Shown: positions 1 through 64,000 of the stretch, in pieces | How positions within the stretch are numbered: the stretch's first letter is position 1 | Layout of the letters: each line of letters begins with the position of its first letter | DNA from: Sarea resinae | Lineage: Eukaryota | Assembly (NCBI GenBank): GCA_026026165.1 | Contig: JAPEUD010000017.1 | Coordinates: forward strand, 310,001 to 374,000 | DNA: 64,000 nucleotides | Direction: 5' to 3' | Notes under the pieces: model-generated | What the model was told of the DNA's origin: nothing | Databases searched by the model: none | What the model saw: only the letters and a program-made list of their open reading frames with translations | Position numbers and translations under genes: made by a program

Positions 1-782
1 CGTTTCAGGTGTTCGCTGATGCCATGGATTTGTTATGTGCTCTTCTTCGAACAGTGTGGGCGAGAAAGAACATCTTCATGGCTTTTCGTATTGCTTCTGC
101 TCAGGCCTGACAGGAGCTACATTCAATTAATTCCTCAAGGCCAAAGTGATGGATGTCCCCATTGCCTATCCACGTAGAGGGGAGATACCCTCTCTGATAA
201 CGTGAAAGCTACCTACATGCAATCAGCCTGCACGCGTACGTACCTTGGACGGTTCAGCTGGAGACTAGATAACAGAAGAGGGCCATCACGGGTACGTCAG
301 AGCTGGCAAGAATGCATTTTCGATTCCACTCTAGCGGGAGCTGAAGAACGGCGCCCTAAACACCCCCCCCTCCCCATCATGCTTCATTGGATGCTTGCTA
401 CCTGAACAGCAAAATCGAGATGCGGTATCAGAAGAGAGACAGGCGGGAGCTAGCGGAATCAAGGCGATGAAGGAGGCACATCGAATACAAAAACAGCTCC
501 ATGCGAAAAGGAGCCACGAGAAGGTAGGTAGGCAGAGCAGCAGAGTGGAAGAAAGATGAAACAAAAGAGGCACAGCAATATGCCACAAAAACTCCGGTTC
601 AACGCTATGATGAGAGAAGTACCGTAGTAATAGAAGATAGCAAAACGAGAAGCTCCCCCATTCCCATTTTCGTTGGCGTCATGAGAAGCCGTGGCTTTTC
701 TTGGCCCCTTCTCCCTTCAGTGTCCAGGTACAGGATTCGAGTGTATATGCAGATGAAAGAGAAAAGGGAGCCCCTTTCCGGT

Positions 783-2250
783 TCAGACAATCTCGACATA
801 GTTGCTGCAGCGAATCAACATTAGTACAGAAGATTCTTATCCAATGTTCGGATTGTCGAAGTAAGATCCATTGCCATCAGAAGAATAAGAAACATACCTC
901 GGAAATATGCCTGTCTTATCACCGATACGGCCAGTCCACCAATCGTTCTTACTCTCCGTTTTCTTCACAATCTCAACAATGTCGCCCTTCTTGAAGCCCA
1001 AATCGCCCGGCTGGTCGGCATCAAACGTAAACAACGCGATAGCCTGGTCCGGTCCAAGTGGTCTCGGCTTGACATCGAACTGCGGTTTTGGCGCCGTCGG
1101 TCGGCGTGGGCGTGGCTTGTCGCTGTACACATAGTCGTCGTCAAATCCGCTTCGCACACTCCCGCTCCTGGTGCGGTTCTCGAGACGGTCGAAGGTCTCG
1201 CTAGGGTTCGCGCGGGAGGTATAGGAGCGCTGAATGCCGCCGGCTGGTTCTCGGTCGTAGACGTCGTCCGTCCAGGTGCTGGCTCTGCTGCGTCTTGTAC
1301 GGTAGCCGTAAGGGTCGTCGTCCATCGGGCCCGAACGTTCAATGGTCGAGCCTGTGCGATCTCGTCTGACACCTTCGCCGTACGCCGAGCCCCTTCTCCC
1401 CTCCCATACCACATCGTCAAGTTTATCGTCGTAGATTGGAACGTCGTTGTAGATGTCGTCGCTGGCCATGTTTCCAACGCCAGCAAAGACTCGGGAATTC
1501 AGTACGCGCATCAGTGGCTCCGCTGCCGGCGGTGGCCTGACGCTCCCTCCGAGCAGTTGAGCCGCCGTGACCCGAGAACTGTAGAGCTTCTCATTTGCGT
1601 CCCTGCGCTCGAGAAGAACACTGCCCTCCAAGGAGACTCCAGCGAAGAGGCCCTTGGTCTTCGAGTAGGAGAAAACACCGGCTACACTTCTGAAGCTCGC
1701 TGCTCCAGCAGCTTCCGCATTACGCCCGACAGGCCCAGCCGCGATCGACACATTCCCTCCCAGTGTTATGGAACCAATCTGAGAAAAGGTCCGCACCGCG
1801 GCCGCGTCGTTGAGGATGAAGACGAAATCCGTCAGCTCAAAACCAATCTGGCCACCAAAGCCACCTCCAGCAGTCGCAATGGCCGAAGGCGCCGACCATC
1901 CGCCGTCGGCCAGACGGGCGACAACAATACCGGACCCAAAACGAGCGGATCCGAGGAATCCCGCCTTGAGTATAGTTATGACCGCCAGACCCTGAAACAA
2001 AACGGTTAGACGGCCGTATCTATTGTTGGCGAGACAATTACCTTTGCATTTGCGAGAATCTGTGGGGGTATGATCTTGTCCGGTCCGAAAGATTGTCGCG
2101 GATCGACGAAGGATGCGAGGATTTTGCCGGCTTTCTTGCATTCGCCTGGAGCACCAAAGTCAGTCGCAAGTCGGTCGCGCACCTGGACGTCGCGCAGGGA
2201 CACTTACTCCTCATAGAAGAGGGCAACGGATTATTGATTCCTAAAGGCAT
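783..2250 (-). CDS. YSC84: Ysc84/Lsb3-family SYLF (DUF500) + SH3 actin-patch/endocytosis protein, 4 exons
   Basis: Spliced N-terminus MPLGINNPLPSSMRS-ECKKAGKILASFVDP. SYLF motifs KAGFLGSARFGSG, GGQIGFELTDFVFILN and GLFAGVSLEG. SH3 ALFTFDADQPGDLGFKKGD...WWTG...GIFP/SNYVEIV*, with the last exon at 783-804. Confidence 0.93.
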
Positions 2251-3020
2251 GGTGGGGATTTGCGAGGGAGGAGGCAGAGAATGGTGGGCGGTGGCGTCCT
2301 CGAGCCGGGTGAGATATCTCAATCACGCACAGAGGAATGATAATCACGATGGCAATAAGCCAAGCCAACGACGGGAACCGAGATGATCAGGACAATGCTC
2401 TGAGGCCGACTCTGTTCGAATGCGCCCGCTGCTGCTGGCCGTCGTCTTCTCTTGGATCTATCGCTGCTCGCTGCTCGAACCCCGCGATGAGAAATGGGAT
2501 AGCCGGGAAGGTCGAGTAGGAGCGAGCGGAATGTACTGGAGGAGCCAAGTGCGTCAGAGCCGTCAGAGCCATCATCACACAGCCCTGGAGTATGTACTAC
2601 ATACTCCGATAGAAGCTACTGGGCCGGTCGGGGTCTCAGGTACTGAAGATCCTATGCCATGCGCAGCCTGCGATCATGTACTCCGTACCCGACATCTCCC
2701 CGATCTGCAAACCTTCCGGAAAGAGCCGCGCGTAAGGTGCAGGTGGCTGCCCCGTGGCTGCGTACAGTCGATGCATCATCTTTCGCTTTGCCTGTGCCGC
2801 CGTTGCTTTGTGCTTGCCCGGGAGTTGATGATGACCACGGCCATGTTGATGCTCATCGCCCATTGATCGCCCATAGTCGCGAAGGAAGAGAAGTAACAAG
2901 ACGCTTCCCCATCTCAGAACAGCAGCATCCTACCCCCAAACTATTGCTATCCCAAAATCACAAAGCCCCGACGTCACCACCCCGTTTGGACCTCCTCAAG
3001 AAGATCAGAGCAACGCAAAG

Positions 3021-3393
3021 ATGTCGGAAGCATACGAGCGCGAACGGCAGAACAACTCGCGCCTGGATGAGCTGGCCTCCAAAGTCTCCGCCCTACGAGG
3101 CGTGACGGTCGACATATACGACAACGCGCGAAGCCAGGACATCATCGATAGCTCCGTACGCAGACGCCCTTTCCCTCGCCTCTCGATCCTCCCCTCTCCC
3201 GCCCACACTCCAGCTGACCAAGATCAATGTACAGAACGATGTTTTCTCCAACATGTCGACCTCCCTCCGTGGCAGTGCCAGCCGGTTAGGCCGAATGGCC
3301 CAAGCAGGAAATAAAGTCGCGATTCTGAAGCTGTCAGGCATGATTATCGGCGTCGTCGTGTTGCTGTGGTGGATACTGAGTTGGTTCATATAG
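3021..3393 (+). CDS. SFT1: Golgi Qc-SNARE Sft1/Bet1-like
   Basis: MSEAYERERQNNSRLDELASKVSALRGVTVDIYD, intron 3156-3234, then NDVFSNMSTSL... and a C-terminal TM anchor MIIGVVVLLWWILSWFI*. Confidence 0.85.
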
Positions 3394-3740
3394 TGGGAGC
3401 TTGGGAGGATTCTCTCTCAAGGGAATGAGGTTCAACGGGCTGGTGTCTGCTGGAAGGTAGATTGGAAGTCGGCCAGAGTAGAAGATAGGCTTGGATGGGG
3501 CTGCATAGCTTGCTGGGCTGGCCTGATGGGCTGAGCAGGGTGAATGAACAAATAAGCAAACCGGTTGGTGGGTCTCACAATTTATACCATGGTTCGAGAT
3601 GGAAGGAAGATCGAGCAAAGAGAGAGTTCGTCTTCGAACTGGTGCATCAGAATCTGGTTACACATTAGCATCATTGCTGCCATATTACAGCGGACCTTGA
3701 ACGAGGCCAAAGGCGTTGGTATTTAGCGCTTTCTACTAAT

Positions 3741-3780
3741 TACTGTATTGTATTGTATTGTATTGTATTGCATTGCATTC
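3741..3780 (+). repeat. (TATTG)n/(CATTG)n pentanucleotide microsatellite
   Basis: tactgtattgtattgtattgtattgtattgcattgcattc read directly. Confidence 0.9.
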
Positions 3781-3966
3781 TAGCTATTCTGATGGAAAAT
3801 CTATCCCGCGGTACTTATTCGCTATGGTGCTGCTCATTATTCTTTCATACAACATGACAATTAAGACTTGCGATGCCATATTGTAATGGTGCTCGCAACA
3901 CGGCTTCTTCTGTCACGGGGCATACACAAGCAATGGTATTCTCTACCCATAGGTCGATTTGTCTAC

Positions 3967-6017
3967 TTATTCCCAGACATTGGAGAAGAGATCCTCGCTA
4001 CCTCCAAACCCTGTGGCTGGCTTCTTTGCCTGATTGGGCGATGAGGCCACTGGAGGAGCGCTGCTCCAACCGCCGAAATCCTCGTCACCAGTAACCTTGG
4101 GCGGACTGGCATGGCTCACTACATCCGCATTTGCCCCTTCCGCGAAATCACCCCATCCCCCAAAATCATTTGAGCTTCTAGTAGCTGCCGGAGGTGACTT
4201 GTGGGCGGTGGTAGCCGAGGTATTGTCATGGGTCGCCCAAGCATCGTTCGAGCCCCAGGCATCTGTGTTAGACCAGATAGAGCCTACACCTGCTGTGCTG
4301 CTTGGAGCATTGCTGACCTGCTGGATTTTAGGTTGAGACGGTGCCATAGGCTCGGAAAGATTGAAAGCTGAGCTGATATTCGGAGGTGATGTCATGTCTG
4401 GTTTGGAGGTCATTGTTGGCGCTGCAGGAGAAGAGAAGTCGAACAAATCACCCAGTCCAGAGCTCGCTTTCGGCTTCGGAGGAGGACCAGGAGGAGGGCC
4501 TGAAGGAGCAACGTTGAAGTCACCAAACCCTGTTGTGGAATGAACTTGTGGCTCCTGCCGAGATGGTGCGCTTGGGACTGAAGAGGGTTTCGGGGGGTCA
4601 AAGAAGCTTCCTCCCTCAAGCCCAAGGGAAGCTCTCTGAGAGTTGACCTTTGACACTGAAGTTGTCGAGCGTGGCGAGCTGTAGCTGCCTAAACCCGAGA
4701 ATGGAGACGGACTCGGCTGTTGCTGTTGAGATGAGGCTCTGTTGGACCCAAAATCGAGACCGGCGAACGCATCAATCAACCCCCCCGATCCTGACTGTTG
4801 TGACTGCTGCTGCAATGGAGGTGAAGTTGGTCCGCTAACAGAACCCGATTGTGTGTGCTTTGGTGGAGGACGAGGAGCACTAGCATAGAGGGAGAGAATA
4901 GATTGCTTGAGATCTGGTCTCGACGGAACAGTCGAACTTGAAGGGTTGGGGGTTGCGCTAGCGGACCGAGCTGGTGATGCGGATTGCGATGGGCCAAATA
5001 GGTCAAGACCTAGTAGTGAATCGCCTTGCTTCATGGGCTTTGGTGGGGTCGGAGGAACCTTGTTTGGAGGTGGCCGGGTGAGTGATGGTTCAGTGGTATT
5101 TGGCCTCGCGGGTAACGGTGCTGTATCATCACCAAATAGGTCTACATTCTGCGCCGGTCTGGCTACTCTGGGTGCTGGCTGACTGGAAGTAGAGGCGCGA
5201 GTAGACGATGATCTATCTAACTTTGCCTTCTCTTGGACGAGATTGAGTGGCTAGGAAAAGAGATGGTCAGCTTACGCCATTCAATCTAGGTCCGGATTTC
5301 ATAGACGTACGACGTCATCATCGCCTTCCGCATCCAGAGTCGATGGGTCAGGGATACCTCCGTCCATCACCCATCTTTTCGATTCGTATTTAGTACGTAT
5401 GAAATTTTCGATCTTCCTGTTGGAATTCAGTAATGATTATCCCCCATTCTATACACAACACGGGAACCACACTCACGCTTCAGATGGGACATGTCCAGGG
5501 GCCAATTTCGCTTCCCAGTACCTGAACAGCCATGAGTATCAAATTCAAAGACAGCATAGACATTGGGGCACCCACTTATTAGCTCTTGCATTTCCCCACC
5601 GCAAAACACTTTGCAGTTGTTCGTCCGTCCAAGCGTCGAGATCCACAGACTTTACTCGACTGATATGGGTGCCCATTCCTCGATGGATTCCGGAGCAGCT
5701 TTGGCAATTGTAAGCCCACTATCCCAGGGAAGAGTTGCGATGCATCATTCAACGCTGGGAGCCCACGTACCGGATGCAAATGAATATGCCTAGATTCCAA
5801 CTTGCCCATCGTGGATCTAGAAGCCCACCCATTGATGTTAGCCATGTTTCAAAGTGGCTTGGGGGGAACGTCAATCATTCCGAGGTGCAGGCTACCCACG
5901 TTTGTTTCTCTTGCAGTCCGCGCATGTTTTGTTTGCTTCAAGCTTCAGTAAGCTCTTGATCGTTTGCTGGTTCTGTGCGGCTCTGTCCGCCGCAGGGTTG
6001 GGGACGCGCCGGGACAT
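3967..6017 (-). CDS. AGE2: ARF GTPase-activating protein (Age2/SMAP-like), multi-exon
   Basis: Spliced CADCK...[36 protein letters not shown] zinc finger. Low-complexity tail with LLGLDLF, DLFDF and DLFSNVWE clathrin/adaptor-type motifs. Confidence 0.9.
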
Positions 6018-6563
6018 CGTGCCGATGAGACTCTAGGAGTCTGGCTTTATAGTTTCATCAAACTTATGATGGTCAATTTGCAGAGGACACCAGATTGAAA
6101 GAAGAAGAGGCCGTCAGATAAGGTGGTAGCCTAAGGCAAGATATGGATCCAAGCGGCGATATAATGTTGTTGCGTGTCTGAACTGTGCTATGTACTCTAG
6201 ACTGATGTACTCTAGACTGCGGCGCATGTGGCTGGAGCGGTGGTATCGAACACATCACGTGGGAACTCGGTACGTCAACGTAGGAACCCCACCAAAATCA
6301 CGGCAATCAACGCGTTTGACTCATCAACCATTTCGATTACGTTCTTCTAATATGGTGGCATGGTTTATTGGCATGAATTTGTGATCTGTTCGTGTTTGTT
6401 CTGTCTGGAGAAGGGATGAACGCGTGAGAGCCTTATAATAATGATCCGTACCAGCTTCGTGGCCTTGATTACAGAGAAAGCAAGTCCCAAACGATGAGAA
6501 GTCATAACCTCCGCTCGCCGCAAACGTACTTCAACACACTATCCGATCTCTTTGCGCCTTAGC

Positions 6564-7220
6564 CTAGGTTTTTCCTGCCTCCACAGGATCGTCCTTGTTG
6601 AAATTCAAGCTCACACTGTTCACACAATGCCTCTCATCTGTCGGTGTAGGATACCCTTCGCCCTGGAAGATATGACCCAGATGCCCACCGCAATTCGAGC
6701 AAGTGATCTCTATTCGCTTCATCCCAAACGTATGATCTGTGTGCCTGGTAATAGATCCAGGAACGGCGTCAAAGAATGCGGGCCATCCACATCCTGATTT
6801 GAATTTGTGGTTGGCGTTGTATAGTGGCGCATTGCAGGCAGCGCAAGTGTATGATCCGGACGACGGCATGTGCTTGTCATATTTGCCCGTGAAAGGTGCT
6901 TCGGTTCCCTTTTCGCGGAGGACTCGGAACTGATCTGTGGCGAATGTTAATCGTCCGAACGGGATGGTTCGTCACCGAACGGGATACTGACCTTTGCTCA
7001 ATACCGCCTGCCACTCCTCGGGGCTCTTCTGCACGGGATGAGACATCTTTTTGGAGCTGAAACCGCTGAAAAAGGATCCCACGAATGGTATTGTTGGCAT
7101 GGACTTCAACGCGTTTCCTCTCAAAGCTGGATGCGATGCTCCCAAGGGTAAAAATGCTCTTGTTGTATTGGTGAAGGTGAAAAATGTGCGTACGATGGTC
7201 GGAAAAGATGGGAAGTGCAT
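6564..7220 (-). CDS. MXR2: Peptide-methionine (R)-S-oxide reductase MsrB/SelR
   Basis: KSPEEWQAVLSK, intron, QFRVLREKGTEAPFTG, CAAC, KFKSGCGWPAF, RIEITCSNCGGHLGHIF, ERHCVNSVSL. Confidence 0.95.
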
Positions 7221-7943
7221 CTGCCTTGAGTGATCTGAGGGAATAGGATAGTAGGGGACAAGCGATGAGAATAATGGCTGCGAAACTACTCAAGAGTATT
7301 TGTTTTGCGTTGAGGCAGAGAGTCTGGACCGTCTACGCCACTTTGAAGCATTCCAAATATTCGGTCATCCATGTCGTCATTGATGGGCAGGGCCGGTATT
7401 CATGGGTAAGGTACCTTTCTTACCGTACCATTCACTCCACACAGTTCTCGTAATAGATACAGCAAAGCTCCTTAGACCCCTTATTTCAAATTTCTGTGTT
7501 CCTATACTCCAATAAGAACGCAGTCATCCAATCTATGATGGCATGCGATACACACACCTGAAAGCTGTACATTAATTACATTCCGATTCGAAAGCAATAA
7601 TTCTCGCTGTGGTCATTCGAAATCTCGATCCAAATCCAGCACATAGCCTTGCGGATACGATATCCAGAATACCCATACAAATTCCCTCCCACCAACTTAA
7701 AGCCACGTGTAAGCAGGCTTTCAGTCATCCAATCCAAAAGAAAATGCTGATCCCTGTGCCCCCTCTTCTGGTCATAAGCGGGGTATATCCTAACAACAGA
7801 CCAAAAGAAAATGAAAACAGTGATCATAAAAATGCCAAGCGCAAGTCTGGCTCCAAGCAGCGTCAAATATGGAGGATGTCCAACGTTATAATCGCTATAC
7901 CCAAAGCCCAATGCTGCGACGCGGGGCCTGAGCGCATGAAGGA

Positions 7944-9653
7944 TCACCTCGGCCTAGCGACTCCTGTCACAACCACAACGCCTTCACCAACTTCAATCTT
8001 CCAACCTTCTTTGACAAGCATACTCGCTACCGCGGGTCCAATGCGCCCCTTTCCACCTTCGCTGTGTCTTCCGACACCAGTGACGATTCTGTAGCCCGTT
8101 CCGATACCCGCTCGGCCTCCTATTCTTCCGTCGCCTAGCCCAACCCACCAGCTTGTGACTTTCTCCCTTGCAATTCTCACAGCATCTTTGACGCTCACGC
8201 CGTGAAGATCAAGCTCTGTGCCGCTGGACTGCGAGCTCACCAAGGCTTCTGCAGCCGCGGCGGAATATCCCTTGACTTTGGCGTCATAATCGCGCCCGAG
8301 GTTGCTATAATATGCCGCAGCGGCGCTCATAAGACGGTCAGATTTCCCTCTTCGATAAGCTGCAGATGCTTGGGTGAAGGCTGTTTGACGAGAGGTACTG
8401 TATGAAGATGCGAGAGCAGCAGCCGATGCCTGACTGAAATTGACAGCTATATCAGCTGGGCGGGGGGGAGTTTCGACAGTCTCTGGAACGTTTATAGGAG
8501 CATAGTTCGTGATGATCTCGAGTCCGCTCGGTTGATTGTGTTGTCGTTTCGCTACGAGGACCCGCGCCAACTCATGAGCTGAGGCGGTTGAGGGGTGAGT
8601 TAGGCGGACCAGCGCCAGAAGATGAGCGGGTAGAATGGTTGGAAAATCTTGCCCCAGCTCGTATGCGTTCATTTGGATGACTGGGTCTTCCGAGTCCAAA
8701 TCTACATCTCCCTTATTCTCATTATCAACGATTGACTGTATGGTCGCGGATAAAGAGGCTCCATTGCTGTGATACACAGATGAGATAGAAGACTGAGCTA
8801 TCCCGGTACGTGAAGAGACAAATTCAATATCGTCCTTGGCAGTTTCCCATCGGCTGCTGGCCGGCTTGCTGTAGCCAGCATCAATCATGGTGGGCGGTAA
8901 CGAGCTAGATCTTCTGCAACCGATTCTGGTGTCACGTAAATCTCTTTTCTTTTTGCCTTTCCCCTTTCGCTTCCTAGGTGGGGTGTTTTCGTCGGCGAAG
9001 GCTTCTATACCACGAGCTACTTTCTCTCCATCGACAGGTTCTTCTTCGAAAAAGACTTGATTGAGAAGGTCCTCCACGGTCCTACTGAAGTTACCACGGC
9101 ATGCCTTCAGCGTGTGGGAGATGGTCAAAGTCTTCATGCTCGGAAACATCTCTCTCAGCATGTTCTCTTTGCCTTGTGTGTCCAAATGCTCCAACTCTGG
9201 TAACGTATCGCTTGATTCCCCTCTTTGGTCTGAACCCGACTTTGTAGTATCAGCTGCGCCCAAGGAAGACAACGATTGCGTTAGGCTTGTTAAGTCCGTG
9301 TCTTCAGACTGCGACGCAAGTCCGCCACCCCATTCTGGACATGAATCTGCCTGCTCGGAAGCGCCGTTTTCCGTCTCGGCGCGACAACAGACGGCTGATC
9401 CGCTGCTTCCAGAGGGGTCAAACTCTGTGTTCTCTTCGACCAAAGCAGAGAGCTTTAGTTCATCCAGTGTGCCTCGGACTTCTTGAAGGGCATTGTCGTC
9501 CGAAAAATCGTAGTCGGAAAGAATGGCAGATAGGAGCGCCGAGTCGATGGGTGGACAGTATTCCTTCTGTGGCGGCGATATTCACTTTTAGCTCCGGAAG
9601 CTCAACAAGGGGCGCCCGATTCTCACTTCTAATAGAGCCACTATCTCAGCCAT
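7944..9653 (-). CDS. CUE2: CUE-like + DUF1771 + Smr domain protein (Cue2/N4BP2-like endonuclease)
   Basis: Short exon MAEIVALLE spliced to KEYCPPIDSALLSAILSD. CUE-like LREMFP. AFTQASAAYRRGKS...AAAYYS. Smr ELDLHGVSVKDAV...IVTGVGRHS. Orthology to CUE2 is inferred. Confidence 0.85.
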
Positions 9654-10483
9654 GTTCAGCATACCATAATGCCGATGCCTTATTGCCCTTAAAAGTGCAA
9701 ACAAACTGAGCTGTCTATGCGGGTAGGCATGCGGGGTACGGTGCGCCGGGCTCAAGGAACTGCGAAAGTTACGGGCCAGATGTTGTGCAATATTTGAATG
9801 AGCGTCGATAGTCGGGTGGACATGTCCTCAGGTTCCTTAAGTGTGAGGTTGATGTAGAAGTCCATGACGAAGGAAGATCTAGACGGATCTGTGACTGCAT
9901 TACGGGGTAGTACTTTGTACAAAGTACGTTGCGTTGGCGGCAGAATGCGAGAACGCGGTTCGCTTGTCTCGGTAAGATCTGAACGGGAATGGATGGCGAG
10001 ATATTTGTGGGTGACGAAATAATACCTACAGCTGGAGGGGTCCGAGATACGGCGCGGTACATCACTTTATCATCTCTTAGGAGCAGTTACGGAGTAGATC
10101 GCGACCATCGTTACATCGTTACATCGTGTTGGGATTTTCTAATATTGATTATTCTCCTTGAGCCCCTTTATCAAACCATCATTACCTCCGTACGCCAGTC
10201 AAACTTGATAATCGATCAATTTATCCGAGCACATGCAAAGCAACGGTAAGAATGATCGGTAAGCTAACTTTACCACTAGGGAGCATGCTCAAGCAAAGCC
10301 CAGATTGCACACGTCCCATGCATGTAGCATCATCCCCCAGGCGCCACGTGGAACAATCCAGCCCCCCTCACAATTGGAGTAGTAGCATTATGCAGGCCAT
10401 GAGTAAACACCTCAAAGCACCGAAAAGGGTTTCATCCATGCGTGAGCCAATGTAAACCCTGCACAAACGCCAGAAGAGCAAGA

Positions 10484-13400
10484 TTACGACAAATGAAAGG
10501 CACCTTGGCCCTCTTTGATCGCAACTTTGAGTCTCTGGCGCATGATGTTTAAATCGGTATAGTCTGGCAACTTGAGATAATTGACACAAGTCATGACGCT
10601 GGGCAAGTAATCGTCGGATGAGTATGGCGGCTCACTCGGCTTGCAGACGACCGTGAACATTGGAGTGAGGCTTTTGAAACCTGCGGGCTGTCAGTCATGC
10701 ACTACCGGAGAAAAGGTCTATACATACCTCCAATGGGCAATTTCGGACTACCAGTAACAAATTGGAGAAAATCGCGTCTCTCTGCCAAGGAAAGCTCGCT
10801 CATGGTCTGAAGAAGGTTGCGGACACTCTTGCTATCCATGTTAAAGCCATGGTCGGCCTTAATGGAGTCCAGCAAAGCTAGTGAGAGGTTAGTCATCTGC
10901 CCTTATTCTTCATCTTCCACTTGCTTACTTTCAAGTGACCAGTCCTCCTCAATACGGCCGAAGAGCATCACAAGCTCATCAGGCGTGAAGGCACTCAGAG
11001 CCGAGTAGGGGAAGACCTGGGAGAATCCAACTCTGAAAGCGTCCACTTGTTTTTGTACTCCGCTGCCAAGAGTAAGATCTATCACTCTATCGACATAAAG
11101 GCCAACATTTTCAAGTGTAACGGGAATATTTGAACCATTTGGTTGGAGTTCAATAGATGGATAACCAGGCAGAGTAAAGTCCAGGCCTAGATCCTCCACA
11201 TGAACGCCCTGTATTTCCACAGCAGATGCCGCATTAGCTTTTTGGGCAGCAGTCAAGCGGTTGTCCGAATCGATCTTCTTCTTGGCATTTGCAAACTGTT
11301 TGACAAGTACCAAAGATTTAGCAAGGTCCTGGTCGACCGTCTTGACAGCACCCAGGGACGGTGATACTGTCTTAGAGCCGTCGCCAATGCGGAAAAAGGT
11401 CGGATTGAACGACACATCAATGATCCTGGAATCCAGCATAGACCTAGCCACAAACTTCCCGAGTATCTTGAAGAGATTGAGGATTCGTTGACCGTTCTCG
11501 TCCTCGGCTTGGTCCGCGCTCAGTGGAGCAGGAAACAGGCCGCGCTTGCCGAAAGCGTATTCATCCTTGTCATTCGACTCATTTTCTCTCCACAGCTTGA
11601 GCTTCTTTTGGGAAAACTCTTTCGAAACCGTAGAGTAAAACTCAAGGGTAGGGCCGAGGCCTGTACCGACTTCCTCGAAATACTCGACCTCCAAGACGCT
11701 GGGCGATGCGCCATACAGTTCCATAACCTTAACGGCCGACTCAAGGATTCTGGTTCTGGATATCCTAACTTTCTGGCGCTGCAGCCGACCAAGGAAAGGA
11801 CGCTCGTCACGATGACGGTCCTGCCTTGAGTCACTGGTGGATTGGCCATTCTGCCATCGAGTCATGGAGCGCGAGTACCCAAAAGAAGTTGACTGGAGGA
11901 AAAGATGCCTTGTCTCAAAGGGAAAAAGAAAGGGATAGAGACGTGCTAGGTCCTCGCTCCAGCTCGGAAGGCAATTGCTAGCAACAATCAGTGGTTCTTC
12001 GAGCTGGCGGTTAAGCTTCGCGGTAAGCTTAGTATTGACAAATTGTGCTAAAGGTTCAACGTTAAGCGCTATGGCTTCCTTGTTCTCGGCTAACACATCA
12101 TCTAAGTTAGCATTAAGGGCATGCAGGATATTCAGTAGACGAAGAATCATAGATGTCGTTGGGTTCTTGTCGAGAGATACAGGCAGACCAGATGATGTTG
12201 GTTCCGCAATGGTCTCCGGAGGAGGTGTCAATGAGCTAGACTCGGGTGGGGGCGGACCAGAAACGCGCCTGAATTTGATAGTATGAATTGCAGACCACAC
12301 ATTTTTAACCTGAGGCTCCTTTTCTTGAGTCTTGTCGAAATGAACAGCTCTGTATATCGTGGTTTCATTTGAGATCGGCTGATCGTTGATACTGAACTCG
12401 ATATGCCAATCTTGAGGAGTAGTTTGAATGGCTGCAGCATAAGACATTGATCTGCTAGCTGAAGATGGTGTAAGCGCCTGAGGTGTAGGAGTTCGCAAGG
12501 AAGGTGGTGGCTTAAAGACAGAGCCAGAGGCACCAGGATTTTGAGAAGGTGTCGAGATTCTTGTTCCATCTTCCTTTCGTGCGGTCACCTTGCCAGTAGA
12601 AGCAACTTCCATATTTACTGCCGAAGGGTCCACTGCCTCGTCTTCTTCCATGTCATCTTCAAGCTCGCCGACGATAGCGTCCAAAGCACTCCCTTCTTCA
12701 AGATCATCCTCATCTGTCAGCTGCCTCTCATCTGCGCACTCTAGAGGATCTTGAGCCTCGTCTGATGTCTGGACGGGCAAAGGTGGAGTTGGCTGCCTTG
12801 GTGGCTTATTCCTACGGCTAGATCGTCGTGTACCTGCCGGCTTTTCCTGCTGGTCGCTTGTATTCGATTGGGCTGCATTAGCCTTCGTCTTGTCTTTTGA
12901 CTTTGCACTCTTTCGGGTACCACGGCTGGAAGCATTAGCTGGAGCGGCTGGTGGTGTTGAAGGTGATGCTCCTGTACCCGCAAGCCCTCGTTCGGCAAAT
13001 CGTTGATGCGGATTAGGAATGCCAGCAGCGGCAGCAAAGGCTGCGAGAGCACTCGAGACGCCTTCTCGATGTCGAGCGCCACGAGGCCGTTCCGACAAGC
13101 TGATTCGGGGACGCAGATAGTCATCAAGCGCTTTGAAAGTAGCAATGGCATGGATCGAGACCATTATGTTCCGGTAAGACTTAGGAATCTCGGAATCCTC
13201 ATCTGCAATAAGTTTGAGACGAAGTTGCTTGGCTAGCATTGAGGCGGCACTGCTGCGATTGCTATCCAGAGAATTCTGGTGGACCGTGATGACCTCAAAA
13301 TGTTCCGCCCGGCTCAAGAGAACTTGAAGTTTATGGACCAACACACTAAAAGGTGTGGTCGGCGAGTTGCTGCTTGAGGTTCGAGGCCTACTCTGCGTGG

Positions 13401-16347
13401 AGCTTCCCATGAAGACTTCAAGGAAAGTAGTTCGCGCAACAGAACTAGACTTGTCTAAGGTTGATATCGTTAGTCGGTGACTATCAATGCTTGTGATCTT
13501 ACTCACCATCGCTATTGCTAAAAATATCTAGCAGAACTTGCACAATGTCAGAGTTAAGTAATTCAGAGCTCGTGATGCTTTCCAAAGCGTCCCCATCAAA
13601 GAATTTTGCCAAACGGACGAACAAGTCAGTCCCACCGTCACCATTAGAACCTAGATAGCAGGCTTTGATGTCCTGCGCCAAGCTCCGCAAGTCATTCAGG
13701 ATTTTTGCTGCCTTGTTCCGCATGGCATTTCCATGATCGCCCTTCTCGTGCAGCTCAAGAAAGCGCTTGGCACGCATAGCAATGAAGTCTTGAACTTCTG
13801 AGTCGTGCTGTGGGACAGGATAATTCCGCTCGGAAGAAGCTGATGAGCTCTGTGAAGCAGAGAGATCTTCGTTTATGTCATCTTGATCATCTTCGTCCGC
13901 GTCATCCTCTGAGCGGTCATCTTCGTGATTCTGAGTCACTGAATGTTGAGTCTCGGGCTTTTTACTGGACCCAGAAGCTTCGCCGATGTTCTGGAGTGCA
14001 TCTTTGGGGCTGGTCGCGGCTTTGATCTCTTTCGCCTTGTCTTCGATTTTCTTCAACGGGGGATCAGCAAGCTTAGCGATTTCGGCCATTACACCTTCTC
14101 TGTAAAATTGATAGCGGTAAATCGTTTCAAGACGTTTAAGGAGGAGTTCAGCCGCCTGTAGTGCATAGCTGACCAACGACGGGTGGTCTTGCTGAGAGAG
14201 GATTGAAGCCAGGTATGAAGCATACGGTACAGGAGCAAGAGCGGCTTCGAGGATGCCGGAGTCGAAATTAGATAGAATTTTCAGCTGAGCGGTAAGTACC
14301 TTCTGGCGAACACTCAGGTTGACCGTGCTAGAGTAAGCATCTGTAAGGGTGGGCAACAATATAGTGGCGAATCGCTTCAGCTCTGGTTTGCATTTCTCGA
14401 GCAGCTCGATCCTCTTCTTGTTCTTGGACTTCTTCACCTTTGACGAGCCCGGAGTTGGAGTCGAGTCGTCTTCCATATCATCGCCGTCAAAAATATCATC
14501 TAAGTAAGAAAGACCGTCTCGCGAAATGCCTGGAAGTAGTTCGCAAATGACATTGAGCGTTTCAAATATTTGTTCTCTCGGTCTGTGGATTAACGCCTGC
14601 ATGATGACAACGCTATCGATCTTTGATGCCAAGTCATCAGTGCCATTTGGCGGGGATACTCCGGTGAGAATCTGATAGAGAGTATCCACGACATTCATCT
14701 TGAAAAGTTCGACAGACAGAGTAGGACTCGCTCTCGCGGTGATTGCCAAGACACGCAGGAACTGAGTATGTATGTTTGGCCCTATCAGATTAGTCGTTCC
14801 CGGCAGTAACAAGCCGAGTATTGCTCGTAATAGATCCCCGCTGACGAGTTCTTCAAGCTTGTCTGGACGATATTTGAAACTCTCAATGACCCTAGAGACA
14901 CACAAGCACCCTTGCTCCACCACTTTCTGGTCGCTGCTGCTCAAAACATTGAGGAGTATGGGCATGACGTCCCTTATTACGGGGAAAGAATCCTCTGGGA
15001 TATTCCTGCAGCAGTTGGCAGCAGTGGTAACGGCCGTACGCTGAGTGCTTGTAGCAAAAAAGTCGAGGTAGGTCAAGCAAGCCGTCAAGCCGCCCTCGCG
15101 AACGATCGAGGCTGGGAATTCAACGGATATTTTTTCAAGCGTCTAGGACCTGATTAGTGGGTAATGTGATAGATTAAAGGTAGTTGACGTACGCTCAACG
15201 CTTGCTCCGCAAGGTCAATGAAATGGATTTCAAGTAGTTTCTGGCAGAGGATAGGGACCGCTCCACCGTACACAACATTTGCTGTGGAAGAAGGAAGAGC
15301 CTCCATGAGGTTTGCTATGCATCGACATGCAAGAAGCATCATTTCGGGGTTCTCGTCTCCGAAATCATTCGGCTGCATTAGCGTAACAAGCTCTTTCACA
15401 AACTGGTCTGGAGAGAAGTGCCCGGATAGATTATCCTCGGTAGAGACTAGTAGGATCTCAGACAATTCTTGAAGGGCAATCAGCTGCAATGAAGGATCAT
15501 CCTTTTGTTTCAAGTTGTTCAGTATTTCCCGAAGACGAGTGGACATCCCGGACATCATGCCACTGAGAGCACGAAGCGTGCTCGAGAGACCTAATGGAGG
15601 GCCACCTGGCCCACCCAAGTAGCTGCTCTCAAATGGGTCGTCGTCGTCGTCGTCATCCTCCTCAGCAAACTGCCGAGCGAGATGTTCCTCGGGATCCTCA
15701 TCACTTTGTTCGGCTCCAGACTGCTCATCTTTGTCTTCAGCCACAGATTCTTCGGCCTTCTCATCTGCATCCTTCATGGCAACATCCGAGTCTCTCTTGC
15801 TACTTGTTCTTCGAGTACGTCTAGCCGAGGTTGTAGGAACTGGAGTAGCTGCATCTGATGGTAGTCAGCAGAAGGGACAAAGAAGGGATTATTCAGCCGA
15901 GTCACAAACCTTGTGTAGGCTTCTTACTACGACTCGACTTTCGTTTGGAAGTACCAGCAGCAGCAGCAGCAATCTCCTCCGAGGGCCCAGGATTGTTACT
16001 ATGGCAGAGTCAGCATGACGGTCATAGCCTTGAGTCGAGAGTCCAAGTTCCTACCCGGTAGAGGACATGGCCGATGACGGCTTTCCCTTCTTTCGGTGAG
16101 ATGGGGGAGGCGGGGGCGGTGGCGGGTCTGATGCAGAAACTCGTTGCCGCTTCGTCCGTCTCGGAGGAGGTGAGGCTTGGACGGGCTCTGGACTGATGTC
16201 TGGGTTTGGATCTTTTGCAGCTGCAGTCTTGCGTTTCCGAGTTGCTGGAGGAGGCCGAGTGACGTTGGATGCCACCGACGGAGCTGGCGGGGGAGGATTC
16301 GGATCTGCTGCGAGTCTCGCCGACGAGCGAGTGACTCTGGAAGACAT
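10484..16347 (-). CDS. UFD4: HECT E3 ubiquitin ligase Ufd4/TRIP12 family, multi-exon
   Basis: ARM-like region ([29 protein letters not shown]) and [49 protein letters not shown], and catalytic [14 protein letters not shown]...GAFHLS*. Confidence 0.95.
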
Positions 16348-18070
16348 GAGAGTCAATCTCTATTGGCAAGTCCAAACACCATCTAGAACGGCAGAACGGG
16401 AGATCAGGCTGATGAGGCTGGATGACTGAAGATGTGCAAGCTTGAAGCAGCGAGATGGAGGATGTGTTCGCTGCTGTGGCTGACGACGTGGGATGTAGGT
16501 AGATGAGGTAGACAGGTAGACAGGTAGACAAGAAGCAGGACGGGTGTGATCTACCTAGGGAGTGTAACAGAGGAAGAGGTCGAAGTAGAAGATGGAGTGT
16601 CAAACAGTGAGTCGACCGAGGGTTCGGAAGTGGAATTGGTGGAAGCAGCTCTTCGCTTGGGTTGACGAACGGGTCGCTCCATAGACATATGGGACTGCAG
16701 CGCCTCAGGTCACCGCCATACGGGAGGCGGCAAGTCGAAGTGAAGGAGTGACGGGTGGGTATAGATGAAACTCGGATCTGATTAGATGAGAGGTTGACGG
16801 TGAAGGTCGAGGGCAGTGGGAGAGGACATCTGGTGATGGCAGTATCACCTACGCAAGGCCCTCTTGGTGTTGCGTGTGCGTGTGCGTGTGAGTGTGAGTG
16901 AGGATGATCAGTAAGGTAGTAACGTTGCGGTGTCCAGGTCGGCGGAAGGTTAGAGGGCTAGACGGATGGAGGTGTGCCAGCATTCACGGCGACCGATCTG
17001 AACGGACCGGCAAGTCACGTCGCCAACCGTAGTCGACCGTAGTCTCTCCCTGTCCCCTGTCCCGATAAACGCCCCAAGACCCATCCAGGCAGGCGTCTAT
17101 CGTTATCCGTAACTGCACTGCGCTACCCGATCTTATCAGCACTCCGGGCTGAAATTGGCATTCGCTGCTTGCCCTAAGCCCGAGCGTGCTCTACCTTCTG
17201 CCATCACCATTTTGCCTACTCCGTAGAGGCCCACGATATAGATTGACACCTAAAGCACCAACAGTCTTGCGAATATAGTGTTGACAGACCAATCAAAGGC
17301 TCTTGTAAGGAGCCCATGGCTTCTTTTCCGTTTTCAACTCACGAAAAAGATAGTCAGGGCCTAGACAAGTCACAGATTCGACCTGACACTTATTCTTTTC
17401 ACCATCGTCCTCAATTAAAACAAAAAGACGTGTTGCTAACTACGACGAAACCCCTAAGATGCTGGATTATGTGTACCGAGGCTCATATCATCACTCCTCA
17501 AGAACATGCAGCACTGATCCAAGGTGCAGAGAAAGGAGTAGAGAATCATTCAGATTGGAAGCACTCAATACGCCCCCCCACCAGATATTTTGATGCCTAT
17601 CTCATCGGTCCGTCCGAGTGCTAGGGGGTGGTGAGCTTAGGGTACCTAAGGGTAAGGGGAGTTCGGTTGGGGATCGCCATTATTTCTCGCTCGGAGCGGC
17701 GGCAGTATCTTTCTTGTTCAGGGCTTTCCCGTTCGGCTGCGGTAAAGTAAGCAGACCCTGTAGATCTTGCTGTTAAAAAGAACAGAACCTTCAAATCTGG
17801 GACAACTTCCAGGTGCTAAGCCATATCATATATGCGGAAGTATCGAAAACCATGGATCTAAGTGTCAGAAGGGTGAAATTTGCTGGGTACTAGTTACCTA
17901 ATAGTAGGTATCTAAAATACTTATTATTAACCAAGATGACTCTCAGTAATTGCTTTTTGGGATATGCAACATTATGCGTCGTCAAAGTGCTATTTCACAT
18001 GTAGACATATGTACGAAGATATAAAGGGCATTGTATTAAGTAGGAACTTGAGTGAAGTCTTCGAAAGTCT

Positions 18071-19984
18071 TCAAAGGACCTTTACCTTCATCCACTCCGA
18101 CGTGCCAACACCGAGGTTCAAGCCATTGCGCGCCCACCAGGCCCGAACTTTTTCCTCGCCCAGCCCGCCAAGGGAGTCTTCCAGCGCCTCTTCGATATCA
18201 CATGTCTTATACTCAACCTTGAATCCAGACGTCTTCCACCACTCGAGCACATTGCTGTGACCATTCTTGGTAGGGCCTACCAGCACCTGATTGTCGTAGA
18301 TCATCTTTTCCCCCTTTAGTTCTTTCCACAACTGCAAGACACTGACGTGCCCATATGTGGATGCAATTTTGGCCACGGTTTCCTCGTGCGCATAAGGGAT
18401 CCCACTCTCGTCCCACCATCGCACCGTTTCTGCTTGACCCGTTTGTGCTGCGAAACATATTGATTTGCCTACTTTGAGTCGTAATGGACCGCCATATGTG
18501 CTTCCCTCATCATATGAAGGATCAATATTCGTGCTTGACTGAGGGGGATTTGAGGTTGGAGGTCGGATGGCGGTGATACTGGTTGCTCCACTGCGGCTTA
18601 TGCCATACTTTGACGAATCCGACTCGATATGGTAACTCCCTTGATGCATGCTTGCGCCCTTCCACCAGTCTAAGACCTCGATATTACCTTTGGAGCTGGC
18701 CTGTTCCAGTGCCGCTTCAGTGTATCGCATTGGGAGCCCACTTTTGCGCCACCAGTCTAGAACATGTATGAACCCGGCCTTGCTGGCGAGGTCGACAGCC
18801 TCGGGCGTATATTCTCTTGTGAGAAAGGAAGGCGACGTTCGCCACCATTCTAGGACCTCGACTTTGCCAAACACCGCGCTGGATTTGGTTGGAATCAAAG
18901 TGTGACCGAAAGTGGCCCAGAAAAGGTCCTTGTAATTGCTTTCGAGAAATGAGAGCAGCGACGTCCAGGAAAATTTGATAATCAATTTGACACAGAGGCG
19001 AGAGAGGTAAGAAGGTGTTGGTCCAGATTTGAGTTTGGCGGCAACATCTTCGAGCGTGCCTGTAAGGATTGTCATCTCGAGATCTTTCATGAAGTCTTGA
19101 GACTCGTCGAGGTCGGGCGGTCGTTGCCATTCCGGAGGGGTGGGAATGTTGGTGTAGATTCCTAGAGCCCTGGAAACCTCCCAGTCCCCTAGAAAATCCA
19201 GAATGATTGTCCATATCTCAGGAGGAAGCTTGAGCTTAGTCTGACGATCTTGCGCCGTGCCATTGAACGCTGCACCCATTGCCAGGTCGACGTCCTGACC
19301 GATAGTCATTAGGTCGACTTGATTCCGCATGGCCTCAATGAGCTCATCCATCCAGTCCCAGCTAAGTATCTTCTTCTCGGTCTGACCGCGTCTTGACTCG
19401 TAATGCCATAAGACTGGCTGTAACACACGAACCCAATTCCACTTCCGTCGGACTTTGTTGAGTTGTTCTTTGGTCATCGGATTCTCCCACATCAATGTAG
19501 ACATTCCTGGCACCATGAGGATCTTCTTAGAGACATCCCAACTTCGAAGCAACTCAAGTAATAGGTTATCTGTAATTCCATACAACATCTTCGCAAAAGT
19601 ATTGGCATCAATGGGCGCAAGAATGAGTAAGTCGGCCCATTCACTGAGTGTGGCGGCCTCCTCATGGATGAACTCGGCAACCGTGGTGTCGTGATGTTCA
19701 GCGATGCTCCCAAAAGTAACGTTACGGGAGATGAAGTGTCTTCCGAGCTCGGAAGACACATCCTCCCGAGCATCATGATCCAATATCCACTGGAGAGAGA
19801 GATTTCCCTGTTTCGCAAGCCGCCGGACGAGCTTTTCAGCAAACTCCACGGCTGATGGGCCGGTCGAAGCTACAAGGACACGAAGTTTTCGAGGGACATC
19901 TGCTGACTGCATATCGGGTAGGGAGATGGTAGAGTGCGTGCGAGACGCGTTGAGGTGCAGAGGATGGATTATCGGCGCTGCCAT
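18071..19984 (-). CDS. HFCD (Hal3/PPC-decarboxylase-like) flavoprotein domain + F-box-like motif + short ankyrin-like repeats
   Basis: Intronless 637-aa ORF. RVLVASTG; WADLLILAPIDANTFAKMLYGITDNLL; RSWDVSKKILMVPGMSTLMWENP; LPPEIWTIILDFL; repeated A-S/A-x-x-G-x-x-x-V-L-x-W-W units. Confidence 0.85.
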   Translation of the reverse strand: MAAPIIHPLHLNASRTHSTISLPDMQSADVPRKLRVLVASTGPSAVEFAEKLVRRLAKQGNLSLQWILDHDAREDVSSELGRHFISRNVTFGSIAEHHDTTVAEFIHEEAATLSEWADLLILAPIDANTFAKMLYGITDNLLLELLRSWDVSKKILMVPGMSTLMWENPMTKEQLNKVRRKWNWVRVLQPVLWHYESRRGQTEKKILSWDWMDELIEAMRNQVDLMTIGQDVDLAMGAAFNGTAQDRQTKLKLPPEIWTIILDFLGDWEVSRALGIYTNIPTPPEWQRPPDLDESQDFMKDLEMTILTGTLEDVAAKLKSGPTPSYLSRLCVKLIIKFSWTSLLSFLESNYKDLFWATFGHTLIPTKSSAVFGKVEVLEWWRTSPSFLTREYTPEAVDLASKAGFIHVLDWWRKSGLPMRYTEAALEQASSKGNIEVLDWWKGASMHQGSYHIESDSSKYGISRSGATSITAIRPPTSNPPQSSTNIDPSYDEGSTYGGPLRLKVGKSICFAAQTGQAETVRWWDESGIPYAHEETVAKIASTYGHVSVLQLWKELKGEKMIYDNQVLVGPTKNGHSNVLEWWKTSGFKVEYKTCDIEEALEDSLGGLGEEKVRAWWARNGLNLGVGTSEWMKVKVL

Positions 19985-22703
19985 GGCGAACTTCTCGCAG
20001 TATAGCTAAAATCTATCGAGGTATGGAATGCCCTACTCAATCATTAGCTGAAGGTCATGAGAAAGGCCACATATTTCCACTGCTGACGAAGTGCTGCAAG
20101 CCTCATGCGATCCTTGCACATGCCGACTCTCGTAAGGGATTGAATTCTTTGGCGGGGACGCTGGAGTGTGGAAGAGACAACAGCCTCGAAGAGGTAAATT
20201 TACATACTTATTGGTTCGCTGCCAACACCGATTCGCGACAGGAGTTCCAACTAGACCGCTGTCGATTGTCTATCGACTGATTCTGGTCCACCCAAGGGTA
20301 TCATGCAGCTCAGCATAAGACGGTCTGTCCGATGAAGGGTGAAGCTGTCGGAGGTCCCATTGGAAGTATGCGCGATGTGCTGGTCAGGCACATGAAATGA
20401 ATACTAAGGTAGGTATGGATATTCAAAACCTCAGACCGCCTGGTACGAGAGCAGTGTCTACTATCTGAGACTGTAGAGGTACTTATTGTCTACCATTGAC
20501 TCATCGGGCAGCACAGGTACCTTCGTAGTACTCTATAGGTAGTTGTCTCACGGTACGGAGATGATTTAATCTTTTCAAACGGCAATCGAACGTACCTTAT
20601 TTGAGGGACGCACGTATTCTAGTTCACACATCTCAGCACAGAGTAAGGTAGTTGAAAGAAGCTGTTCCCCATCAACTTTGCTAGAGGGTGCTGGCTGATG
20701 ACATTTCTCCAGCACTCTCTATAGCCACCCTGTGCGAGGAACAATGCGTCCGAATACCTCATGAAGCAGAAGCTCACAAGTATGTTCGTTCGGAAGGACC
20801 ATCTGGACAAATTTTCGAGGTCATGATCATATCCGGAAACTCGTCATGATTTTGGTTTGAAGAAATCGGTCTTGTCCCAACGGAATCGTCATTGTCTCTG
20901 GTCTCCAGGAGTGTCATGTTCCAATGAATATTGGGGATTAATTACCCTTGGGGTTCCCCAAGGGGGTTTTCAGCCCTAGGGCGAATCACGCACTACGAAG
21001 TATCTAATATTGCCTTATGGTGGATGCCTCATGAAGAAGCAACGCCCGAGAGTGGCGTCAAGTAGCAGCAGCACACACGTGATGCACGCGTAGCACCCCA
21101 GTCTCCAGGACATTCAAGTGGGGGCGATGATAATGTACCTACCTTTCTATCCGCTGCCATCTTTTCAAATGAAGAAGAAAGTTCGGAGTGGAGAGGCGAT
21201 GCAACTACTTTGCAGTGCTCCGGAGTAATCCATGATCTGGACATTCGCCACACCATCAGCCACACCTTGAGCACGGATACCGCAGTCGATTCAATGCATG
21301 TTGAGATCATATAGCATGATGATGATGTCAAGAGGAGAGGCAAGTTACTAGGTAGGTAGCTTAGTGAGGTGAGTAAGGTAGCCCGAGGAGGTATTTCAGG
21401 TCGAATTAGATAGAAGAGGAACTTTTCACCTACTAGTAGGTACTGAGGTACTGAGGTACTAAGGTGACAGCCCTACTCAGAGTACCTTACGAAGTACTCC
21501 ATGGTCTACTCGGTACCTACAGAGTGCATGTTGAGGTAGGTACGTACCTGTGTTGGAGCAAGTACTTCATACCTACCGAAGGCAAGTCATGTACTCTGTA
21601 GCTGTATCGGGGAGTGGGGTGTGTACCTTGGGTACTTTGTACAGAGTAAGGCACTAAAGACATGATGGGAATTTGCGTCAGTTCGGCAAGGAGCAAGGAG
21701 CAAGACGGTAAAGGCAACGCGAAAAGCAGGGGATTCGAAGCGAATTGCAGATGAGCGTGTGAAAAGTGGATGGAAATGGGACGGAGAAGGGGCTTTCCAT
21801 GACTTCTCCACCTTCAAGTATCTTGCCCTCGGGCTACTACCTACCTAGTACTCTGCCTCGACTCATAGTACAGGAACTACTACCCGTAGCAGATGGTCTA
21901 GTCGGGTCTTTTCCTCAGGGGGGCTGCCTTTCAGGAAATACCCGACATCCATCAAGATGCGCCCTGGGGGGATCTGATCCCCATGGCTGCGGTACTACTG
22001 TGAGTAGAGTAAAGTACAGACGCTCATCTCCCTCCCCCATCACCATTCCCGCCTTATGACCACCAGAGTGAGCAACCTTGAAGGCACCGATAGGGTACTA
22101 GGTATGATACGGATCTGAGAGACCTCAGGACGAGTAGGGTAACTTGCGGGAGTTTCGAGTCTCGACTACTCCGTACTCTTCTCCGTACTCTTCTCATCTG
22201 AGTCTGCGTCCTCTCCCCAAAGACTGGCCAAGGTATATGTGTAGAGGGAATGATTGGGAAGTGTTTGCTCGAGGGCTCCATCGCTCAAGAAACGTCTCCT
22301 GTAGGCAGTCTCCACTGGGCGCACACACACACACGATCGGATTTCAGACTTGACTTCCTTCCAACTTACCTTACCTTACTGCTTTCCTAGTAGAACCGAC
22401 TACGGCCCACAAAGGCTGTACCTCCCTTCGAATTCGACACTCCCGCGGTCGTGTCAGTCACCCTCCACATACCACGGGACCCTCGGACCTGTTACCGTGC
22501 TACATAGTACGCTCTCGTCCATCCGAGTCAACTTCATCAACACCACCTACGCTCTTCGTTCGAGTCCCGTACCACAAATATTGCTTGACCTCTGGCCTCT
22601 TTTCGCGGCCTTTCGGCCGCTTCCACGGTCCCTGCCGGCCAACAATAACGCACCCCAATCGCACGTCGCAAGAGTTACAAGGCAAGAGGGACTTTGATCA
22701 AAC

Positions 22704-25700
22704 ATGCCCGACGACGACCTCCAACCGTCGTCTGGTCTATCACAACCCGATCATGTAGACCAGAGGCCGCTCGGGTTGGGGTTGCGTGGCGATGAAGTTT
22801 CACCAGAGGACACCCTAGATCCGCAAGCCACGGATCCAACAATCGACACGCCGGAGGCACCGTCCGACACTACCCACAGACCAGTGCCCCGCACTGCCGG
22901 CCAAGAAGACCCCCCTCCTCCATCACCAGCAGTATCAGAGCTCTCTGCCAGCCAATCCAGGTCAATGGCATCGGACAGAGTCTTCCCGATTCGGTCCGTT
23001 ATCAAGGTCGACCCAAACTTGAAGCCCCATGTTTATCCGGACACTGCAAACGCCGAAGAATCTCCGTTTGACGACTCTAGTCGTCACTCGAGTAGGTCGC
23101 GACCATCGCAGAGCCCTGGTCGGCGAAAGCCTTCTCGATCAGAAGTCGATATGCCGCCGAGGCCGCATAAGCCAAGATCTTCCTCTCGGAGAGGATCAGC
23201 TTCTACGGTTAGCCACAGAGGCAGACCAGAAAACCCACGGCCTCTTGAGATAAACACAGACTCTGCGTCCACGAAATCTGAGCGCATGGATAGCGCCGGT
23301 AGCCGCCAGGGTTCTTCTCATGCAAGCTCCGTCAAGAGTCCTCGTTCCGCAAAAGATTCTGATACTGGTGATCTTTACACCTCACGATTCAAACACGTTC
23401 TCACCGAAGAAGGGCACGCCGTGATCACTGGTCGCGACGGGGACAGGTTGCAACGGTGTGAAGATGAGCCTATTCACATACCAGGAGCTATTCAGGGCTT
23501 CGGCGTATTAGTAGCGCTCCAAGAAGAGGGTGAGGGAAAGTTGGTTGTGCGAGTCGTCAGCGAAAATTCAAAGCGACTGCTAGGGCATACGCCAAGGCAG
23601 CTCTTCGAGCTCGAAAGCTTCAGTGAAATTTTCTCGGACGAACAGGCTGATAATCTCTTTGATCATATCGACTTCATTCGAGACGATGACGTTGATCCCG
23701 CCACTAATGGGCCAGAGGTTTTCACCATATCGATCAAGATTCCACATCGAAGGTCACAAAAATTATGGTGCGCTATGCACGTCAACGAAGCGGATCCGAG
23801 TCTTATTATATGTGAATTTGAGCTCGAGGATGACCAGCTGTATCCTTTAGTTCCCGCCGAAAATGAGACGCCGCAGCCGCCGCAGGATACGTTGGACAGT
23901 ACTCCGACCGAGGAGGAGTACACAGAAAGTACGGAGAACATTAGCAAGCCGCTTCGAGTGCTCCGAAGCGCTAGGAAACGGAGGGGAGAAGCAGCGGCAA
24001 TGGAAGTGTTCAACATCTTATCCCAAGTACAGGAGCAACTTGCTGGCGCGCCCAACTTAGAGAAGTTCTTGAAGATCCTCGTTGGTGTCGTCAAAGAGTT
24101 GACAGGCTTCCATCGTGTCATGATCTATCAATTTGATCAGAGCTTCAACGGCAAAGTTGTGACCGAGCTTGTAGATCCTCGGGCTACGAAAGATCTATAT
24201 CATGGTTTGCACTTCCCGGCATCTGATATACCAAAGCAGGCCCGAGACATGTACAAGGTTAACAAAGTTCGCCTCCTCTACGACAGGGATCAAGAGACGT
24301 CAAGACTGGTCTGCCGTACGGTTGAGGACTTAGAAAGTCCGCTAGATCTCACTTATGCATATCTCAGGGCTATGTCTCCCATACACATCAAGTACTTGGG
24401 CAACATGGCAGTACGGTCCTCAATGTCCATATCGATCAATGCTTTCAACGAGCTTTGGGGGCTTGTCTCGTGTCACGCTTATGGCTCGAAAGGCACGCGC
24501 GTTTCGTTCCCCATACGCAAGATGTGTCGTCTAGTAGGAGATGCAGCTTCCAGGAACATTGAGAGGCTATCTTATGCTTCGCGTCTTCAAGCCCGGAAAC
24601 TCATCAACACGGCTCCTACCGAAAAAAACCCTTCTGGCTACATCATAGCTTCATCAAACGATTTGCTCAAGCTTTTCGATGCTGATTTTGGCCTCCTGTG
24701 CATCAAGGATGAGACGAAGATACTTGGCAAGATCGACGAGTCACAAGAGCTTCTGGTCATGTTGGAGTATCTTCGAATGCGCAAGTTCACATCCGTTATG
24801 ACTTGCAATGACATTAATGAGGAATTCCCCGATCTCAAATACTCACCAGGATTCAAGTTGCTTGCCGGACTACTCGTCGTTCCTTTATCTGTGGGAGGCT
24901 ATGATTTCATCGTCTTCTTTCGAAGGGGTCAGTTGAAGGAAGTTAAATGGGCCGGTAATCCTTATGAGAAGTTTATCAGACAGGGAACAGAAGGCTACCT
25001 GGAACCTCGAAAGAGCTTCAAAACCTGGCGTGAGACTGTCGTTGGAAAATGTCGGGAGTGGACAGAAGATCAGATCGAAACCGCGGCGGTCCTTTGTCTG
25101 GTCTATGGAAAATTCATTGAAGTCTGGAGGCAAAAAGAGAAGGCGATGCAGAACAGTCAGCTCACAAGAATTCTGCTTGCCAACTCTGCGCACGAAGTCC
25201 GAACGCCGCTCAACGCTATCATCAACTACCTTGAGATTGCCTTGGAAGGAGCCGTGGATTCAGAGACACGAGACAATCTTCTGAAATCTCACTCTGCGTC
25301 TAAATCTCTGATATACGTCATCAACGATCTTCTAGACCTGACCAGGACAGAAAATGGCAATGATCTCATCCGAGACGAGGCTTTTGAACTGATGGCGACA
25401 GTCAGAGAAGCCGTAGGTATGTTCAGTGGTGATGCCAAACGGAAGAATATCGACTACGACCTGGTTGAGCATCCAGGCCTTCCACATATAGTTATTGGAG
25501 ATCAGCGCCGGGTCCGTCAGGTCGTTTCAAACGTGACGGCAAATGCCATCCAGCACACCTCTCAAGGAGGTGTGAAAATTGAGATATGGCAAGCTTCGCG
25601 GATAGCAAATCGGGCGGAGATTGAGATCTCAATTCAGGATACTGGAGTAGGTATGTCGAACAAGAAGCTTGATGCCTTGTTTAGAGAGTTGGAGCAAGTG

Positions 25701-27197
25701 CAATCCGAAAGTCATGATGTGGACATACTGCAAGATTCCATGCCATCAGAGTCGAAGGCACTTACCGAAGGTGAACAGGGAAAGACTACACTGGGTCTCG
25801 GCTTGGCAGTAGTTGCAAGAATAATTCGGACAATGAATGGCCAACTCAGGCTTAGCTCAGAAGAGAGCAAGGGGTCAAATTTTATTATTCAACTCGGTTT
25901 CGATCTCCCGGACAGCTCAGAGGGTCAGGAGCCGTTGCCTCAGATAGCTGAGCCTGTTACTCCATCAACTCCGCCGGCTACTGACGAAGGGATGATACTC
26001 GTTCGTAGTCGAAGTCCCCGGCCGCTGTCGCCGAGTGATGGACGTGGACAACTTTCACGAAAGGACAGTGGTGACAGTGTCTACAGTAGGAAGAGCTTGA
26101 GAAGCCTTTCTAGTGCTAGAAGCGCAAAAAGTGACGTTGACAGGCTCATTGACGCCATTCAGGAGCCGCACCTGCTTGAGAGGTCGCACTCTCAAGATGA
26201 GGGAGCGCTGATATACTCACCAAGCAAAACCAACCCTGAAACACGATCAGAAAGGCACACTGCACTGATATCGGCTCACAAAGGTCCTAACAACCAGAAC
26301 GAAGCTCATTGGGAGGGATCGCAAGCTGTCTCTGCATTATCTGGAAACCTGAAATCCGCAATGCTTCCTCCAGGTCAGAAGAAGATCGTAGATACCAAGA
26401 CGCCACTCAAACCCGTGAAGGTTCCGGATAATTTTGAGTCATCACAGCTGAAGCCTGGCTCTCATCCAGCTCCGAGGGCTATGTTCGAAGCGTCTGACAG
26501 AGAGACTGATCAAAGGGTTGTCGAGCATAAGATGGCTGAACCTCTCAATAACAATCGATTACGTATCTTGGTAGCGGAAGATGACCTGGTTAACAGCAAA
26601 ATTATCAAGAAACGACTCGAGAAAATTGGCCATGATGTTTACCTGACCGTGAATGGAGAGGAATGTGCCAGCGCATATGGAGACAGTCCAGGTTCTTTCG
26701 ATGTTGTTCTGATGGACATGCAGGTAAGGTCTAGTCCTAGAGCATCGTTCAAGTTTATCTGATTACTTGCTAAATTTTTTGGTCAGATGCCGATCGTGGA
26801 CGGGCTCGCTTCAGTTAAGATGATTCGATCTTTTGAAAAAGCACGCAATCCCGACATATTATCGCCCCATGCTGCACTAAATGGCCGAATACCAATATTT
26901 GCAGTCTCGGCTTCGCTTCTCGAGAAAGACCGGCGAACCTATGTTGACTGCGGTTTCGATGCCTGGATTCTCAAGCCCATAGATTTCAAGCGTCTAAATC
27001 TGCTGTTAGAGGGAATCATTGATGGCAGGGTCCGCGAAGATTCATTGTATGTTCCTGGAAAATGGGAACGGGGTGGTTGGTTTGGTATAAAGAGATCGGG
27101 TGCACATGATCTTGACACTTCTCCATCTGGACGCCATACTCCGGCTCTTGATGGAATGCCTGAAGATCCGTTCACGGACGTCAAGCCACCCCCTTGA
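22704..27197 (+). CDS. fphA: Fungal phytochrome (PAS-GAF-PHY-HisKA-HATPase-REC), one intron 26724-26786
   Basis: Bilin-attachment RCEDEPIHIPGAIQ; GAF PASDIP and SPIH; PHY WAGNP/PRKSF; HisKA HEVRTPLNAI; DTGVGM; REC VAEDD...LMDMQ/MP; C-terminal WERGGWF. Confidence 0.97.
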
Positions 27198-28070
27198 AGT
27201 ATAGTCTACTTCAATCACTTGCTTCAATCGCTTTGTCTACGCCGCGTGATTGACACGCGTGGTAAAGAAGGCGCCTAGACGCAATTGTACCCGTTCTTCT
27301 GGATCCTCCATCTTAGGGGCGACTCGAAGCCTCTTGATTATCTCAGGAGCTGTTTTTTTTTAATCTTCCATCGTCTGCGAATGATTCGGCCGTCGAGGCC
27401 GTAGGAACTTCTCCGCGCTGTCTATTTCTTCAGTAACAGCGAATATTTTGACTTGATTAAATCGTCCATCAGCACATCGCACCCGGCGGACAGACATCGT
27501 TTTTGTCTTGAAGAGCACGAGAGCTAGAAAGAAGGATTGCATACTATGTATCGGGGTGTTCGGGGGCTTTCATAGGAAGGGCAGGGTTTTGGTGAGGTTT
27601 GTGAAGCGCGGGGATGCTTCTTCTTTTCCTCCTTTTTTCGGATGGACTTCAGCGATGGGCTAGAACGTGTTGCATAGATTGTGATTTCCTGCTTTTCCTG
27701 GTTTTTTTCTTGCTGGACGGGCTTACGCGCGGGATGCTTGATACCACACGCATTCACGAGGTATATAAAGCTGCTATGCATAATGTGTAAAAAAGCCATC
27801 GAAGAAACATTGGATACGATGGGAAACAATTCCTTCAACTCTTCTACTCTTGAACATGTTTTGTGTTATGTATTTCGAGATGCCTGCCCGGGGTGTGATC
27901 AGCCAATGTCTGGCTTCTGGCAGGTTCATCATGGACATAGTTCTCATGGTATGGTGAATTGAAGCAAGCCAATGAGTGAGGATGAAGGGCTGAGGATCTA
28001 AAGCTGTGTCATTCACGTAGCGACAAGCTATGGAGTGACTAGCTTCCATAACAATGATAGGAATGAGTTT

Positions 28071-30093
28071 CTACGATGGACTGGAAGTGCCACCCTCAGA
28101 AACTTTAACCTCAGCATCATCGTCGCCACCACGACTAGTACCTCTCCCCAACTGCCCCAACAACCCGGCCTTTCCAACCCGCATTGCACGCTCCAATTCT
28201 TCTTCCCCTTCCCGCAGCGCTCCCCGTCCAGCCTCCCTCCTCCTCATCTCTATCCTCTTCTGCTCCCTAAGTCGTTCTTCTCTCTCCTTCAGAGCCTTCT
28301 CCCGTCTCTCACGCTCCTCTCTCTGCCGCATCTGTGCCTCTTCCTCTTCAGGCGAGAGTAAAGATGTTCCTGAGGGCGCTGGGGGCAGAGTCGAGATGTA
28401 CGTTTCGATCATAGCATCCCGTTGCGTTGTAGGGAGAGTGATGTATCGGATGTCTGTGAGGAGAGCCGGGGGAAGAGCGAGGGTACTTGTGGTAACGTTT
28501 AAGGCTGAGAGGGGGAGAGATTTGAGGAGGGCTAGGAGATCGGCTTTTTGGGTTGTGGGGGGTAGCTTGAGTCCTGTTTGTTCCGTCAGTGCCTGCCATC
28601 TGATTTCCGTGCAAGGTGCATGTGCGAAGCGAAGAGAGCGACGTAGGGAACTTACGGCTGATGTGCTCGCGGTAGTATTTTTCGCGGTCTTTGTCGGAGA
28701 GCTTGGGATCACGCATTTCAGGCTCCTTTTTGAACTTGCGCCGGAATTCGGGCCAGTAGAGCTTTGGGGTTGCGTGGGATTGCAGAAAAGCTAAGTATGG
28801 TATTCGGGGCTGTCAAAGTCACCTTGGTTTAGCTTCGAGATCGTTGTGTGAGAGGGAACAAAACTCTTTGAGACTCACATCCTTTTTCTCTTCCTTCTCT
28901 TTCTGTTCTTTGAGCTTCTGAATCTTTTCCCGACTCCATTCGTCCCACACCTCTCTACGTGACTTCATATTCGGAAGGACAGTGTAGCGGTCGTCGTCGA
29001 TTATATTGCCCTCTTCTATAACTTTGTCCCATATGCTGTAAGGGTTGATGTTGAAGTCATCGAGCAAATCCTTGAAGAGTGCACTTGAATCCTCCTTTGT
29101 AAGTGGTAAGCCTTCCGCGCCTTCCTCCCACTCCCCTGCCTCGTCCTCCCCATACTCTGCAGGATCTAGTCCGTAATCTTGGCCCATAGCCGCAAGTTGA
29201 TATGCTATGTCGTCCTCGTTAAAGTCTACGGGTTGATCAACGCCATCTTCTCCAGTTTTCTGGCGCTTCCATGGACTTTGGTCGTCTTCATCTTCTGTAT
29301 ATTCTTCGTCTTCGTATTCCTCTTCGGCCTCTTCTTCACCCGGCGACCTTCTCCGAGAGTCGGCCGAAGGGTGTTGTGGGGGTCCAGATTTTGCTGCCTC
29401 TGCAATTTCCTCAGCCGCGATAGCCTGCTCATCTTCCAATCCACTTTCTTCTCCCCTTTTCCTCCTCTCCCTTTCTTCTCTTTCGATCTTATCAAATTCT
29501 ACCACCCCCTTCATCACGTCTTCCGGGAATTTCCAAAAGCTCTCTTCCTTCTCCGGATTGTATACGAACCGTCGTCTTAGCTTCGTTTTGACTAGTAGCC
29601 ATGGTGAACACCCTGGTATTATGTGCTTAGACTTCGGTCGATCCTCTGGTTGATGGCGACGTCTCTGATACCCCTGGCTGTCACGAAAACCTCCGCGACC
29701 TCGGTAGCCACCTCGTTCGCCAACGTGTGAGCTATAAGGTGTCGCGCCTCGAAAGTCGGCAGGAAAGCCTTGTTGCGGATAGGCTACAGGAAACTGATTT
29801 TGAATATTCGAGTACGGATTTGGGCTATAAGTGGGAATGGGACTGCCATCCTGAGGGGTAGGATCGGAGTATTGCGGAGGTGCAAATGGTCTCGTGTAGG
29901 TAGATTGCTTGGTTTCGGCATTGTAGTAATATGAGTGCCCTAAGCAGAAGCAGAATAATGTCAGCTAGGTTCAGGCGCATTCTTGCAAATGCTGTGATAT
30001 CATTCAAGAGCTACCTGTGGGAGCTTTGTGCTCAGTCCATCCTGGCGGAAGAGGCGCCGGAGCGTTGAGAGATCGATGCGTTGATTTGAGCAT
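28071..30093 (-). CDS. dre4: WW + FF domain protein (Dre4/Urn1/TCERG1-like splicing/transcription factor), multi-exon
   Basis: WW LPPGWTEHKAPT/GHSYYYNAETKQSTYTRP; WLLVKTKLRRRFVYNP; FF ALFKDLLDDFNINPYSIWD...DDRY; LYWPEFRRKFK. Confidence 0.82.
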
Positions 30094-30481
30094 TACGCTG
30101 TGTCACACTTTGTGATACTGCCACTCGAACACTGTAGCTACAGACGTTGGGACATGTCTAAAGAGGTGATCTCGTCGAGGTGTATTTTGAAGATAGAAGA
30201 TAGATGGATCTACCTCAGATCGTCTATTTACTTTGTGCTAGGTACCGCCCGTCGAAAGCGCGCTCTAATTAGACCGGGAATCGATATCATGTACCTGGGA
30301 TCAGGTACCCCCAGCTAAGAAGGCACGCGTCGTGTAGCGAGCTGCCTGGAGCTTGACCTGCATCATTGGCCCTTGACATGCTGAAGCTCTCCATCTCTCA
30401 TTTCTCAAGCCATTCCATCTCCACCCCCATACAGTATCTTCCTATCCCGCTCCCAAGCTCCAACTCTACTTTACCGCCGCC

Positions 30482-31404
30482 ATGTCGAGAAGATACGATT
30501 CCAGGGTAGGAGTGCCTGTCTCTTTTGTCAACTACAGTGGCTGACAGTTGCCGGGTAGACGACCATCTTCTCGCCTGAAGGGCGCCTCTACCAGGTTGAG
30601 TATGCTCTCGAGGCAATCTCGATGGCTGGCACGGCATTGGGGATATTGGCACAAGATGGTATTGTTTTGGCTGCGGAAAGAAAGGTTACCAGCAAGCTGT
30701 TGGAGCAAGACACATCGGCCGAGAAGCTATACATCCTGAACGAGTGAGTGCAACAAGTTGGAGGCTCGGCCGTCTCTGCGCCTATGCTAAACTCGATCAT
30801 AGCAATATGATCTGCGCCGTTGCGGGTATGACCGCTGATGCCAATATCCTCATCAACTACGCTCGACAGGCCGCACAACGATATCTCCTAACATACAACG
30901 AAGACATTCCTTGCGAGCAGCTCGTTCGCAGACTATGTGACCTGAAGCAGGGTTACACCCAACACGGTGGACTGCGTCCTTTCGGTGTTTCGTTCATCTA
31001 TGCCGGGTACGATCCACAAAGACAATTCCAACTCTACCAGAGCAATCCTAGTGGAAACTATGGAGGCTGGAAAGCTACGAGTGTTGGTGCCAACAATGCC
31101 AGCGCACAGAGTCTGCTGAAGCAAGATTACAAGGAGGAATGTAATCTCAAAGAAGCGTGTGGTTTGGCCGTTAAAGTCCTGAGCAAGACGATGGATTCTA
31201 CTAAGTTGACCAGCGAGAAAAGTACGCAGCCGTGTTGCAAGAGACCACTAAAACAATCAAGCTAACTCTTGCATAGTCGAATTTGCTACCGTAGGCAAGA
31301 CAAAGGATGGAAAGGTGTATCATCATCTATGGGGTGCGGATGAGATCACTACGTTATTGAGAGAACATGGGCTTGCCAAGGAGGAAGACACAGAAACCGG
31401 CTGA
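30482..31404 (+). CDS. PRE9: 20S proteasome subunit alpha 3, 4 exons
   Basis: [57 protein letters not shown]. Confidence 0.97.
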
Positions 31405-34266
31405 TTGACACCTCGATACTAGAGTTGTTAAGAGGTTCGACTGTCGTTGTTTGATTAGAGCTTCACATTTTAGGAGTCTACTGAGAATAGCAAGCTTTTT
31501 GTGGAACTTGTAAAGACTTTGACTTCTTGAACACAATAGTGGCTCCTTAGGATGACGTAGGCCTGATAATATGACGAAGTGCTCCGCGCTCCCACGAACA
31601 AGCTGATTGAACTCAGGTAAAGAGTGGCAAGCCTATGAGGATCTTGATCCTCTGCGGGCTGTTCCTTGACGCTGCTACCGGTCTTAGTTTGATTAAGTAG
31701 ATACTCCGAGTCATCCATGTCGAACGTAAAAGCGACCGATCTGCATTTCAAGCCTGGACTATTTGAGTCCTCATTGAGGCTGTTTGACCGTCATTCTAAC
31801 CTGTGGTACATTGCTCCAGACGTGAATGATCTGTTTGATTATCGAAATATGAAGACTACGCATGGTTTAACTGAATTGACTCTTGACTTTGCCTTCCCAA
31901 CAGCGACAACTTGGAAAAGCGCTACTAGAAAGACATAGATCGGGGGACGTTAAGTGTGCTATAGCACCAAAACGAAGAAAATAGTTGGCTCATCTGAACC
32001 AGCAACCAGGTCTCGGGGAGCGCTTCCTCTCCACCTCATGATCTCTCGACGAGAAATCGGTACTATTCAAGCAACATATGGACCGAGTATGCCCGCCCAA
32101 GCGCCATTGCTGTTAGTCACGGATGCTCTATCAGCCAAGGCGACTCTAATACCGAAGTATTGAGATGGTGTTAAACCGCTGTAAAGCCTTGAAGATGGGC
32201 TGACGTTAGGAGACTTTGCAGGCATTCTCTTGAGGATTCCAGCGGCCACGTTGAGCTGCAGAGTTTTTGCATCTACCTCACCAACTAGAGAGGACCGTTA
32301 TCAAAACTGTGTTCCTCTTCAACGGCAAGCGTATATCTATAGTCTGAGCATATTTCATTTGTCGGCATTTCCAGGTACTGGGAACTTTTTGCTGATAAGT
32401 TTGACGGCACCCTTGAATCTAACCCTTGTACGGCTCTGTCCGCACCGATGGCAAGGCCAAATTCATTGACGATGGATCTCAAGAATAGTCCGAGACCGAA
32501 CCAATGAAACTCACATCGGCATAGTAAGAATCTGCTTATTTGTCTGTAAGGTTTCCCAACTGCTCCGTGATCGAATCATCAACAGAATCGATTATGCAAT
32601 TGTGCCCCTGAAGTCAGGGGTAAGTGAATCATGACCAATGCCCATCATAATGGTCAGAATTTGAATACCCAAGTCGGCCTTTTACAGTAGGAAGTCGACT
32701 GAAGTGTCACAGGCAAGCAGTTGAACGAGAGGGGTTTAGGTCTGATTGGCGGCCGGGACCGCATGACGCAGAGGGTGTAGGCCAGTCATACGGTGCCACG
32801 AAAAGCCGTCCCGAATCCCAAGGGAATCGTTGAGAGTCAGGCAAGTACAATAGACTATAATACAATAGCTGTATCTCTAGAGTTACCGGTCCAAGTTCTC
32901 GAGGCTTAGCCAAGAGGTTGTTACTACCTGCGAGTCTCCCTCATGTGCTGTGTACGAGAAAGCTTCGCTGCATGGGAAGAGCGTGACCTCCTAACAAGAT
33001 ACAACGACAAAGTTCGTCTTTACAATTTGGATTGCATACTAGTGGTATCGTTTGCATACGACAAGCGGTTGGTCTAGAAGTCGAGATAGGTTTCGAAGAA
33101 GGCCCTGGAGGAAGAAGTCTAGAAAGAGCTAGTCTAGGTTAAAATGCTTTCGACCAGGCGCATATAACGAGGTTGGGAGGACCGGTCTCGAGAAGGCTTC
33201 CTCCACTTATTGATTGTATACTGCATGAAAGAGCAAGGAGGGGACGAATCTTTGAATTGAGTGGTTCCTGTCTGACCGCTGGTGATGATTGCTAGATTGG
33301 GGGCAGTCGCGCTCGATAATGATTTAGGCTGGGACTTTTCCAGGAGAACCGGAAGAGTCATGTTCACCGACTTCGCAGGATGATGACAGTCACTGACTTT
33401 ACATTGTGTTGGAAGAAACGGTTGTTCGACATGTGGTGTTGCCAAAGGGACAAGATAACAACAAGAGGCTCGGAGCTGGAGGACTGGAACATCAAAGGCC
33501 GAGTGGCTGGCCAAGTGGCTGGCTGTCAGCGAAGGCAAGGGAAGGCGCTGCTGACTAAGCAGACCTTGGCGCACATGTCGACATTCGACAGCGAAACTCC
33601 CCCGCCCCTCATCGGACCACACGTGGATGTTTTGACGTCTCCACTGACGGCTCCTGATATTGCCGATTCTCCCTCATTTCGGCCAGACAGAAAGACGCCC
33701 ATAAGAGGCGGATCAACAGACGAGCTGGAGATGATTTTGCAGCTCGTAGTTACCTGTTCTCAGCATTACGTCACGGGTTGCCGGCACTCTACCAGCGGCC
33801 CTATCTCTGGTAGGGGCCATGGAGCCCAGTTGGTCGCTTCTGACGACTGGCGACTGGCGACTGCCCTGCTCAGCGGGAGCCCCGCAACTAAGTCTGCTCG
33901 TTCGGCGGCTACACATTCACACTCACTCTCACCCTCGCTCGCCCTGGCACTCTCAAAAGTCCCAGATTTCTCGGATTGAAAAAAACTGTGTCAAATTTCA
34001 TGGCCGTTTCATCGTCAAAAATAGAAAGAAGGAGAGAATGTTACAAGAAACTGCGTTTGACAGCTTTCCAAAAACCCCGCCGATTAATCATCTTCAGGTG
34101 CCCAATTTCTGATTTCTCCCGTACACCGCCTAGACGTCCAGCCGCGAAATGAGTGGTTGGCAACATATGAAACACGAAACCTCCCAAACAGATGTTCTCG
34201 CTCGGAAGGAAAGCAGAACGTCATCGCATCCCGTCTCAGTATATCAGGATCCCTCCATTGATTGGT

Positions 34267-34599
34267 TCAGATTGACTGCAGCCTTCTGCTGCGCTCGCAG
34301 CTTAACTCATAGATCTCAGCATCCAGTGCGCGGATGGTGTCGTAGGACTTATCGATAGAAGCACTGAATTTGCTTCCTTCGCGTTGCCACCGCGCAATGC
34401 GTTCGACCTCCGCATTCCGACGTCGTTGTTTCGTGTCGATCTTCTCGCAAAGCTTGCATTTCTGGCCGATCGGCACCGTGGCCATAATCAGTTTCATACC
34501 GCACGTTTCGCCCGTTCGGTATTCTCTGTTGCAATGCTGTCTGAAATGTCCCCATTTCCAGTCGCCGCACGCGAAACGGTGTTGATCGAAGAAGCACAT
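34267..34599 (-). CDS. Small Cys/His-rich + coiled-coil protein of unknown function
   Basis: 110-aa ORF MCFFDQHRFACGDWKWGHFRQHCNREYRTGETCGMKL...CKLCEK followed by a heptad-like helix. Good start context (gaaacATG) and spliced 5' UTR. Resembles a conserved Pezizomycotina hypothetical family as I recall it. Confidence 0.8.
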   Translation of the reverse strand: MCFFDQHRFACGDWKWGHFRQHCNREYRTGETCGMKLIMATVPIGQKCKLCEKIDTKQRRRNAEVERIARWQREGSKFSASIDKSYDTIRALDAEIYELSCERSRRLQSI

Positions 34600-37500
34600 G
34601 TTTCGGCTTTTCGTTTGGTCTCGTCTTGTTCGTCTGTCAGTGTCTGATACTGCGTTCTTACCAAGGATACAGGCTCACCTTGATATTTCCTATGTGTAGG
34701 CAAACAGATGCCAACTCTCGGGCTGCTTTTCGGATTGTCCGCTATGCTAAACGTTGTCAGGGCAAGGGATGATACGCAGACTATCACTCGATACTCACCG
34801 AAAGTATCAAGAGAGGGAGATAGGAAGGAAGGCTGGCCAATCAAGCTTGCGTTGGGAACGTGAGAGCTGAAGAACGACAAACGGTCAAACTTCGAAAGGA
34901 TCTTTGAGTCTCAAGGTAGTTTGTGTTGGTGTATGGCCTTGATCTCGACGAGCTTGATGAAGATGGAGAGGAGAATCGAAACCATGCCGGTCTCACTGGC
35001 GGTATTTATGCTTCATCTCGACGCAAAGGACCACCGCTCAGACCGCTCATCGACACCAACTTGATCATCACGGAGTGGTCTTCAATCGGAGCTCCTGACT
35101 GGGCTAATCATTACCCCGCTTGCCCTCAGCCAACAACTGTCGAGCTATCTGTTGGGCTTCAAAACATCTTGGCATGGAGTCCTTGGCGTGGAGCCATGAT
35201 ATGACGCCGGACATGTTCCGGAGTGTCCGCAGATGCTCATGCATATCAATTTGCAAGGTTTCTCGCCTTCTCAAGACCTCTTGTTTACAATAATTGTCTG
35301 GACAGAAAATGCCTCACGCGGCTGCTCCTGACCCCTTCTACAAGGTTCTTCATCAGCCTTGTCCATTTACTGATCCCCGAATTCCAGTGTATCGCCTCGA
35401 CGCTTTGATTCCGTGCAATGGCACGGTTTGCTTATTGGCCACCATCCCTCGATCTTCTTGTCACTCAGATGGCTCCTGGGAACGAAGATCCCTGCCCTCT
35501 GTCCCGTCATCGACCACATCTAGCGGCAACGGAGCCTGCGAGGGCATATTCGGTCTCCACCTTTACAATACTGGCTTCGGTTGCTGTTACATTTGAGGTT
35601 TTCGATTGGATCAATTCTCGACCAAATGGAACGACATCTGGTTTGACTTATTGTGGTTGAGCTGGTAGTTCTCCAGCACAGTGACTCCACTACGCCGGCC
35701 AATTGATCCGGGCTCACATTCAATCGGAGCCTATCAATTTCAAGTCCACTGTCTCATCGAATATTCATCCTGAAAAACCATGGAACCCATTCGCTCATCT
35801 GCTCGGGTCAATGTCCCAGCCTGATGTTCTAGTCACCTCAACGTTCCATCTCACATTACATTGTCGTATCTCTGGGTTGAGAGTTGATTCCCCGGATACA
35901 ACTACTGTTTAACCTTGAGGCTACATGGGACTAATCATCAGGCTATGCGTTCAGCTGATCGCTTTGCCACAGCACCACATTCAGCGATTCAAGGGTGCGG
36001 GGAGTGTTCGCCGTTAGTCTGCATCTCGGACCCGGTGTCGTGATAAGGAGTCAACAAGGATGGAGGGGCGACTGCTGAGCGGCATCAACCACGTTAAGGT
36101 TCAGGCTTGCGCTAGGAGGGGCCGTAGGTCACTACAAAAAGCGTTCTGACGTGGCGAACGGAGTCTGGTCGGTCAATTACCGATTCTCATTCGAAGATAT
36201 CATCTTTCAATCAAACATGGCGCTCACAAATCTCTCTATCGCGGCGACCCATCCTCGGCTGGAAACTAGGCCAGGATGGCGGGTTTTGTGATCTAAATTT
36301 CGGGAAAGCACTTAATTTCGTCAAGCCAAAGACAATGGATGACAGCCAGCACTGGAATACCCCGCTATTTTGAGATCTTGTGCTTGTTCAGTGGTCTGTT
36401 ATTCTTCAAGCTTTGATCATGTGGTGGCAAAATATGCTGCAGTACGACATCATGAAGGTCGGGCATCTCCCTCGCAGGCAGCGAATCTTTTCACAGAAAA
36501 TTCAAGCCGTTGACGCCCCGTTGCACCGTCACCCTACGCTGCCTATCTAGCATTACATGACCGGAAAAAGCGGAAGAATGGGGCTGGGATAAGCGGTGGT
36601 GACGAGTATCAGAGGCAAAGAAAATTCCACAGGCTCTGAGCATGCTCTCCGCCCCTTTTCTGCAGTTGTCTATGGTCTGGCGTTTCTGACTCAAGTAAAC
36701 AAACGCCCTCAACCAATTGGGCTGTCCCAGCCCCAGTCTTATCTCATGGATCGAGTCTCCAATTCCAATTGATCACCAGAATCATACCACTGATGCCTAT
36801 CGCTTTGAATTGAAAAAGACTTTTTGCTCGAACACAGGCTACAAAAACGTGTGAACGTTGATTTTTGCTCCATGCACGTACGTTTTGGCGGCGATGCTGG
36901 AACCCAGCCGTCGGGCCCACGACTCCTCAGGTGAGCAGCGAGCGCTGCGTGAGCAGCATCGTCGTACAATAACGGGCAGCAAATGAGAGGCCGAATTGCG
37001 GGCCTGCCAATTTTAAGGTGTGGGTGAGGTAGGTGCCGAGACGGAGAGTTGCGGGCATTGATAGAAAAGCGAATGGCTGCAGGTTCGGGAAAGGCTGACC
37101 AGTCAGACGGCTCTCTTGGGGGGTCACTTCCATGTAGGGTCTGAGCCCGTATGGGCCCTACTGAGGAGCCAAGCATGCAAGGCGAGAGCGAACGAGCGAG
37201 GGACGGCCGGGGAGGAGAGGGGAGGGGAGGGAGAAGAGGAGAGTCGGTACTCAGTAGTACCTTCCGTATCGTTTCTCGGTATGATAGTTTCTTGGGATTC
37301 GTTGTTGTGGGTGAAAAGGAAAGAGGGGAGCGTATGCAGGCGGAGCTGCACGCTTCATTGGCAGGGACCAAGTCTAGAGGAACCGACTAATTTAGGGCAC
37401 GCACTCGATACTGAGCACGAACCAAAAAGACGAACAGAGAGAAGACGCAGAGGAGATGAGCCAAGATCGTAGTATCGTATTACATACGTGCATGCTGTCA

Positions 37501-38638
37501 CTCGCCATTAGTCCACTGGCCGGAGGTACACTATCTGCGCGTACGATGCTGCAGTGAGGATACCGGATCGCGAAACTACAGTCCAGACTCTTGACTGGAA
37601 ACGTAAGCAAGGAACGGCCATTGGCAGCAATGATGCAATGAGGACGGTGAGGCTGCTGAGACTTCCTCGGTAACGGACCGGAGAGAAACGTGCTCGAGCC
37701 TAGACTCGCCCGGAGAAGGAGTCTCTCAGAGGGAAAATAGGAGACTGCAGATGAAAACAAAAAGGACAGCCGATTGTCACCAATGCAAAGCCATCTCTAC
37801 CTTACTGGTGGCCATGGTGCGGCTCCGTTCTCGCGTCGTGCATACCGTTTGTCATGCATTGATTGATTGATTGATACGAAGCATAACGATACCGTCCGAG
37901 TCTCAGTTCTTGTCCATTGACGACTGAGAGTACCTTCGTACAATACACGAGTGACTGGGGACGGCGTGGTGGAGGAAGTGGAGTTTCGAAGCCCTGGAGC
38001 AGGAAAGTTGTTGCCCATAGGGCCAAAAGGGGACGAGTTACTTCCTGCAAGGCGATGCAAGCCGACAGCACCTTGCGTCCTCGATGATGAAGGTCCACGG
38101 GTATGACTTCGGGGTACTTTGTAGTATCTGCGCCCAGCTTACCTAAGGTCCACAGGTGCCTGCACCATACTTCGTACTTCGTACCTAATCGACGCAGTAA
38201 CCCATTGTTGCTCTGATCCAGGCTGCCCCGCCAGGTCCGGGATAAGTCAGGTACAGGATATCAAGTCCCGTGGACTTCCCCTTCGACCCATGGTTTGTCC
38301 CTCGTCCTATCTAATCGTCCCGCTTGTGACGGATCACCTGTCAACAAACACCCCTCCACCTCCACGATACCCAGTGCGCTCCTGCTATCACTGCTCACCT
38401 TTGTCGGACTCATTCGTCATTCACCTAGAATCGTCGTCACCTTCTGAATCAAGACAGCGCAACGACAACACCGCGGCACCACGACACCGCGACGACACCA
38501 CCACGACACCACACCACGACAACAAAAATAGGTAGTCTCCACTACGGTCTGTCGCGACTGCTTCTGCTAGCAGTGTTCCCCGTGAATACCTATCATGATC
38601 TGTCTTCAATCAGGACCCTGGCCTGCCAATCATTGAAG

Positions 38639-39874
38639 ATGGACGGATCCGTTGGGAACCAGCAGCAGGAGCCACAGCCGGACTCGGAAGTGACTTGGGC
38701 ATCGAAGTCGTCTTCGATGCTACTACTGCTATGCGACGAGCTCCTTCTGAGTATATTCGCCTTTCTGGACGTGCCTGAGCTGTTGAATTCCTCGAGGGTG
38801 AGTCCGTCTTTGACATGTGTTTGGTTGCATACCTACTGCAAACGTCTGCACGCTTGTTACCCAGCTCCTGCTTTCTACTTGCTGTCCTTGCTGGCTTGGG
38901 CCCGTAGGCTTTCCTCGTTCCATTGATTTATTTATCGCCATCTACCGTGCCGTACCCATCGTTCATGACAACGCGATATGTACGCGATCTATCCATCTTA
39001 ATCATCGAAGTGTCTTTTCCATCTCTTGTCTTCCATTGCTCACGTAATTACTGTCCGATCTGCTCCTGCCATATATACCCATCAACTCACATCACAATCA
39101 CATCCACTAAACCTTCTATCTCTCTCTATCTTCCTATCTGTCCATCCTATCCAGACGACTCCACTGACATCAGCAACTCAGACATGTCACCGCCTCCGCC
39201 ACATCTCCCTAGACCCCGTTCTCCACTCCCACCGCCTACACCACACAGTGCCTTCCCTGCTCACGCACTCCCTCTCACACCGGCCCCCACTCTCACACCT
39301 TCTTCCGCCGAACTCAACAATCTACCTCTCCTCAACGCTCCAACGCGCCCGCGACCTCTCGCGCTCCCTGATAGCCATAAGACTCAACCGGTCCCTTTCG
39401 CGTCGCCCCTCGGCTTCCCATCTCCGCGAATGCAATATTCTCCCCGAAGAGTGTTTCTCGGTCGACAAGAGCACGGGTGAGTGTGTCTGGGGCGGCGGAG
39501 TTGCGTGGGGAATCGTGGGGGTGAAGAGAAGGGTGGAAAAGGAGAGGGTCAAGGACGGATTGAGGGCTTGGGTCGGTGGGAGGGCCGTGGAGGAGGCTAG
39601 GAAGCGCGCCAACTGTGTTGCGAACGATGACGAAGCTAGGAGGAAACCTAGTGTGCGGAGTCTGGTGCAGCGCTTTGCGAGAAGGGCGGGTTGTGGGTCG
39701 AGGGAACAACAGCAACAGGGGTCTGGTTTCCCTGGTGGCCTCTGGGGTGCAGCGGCAGCGGCAGAGAAACGCAGGAGACTTCGCGACCCGCCCCGCGCGC
39801 ATGTGTTGAAGCTGCGGCGTTTCTGGGAGAGCGTTGGCCGGCAGGGTCAAGGGCTGAATCCGATGCCGGCATAG
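38639..39874 (+). CDS. F-box protein with RPEL-like motifs, intron 38798-39181
   Basis: F-box LLLLCDELLLSIFAFLDVPELLNSSR/TCHRLRHISLDPVL joins in frame across the GT-AG intron; LNRSLSRRPSASHLRECNILP. Confidence 0.82.
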
Positions 39875-40299
39875 ATGGCGCCTGCCGTCATTGCTGGTTC
39901 TGTGGACCTTTCGTTGTGTTTGATTTAATTTACATTTGGGTCACGGCGCGGTGGATGATTAATGGATGGATGGATGGATGGGTAAATGGTGCGGATGGAA
40001 TTAGGAAGATGGACGAATATATTTGGCGAAATCGGTGGTCTTCGTCTGTCCGAATATGCGCTGTCTGCAAACGCCAGCATTTGAGTCACAGGGGCAGTCA
40101 TTTCATCTTTCTCGGTCGCGCTCACACTCAGGCATACGATGATATACCCATGATACAGCGGATACAGAAGCTATAGTACGAAGTACATTACATATATCCA
40201 TTCTGAGCATTCTGGCTGGAAGGCCTCGGGGCTCGATACTTAGAGCCCACAGAATCGAGTTCTGTGCCTGTAGACATACGTAGATGATAGTCCGTATCT

Positions 40300-40930
40300 G
40301 CCATCTCATTAAATCTAAAAGGCAGACTCCTGATGGTGATTATCTCTAAGTACTACGCTCGGGCCCTGTAGAAGGTCATGAAACATAGTTCATTAAAATA
40401 GGTGCAATCTCTATTAGGGCCAAAGTGCCAGAAACATTTAACGCAACAACTATCACTTGAGCCTGATAATCGAATAGGAGAATAGGATATACAATGGGGA
40501 AAACTCAGCTAGTGTAAGAGTACTAAGAAGCATTATAGGGAGAGAGGATAGCATCGTACCTATTTGCTAGACCTAAGCCTCACAGGCTTATTCAATATCT
40601 TCTCTTATAATATTACCCTGTAAATACTGCCCTAAGTAGACTAAAATAGAACACTATTATCGCCTCTATAATACTTAAGGATATTTCTACATTTTATTTG
40701 TATGGAACATCTCTAGCAAATTACTAATCACTTAGGTAGTGCACACTGGATCTTGTCCTATTAAATGGTTATGTATTTGATTTGCTCTAACTAGGCACAG
40801 AATACTCTTGAATATGCCCTCACCATTCCGCGAAGCTTGGATTTCAACTCTCGAGCCAAACCAATAGAGCCGATGTTCAGTGCTTGTTATGCGTGATAAA
40901 GGCTATCTTGAGGGAGAAAATAAGGTAGCT
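40300..40930. mobile_element. AT-rich, TpA-rich degenerate repeat relic (RIP-like)
   Basis: Abrupt GC drop, dense ta/tag/cta words, and no listed ORF between 40310 and 41358. No transposon protein is recognisable. Confidence 0.5.
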
Positions 40931-41390
40931 ATTTACCCCTGAATTTCAGGTCGTTAGCACCAAGGATAGTACGACTCCGATCACCAATGCATCGATGCGA
41001 TCGACGGCGCTTGGGGGCTACAGAAGTAGTATAACGGCGTAGCAGTACTCTACTTTGTTCCTTTCAGAGCTGCGGAGGAGCATGCAGCGTGGTCGTGAAA
41101 AGTGCCGTACTTGGCATCCGACCGAGCGGCGCAGCAAGGCAACTGAGGAAGATTTGCAACGGGCAACTGATCGAGTCACGACGTTCATAACGTTGTTTTG
41201 ATCACTGTCCGGGTTGCCTGGGGCCAGTTCATCATCCGTCAGGCTGGGTGAATAAATGAATCACAATTTCCAGGCCATCATCAATGTTGAATCGTCATCT
41301 GCATCCATTAACAAAATTTGATATTACACCGCTGCCTGCTTTCTCTTCCATTTCTACTTCAATTCTTCTTGAGTAGAACTTTCTGACAAA

Positions 41391-42333
41391 ATGCCCTCGG
41401 GAGAACGTATCCAAGAAGAATCTCGCACGATTCTGCAGGTTTTCCTTCAACAGAAGATTTCCGTGAAGACTGCCGCAGATCGAGTGGGGCGCCTCCCATA
41501 CGCATTCCGAGATCCGTCCGACCTCCTGGACTAAGAGGACCTCCAGGGAAGTCTTTTTTCATATTTGGCAGCCGTATCTCGAACAGATCCAGAGGGTCCC
41601 GAATAGCCAGTCCGATATAATCGAGCTGTTGATGGCAATCTCTGATCTGCCCGATCGCCAGCTCGACTCCAAAGCCAGCCAAAGTCCGGGGAATTCAAGT
41701 ATGGCCGGAGCTGCCCCGGTTTCATAGCTCATTTCGAGATACCTGGGACTGTAAGTCTTGGCCGGGTTTTTTCTCTTCTTTGCATTCATCACTCACGCAT
41801 AGCTACTACCTAGCCGTGAGGGAGCGCGTGGCGTACTCAAGCACCAAGCCTGTCAGAGAGGACCGAAGCGTCTCAATATTACGTCAATATCAGCGTGTTC
41901 GCAGCACGAGCCGAGGTCCGAATCCCTCGCGGCCAATGCAGTCGTGCCAAAGACTCTGGATTCGCGGATTTCTATGCGATATGGCTACTGGGCGAAGCGT
42001 TGGAGAAAGACCGAGATCTATCCTCCGGATCGAGCGAAACAAGTGAATTGTCTACCGACGTGATCGTAGCTGCAAACTACATGATCATCGCTGGTTCGGT
42101 GATTTTCAAGGATCTTGTCGACGGGCGGAAGGGTAGTGACTCTCTTCAAGGCAATAAGGGTGGGGTTCTCTGGACTGGCGGCCCAGGCTTCTCTCGGGGA
42201 AAGATGGATCCTTTGGAGAGAGCGTTTACAGGTGCTTGTTGATTCGGACTGTCTGGAAAGCGACGCGCAGGAGATTGCAAAGACAGCCATAGTGGCGATG
42301 GAATTAACCTACCGTGGCGCAGAAGAACCATGA
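41391..42333 (+). pseudogene. DUF3632-like gene broken by several +1 frameshifts
   Basis: Fragments in successive frames: HIWQPYLEQIQRVPNSQSDIIELLMAISDLP; VWPELPRF; YVNISVFAAR; AIWLLGEALE; VIVAANYMIIAG; GVLWTGGPGFSR/ERWILWRERL. Confidence 0.75.
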
Positions 42334-44333
42334 TCGTGTATCATCTCTATATGCACACGCACAATACGGTTCTGGCAGTTCGTGAGAGCAATCCAAAAGT
42401 GTCCCATCACAGAATCGCATCTGAGGCTTCTCGGATTTGGAACCGAGGTCGGTCCCTGCCCAGCGGACCCTTGCAGAAGCGATAGGTCGGGGATTGCGGG
42501 AGCGGCCCGTTGCCCGCATCTTAATTCTGTCTTCATGTACCCCTGATGCAGAATCTCTTTTCCGCATATCGCGATCTTCGATGATACTGATCCAATCCAG
42601 TAGAGATCCGATGGGGAAAAAGAGAGACGATCATCACAGACAAGCCTCATCTACCAGGCTATCTTCTTACCGACAGTGCTCTCACACTACCTTACTGTCG
42701 CGTTCTTTGCCCGAGCCGAACGGCCGAGCTACCTTCGCGATGACAGTTTCTGAGCCGTGTTGAGCTGGGTTCGAACAAACGGAAAACGCGGACTTTCTCG
42801 GTGTCTGGCACCACCTCATCTTCATCAAACCGTCTCGTGTATCTGTGTCCTGCAAATACCGACCTCAATAGGTATGCATTGCGCGTATTCATTGCGACCT
42901 TTAGGTAAGGTAGGTACTAGGTACCCACGGTGGGTAGTATATACCTTGGGATCCTGGATCCTCCTGCGATCCGTCCTCGATGGATGTCTGATATATATTG
43001 AATTCAATTGAAATTGGAACAGTGGGAACTCCCCAACACTCGCATTTCTGCTCCCCTACGGTCACATGCGGGATGGGTGTCTCAAACCCTGAGCACGCAC
43101 GGGGGCGGCCGGGGCGGGGCGGGGCGGCCGAGGGCGCCGACGCAACCAGCCTCTAAGACAGCTATTCGAGAGCCCGAAGAGAAGAAAGAGATGAACGTGA
43201 CACAAGGACAAATTCCCGCGTACTGGCGATGGTGAGAGTAGTAGTTGCGGCGCCTTGGCAGAATCCAGCCATGGCTCAAGTATACTAGGTAGGTAAGGTA
43301 AGGTAAGATATGTAGGTACGGTAAGGTAGTCAGCTTGCGGTCTGCTAAAGCCCGTATCCTCATGATCATCTACGACGTATGAGTGAGTGAGCTCGAAGCT
43401 CGGGCAGGCTCCGAAGGTGGAGAGAAGCGACGTCTGGTAGAGGCTTAAGTTGTCGTCGAGCTCGGCAGTGCCGTCACCACTGTCACTGTATTGGCGAGGC
43501 TAGGAGATATACGATACTCGTAGTCGAAGGAATCGTTGTACACAGAACTACGGTCGGTATTTCTGTCACTGTGTTGATCATTGCTCACTGTGGAGAGAGG
43601 TAAGGTAGTAGCAGGGCAGTGGAGGCTCCCTGAACCTCGCATCGAGAGTTTCCCATCATCTTTCTTGCCGTGGCACCGAGTCGCCAGTCAGAGACAAAGG
43701 TCAGGAATGCCACATCGGCAGCACGCTCTTGAGGTATCTCTCGGTCTCCATCCAGCTTTGCCGGCCATGTTCGAAGCTTTTCTCTATTGCGTTTTGTGCA
43801 CGCAAGAACCCAAACCGACACCGGCGCTTTTATTGTGACTCTTGGGCAGAACGAACTTTTGCGCCGAGTCTCACAAGTTGCGCAGACCTTTCGACGATCA
43901 ATTCCTCTCCTCTTCGATTATGGAATCTTGCGCTCCTAAACTATGAATAAAAACCTTTCACGGCGAGGCAAGGTCTGGAAATTAAGATGAAAGAGAAACG
44001 AGCTCTAAGCCCCTTAGGCGAAAGATCTACTGAAGGGCTCGCTGGATGGCTAAGTTTCGGATACAAAGAAAAGACATCCAAATAGATGGGATCGCTGAAT
44101 TGCGTGAGAGTAGAGATCGACGTCGAGTGTAAGCGATAACAAAGCGCAACAAAAGATCCTGTGGGTGCCACCAGTTTCCATCTAAGAAGACGTGCGGGGT
44201 ATCGCTGATATCGAAAACGCCCCCGCCCATTACACCCATTATTCCCAGTATCCCTCCAGCTGTACGAAATGGTCACTTCCGCTCGAGACAAGACAGCATT
44301 GAGATACCGTCCATGAGAACCTGAGACACATCC

Positions 44334-45282
44334 TTATATCATCTTCAAGTCTCGAATTGCCCTCTTTCCCTTGGCGGGAGCAGTGAAATTGCCGACCAGT
44401 TCCGCGACATCAGCCCGGTTGACCGCACGCCATTCGTCCACATTAGCGCTTTCAGCTGGTCCTGCCGCCGCGGCCATGGAATTCAACCATGCGCGCTCAT
44501 CGCTGCTGGAGGTAGCGATAGCAGCGGCTGTCTTGGATGATGATGAGGATGGTGGTAGTTGTGAGGGCTTCGGGTGGGACTTGGAGTCAGTGCGCAGAGA
44601 CTTGTCTAGGAGTCGGTGGTAGCGGCTGGATTTGGATTCGGCAGCCGAGGAGGCATCGGTGGGTTGTTGTTGCGTCGTGAAGATATCGATCAGTTTGCTT
44701 TATAGATTCGATGCGACTCGAGATTAGCTGCCAGGAAGATGACTGCGAAAGACCGAGAAAGATAGAGACATTGGGCCAGGGGAAAAGAGAAGGTGGTGGA
44801 GATAGTGGATGGGGGATTGGACCGAAGTGGTGACGTACTCGGAAGTCTGCAAGCACACCCTCTCCAAGGCCTCGCGCTCACGCTTGATGTCCTGCTGATC
44901 GGCTTGACTCTCGCCGTGGGGCGTGGTGGTATTGGCGGCGCCGTAGTGGTGCTGGTACTGGTCATCGTAGAGGAGCCGAGATGTTTCGGGTGACTGGAGC
45001 AGCGCAAGGGGAGAGTCAGTGATCAACCGACGGAGCAAGCCGCCTTACAGTGGGCGAAAGGAGGCAGAAAGACAGAGGGGCAGGTGCGGAGGTATGTGGT
45101 GGTGCAGGTGGTGCAGGTGGATGAGGCGACCAGCGCGTCCTTGCGCATCCAGCAGGAAGCCAAGGACGCCAAGCTCTTTTGAAGCCAGCCAGCCTGACAG
45201 ACACAGGAAAGTGTTAGGGCTTTACCTCAGCGTCGCCCCGCCGCCGCCGATCCAGACCAAGACAAGAGGAACATATGCCCAT
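44334..45282 (-). CDS. MEH1: Ego1/Meh1/LAMTOR1-like vacuolar TORC1 scaffold, 3 exons
   Basis: MGICSSCLG lipidation start, ETSRLL acidic dileucine, and REREALERVCLQTSD/KLIDI LAMTOR-type motif. GT-AG introns restore one open frame ending RDLKMI*. Confidence 0.8.
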
Positions 45283-46851
45283 GGAATGTGGAAGCGCTGA
45301 CGCAGCTGGGGGAAAGAAGGGGTGAAGGTTGCTGCTGTTGTTGTTCTGGCGGTGGTTGGTGGCCGGATTGCGAAGGGAAAGAGAAACGAAAATGAGAACG
45401 CAGACGTAGATGGATGGTTCCTGGATTTCGGCCTGATTGAACGAGTAGTGGAGAGCGGAGTAAGGAAGTCTGAATTGATTGAATCGAGCGGCGTACTTTA
45501 TGGGGTGTGCCTAGGGGGGAAGCTTATTCCCATCGCTGCGTGGCGTGAGGACGTCGTCGCAGCAGAGGGCAGAGTTGAGGTCGACGGCTTTGCGTAGTAA
45601 TAGCAGGCCAAGTGAGAGAGATACGAGTACGAGGTACTTGTGTCTCAGTAGATGGCCTGGTGCGAGATGAAGTATCCAGAGGTCTTTGCTACCTTACCTT
45701 GCCTCACCTCGCATTTACTTACCTCTCCCAAGTATGTACAGTATTCCCAGTGCGAATCCCTTCCAACCTCCATCTATTCCTCCTCACCATTTTGCTCATA
45801 CTGAAGGAGGAAGCCTCTCTCTAGCCATCTTCGCTTGCGGATGTGAATATTGAAAAGCTTCAAAAGATCGTTGTTCAATTCACTCCTTTCAACCCCTCCC
45901 CAGCCTCATCCAGCGATGGGCTACTTCAGGAGTTTCCTAATACGTCGGTCTTCATGGTGCCGAGACCACCTCCTGACATGATGATATACCGATTCTACTA
46001 TCAGCCACTGAATAGTCTCTCCTTTGGTCAAGACCCCGGATGAGATTCACAAAATGAGAGAGAAAAAGCGATCCCGAGCTGATCCTGGTATTGATCCCCA
46101 CGACTTCTGACGTTACTTCCAACCCTTGCGACATTTCAGGTACGGGGGTTACAGTCAATGTGCCCTCGGAGGCGGGACGGGCGCAAGAGACACGCGACGC
46201 GTTCATGATGGTCCTTTCCTATTCCATCCCGTTATCTTCAGACTACCTGCTTTTTGTCTTTTCTGGGGAGCATAACCGGTCGTCGATCTCTGCCGGTGAT
46301 TTTTCAGAGGCCCACATGCAAGGCGTTCTGTGGCGGTTGTTGTGCCTTGCATGACCGAGTCTCTCGTTTGGGGCCAACTCGCCCACCATGGTCTCAGGAT
46401 GTGTCGCCCGAGGGTTGTTCTCTTAGAGCTCCCCCTTCATTTCCACCGCCACGAGGAGGGCTGTCGCACGGGAAGTTTATTCAGGAGTCGATCACCTTGC
46501 GATCGGACTGACATGCTTTTGTGACGGCAAGCCTTGGCCGTAAAAAGATGTCCTCGAAGATACGAGGCCTTGGCCGAACAGGACCCTGCGGTGGCTTTTC
46601 CAGATGCAAGGTGATCGACATGAACGCTATTGACGTCTTGAGCTTTGAGCTCCGTTGAGCTTCAGCCCTCTTGTCTAGGAAAGAAGGAGCGTCGATGCCT
46701 TCTAACCCTCCTAGGAGGCCTTCGATCCGTGCATCTATAAAGTGCTCTGCTCTCTCTGACCAGAGCTATGGCCAGCAGCAGCCAGCGCGACAATCATTCT
46801 TTCTAGAGTCTTTCTTTACCGATCTTTTCATCTCTATCTTCTTGCGCAAGC

Positions 46852-49073
46852 ATGCATTTCAGTCTCTCGTATCTGGCTACTGCCATCACTCTTGCGTCTT
46901 ATTCTACCCATGTCTTGGCAGGAGTTGCAAATCCACTCAACCTTCTGAAGAAAGAGAAGAGACAGACTGCCTGCCTTCTCGACGAGTACTATACCGCTTT
47001 TCATCAAGATGCCTCCTCGGCTAGTCCCTTCTGTAGCAGATGGCTCGGCATCCCCCTAGTCACCGCTAATGGGCCCAATACCGTCACGATCGCTGCAAAG
47101 TACGCCTCCTACCCTGCCCGGTGTGCCGTTTCTGTCAATACGGGACTAATTTGAGCAGTACCACTATCACCACGATAACCAGCACTAACACACTGACCAC
47201 CTTCACGACTGGCACAACTACCTCTACTGCTGTTGCAACTATTACTGAAGCCCCCATGGTCAAGCGCGACGTGGATGGTGGACTGGAAGCTGCTCCTATC
47301 CCCGCACGCGTGAAGCAGCTACTTGCTCGACAGAATGTCTCCACGACCGACACGTCTGATCTCTCATCGATTGCCACCGCTATTTCAAGCGCCTGCACAT
47401 GTCTGTCAGTAACTCCGGCGACGACGTATGTTGATGTCACCATCACCCCTATTGTAAGCACCCGATGAATGATAGGACTAATAGGGCCAACACTAACTTA
47501 ACAGCCGACTGAAACGCTGACTGCGCTTGTGGTCGTCGCCTCGACCGTGACGAACTCATCAACGATTACCTCGACTCTGAGTTCGACTGTAATCGTTTCA
47601 GCAGCCGCGTCGTCTTCCTCTTCTTCCTCTATCTCCAGCGGTACCACTACGACAATTCTCAACACGACGAGTTTGCTACCCACGTCACCGGCTTCCTCGT
47701 CTTCCTCCATCTCTAGCGGCACTACCATTACTATCTTGAACAGCACAACCTTACTACCTACATCGCCCTCCTCTTCATCCAGCTCGATATCGGTTTTCAC
47801 AATCTCACTCTCGAGTACTACCATCTCAGTCTCCAACACCACAATTCTGCTGCCCACAGCACCATCAAGCTCTGGCAATATCACCATTTCACCGACGATC
47901 TCTACCAGCACTATTGTACCCTTCAATACGTCTTCTACTCCATCAGGTATGTATTCTTCGTACAGTCTGTCAACAATAAGCTTGGACGGCATCAGCATAA
48001 TATCCTTTAGCAATCTGGCCGCTAACACTAGCTTAACAACAGCGACAATCTCCACTGCCAGCAACACCACTATCACGACTACCCCCACACCAACGCTCGC
48101 GGATGGCTGCCCTGCGTCAAATGGTAGCTTCGTGACAGCTCCAGATGGGGAGGAATTTGAGATTCTCTGCGGCGTAGACTTCCCCGGCAATGACCTCGAT
48201 GGAATATTTGCCGACGACTTTGATACTTGCCTGGACTTCTGTGCTGGAGTCAACGATGGATTCTCCGACTACGTCTGTCTCGGTATATCATACCTTGACA
48301 ACGTTATTGCTTCGCCCAACTGCTTCCTCAAGAACCAGGACTCGGTCGACTCAACTCCGATTCCCACCTCCGGAGTCGACAGTGCTATCTTATTCCGTGT
48401 ATTGGTTGGCCCGTCGGCTACAGCCACCAATTCGACCTCCACGATGGCCACACCAACGACGAGTCTGAACCTGACGTCTCTCAGCATTACAACCACAGCC
48501 ACACCAACCGCAACTCTCAACTTTACCGCCACCCTCGGCAACACCACCGTCAGCGGTCCGACAGCGGTTCCTACGACCAACTCTACCGTCATTCTCTCCA
48601 CCGCTTACTCAACCTTCAATTTCACCTCCTCCATCCCTACTACCACAGACAACTTCACCGTCCTCCCCTCGACCGGTAGCGTCGTCAGCGTCGTCACCTC
48701 CCTCCCCTCAAATTTCACCATCATCCCCATCTTCAACGTCACCGTCATACCTACAGGTGGCTCCACACTTGTGCTTCCAGCCAACGCGACCACCACGCCT
48801 ACAGGGACGTTGAACATCAAGACGGTACCGCAATCGAACTCGACGCTTATCGCGTCAGCGTCCGCGAGCGCAAGCGACAACGCGACCTCGATTGTGATCT
48901 ACCCGACTAATGCGACATCAACATCTTTGTCGGGTAACACCTCGACAATCACAGTAACTACGGAGACGATTACCGAGTGTGCGAGTGCCACTATGCTGGC
49001 ACCGTATACCATCACGTTCATGTCGACTGTTACTGTCACACCGACGGCTGCTGCTCGGCGGTGGTTCTTCTAA
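46852..49073 (+). CDS. Secreted Ser/Thr-rich mucin-like protein with PAN/Apple-like Cys domain, multi-exon
   Basis: Signal peptide MHFSLSYLATAITLA; KR sites; ASPFCSRWL and ISSACTCL motifs; FEILCGVDFPGNDL...CLDFCA...CLGISY...NCFLKN; many N-x-S/T sequons. TATA-like ctataaag near 46735. Confidence 0.82.
47610..47870 (+). repeat. Intragenic degenerate tandem repeat (about 25-26 aa unit)
   Basis: SSSSSISSGTTTTILNTTSLLPTSPA / SSSSSISSGTTITILNSTTLLPTSPS / SSTTISVSNTTILLPTAPS. Confidence 0.8.
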
Positions 49074-49235
49074 GGGAATGCGAGGTTGAGTGAACAGTGG
49101 CGATACCCGGGGGAAATTAGCGGAGAGCGCGGCAGGTCGGATGCGGGGATCTAAAGGGTGAATCGAGACATCCGTCTGTCACTCTGTCAACGCCAGTTGC
49201 AACGACGCGAAGCGCACGCATGGGAGTTGGAAGCG

Positions 49236-49264
49236 AAAGGAAAGGAAAGGAAAGGAAAGGAAAG
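49236..49264 (+). repeat. (AAAGG)n microsatellite
   Basis: aaaggaaaggaaaggaaaggaaaggaaag read directly. Confidence 0.9.
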
Positions 49265-50285
49265 AGAACCTGAGCACGGGCACCACGGGCAACGGAGGAT
49301 GGTTTTTTATATGATGCTACCTGATCACTTTAACGGGAACTGAGCGGTTTTGAGATTAATCTTTTAATTGGCTTTTGAAGAGGTGTTTTGCAAGCCGCGT
49401 GCATTTGTTATCGCTCATTAGACTCTATTGAATTTTCATTCCTAAAGACACAGACACTATCATCGAATTTTTCTTTCATGATGAACTATATCTTTCTCTG
49501 AACTCGTGACGAATGTTCTGTTGAGACTTGTTCAATGATTTAGACGAGATATCGGTCAGTCCTGCCCTGTCTTCGTCGAACGTCTTTAGAAGCTATGCTA
49601 TGACTGCTATAGCTAATCCGCTGTTCTAATCTAGATTTGAAGACACGCAGCTGACTACATATCTCAGTAGAACGCATTCTATGAATTCATTAGGTTCTCC
49701 CGGGTCTGGGACTGGTTCTGGAGGCAGCTCGACAGAATGCCATGGACCGAGAAAAGACAAAGATAGGGTCAATCTTAGAGCAACCACTATTGAGAATGGA
49801 CAGCCTAAAGCGGAATTGGAACTTCGTTATGCTCATCAGTCATTATTGTTATTAGATCGACTTGATGCCGCTGAGATGATGCAAGGAACAACTAGAAAAG
49901 AAATCAAGTAAAACATCAAGCAGAAGATCAGATAGGACAATTTCAAACATCTCCGCAGGTAGAACGCAGCAAAAGCCCGAAATTCAGAACGCAACGTACA
50001 GACAACAAAAAGAACGTGTTTTTTTGGGGGGTATGTAAGAAGATAGTGATGTAGCAGATGCAGCAATCGAGCAAAAGAAGTAAGCAAGGTAAGGCTCCGG
50101 CTAGTAGATCAATTTATAGGTGAAGAAATCAGGAGATTTTGGGGATAACTTGATATGAGATGCAGTCGATGTTCGAGAACTGGAGGGCAAGGTAAGGGAT
50201 ATTGTTCGAGTGGCGGTTAAGGCATATTGGATCCGAATGGTTAATGATAGAAGAGAGCCTCCGCTCAGCTCTCTACCGTGAGAAC

Positions 50286-52448
50286 TTAGAGATAGCTGTT
50301 ATCATGCCGTTCGCATTCGTTCTTTTCCTCCATGCCGCGGGCATTGAGCTGTAAGCGGCGGGTATAATGTAGGATCTTGTGGACGATGTAGGCGAGGATA
50401 GGCAGTCCGATGGCAATGGCCGCTATCTTTGGCATTGAGTCTCGAAGCTGGTCTCGAGAGAGAGACAGTGCGAGTGATGTGCTAGACGATCCGATCCCCG
50501 AGTGTACGTAATTGAGCAAATCCGGTAGTCTTAGAGAATAGGCAGCAAAAAAGGCTCCTTTTGATGTTAGGGCTGGGATACGGGTTGGAGAGGACGAACG
50601 TACCGGTAATAATAGCCACGTAGCCGGCCGCTTTTCTACTGGTCATACAGACGCCCACCAAGAGGACGACAAGCCAGCTCCACCTCCCCGCTACGCTGCC
50701 GAAGCTACCCAGTAGACTGAGGGACTTAAGCTTCGTTGCCGTCTCCTCGATTGTCTCTTGAAGATTCGCTGCTTTGGTCATGACCTGTGTGATGAGCGTC
50801 TCGGCGATACGAATATCCGTTTGAAGAGAATCGTGTAGACGGGATTGGAGCTCGGCTTGATGTAGTTGGGCGGCTGAGATGATTGCGGCACGTTCTTCGA
50901 TATTGCTAAACGTGAGATCGAGGTTTTCTAGGCGCTGTGAGGTGATTGTGTTAATGAAATAGGCCATATTTCCTGGGCATTGCCCACCTTATCCAACAAA
51001 TCCTGTCGTGAATGCAGGAAGCCCACTAGTTCGTTGGTCAATTGCTGGTATCTTATTAGCAAAGCTTTCAATTAGACGTGGAAAAGGTGCAGATACTAGC
51101 TTGCTATGGAGGCTCCCAAATGCCTTCAAAAGGCCTTGCATATCTCGACCTCGCATGGTTTCCAGAGAGGTCTGAACCTCTAAGACCAGATCGATTTCAT
51201 CTTGCCGGGCTTTCTGTTGGCTAGTTGTCACATCCACACTGCTCCGTAAGATCTCCTGAAAAGCCTGATTCAGGGCCTCGCGAATGCCATCTACCTTGTC
51301 GGCAGACTGGTTGATGTTCTGCTCAAATGCTTTCAATCAGCCATATCCTCGTCACCTAAATGACCATCCTTACCTCGTTCAAAGCGCCGAGATTGGCCTT
51401 CGCAATTTCACCTGCTGTCGAAAGCTGTACCGTCATTGACTGAAGAGCTGCTCCAAAGTCCCGGAAAATATGATCGAAGTAGCTACGAGTCCTGCTATTA
51501 AGAGACTCTAAAGTATGTAGTAGTCTTGTTTGAAGAGTATTGACCGCTTCAGCAAAATTTCTCTGCTTTTGAAGTTGCCGATTGGAGTTATTGACAGCAT
51601 CTGCGAGGGCGGCACTCGCATTAGAGGCTACTCCAGCCATGGACTTGTGTAATTCGATCAGTTCATCTTGTTGTTTCTTGTTAGTACGATGGAATTTGGC
51701 AGACTCAATTTCTTACCTTTTTCAACCCCAGTCCTCGCAGCCTGACACATGACAACGGCATTTTGTCTTGCATTGCTGTAACTGGTCCACCATTGTGGTC
51801 GAGACTCCAAGCTTTTGAGACACTGACGCAGATGTTTGTCATCGACGAGAGGATAAGGTACAATTTCACCACCAGTTGTTGTCAATGGACTGCCACCACC
51901 TGAGAAAAATCCGAACTTAGGCTTAGCCTTAGATTGGTGTGGAGGAATCATTGGTGAGCAGTTCGGCGGAACAGCTGTACCTGCTCCAAGGAGCTCACAC
52001 ACCGCAAGTCTTGCTGCATAAGTGGACTTGATCTCATCCAAGGTAGCTTCTGAACCCGAAACCAAAGGGCCCTCGTTTGGGGCCGAGCCCTCCAGAGACT
52101 GGCATGAGGTTAGAAGCGTAGCCGTAGCACGGCTGTAGCACGACGAAGCGCTCTTCATTGAATCCAGAAGCTTCATCGCCGCTCCAAAGACCTCGGGCTG
52201 ATGAGCATCTGAGGCTTGAATCAAAGACATTAGAGCTGCAGTGCCACGGCCATTAGCTTCTTGGCTGGCGCCGGATACGAGATCTAGTTGAACGTGATGT
52301 GAGAATTTGAAACATCAGCACTCTCAGTAAAGGGCTCTATATGCTTACTCTCCGCATTATGTTGCATCTTCAAGCCCATGGATAGATGGGCCAGGAGAAG
52401 TGACAATAGCACTTGAAGAAGAACATGGTGTCTGATGATGGCCATCAT
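50286..52448 (-). CDS. KAR5: Nuclear membrane fusion protein Kar5/Tht1 family, multi-exon
   Basis: Signal peptide; Cys-rich domain SCYSRA...SCQSL, YAARLAVCEL...PPNC, CLKSLESRPQWWTSYSNARQNAVVMCQAAR; long coiled coil; C-terminal TM segments. Confidence 0.88.
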
Positions 52449-53104
52449 GGGTAAATTCGAGCAGATGCAAAGCGGTTTGAAAAGCAGATAAAGTCAAAAG
52501 AGCAGGAATCAAATCAATAGACTGTCAAAGGCTGAAGAGGTTTATAAACGGGGCTAATGGGAAGGGAAATCATCAGGTTCGTCAGAATGCCGAAGAATAA
52601 AAAGGCCAAGAACAAGGAGGACAGATTCAATTGACGGTGGTACATGTGAGTCACGGAATAGACTGCTCGGCGACATTTGTATGAAGTTGAGCACCAGTCC
52701 TGTAGGGGCCAACACTGTCGCGGACGTCGCTCCTAAAGAAGGACAAATACAGCAGCAGACATAGCTCAAGAAGCCGAGTCCAGTTCTCATATTGGCAGAT
52801 ACGATTCAGGCATATGTAAACTCAATTGCTGTTATTTCCTAAGACATTTCAGGAGGATCATCTCACTCAATGGTAAATCTGGAAGACAACTTCGGGTGGA
52901 CTGTGACAATTAGCAATCATCGTTGTGTTTGTGGTTGTCCTTATTTGAGACGGGAGGACGCGGCTATTTGTTAAGCGCCATATCAGACGGGGTAGTTTTC
53001 AAGCGCGCAGTCACGTGCAGTCGGCAGAGCTCTCTTGACGAACTCTCGATGCTTGAGATTACGCTTTGCAACACAGTTCTTTTGCATCCACCCAGCCCTT
53101 TACA

Positions 53105-53983
53105 ATGTTTACCGTGGGCCGCCGCCGGTGCCTCCAGGAGGCTACAGCATTGGCATCGTCTTCGACAAGACTGCCCGGTTTTCTCGTCCCTGCCTTTGAA
53201 ACGGCGCCTGCACAGCGGCCCTTTTCTTCTTCGTCGCCATGCGCATCGCAGGTCGGAAAGGCGCCCCTGTCATTACCACCAGAGGTAACGATGCGTCTGC
53301 TGGACCCCCCTTCGTCGAAGAATCAGGGTCGAGTTTCTCGGTCCGAACCGAGCTCTACGGTAGAAATTGAGGGCCCATTGGGTATACCACACTCTCCTAT
53401 TACATATCTCGCAATATCAGAACTGACCTTGACCTCTAGGCAAGATGTCTCTGAAAATACCTCCGTTCCTCTCGATAGAGCAGGATGCGGAATCTAGAAG
53501 AGCGCTGTTAAAGGTTCAAGATCCAGAGATACGGCATCAGCGGGAGATGTGGGGTAGGCTTCGCCTCCAAGGTCGTTCGAATCGGAGTCTTTGCTAACTA
53601 GATCACCAGGTACAACTCGGGCATATCTACAAAATCATATACTTGGCGTTTCAGAAGGACATACTGCTATTCTACGTTTGGTCGGAGTGGGCTATCGAGC
53701 TACCGTCGAGCCTTCCGCTGTCACACTGTCCCCCGAGTATCCCGGCCAGCAATTTGTCTCGCTCAAGGTGGGGTTCTCTCACCCAGTCGAACTGGGAGTA
53801 CCCCTGGGAGTTAAAGCTAGCACGCCTCAGCCAACTCGAATTCTCCTCGAGGGAGTAGAGAAGGAAGTGGTCAATCAATTTGCAGCAAAGATCAGGATGT
53901 GGAGGAAACCAGAGCCATACAAAGGGAAAGGGATATTTGTTAACGGGGAGACCATAAAGCTGAAGGCAAAGAAAATCAAATAG
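53105..53983 (+). CDS. MRPL6: Mitochondrial ribosomal protein uL6m, 3 exons
   Basis: Presequence-like start; SQVGKAPL; VEIEGPLG; GVSEGH...LVGVGYRA; RKPEPYKGKGIF. Confidence 0.95.
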
Positions 53984-54079
53984 GCAATTGAAGACAGGGA
54001 AGCTTTTGTATTTTTATGTACCTAAGGTTGGAAGACGGGCATCGAGTCTATGGTTTTCAATAAAGACCCCATTAACGCT

Positions 54080-55318
54080 TCACTTGCTTCCAAGAACTGA
54101 TTTGACCACTTCGAGTACCTGCTCATGTACAGCCTTCGGAGCTGCTACAACTCCCTTGTTCTTGGCCAATGTCCTCCCTTGACTGAAATCTAGCCTGTTG
54201 CCTTCAGCATCGGTGACCTGACCTCCAGCTTCACGCACGATCAGGTCTCCTGCAGCATGATCCCAAATCTTCTCCTGGTAATTTTTTGTAACCGGGAGAC
54301 GTAGATATAGATCTCCCGCACCCCTGGCAATTGATCCATATTTGGCCTGTGAGTCCATGCGGACGCTCGGCTTAGTTATGCCCAGCCGCTTGGCAATGGC
54401 GGATTGGTCTCCATGGGAAGAATGGCCTGCTTCAACGCTCTCGCAAAAGGTTGCATGACTGATATCCGCCACAGCCTTCATCTGGATCGGTTGGCCAGAT
54501 TGCAGAGACCCTCGACTGAGAGGTCGGCTAGTGGCACCTTGGCCCTCAACAGCACTGAAGATGACTCCCTTGCCCTCTTCGTCGGTTTGGGATTCCCCAG
54601 CATCCGCCGAGAGCGGTATAGAGTCATCCACTGGAAGGTTGGGACACCCAAGAACGCCCACTTTGACATCCCCGTCGACAATCAGCGCGAGACAGACAGC
54701 GTATTGCCCGCCCCGGAGGAAGCCCTTGGTCCCGTCTATGGGGTCCAACGCCCATATCCTTCCCTTTGGTCCACCAGCACTATTACCCGCATCGATCGCA
54801 TCGAGCATCTCCTCCACACTTTTGACAGGACCCCCGAGCGTAGTCTCGGCCGCGCTGTCTTCGAGCCTTGCTTCCTTGACCAAGCCCCATATTTGCGACG
54901 TCAGGCTTTCATTCTCCCTCAGAGTACTTGCTTCCTCCTCGCCGACGATCTCATCTTGGGGGAAATTTTTGCGAATAGCCTGAATGATGAGAGCCTGCGC
55001 TCCAAAGTCGCCTATAGTGACAGGGGATTTGTCATCTTTAGATGCGGTACCCTTGGCCTTTTCATGAAACACCTGCTTGGTGAGGAGTGTTGCTCGTTGG
55101 ACAGCCAGCACAGCAACCTGTAACTCCTTCTCGTAAGATTTGGCCACCATGGCGGTTGAGTAAAGACGACTAAATGTAGGCTGGACGTGTCGAGAGAGAA
55201 GCGAAAGACGGGGTGAGAAGACGAGAACAGCGCTGAATGCCAGGATTACAGCAGATATGAAGACGAAAGACTTATGTGTATAGAAACTGTGCCATTGGGT
55301 AGATTGCTTCGTTTTCAT
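54080..55318 (-). CDS. MET22: 3'(2'),5'-bisphosphate nucleotidase Met22/Hal2 (alternative ATG near 55151)
   Basis: KDDKSPVTIGDFGAQA; IVGEE; WALDPIDGTKGFLRGGQYAV; RMDSQAKY; EKIWDHAAG. Confidence 0.96.
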   Translation of the reverse strand: MKTKQSTQWHSFYTHKSFVFISAVILAFSAVLVFSPRLSLLSRHVQPTFSRLYSTAMVAKSYEKELQVAVLAVQRATLLTKQVFHEKAKGTASKDDKSPVTIGDFGAQALIIQAIRKNFPQDEIVGEEEASTLRENESLTSQIWGLVKEARLEDSAAETTLGGPVKSVEEMLDAIDAGNSAGGPKGRIWALDPIDGTKGFLRGGQYAVCLALIVDGDVKVGVLGCPNLPVDDSIPLSADAGESQTDEEGKGVIFSAVEGQGATSRPLSRGSLQSGQPIQMKAVADISHATFCESVEAGHSSHGDQSAIAKRLGITKPSVRMDSQAKYGSIARGAGDLYLRLPVTKNYQEKIWDHAAGDLIVREAGGQVTDAEGNRLDFSQGRTLAKNKGVVAAPKAVHEQVLEVVKSVLGSK

Positions 55319-55640
55319 GAGTCTGTCTTGTCACGTAGGAATATGGCAGCTCCAGAGTGGAGGAGTGGGGACTGACTGATAGCCTGGAGGAGTACGAAGA
55401 CGGAGTACGTACTCCGCGGGCCCTGATCGACGTTATCTTAGCGCCGCAAAGTTCCGCAGCAGTGAATGTACAGAGTATTCATGGATGCATGCTTCGTACG
55501 GGCGGGCATACAGAAATGCATCCCATTACTGTTGGTGACTTGCTGGACAGCGCCAGAACTTGATTGCATCAAGAGCTCAACCCAAGACGAGATCTCGACA
55601 GGAAGTTCGATTGTTTCCAGTCGGTCACCGTCAGATCATC

Positions 55641-57214
55641 ATGGCGCATTCACTTCATTCAACGAAACGGAAGTTCCATAAACTGCTCGACTCCCTCACC
55701 AATAACAACAACTCCTCTACCAGTCTCCCGTCGAGCAGCCGGGCCAAAAATGCTTCTTCTGTCACTCTTCCTTCTCAATCGGAGCCTCACACCAAGAAAC
55801 AACGTGTAAGTCGGCCGACTTCATCTGGACAAACTTCATCGTCGTTACGTGGACATGCGGACAGTAATATCAGTGATTCTCGTCGAAGCAGCGATCGGCC
55901 AATGGTCGACAGAGAGAGGCCATCGCATTTTGCGCCTCTCGATCGCCGGCAATTCTTGGAGCGTCTGAAGACTTTTCGGTATGTTGACAAATGGTCTTCA
56001 AAACCCGAAGCGGTGAATGAAGTCCAATGGGCAAAAAGAGGGTGGATTTGTGTTGGCAAGGAGAGAGTGGGCTGTGTTGGTGGTTGTGGCCGGGAGGTGG
56101 TTGTCAAGCTCGAAAGACAGGAGAAACAGCCAGAAGAATCAACAGAAACGGAAGGAGCTGATTCAGATGATTGGGATACGGCAGTTGGTAAGGGGCTTGA
56201 ATGGCATTTTATTGAGGGCACACTAACGGATGTAAGATGAAGAGTTGACAGAGCGCTACGCTCAAATGATCATCAGTGGACATGATGTGTACTGCCTCTG
56301 GCGGAAACGTGGATGTGACGGTCAGAAAAATCCTTGAGTTGGTGTCACGCTCTTTCTCAGGCTAATTATGTATCGCAGATTCTATCTACCGTCTGTCCTT
56401 TGCCAACACATCCCACGCAGTTGCGGAACTACGCAAGCGGTACGAGTCCTTGGCAGCTATACAATCCGAAATGCCTACAACAGTATCAACTCCTTCCGAG
56501 TTTGATATCGCATCTGTATCACAGCTCCTCTCTGCTGATTTTTTCGGGGCGGCTGTGGACTCTTTGCAGTCGCACGATCCCAATCCTCAAGCAATGAGCT
56601 TAGCATTATTTGGTTGGCAAAGCGAAGCTGGCCATGTCAAAGGCCTGATCACATGTGATGCGTGCTTTCGAAGGTTGGGTTTATGGCTCTTCAAAGCAAA
56701 GAAGAGCTCGTCTACGAGCATAGCATCTGAAGAGGATGGTGATGCTGCCGCCATGAGCCGATTGGATGCCGTTGATGAACATCGTTACTATTGCCCGTGG
56801 ATAAACGCGACAACCCAGAACGGTAGTATGCAGTCGCGGAGGGCCGATACTTCGATCCCATATCTCGCTGGTTGGAAATTACTGCTACGGGCCTTGAAGA
56901 TCCCTCCACACCTTCACTCCGATTACATTGATCCCTCTGCTCTGTCTTCGGAGCCCGAAACACCGAGGCCCGACACAGCGAGCGATGCCGTCAGTACTGT
57001 CAGCACAGTCGGCACCCTGCAAACCGAAAGTAGGACTCTCCGAGATGCGAAGGACAAGGAGCGATGGGCTAAGGTGAAAAAGCTTCAGAGATCGTTTAAT
57101 CTGAAGCTGAAAAAGACGCCGAAGGTGAAAAGAGGCGACAAGGAAGGTGACGTGTTGTCCGAAAAGCACGCACCTGAGCCCAATAGAGAACCTGCAATTC
57201 ATTCTGCCAGCTGA
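55641..57214 (+). CDS. rsm1: C3HC zinc-finger / Rsm1 (NIPA/ZC3HC1-like) nuclear basket protein, 3 exons
   Basis: TKRKFHKLLDSL; FLERLKTF...WAKRGWIC...CVGGC; GHDVYCLWRKRGC; LALFGW...CDACFRRLGLW; EHRYYCPW. Confidence 0.9.
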
Positions 57215-57722
57215 TGTTCGGCTGTTGGATATTCTGCCAGGTCTGTTTTAAACGCGAAGCCGATGCTGTTGCGAGAGGTTTCATCTGGTCATGGGGGATT
57301 TTTCTTCAGTATCGCATGCGTGATACCCACTCAGTTTAGCTAGCTTTATAGATCTACGACTCTAGATATCCCCTAGCAGGCTGCAGCATAAGGTAAACAT
57401 CAAACGCTACGGATCATTTAGAGAGTAGCAATATAAAATGTGTAAGCCGTCTTGAGTGGACCGTCTATGTTTGGTTGCCTCTGGCAACGCCACCACCCGT
57501 GAACGTCGTTACTCCGTACATCTGGACGCCGGTCCGTAAACGACAGTCGCGATAGCAATCAGCCATCATTTCTACTACGACTGGGCCTTGGACCTCTCAG
57601 CTCGATAAAAATCATCCACCAGCTAACCCTCAAAGGTACGTGATATCCATCCTTCTTGATGCTGTTCTATTCAGAAAAAGTCCTTCTCCTGTTCTAAGCT
57701 TGCTTGCATCTTGCTTATCAGC

Positions 57723-60700
57723 ATGGACAACACTCAGTCTAGGTCCGGATTTCGCGAACGTGCGAAGAAACCACTGCGCCCCCGCAACACACTGCGATCG
57801 CATCAACCTCCAACTTTCACAGCGCAGATACCCTCCTCGCCGTCTGATAAATCCCGAAGTGACTTCAGCTTATCACCATATTCGAGTCCAGAGTCTGCTT
57901 TTACGTGCAGTACCGCGACTCGCAGCAATCGCCTCTATCCGCAGCTCAACACATCCCCAGAACTGCCATCACCACCCACTTTCGCTCCTCAGCAAATATT
58001 TCAGCCATCTGAGCTTGGTGATTCGAGTTCTCTTTTTTCAACTTCTAGCCCGGAGAGTCACTGGTCCGCCCTCGGCAAAGAAACGCAATCAGCTGGTTTC
58101 AAGAAACATCCAGAATTTGATTTTACATTCACCGCAGAGCAGAGCCCAAATCCACGATCTGCTCATGGTAGCACACACTCACGTTTATTAAATAAAGCCG
58201 CCAACCCTGAAGGCCAAGGTAGTTCGCAAGGCAGCAAAAGGCAGGAGAAGACCGTCTTCACCTTATCAGACGACCGGTCAAGCTCCCGTTCCGGAATACT
58301 CACCGATCAGGCCATCAACAGTAACGGCAAAGAAAAGCTGGTTTCCAACTTTGCCAAACCCAGATCTGACGTACCCCTGTTCTTTTGGCAGTCGTATGAG
58401 CCCTTCGAACGAGGTCTCTCATCGCATCTGATACCGGAGAGGAACCACTTTCGTAGCACAAGTACAATGGTCACAGAACGAGAGCCCCCAAAGGCTCCTC
58501 TTACCCCACATAAGCTAAACCAGCAGCCACAACGAACCCTTGAGCCAGAGTTCGGCAAAGCCAGTCCGCTACGGAATCCCTTGCAATCGAATGTATTCAA
58601 CATCCCCAAACCTCGCCAGGTACGACCGGAACATCATCGGCCACTTGCTCCTCCCAGCCAATTGTCCAATGATCAGCAGGTCCGCCCGGGGGGAGCAGTC
58701 TCTAACCAAGCACTGAAACGGCCGCAAGATCCTGATTTTTGGGAAATTCCCAGGCCTGCGAACGTTCCCGCTCCAACCACAAAACCTGTGGCGCAGCCCA
58801 CCTTTTCTTCCCTACCAGGGCAGAATCGTGGCTTTGCTCCCGTAAATCCATCAGGTAGAGCTACTAACATTATCGACCTCACAAAACCCATTAGCAGATA
58901 TGATCCGGATGATGTTTTGTTCGATAAGAGCTTTGGAGCTAGCGATCCTTTCGCCTACGTAGATACTACGAAAGCGAATGAGAATATCAAGGCTCTACTC
59001 GAAGGTGCTTTTGACGATGAGGATGATAAACCTAGGACTCGAAGTCAGAAGAAAAAGCGGGATGCCGCGGCAGACTTGCTTGCGGATAAGCTTGAGGGTC
59101 TAAGTGTCGCACCAGGCGCCACTGAAGGTGTGGACGAAGAAGATGAAGAGGAAGATGATGGAACAGTGGAAGGCCTAAGTGTCAAACTTTTGCCTCATCA
59201 AGTTGATGGTGTCGCCTGGATGAAAGATAAAGAAATAGGAACGAAGAAAAAAAATGGAGTATTGCCAAGGGGTGGTATTCTCGCCGACGATGTATGCTTG
59301 CAACGATCAGGTAGCACCTTCTGAGTACTGACAAAACATAGATGGGCCTCGGAAAAACCCTCCAATCTATTTCCCTGATCCTCACGAACCCTCTACCGTC
59401 GCCATTTGCCAACAAGGGCGACGAGAAGCGAAAATTTCCAACAGGAGTAGAAAAGTGTACTCTAGTCGTTGCTCCACTAGCGCTGATCAAGCAGTGGGAG
59501 GACGAGCTCAACAAACGCGTGCTGAGCTCCCATAAGCTCCGTGTCTGCGTACACCATGGTCCCCAGCGAACGAAACGTTTCCAGGATCTGAAACGCTATG
59601 ACGTTGTCATCACTACTTATCAAATTCTGGTCTCTGAATACGGGAATTCCTCCGATCATCCTGACGGATTGAAAACTGGTTGTTTTGGGCTTCACTGGTA
59701 TCGGGTCATCCTTGATGAAGCCCATACTATCAAGAACCGAAACGCCAAAGCTACTCAAGCTTGTTATGCACTTAAAGCGGAGTACCGTTGGTGTCTCACG
59801 GGAACACCGATGCAAAACAATCTCGACGAGCTTCAGAGCTTGATCAAGTTTTTGAGGATCAAACCTTACAATGACCTCGCTATCTGGAAAGAGCAGATTA
59901 CTAGGCCATTGAACAATGGTAGAGGCGGCGTGGCAATTAAGCGCCTACAGTACATCCTGAAGGCTTTCATGAAGCGTCGTACCAAAGCCATTTTGCTAGA
60001 GGAAGGAGCTCTGAATCCCGGAGGAAAGCCTACCGCTGAAGGGGAAAGCAATACAGGGTTCAAAATCACCAAGCGGCAAGTTGAAGAGGTGGTGACTGAG
60101 TTTACTCCGAGTGAACGTCAATTCTACGACCGCCTAGAACAGCGTACAGACCGAAGCCTTGAACAGATGATGGGTGGAGAAAAATTGAACTATGCCAGTG
60201 CTTTAGTGCTCTTACTTCGTCTTCGCCAGGCATGCAATCATCCTCAACTTGTCGGTGGTAATCTTTCTAAGGACCGCGACGCGCTTGCCACCAGCGGCAG
60301 CAACGATTGTCGAACTCCGCGGAAGCCTAAGCCTCTCGAGGGAAAAGCGGTAGATGATATTGCTGACATGCTTGGAGGATTGAGTGTCGTTGCAAAAAAA
60401 TGCGACGTCTGCCAAATCGAGCTAGAAAAGGAGGAAGTCTCTAATGGGGCTATAAGATGTTCTGAATGCGAAGACGACCTCTTGGTGCAGACAAAACCGA
60501 AGGAGAAGAAGAAGAAGCATCGAAAAGCTGCGGAATATGATCCTCGAGAAAGTGACCAAGCTTCACGTATCAGAAAGCATCGGCCGAGGGTGCTGGATAG
60601 TGATGATGAAGAAGAAGAAGCAGGCGAATGGATTGTTCCAGAGAAGCTCCGCCACGGACACAAAGATGAGCAAGCAGGTGGTACGGATGATGAGGATGCT

Positions 60701-61678
60701 GAAGGTGGTGGAGAATGGCTTTCATCAAACAACTCAGAAACGGAAGACGAGTCCAATTTAGGTCTTCCTGGGTCCCCCAAGCACGGCAAGGACACCGTCC
60801 GGACTGACACATCTGATGAAGAGTTGACGTCGGATGACGACGATACTGAGGAAGATCTATCATCCAGCGGAGAAGAAACCGCAAAATCTGGCTTGATGAT
60901 CTCTGCGAAGATACGCCGCCTCCTCTACATACTCAAAAAGGAGTGCGCGGAACACAAGTTCATCGTTTTCTCCGAATTTACATCTATGCTGGATCTAATT
61001 GAGCCCTTCATGAAGCGAAATGGCATATCATTCACACGGTATGACGGCGGGATGAAGAACGAACTCCGTGAGGCCAGTCTCGAACGACTTCGAAACGATA
61101 AGAAGACTCGCGTTCTCCTTTGCAGTCTCAAGTGTGGCTCCCTGGGCTTGAACTTGACTGCAGCTACGAGAGTGGTCATCCTCGAGCCATTTTGGAACCC
61201 TGTAAGCAAACCCGGTGCTCTCTGAGTATTGCTTGGTACTAACTTTCTGGCCTAGTTCATCGAAGAGCAAGCCATAGATCGTGTTCACCGCCTCACACAG
61301 ACCATCGACGTGGTCGTCTACAAGATCACGGTCAAGGATACTGTCGAAGAGCGTATCCTGCAGTTGCAGGAAAAGAAGAGAGAGCTCGCCAATGCGGCCA
61401 TTGAAGGAAAGGGTGCAGCCAAACTCAGCATGAACGATATCATGCATCTGTTCCGACGGGACGCCGAGACGTACGATGATGGCTCGGGCCATGCCTTTGG
61501 CACCAAGACGTCGATCCTTGCCGCGCCTTCTAGCAGCTCAGCGTCCTTGAGCCGCGAGGAACGTGACTCGCAGGGGCGGAGAAAGTCACCATCGGTGATG
61601 GAGAGGACTCGAGTCGCGAGTGGTGGGATGAAACCGCGCGCTTCTCAAGAGGACTCGGTGTTTGGTCGGCGCTGGTAG
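57723..61678 (+). CDS. SNF2-family ATPase (Rad5/Rad16/Uls1/TTF2-like), 3 exons
   Basis: [84 protein letters not shown]. Confidence 0.93.
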
Positions 61679-62472
61679 ATGCTCCTCGACCAGATGCTAA
61701 GTGCTTATGTTCATGGGACGACGAAGGCATGTGGGCGTTTTAGAAGGTCCCCTGATGGGAGGAATTTGGTCTGGGTTGGCATGGGCATAGCACTCTCTCG
61801 GTTCTTCTCCACGAGGGTATCAACAGCTTCTCAAGTATTGTGGTACGACAGGCATTAATGAAGATTTCATATTCTGGTATCTGGACCTGCCCGGGGAGGT
61901 TCCCGTTCCCTTGAAGCTCCGGCTCCTGCTACGGAGTTCTCGAAATGTATTCGAAGTACGTACTCGGCAGTACGCCCAATTGCGTAGATGCAGGCATACT
62001 ATGTACCATGTAGGTCGGTAAGAGTGACGACTGTGACGTCACCCATTGCTGCTCACCTTCAGTACTCCAGTAGAGTAGGTATGAGGTATGCAGTGCACCT
62101 TCCCCTCGGCCTTCCAATTCCTTCCGGATCCGCCATCCATCGGCAAGAGTACCCGTTCAATGTCCTGTCACTTCTTCGACGTAAGGTAGCCGACTACAGT
62201 ACAACTTGGTGCTCTACAGCATACCTCATCTTTCGGGACTGCTGCTACTGTCACCCACCTATCCTTCCAACTCTTATATCCATTGTCAACGGCACATAGC
62301 ACCGGACACTTTCCTCAGCTCGAATTGACCCCTTTCTCAGTCTTCTTCTCACAGGTACGGACGAGGAAACCCTGCCAAAGAGCCAAGGCCAAAGACATTG
62401 TGATCGCTGACAATCGGGAATCTGACGCTTTCAGATCTCCATTCCCATATCCCCATCAACCACATCGCCATC

Positions 62473-63039
62473 ATGATCTCCTCAACCTCGAGAAGACTCT
62501 TAAGCCAAGCCTCGCGCACCCCCCGCCGCTTCCTCGCGAGCAGCCAGCCGGCGAACTTGGCACGACCTTTTCACGCATCCTCGCGCTCCTGCCATCCCCG
62601 AAAAGACGACCAGGACCGAAACAGCATCAACACGGAATCGACCGAGTACAGCAAGACGGGATCGGATGCCGAGTCGGCTCACATGGACGATGCCGCCTAC
62701 AATCCCAAGAAGACGGATCCGGGCTCGGAGCTCCACAGTGCGGACAAGGAGAGCGGGGTACGGGAATCTGAATCCAGCGTCGGTTGACCTGCTCTTGCAC
62801 GCGTCTTCCCCCCCATTGCTGCCACTTTGGGGCCTCTGTTTCGCACGCTGGATTTGCTGACTCGTGTCTTGCTTTTTGACCTCTAGGCTGAGCCGAACCC
62901 CCTCGATGTCAGCCCGGCCAATCCAGAAGTCTCCAAGCAGAGAGATCCCACTGAAGGCGGGGCAGAGAGTGGAACCGCGAACGAGAGAGGGAGGTCGAGC
63001 GGGAGAGGAAGCCCGGCGAAAGGAAAGGATACGAAATGA
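62473..63039 (+). CDS. Small hydrophilic protein with mitochondrial-type presequence, intron 62758-62886
   Basis: Arg/Ser-rich N-terminus ending RPFHASS; SINTESTEYSKTGSD...AAYNP..TDP; NPLDVSPANPEVS after the splice. Confidence 0.8.
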
Positions 63040-63450
63040 GTGAGAGCACATGGCGAGAAGTGAAGGGCCAAGACGCAGAATCAATCCCATGACCTTGCGC
63101 TCAATCCAGTCGAAGGATTTATCTAGTAGTGGTCGTGGCGCGCGTCAGAACGTCCAGATCAGTGGGGTGCGTTCATGCCAGTTCGCCCGGTGGGAAGCGT
63201 CCTTGCAAATAGTGCCTTTCAGCAAGTCATGTATTTTCTCTTTATTGTAGGCATATGCAGTAAGCAATCGCATAACATTTGAAGAATTCGATTTTAAATC
63301 GGTCAAAAATTTCTGTTCGCAGACCGTGACCGGGTAAGCTTCCCTATTGTTGGTATATGTACTAGAGTCCAAGGCAGCATCAAACGATGACAAGCAACGC
63401 TCGTACAAACATGTAAAATACAATCGTGGTTCCAAATCGTAGACGAGCCT

Positions 63451-64000
63451 TCAGACCTCCTCGTCCACCCACTCGGTCCGTCCTAACCTCACCACATCGG
63501 CCTGTCCAACAATCCACGTCTTCCCTTCGGGCGCTTTGCCTTCCAGACACAAAAGTCCGGCATGCACCGCCGCTTTGGCAATGACATCTGCATCCTGCGC
63601 CCACCCGTCCTTCAAGTATGAGCCACTGACGGCGCCCGCGAATCGCGCCACGAATCGCATAAAGGCTTCGGGGGGCCGACTATCCTCCCGACCGCCGACG
63701 ATGAGCCCTGGCCGCACCAGGACCGTGTGCTGGAACCCGAGCTCCTGAACCGCCTCTTCGAGTTCCCCCTTCATCTTGGAGTACGGCACCCGGCTACTCG
63801 AAGAGCTGCTCGCGCTCGAGATCAACACGTACACGCGCGCGCCCGCCTTCTTGGCCGCTCTGGCGAGGTCGAGGTTCAGATCATAGTCGACCTTGCGTTG
63901 ATTCTCGAGGCCGCCGGCAATGGCGCGCGTGGTGCCGAGGGCGGAGATGAACATGTGAGGCGGGGGGTTGATTTTCGAGAGGGTGGAGATCCATTGGGTC
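63451..64000 (-). CDS. FMP52: Fmp52/TIP30-like atypical NAD(P)-binding SDR (5' part outside the window)
   Basis: FISALGTTRAIAGG...KVDYDLNLDLARAAK; LISS; YSKMKGELE; VRPGLIVGGREDSRP. Confidence 0.9.
   Translation of the reverse strand, partial: TQWISTLSKINPPPHMFISALGTTRAIAGGLENQRKVDYDLNLDLARAAKKAGARVYVLISSASSSSSSRVPYSKMKGELEEAVQELGFQHTVLVRPGLIVGGREDSRPPEAFMRFVARFAGAVSGSYLKDGWAQDADVIAKAAVHAGLLCLEGKAPEGKTWIVGQADVVRLGRTEWVDEEV

Follow-up and report, generated by a model that had tools for sequence, protein, structure and literature searches.

What does a fungal protein do that joins a flavin-type domain to an F-box-like element and a series of ankyrin-like repeats? The question is raised by a gene of Sarea resinae that lies on the reverse strand of the window (the whole stretch of 64,000 nucleotides that was analysed). 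A first-pass annotation had read its product as an HFCD fold, an LPxEI element and ankyrin-like repeats, in that order, which our analysis confirms. The answer that we consider probable is that the gene encodes a conserved adaptor of the Pezizomycotina, made up of a trimeric HFCD pseudoenzyme domain, the F-box-like element and an ankyrin solenoid.

Organization of the gene and its product

The open reading frame (18071..19984, minus strand) is unbroken from ATG to stop, and full-length orthologs in Pezizomycotina show 51-63% identity to the 637-aa protein. Part of the gene was detected in one RNA run only (share 0.26); its metatranscriptome contigs span positions 17966-18768 without gaps and do not reach 18769-19984, which says nothing for or against transcription of that part. 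The gene and its parts are the following:

18071..19984 (-): whole gene, intronless, 637 aa plus stop
19280..19897 (-): HFCD/PPCDC-fold domain, aa 30-235 (Pfam, PDB and Foldseek)
19487..19510 (-): PGMSTLMW, corresponding to PXMNXXMW with Ser replacing the catalytic Asn (30-ortholog alignment)
19106..19234 (-): F-box-like element, aa 251-293 (invariant residues, helices in the model)
18647..19105 (-): N-terminal ankyrin-type solenoid block, aa 294-446, three WW units (helix pairs, pLDDT >90)
18470..18646 (-): poorly conserved, disordered insertion within the solenoid, aa 447-505 (pLDDT <50)
18119..18469 (-): C-terminal solenoid block, aa 506-622, four WW/LW units and an invariant CDIEEALED (alignment, model)
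18074..18118 (-): highly conserved tail, aa 623-637, NLGVGTSEWMKVKVL (column conservation)

Mean column conservation is 0.27 in the insertion and reaches 0.86, the highest value of all regions, in the tail, which is retained in basidiomycete relatives too.

The F-box-like element and the ankyrin solenoid

The repeat domain had been described in the first-pass annotation as about seven ankyrin-like units ending in WW or LW. Seven such units were indeed found, with the five strings quoted at the time located at aa 396-412, 425-441, 509-524, 538-553 and 570-583, and helix pairs in the model number about 9-10. A fold search with a model of the module (element plus repeats) returned 84 chains at Z>=8, almost all of those listed being ankyrin domains; the alignment to the solved ankyrin domain of Espin1 (Espin1-AR, 5et0) gave a Z of 15.4 and an rmsd of 3.4 Å over 258 residues, within model range 55-394. 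Giant viruses contributed 89 matches at E<=0.001, and the best 50 of these are nearly all named ankyrin proteins. By sequence, Ank_4 stays sub-threshold in the 637-aa protein (16.1 bits vs a cut-off of 22.7), is detected at E<=1 in 23 of the 30 orthologs (best 4.5e-6), and occurs in all 96 remoter relatives. This solenoid of some 9-10 repeats would, together with the conserved tail, bind targets.

Ahead of the repeats, LKLPPEIWTIILDFLGDWEVSRAL is located at aa 251-274. The element that it opens (aa 251-293) comprises an LPPEIW helix, a GDWE turn, a second helix and then a Pro-rich stretch with an invariant W286. Seven residues, L253, P254, E256, W258, D267, W268 and E269, are invariant in all 30 aligned orthologs and I261 almost so, and the LPxEI..DWE motif recurs in paralogues at 33-41% identity. 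In the module model only two helices are formed (255-265 and 268-274; pLDDT 82-96), the place of the third F-box helix being taken by the Pro-rich stretch. The spacing matches, over about 24 positions, the F-box consensus. In sequence and spacing the LPxEI..DWE element resembles the first half of an F-box, and like an F-box it is set directly before the repeat domain. The earlier F-box call is thereby upheld for the LPxEI start, conserved in 30/30 orthologs, but not at the level of the domain family, as Pfam F-box was found in 0/30 and the helices are two only.

The searches for a full F-box were negative at several depths. The Pfam families PF00646 and PF12937 gave no match at E<=10 in the 637-aa protein, and Pfam F-box matched none of the 30 orthologs at E<=1 and none of 96 remoter WW-ankyrin relatives at E<=0.01. 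No precomputed F-box family was found among the matches listed, which covered at least 120 orthologs and at least 120 basidiomycete relatives. As a single sequence, aa 240-315 retrieved no F-box from the PDB, the only hit being a glutaredoxin (E 1.1), while the fold searches with the module model barely covered model residues 1-54, where the element resides. No Skp1 gene was seen among the 25 long ORFs scanned in the window.

Compilation of the remaining comparisons revealed that (i) Pfam F-box-like is partially matched at the homologous place in the paralogues P0212 (6.8e-4) and P0146 (0.095), and at the N-terminus of P0137 (3.2e-4), ahead of its WW-ankyrin repeats, these being 3 of 30 proteins scanned and all below the gathering score, (ii) P0212 additionally matches PRANC (0.026), (iii) a profile of 13 module N-termini retrieved three PDB chains at E<=10, one of them the F-box of FBXL5, which aligns in register at a non-significant E of 0.8, (iv) by language model, the top-ranking named neighbours of aa 247-296 turned out to be F-box clusters (0.80 and 0.76), a lead only, and (v) in P0219, from a Geoglossum simile MAG, the element is fused to a Skp1-like domain (31 of 32 PDB matches at E<=1 are Skp1, best 4.4e-7). 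A search with P0219 as query found no second Skp1 fusion; this singleton gene model therefore stays an anecdote.

These sub-threshold, in-register signals form a weak but convergent support for an F-box, and F-box identity of the element is plausible. That it recruits Skp1, which would make the protein an SCF substrate receptor, is a tentative proposal to which we give somewhat less than an even chance. Ankyrin repeats adjoining a two-helix LPxE-type element are likewise seen in poxviral ANK/PRANC proteins and Orientia Anks; in the poxviral ANK proteins the element is C-terminal to the repeats, whereas in the 637-aa protein it is N-terminal. Poxviral two-helix F-boxes still bind Skp1 (PMC4353913, in the portion available).

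The alternative that survives best holds that LPPEIW..DWE is an N-terminal capping helix pair, and the protein a trimeric ankyrin scaffold with no ubiquitin ligase role. The model packs the element confidently with the repeats into one compact domain (pTM 0.82), and for this reason it may represent a capping repeat; a small number of structural alignments with ankyrin proteins start at model residue 28-33, within the element, and a significant F-box match is present nowhere, whether in the protein, its orthologs, the remoter relatives or the PDB. However, seven residues invariant in 30/30 orthologs are a stricter pattern than is ordinary for capping repeats, and the F-box spacing, the direction of the weak database signals, all of which point to F-box, and the single fusion to a Skp1-like domain also argue against a mere cap. 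We regard this scaffold as somewhat unlikely.

The HFCD-fold domain and its relatives

The HFCD fold, previously assigned to aa ~33-220, is borne out by a match of Pfam Flavoprotein (PF02441) to aa 35-186 (E 7e-16; 58.7 bits vs a gathering cut-off of 22.7), and the same family was matched in 30/30 orthologs. The PDB sequence matches include human PPCDC (1qzu, 2.8e-18) and AtHAL3a (2.1e-16), and Foldseek with the full model ranked 1mvn, 1e20 and 1qzu on top (E 9e-8 to 3e-7; TM by target 0.68-0.73). The domain has its fold and sequence family in common with the PPCDC/HFCD flavoproteins AtHAL3a (1mvl/1e20), human PPCDC (1qzu) and Cryptococcus Hal3 (6eoa), and retains the PPCDC core WADLL...AP.DANT...P.M..MWENP; unlike in PPCDCs, it carries about 400 further fused residues. 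In the databases, the orthologs listed are named "hypothetical", "flavoprotein" or, misleadingly, "phosphopantothenoylcysteine decarboxylase".

His, Asn and Cys residues are needed for the two PPCDC half-reactions, and the role of the PXMNXXMW motif has been described (PMC9604783, in the part available). At the position of AtHAL3a His90 the protein has A110, and the 30 orthologs have Ala (23), Val (3) or one each of Leu, Ile, Thr and Ser, never His; the Asn142 equivalent is Ser in 17/30 and Thr in 13/30, never Asn. The profile alignments end at AtHAL3a residue 155 and human PPCDC residue 159 (1mvl, 1qzu), leaving the Cys175 clamp unaligned, and no conserved Cys was found among the 30 orthologs in the region after that end; the only Cys conserved in at least 60% of them, C114, lies off the Cys175 place. 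Judged from these residues, we read the HFCD domain as a pseudoenzyme, all three PPCDC catalytic residues being lost, and not as a sensor; the protein is neither a PPC decarboxylase nor a LOV-type photosensor. An active PPCDC was rejected on the same counts.

Around the flavin site, M165 is kept in 28/30 orthologs and W166 in 30/30, and the PxxANT-like stretch APIDANT is retained, human PPCDC likewise having D at this position (APLDANT). Since APIDANT and M165/W166 are kept, FMN binding is still possible. The N-terminal G-S-V-A loop for the FMN phosphate is degenerate, with Ser at the aligned position in 3/30 orthologs.

Column conservation within the domain is 0.81 for aa 112-192 vs 0.39 for aa 30-111. 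When three copies of aa 30-235 were predicted together, the score was 0.86, as against 0.00 for the best of three controls; contacts agree to at least 85% among the three runs, and partner pLDDT does not fall below 81. Among proteins solved as same-chain pairs, 21 of 30 attained the mark applied; among those solved as single chains, 0 of 23 did. The predicted interface (residues 127-138, 144-151 and 162-174) coincides with the best-conserved stretch of the domain, and the surface predicted to trimerise is the same conserved surface as in PPCDC trimers. HFCD trimers exist as solved structures, and the trimer score may for that reason reflect model memory. Because the predicted subunit interface is the best-kept part of the domain, we infer that it most likely acts as a homotrimerising module. 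The N-terminal HFCD-fold domain, deprived of its catalytic His, Asn and Cys, would then make the whole protein homotrimeric.

A parallel is offered by yeast Hal3 and Vhs3, HFCD subunits that lack some of the catalytic residues and yet can assemble into mixed trimers and regulate a phosphatase (PMC9604783, in the portion available); as here, an HFCD domain short of catalytic residues is used in protein-protein regulation and oligomerisation. The parallel is limited: the catalytic His is still present in Hal3 and Vhs3, which supply part of a mixed active site, whereas the present family keeps 0/3 residues, and Hal3 carries an acidic tail but, unlike the 637-aa protein, neither an F-box-like nor an ankyrin part. 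The same precedent favours the scaffold without SCF and suggests, by analogy, a Hal3-like variant of it as a possibility, in which the HFCD-like domain would co-assemble with genuine PPCDC or bind a Ppz-type phosphatase.

The module of F-box-like element and ankyrin repeats is also found alone or behind SAP or GST (GST_N) domains. Basidiomycete proteins annotated as "SAP domain-containing protein" or as Rhodotorula hypotheticals (P0173, P0140, P0146 and relatives) share the LPxEI..DWEL element, the WW-ankyrin solenoid, CDIEEALED and the tail, identity being 33-41% within the element and 35-40% across the module; where the 637-aa protein has its HFCD domain, these proteins begin with a SAP-like part or lack any such domain, and they are equally uncharacterised. 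As relatives swap the HFCD domain for SAP, GST or nothing, it appears to be an accessory oligomerisation domain and not a core sensor.

In plants, ZTL and FKF1 couple light to SCF-dependent degradation by means of a flavin-binding LOV domain, an F-box and Kelch repeats. The first-pass annotation had transferred this logic to the present protein as a possible ZEITLUPE-like sensor-E3 adaptor whose HFCD domain, sensing a flavin, redox or CoA-pathway signal, may gate ubiquitination. What holds of this comparison is the domain order, since a domain of flavin type is followed by an F-box(-like) element and then by repeats, as in ZEITLUPE, FKF1 and LKP2, and the retained APIDANT (with its D shared by human PPCDC) and M165/W166 are in keeping with a flavin site. 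The parts themselves differ, LOV vs HFCD and Kelch vs ankyrin, with homology in none, and in the 637-aa protein Pfam detected neither PAS/LOV nor Kelch at E<=10. The HFCD fold is not LOV and has no known photocycle. Further points against gating by a flavin sensor are the absence of His and Asn equivalents in 30/30 orthologs, the unaligned Cys175 clamp region, the degenerate phosphate loop, the poor conservation (0.39) of the N-terminal half of the domain, and the occurrence of SAP, GST_N or nothing in its place in relatives, as an essential sensor would not swap so freely. We hold such a sensor to be very unlikely. Light sensing by the HFCD domain was rejected: the domain is not LOV, its FMN-phosphate loop is degenerate, and the His/Asn equivalents are present in 0/30 orthologs. 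Least probable of all, to the point of being nearly dismissed, is a working flavin-dependent decarboxylase with changed specificity that the ankyrin domain would hold at its targets, for although the Pfam, PDB and fold matches point to PPCDC, EpiD, MrsD and UbiX, and there is little or no variation in the PXM.XXMW frame and WENP, the three residues required according to the accessible part of PMC9604783 are missing and the substrate clamp region is without alignment.

Significance of the family and pairing with a phytochrome gene

The family occurs widely among Pezizomycotina, Dothideomycetes and Leotiomycetes having orthologs, and its relatives extend across Basidiomycota. It is conserved and unstudied: literature searches on flavoprotein-domain/F-box/ankyrin proteins in fungi showed nothing relevant among the papers listed, and those on PPCDC-like, SIS2-related or flavoprotein-domain proteins nothing on the family. 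Its pseudoenzyme status would correct the PPCDC annotation and add a further HFCD domain reused for oligomerisation. Ankyrin proteins with a two-helix F-box have been described chiefly in poxviruses and bacteria that live inside cells, and if LPxEI binds Skp1, the present family would supply a cellular example. This two-helix class escapes profile-based F-box inventories; two such inventories (PMC9744329, PMC7991009) do not, in the portions available, name a flavoprotein F-box protein.

Upstream of the adaptor candidate, in divergent orientation, lies a phytochrome gene:

22698..27197 (+): phytochrome gene, PAS_2-GAF-PHY-HisKA-HATPase_c (Pfam)
19985..22697 (no strand): divergent intergenic region between the gene for the 637-aa protein and the phytochrome gene, putative shared promoter

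The phytochrome gene contains a 63-nt GT..AG intron (26721-26783) that is spliced out in an RNA contig. The sole ORF of the intergenic region (21029-21472) matches nothing in Pfam and nothing in 66 loci. A phytochrome gene adjoins the orthologous gene in 23 of the 66 loci, and the head-to-head arrangement occurs both in the present window and in 6 of the 15 informative lineage clusters (48-74% identity), the other 9 being without phytochrome pairing; across the loci compared, no neighbour other than the phytochrome gene is shared. Because this divergent pairing recurs in several distant lineages, the targets of the adaptor may lie in red-light signalling, a suggestion drawn from gene order only, as adjacency does not show function. 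No match listed in a literature search linking the fungal phytochrome FphA with ankyrin or flavoprotein concerned the family. A 2023 review names, in the part available, VeA and LreB as the only physical partners of FphA (PMC10813442), and the pairing singles out the 637-aa protein as a concrete candidate for a partner that fungal red-light signalling still lacks. In the fullest form of this idea, which we consider unlikely, the protein would be a trimeric truncated-F-box adaptor, co-regulated with the phytochrome from the shared divergent promoter and controlling the stability or assembly of the phytochrome or its partners; if true, the photoreceptor-linked E3 adaptors of plants would have a counterpart in fungi that is assembled from other parts.

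The ORF, its ankyrin module and the LPxEI element

The gene lies in 64-kb surroundings that look like an ordinary fungal chromosome, which also carries genes for Ysc84/SH3, CUE/DUF1771, a TRIP12-like HECT ligase, a phytochrome, an FF/WW protein, a proteasome subunit, an inositol monophosphatase, a NuBaID zinc-finger protein and an SNF2 helicase. Every sequence string quoted by the first-pass annotation was recovered in its place in the encoded protein.

18071-19984, minus strand: HFCD (Hal3/CoaC/EpiD fold)/F-box-like/ankyrin gene, one unbroken ORF of 637 codons
aa 447-505: insertion dividing the ankyrin solenoid, disordered and unconserved
last 15 residues: C-terminal tail, more conserved than any other region (0.86)

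Among the candidates scored in a search of 5.8 billion proteins, 741 relatives reached E ≤ 0.001. All 120 listed are full-length, with 51-63% identity; the named ones belong to Lecanoromycetes, Leotiomycetes, Dothideomycetes, Geoglossomycetes and allied Pezizomycotina, and are labelled hypothetical protein, flavoprotein or PPCDC(-like) (phosphopantothenoylcysteine decarboxylase). Thirty of these orthologs were aligned (alignment A1; mean column identity 47%).

The ankyrin-like repeats proposed earlier were borne out by a structural model of the module (element, solenoid and tail), in which residues 55 to 394 (aa 294 to 633) align with solved ankyrin domains; 84 chains were found at Z ≥ 8, Espin1-AR gave Z = 15.4 (rmsd 3.4 Å, 258 residues), and giant-virus ankyrin proteins matched with a best E of 3e-9. 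As modelled, these are ankyrin repeats: the seven WW/LW strings form the outer helices of seven repeats, preceded by two or three degenerate ones.

The proposal that the LPxEI element (aa 251-293) starts an F-box fared less evenly. Conservation of the LPxEI start stood, as L253, P254, E256, W258, D267, W268 and E269 are invariant in all 30 aligned orthologs and nearly so in paralogues at just 33-41% identity. Pfam F-box families, however, were matched neither in the protein itself (E ≤ 10) nor in any of the 30 orthologs (E ≤ 1) or of 96 remoter WW-ankyrin relatives (E ≤ 0.01); a precomputed F-box family was absent from the 120 listed orthologs and from 120 listed basidiomycete relatives, and a PDB search with the single element sequence gave no F-box match. 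The modelled element has two helices only (255-265 and 268-274), the site expected for a third F-box helix being occupied by a Pro-rich stretch with the invariant W286. In poxviral ankyrin proteins, two-helix F-boxes bind Skp1 nonetheless, the first helix and its preceding loop making most of the contacts (excerpts of PMC4353913).

The Pfam scan of module relatives comprised 30 of the 150 listed, picked for a match starting at the element or reaching the tail, together with the top repeat proteins; altogether, all but 24 of the 150 were scanned. Partial F-box-like matches, all under the gathering score and running from profile position 2 or 3 to 20 or 22 of 47, were obtained in 3 of the 30: in P0212 (6.8e-4; with a weak PRANC match as well) and P0146 (0.095) exactly at the element-homologous site, and in P0137 (3.2e-4) at its own N-terminus. 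With a profile of 13 element segments, only three PDB chains appeared at E ≤ 10, one of them the FBXL5 F-box, aligned in register (E = 0.8); among the language-model neighbours of aa 247-296, the best that bear a name were F-box clusters (scores 0.80 and 0.76), which on the method's own figures are leads only. In P0219, a 601-aa gene model from a Geoglossum simile MAG and a singleton, the element and first repeats (aa 14-177) are followed by an unrelated middle part and a Skp1-like C-terminus (aa 487-590); Skp1 accounts for 31 of the 32 PDB matches of P0219 at E ≤ 1 (best 4.4e-7). Since a search with P0219 revealed no second copy of this fusion, two genes may have been merged in the model. The main text of the F-box inventories PMC9744329 and PMC7991009 names no flavoprotein F-box protein; their supplementary tables could list a family member.

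Taken together, we give the element a little under an even chance of being a real Skp1 binder; it would recruit Skp1, and the ankyrin solenoid and tail would bind the targets. A model from a deeper alignment (47 sequences) placed the element (pLDDT 82-96) and the repeats in one compact domain (pTM 0.82), and this packing fits an F-box packed on its linker or a capping repeat alike; it is also compatible with a scaffold acting without SCF, which we consider possible but rather unlikely.

Exchangeable N-termini and the PPCDC-like domain

Compared with 1.84 billion cluster representatives, aa 240-637 gave 2391 matches at E ≤ 0.001, most having WW-type repeats in common and nothing more. A subset carries the complete LPxEI-to-tail module behind different N-termini:

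No N-terminal domain: P0144, P0173 (Rhodotorula)
SAP-like domain: P0140, P0142, P0146, P0149, P0166, P0225, and Agaricomycete proteins named "SAP domain-containing"
GST_N (glutathione S-transferase N-terminal domain): paralogue P0212

The N-terminal domain is thus exchangeable, which argues against the HFCD domain as core sensor; the first-pass annotation had put it forward as a possible sensor, and we consider its flavin-gated, ZEITLUPE-like adaptor improbable. Judged from sequence, the module predates its fusion to the HFCD domain. Counting the GST_N of P0212, three kinds of N-terminal domain precede the F-box-like and ankyrin module. Another relative, P0139 (433 aa), is of odd, V/L/W/K-rich composition with FF in place of LP, and looks like a degraded or mistranslated family copy.

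The flavin fold itself was correctly recognised, being backed by the Pfam Flavoprotein profile (aa 35-186, E = 7e-16), PPCDC sequence matches and fold matches; the nearest solved proteins, by sequence and by fold, are human PPCDC and AtHAL3a. PPCDC requires His90, Asn142 and Met145 (PXMNXXMW motif) and Cys175, in AtHAL3a numbering (Hal3 review PMC9604783, in part). His90 aligns with A110 and Asn142 with S162; among the 30 orthologs the first column never holds His (A in 23) and the second never Asn (S in 17, T in 13). The motif retains its Met in 28 of the 30 and its Trp in all 30, the PPCDC alignments stop short of the Cys175 clamp, and the region after their end has no conserved Cys in these orthologs. 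The G-S-V-A loop of the PPCDC N-terminus aligns with a variable stretch, and the AP(I/L)DANT stretch, whose Asp human PPCDC also has, is retained. These features together make PPCDC catalysis very unlikely and FMN binding uncertain. The domain reads as a dead PPCDC that has lost its catalytic residues, and with these gone an active enzyme is scarcely credible.

Column conservation within the domain is 0.39 for aa 30-111 versus 0.81 for aa 112-192. When aa 30-235 was modelled in three copies, assembly was predicted with a score of 0.86 (best of three controls, 0.00); this result may stem from the predictor's memory of HFCD trimers, for which structures exist, and signifies likeness rather than binding. 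Among proteins whose structures are same-chain pairs, 21 of 30 attained that mark, against 0 of 23 solved as single chains. At least 85% of contacts were common to three runs, partner pLDDT was at least 81, and the predicted interface (residues 127-138, 144-151 and 162-174) lies within the conserved stretch. We read the HFCD-like domain as a putative trimerisation module, which, with Skp1 recruited by the element, would yield a trimeric SCF receptor.

Head-to-head pairing with a phytochrome gene

22698-27197, plus strand: phytochrome gene (PAS_2, GAF, PHY, HisKA, HATPase_c), head-to-head with the HFCD/ankyrin gene
10903-16957, minus strand: large TRIP12/Ufd4-like HECT ubiquitin ligase; introns presumably divide it into its four long ORFs, in which the HECT domain and TRIP12-type TPR repeats are encoded
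21029-21472, minus strand: ORF of 147 codons in the divergent intergenic region

Gene order was surveyed in 66 metagenome loci encoding orthologs, searched with the window's neighbour genes. In 21 loci, a phytochrome encoded by the opposite strand sits upstream, its N-terminal end towards the gene start and the aligned parts 1.25-2.5 kb apart. It is absent from 16 loci whose upstream sequence extends for 3 kb or more, and in 2 it is found 6.9 kb downstream on the gene's own strand; 27 loci are too short to judge. After clustering at 85% protein identity, the head-to-head pair is present in 6 of 15 informative clusters and lacking in 9, the downstream arrangement occurring in one additional cluster; no cluster is mixed. 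The six paired clusters and the window make up seven lineages whose proteins are mutually just 48-74% identical, the nearest named relatives being lecanoromycetes (Imshaugia, 64-68%) and dothideomycetes (Hortaea, 77%; Neofusicoccum, 60%).

The HECT ligase served as a control: in the window it lies 1.1 kb from the gene's 3' end, but it was found in none of the 20 loci that extend 8 kb or more in that direction. In an all-against-all ORF comparison of six head-to-head representatives only phytochrome ORFs were common to all six, besides the gene and opposite-strand shadows. The pairing is thus specifically retained where general synteny has been lost, a statement on gene order, not on function; our search found no published account of it. 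The targets of the proposed SCF receptor may be connected to phytochrome signalling. The intergenic ORF is probably not a gene, since it has neither a Pfam match nor a counterpart in the 66 loci.

Near-identical contigs were present in one metatranscriptome run. They span 17966-18768 gap-free, corresponding to the 3' UTR and last ~230 codons of the gene, the uncovered rest being uninformative, and also parts of the phytochrome gene, one RNA contig showing the 63-nt GT..AG intron (26721-26783) ahead of its last exon spliced out; RNA of the same or a very close organism was therefore present in the run.

Three lecanoromycete-like loci (L041, L048 and L052) have extra genes in common downstream of the ortholog, two of which sit upstream instead in L012, a dothideomycete-like locus without phytochrome; this suggests rearrangement around the gene.
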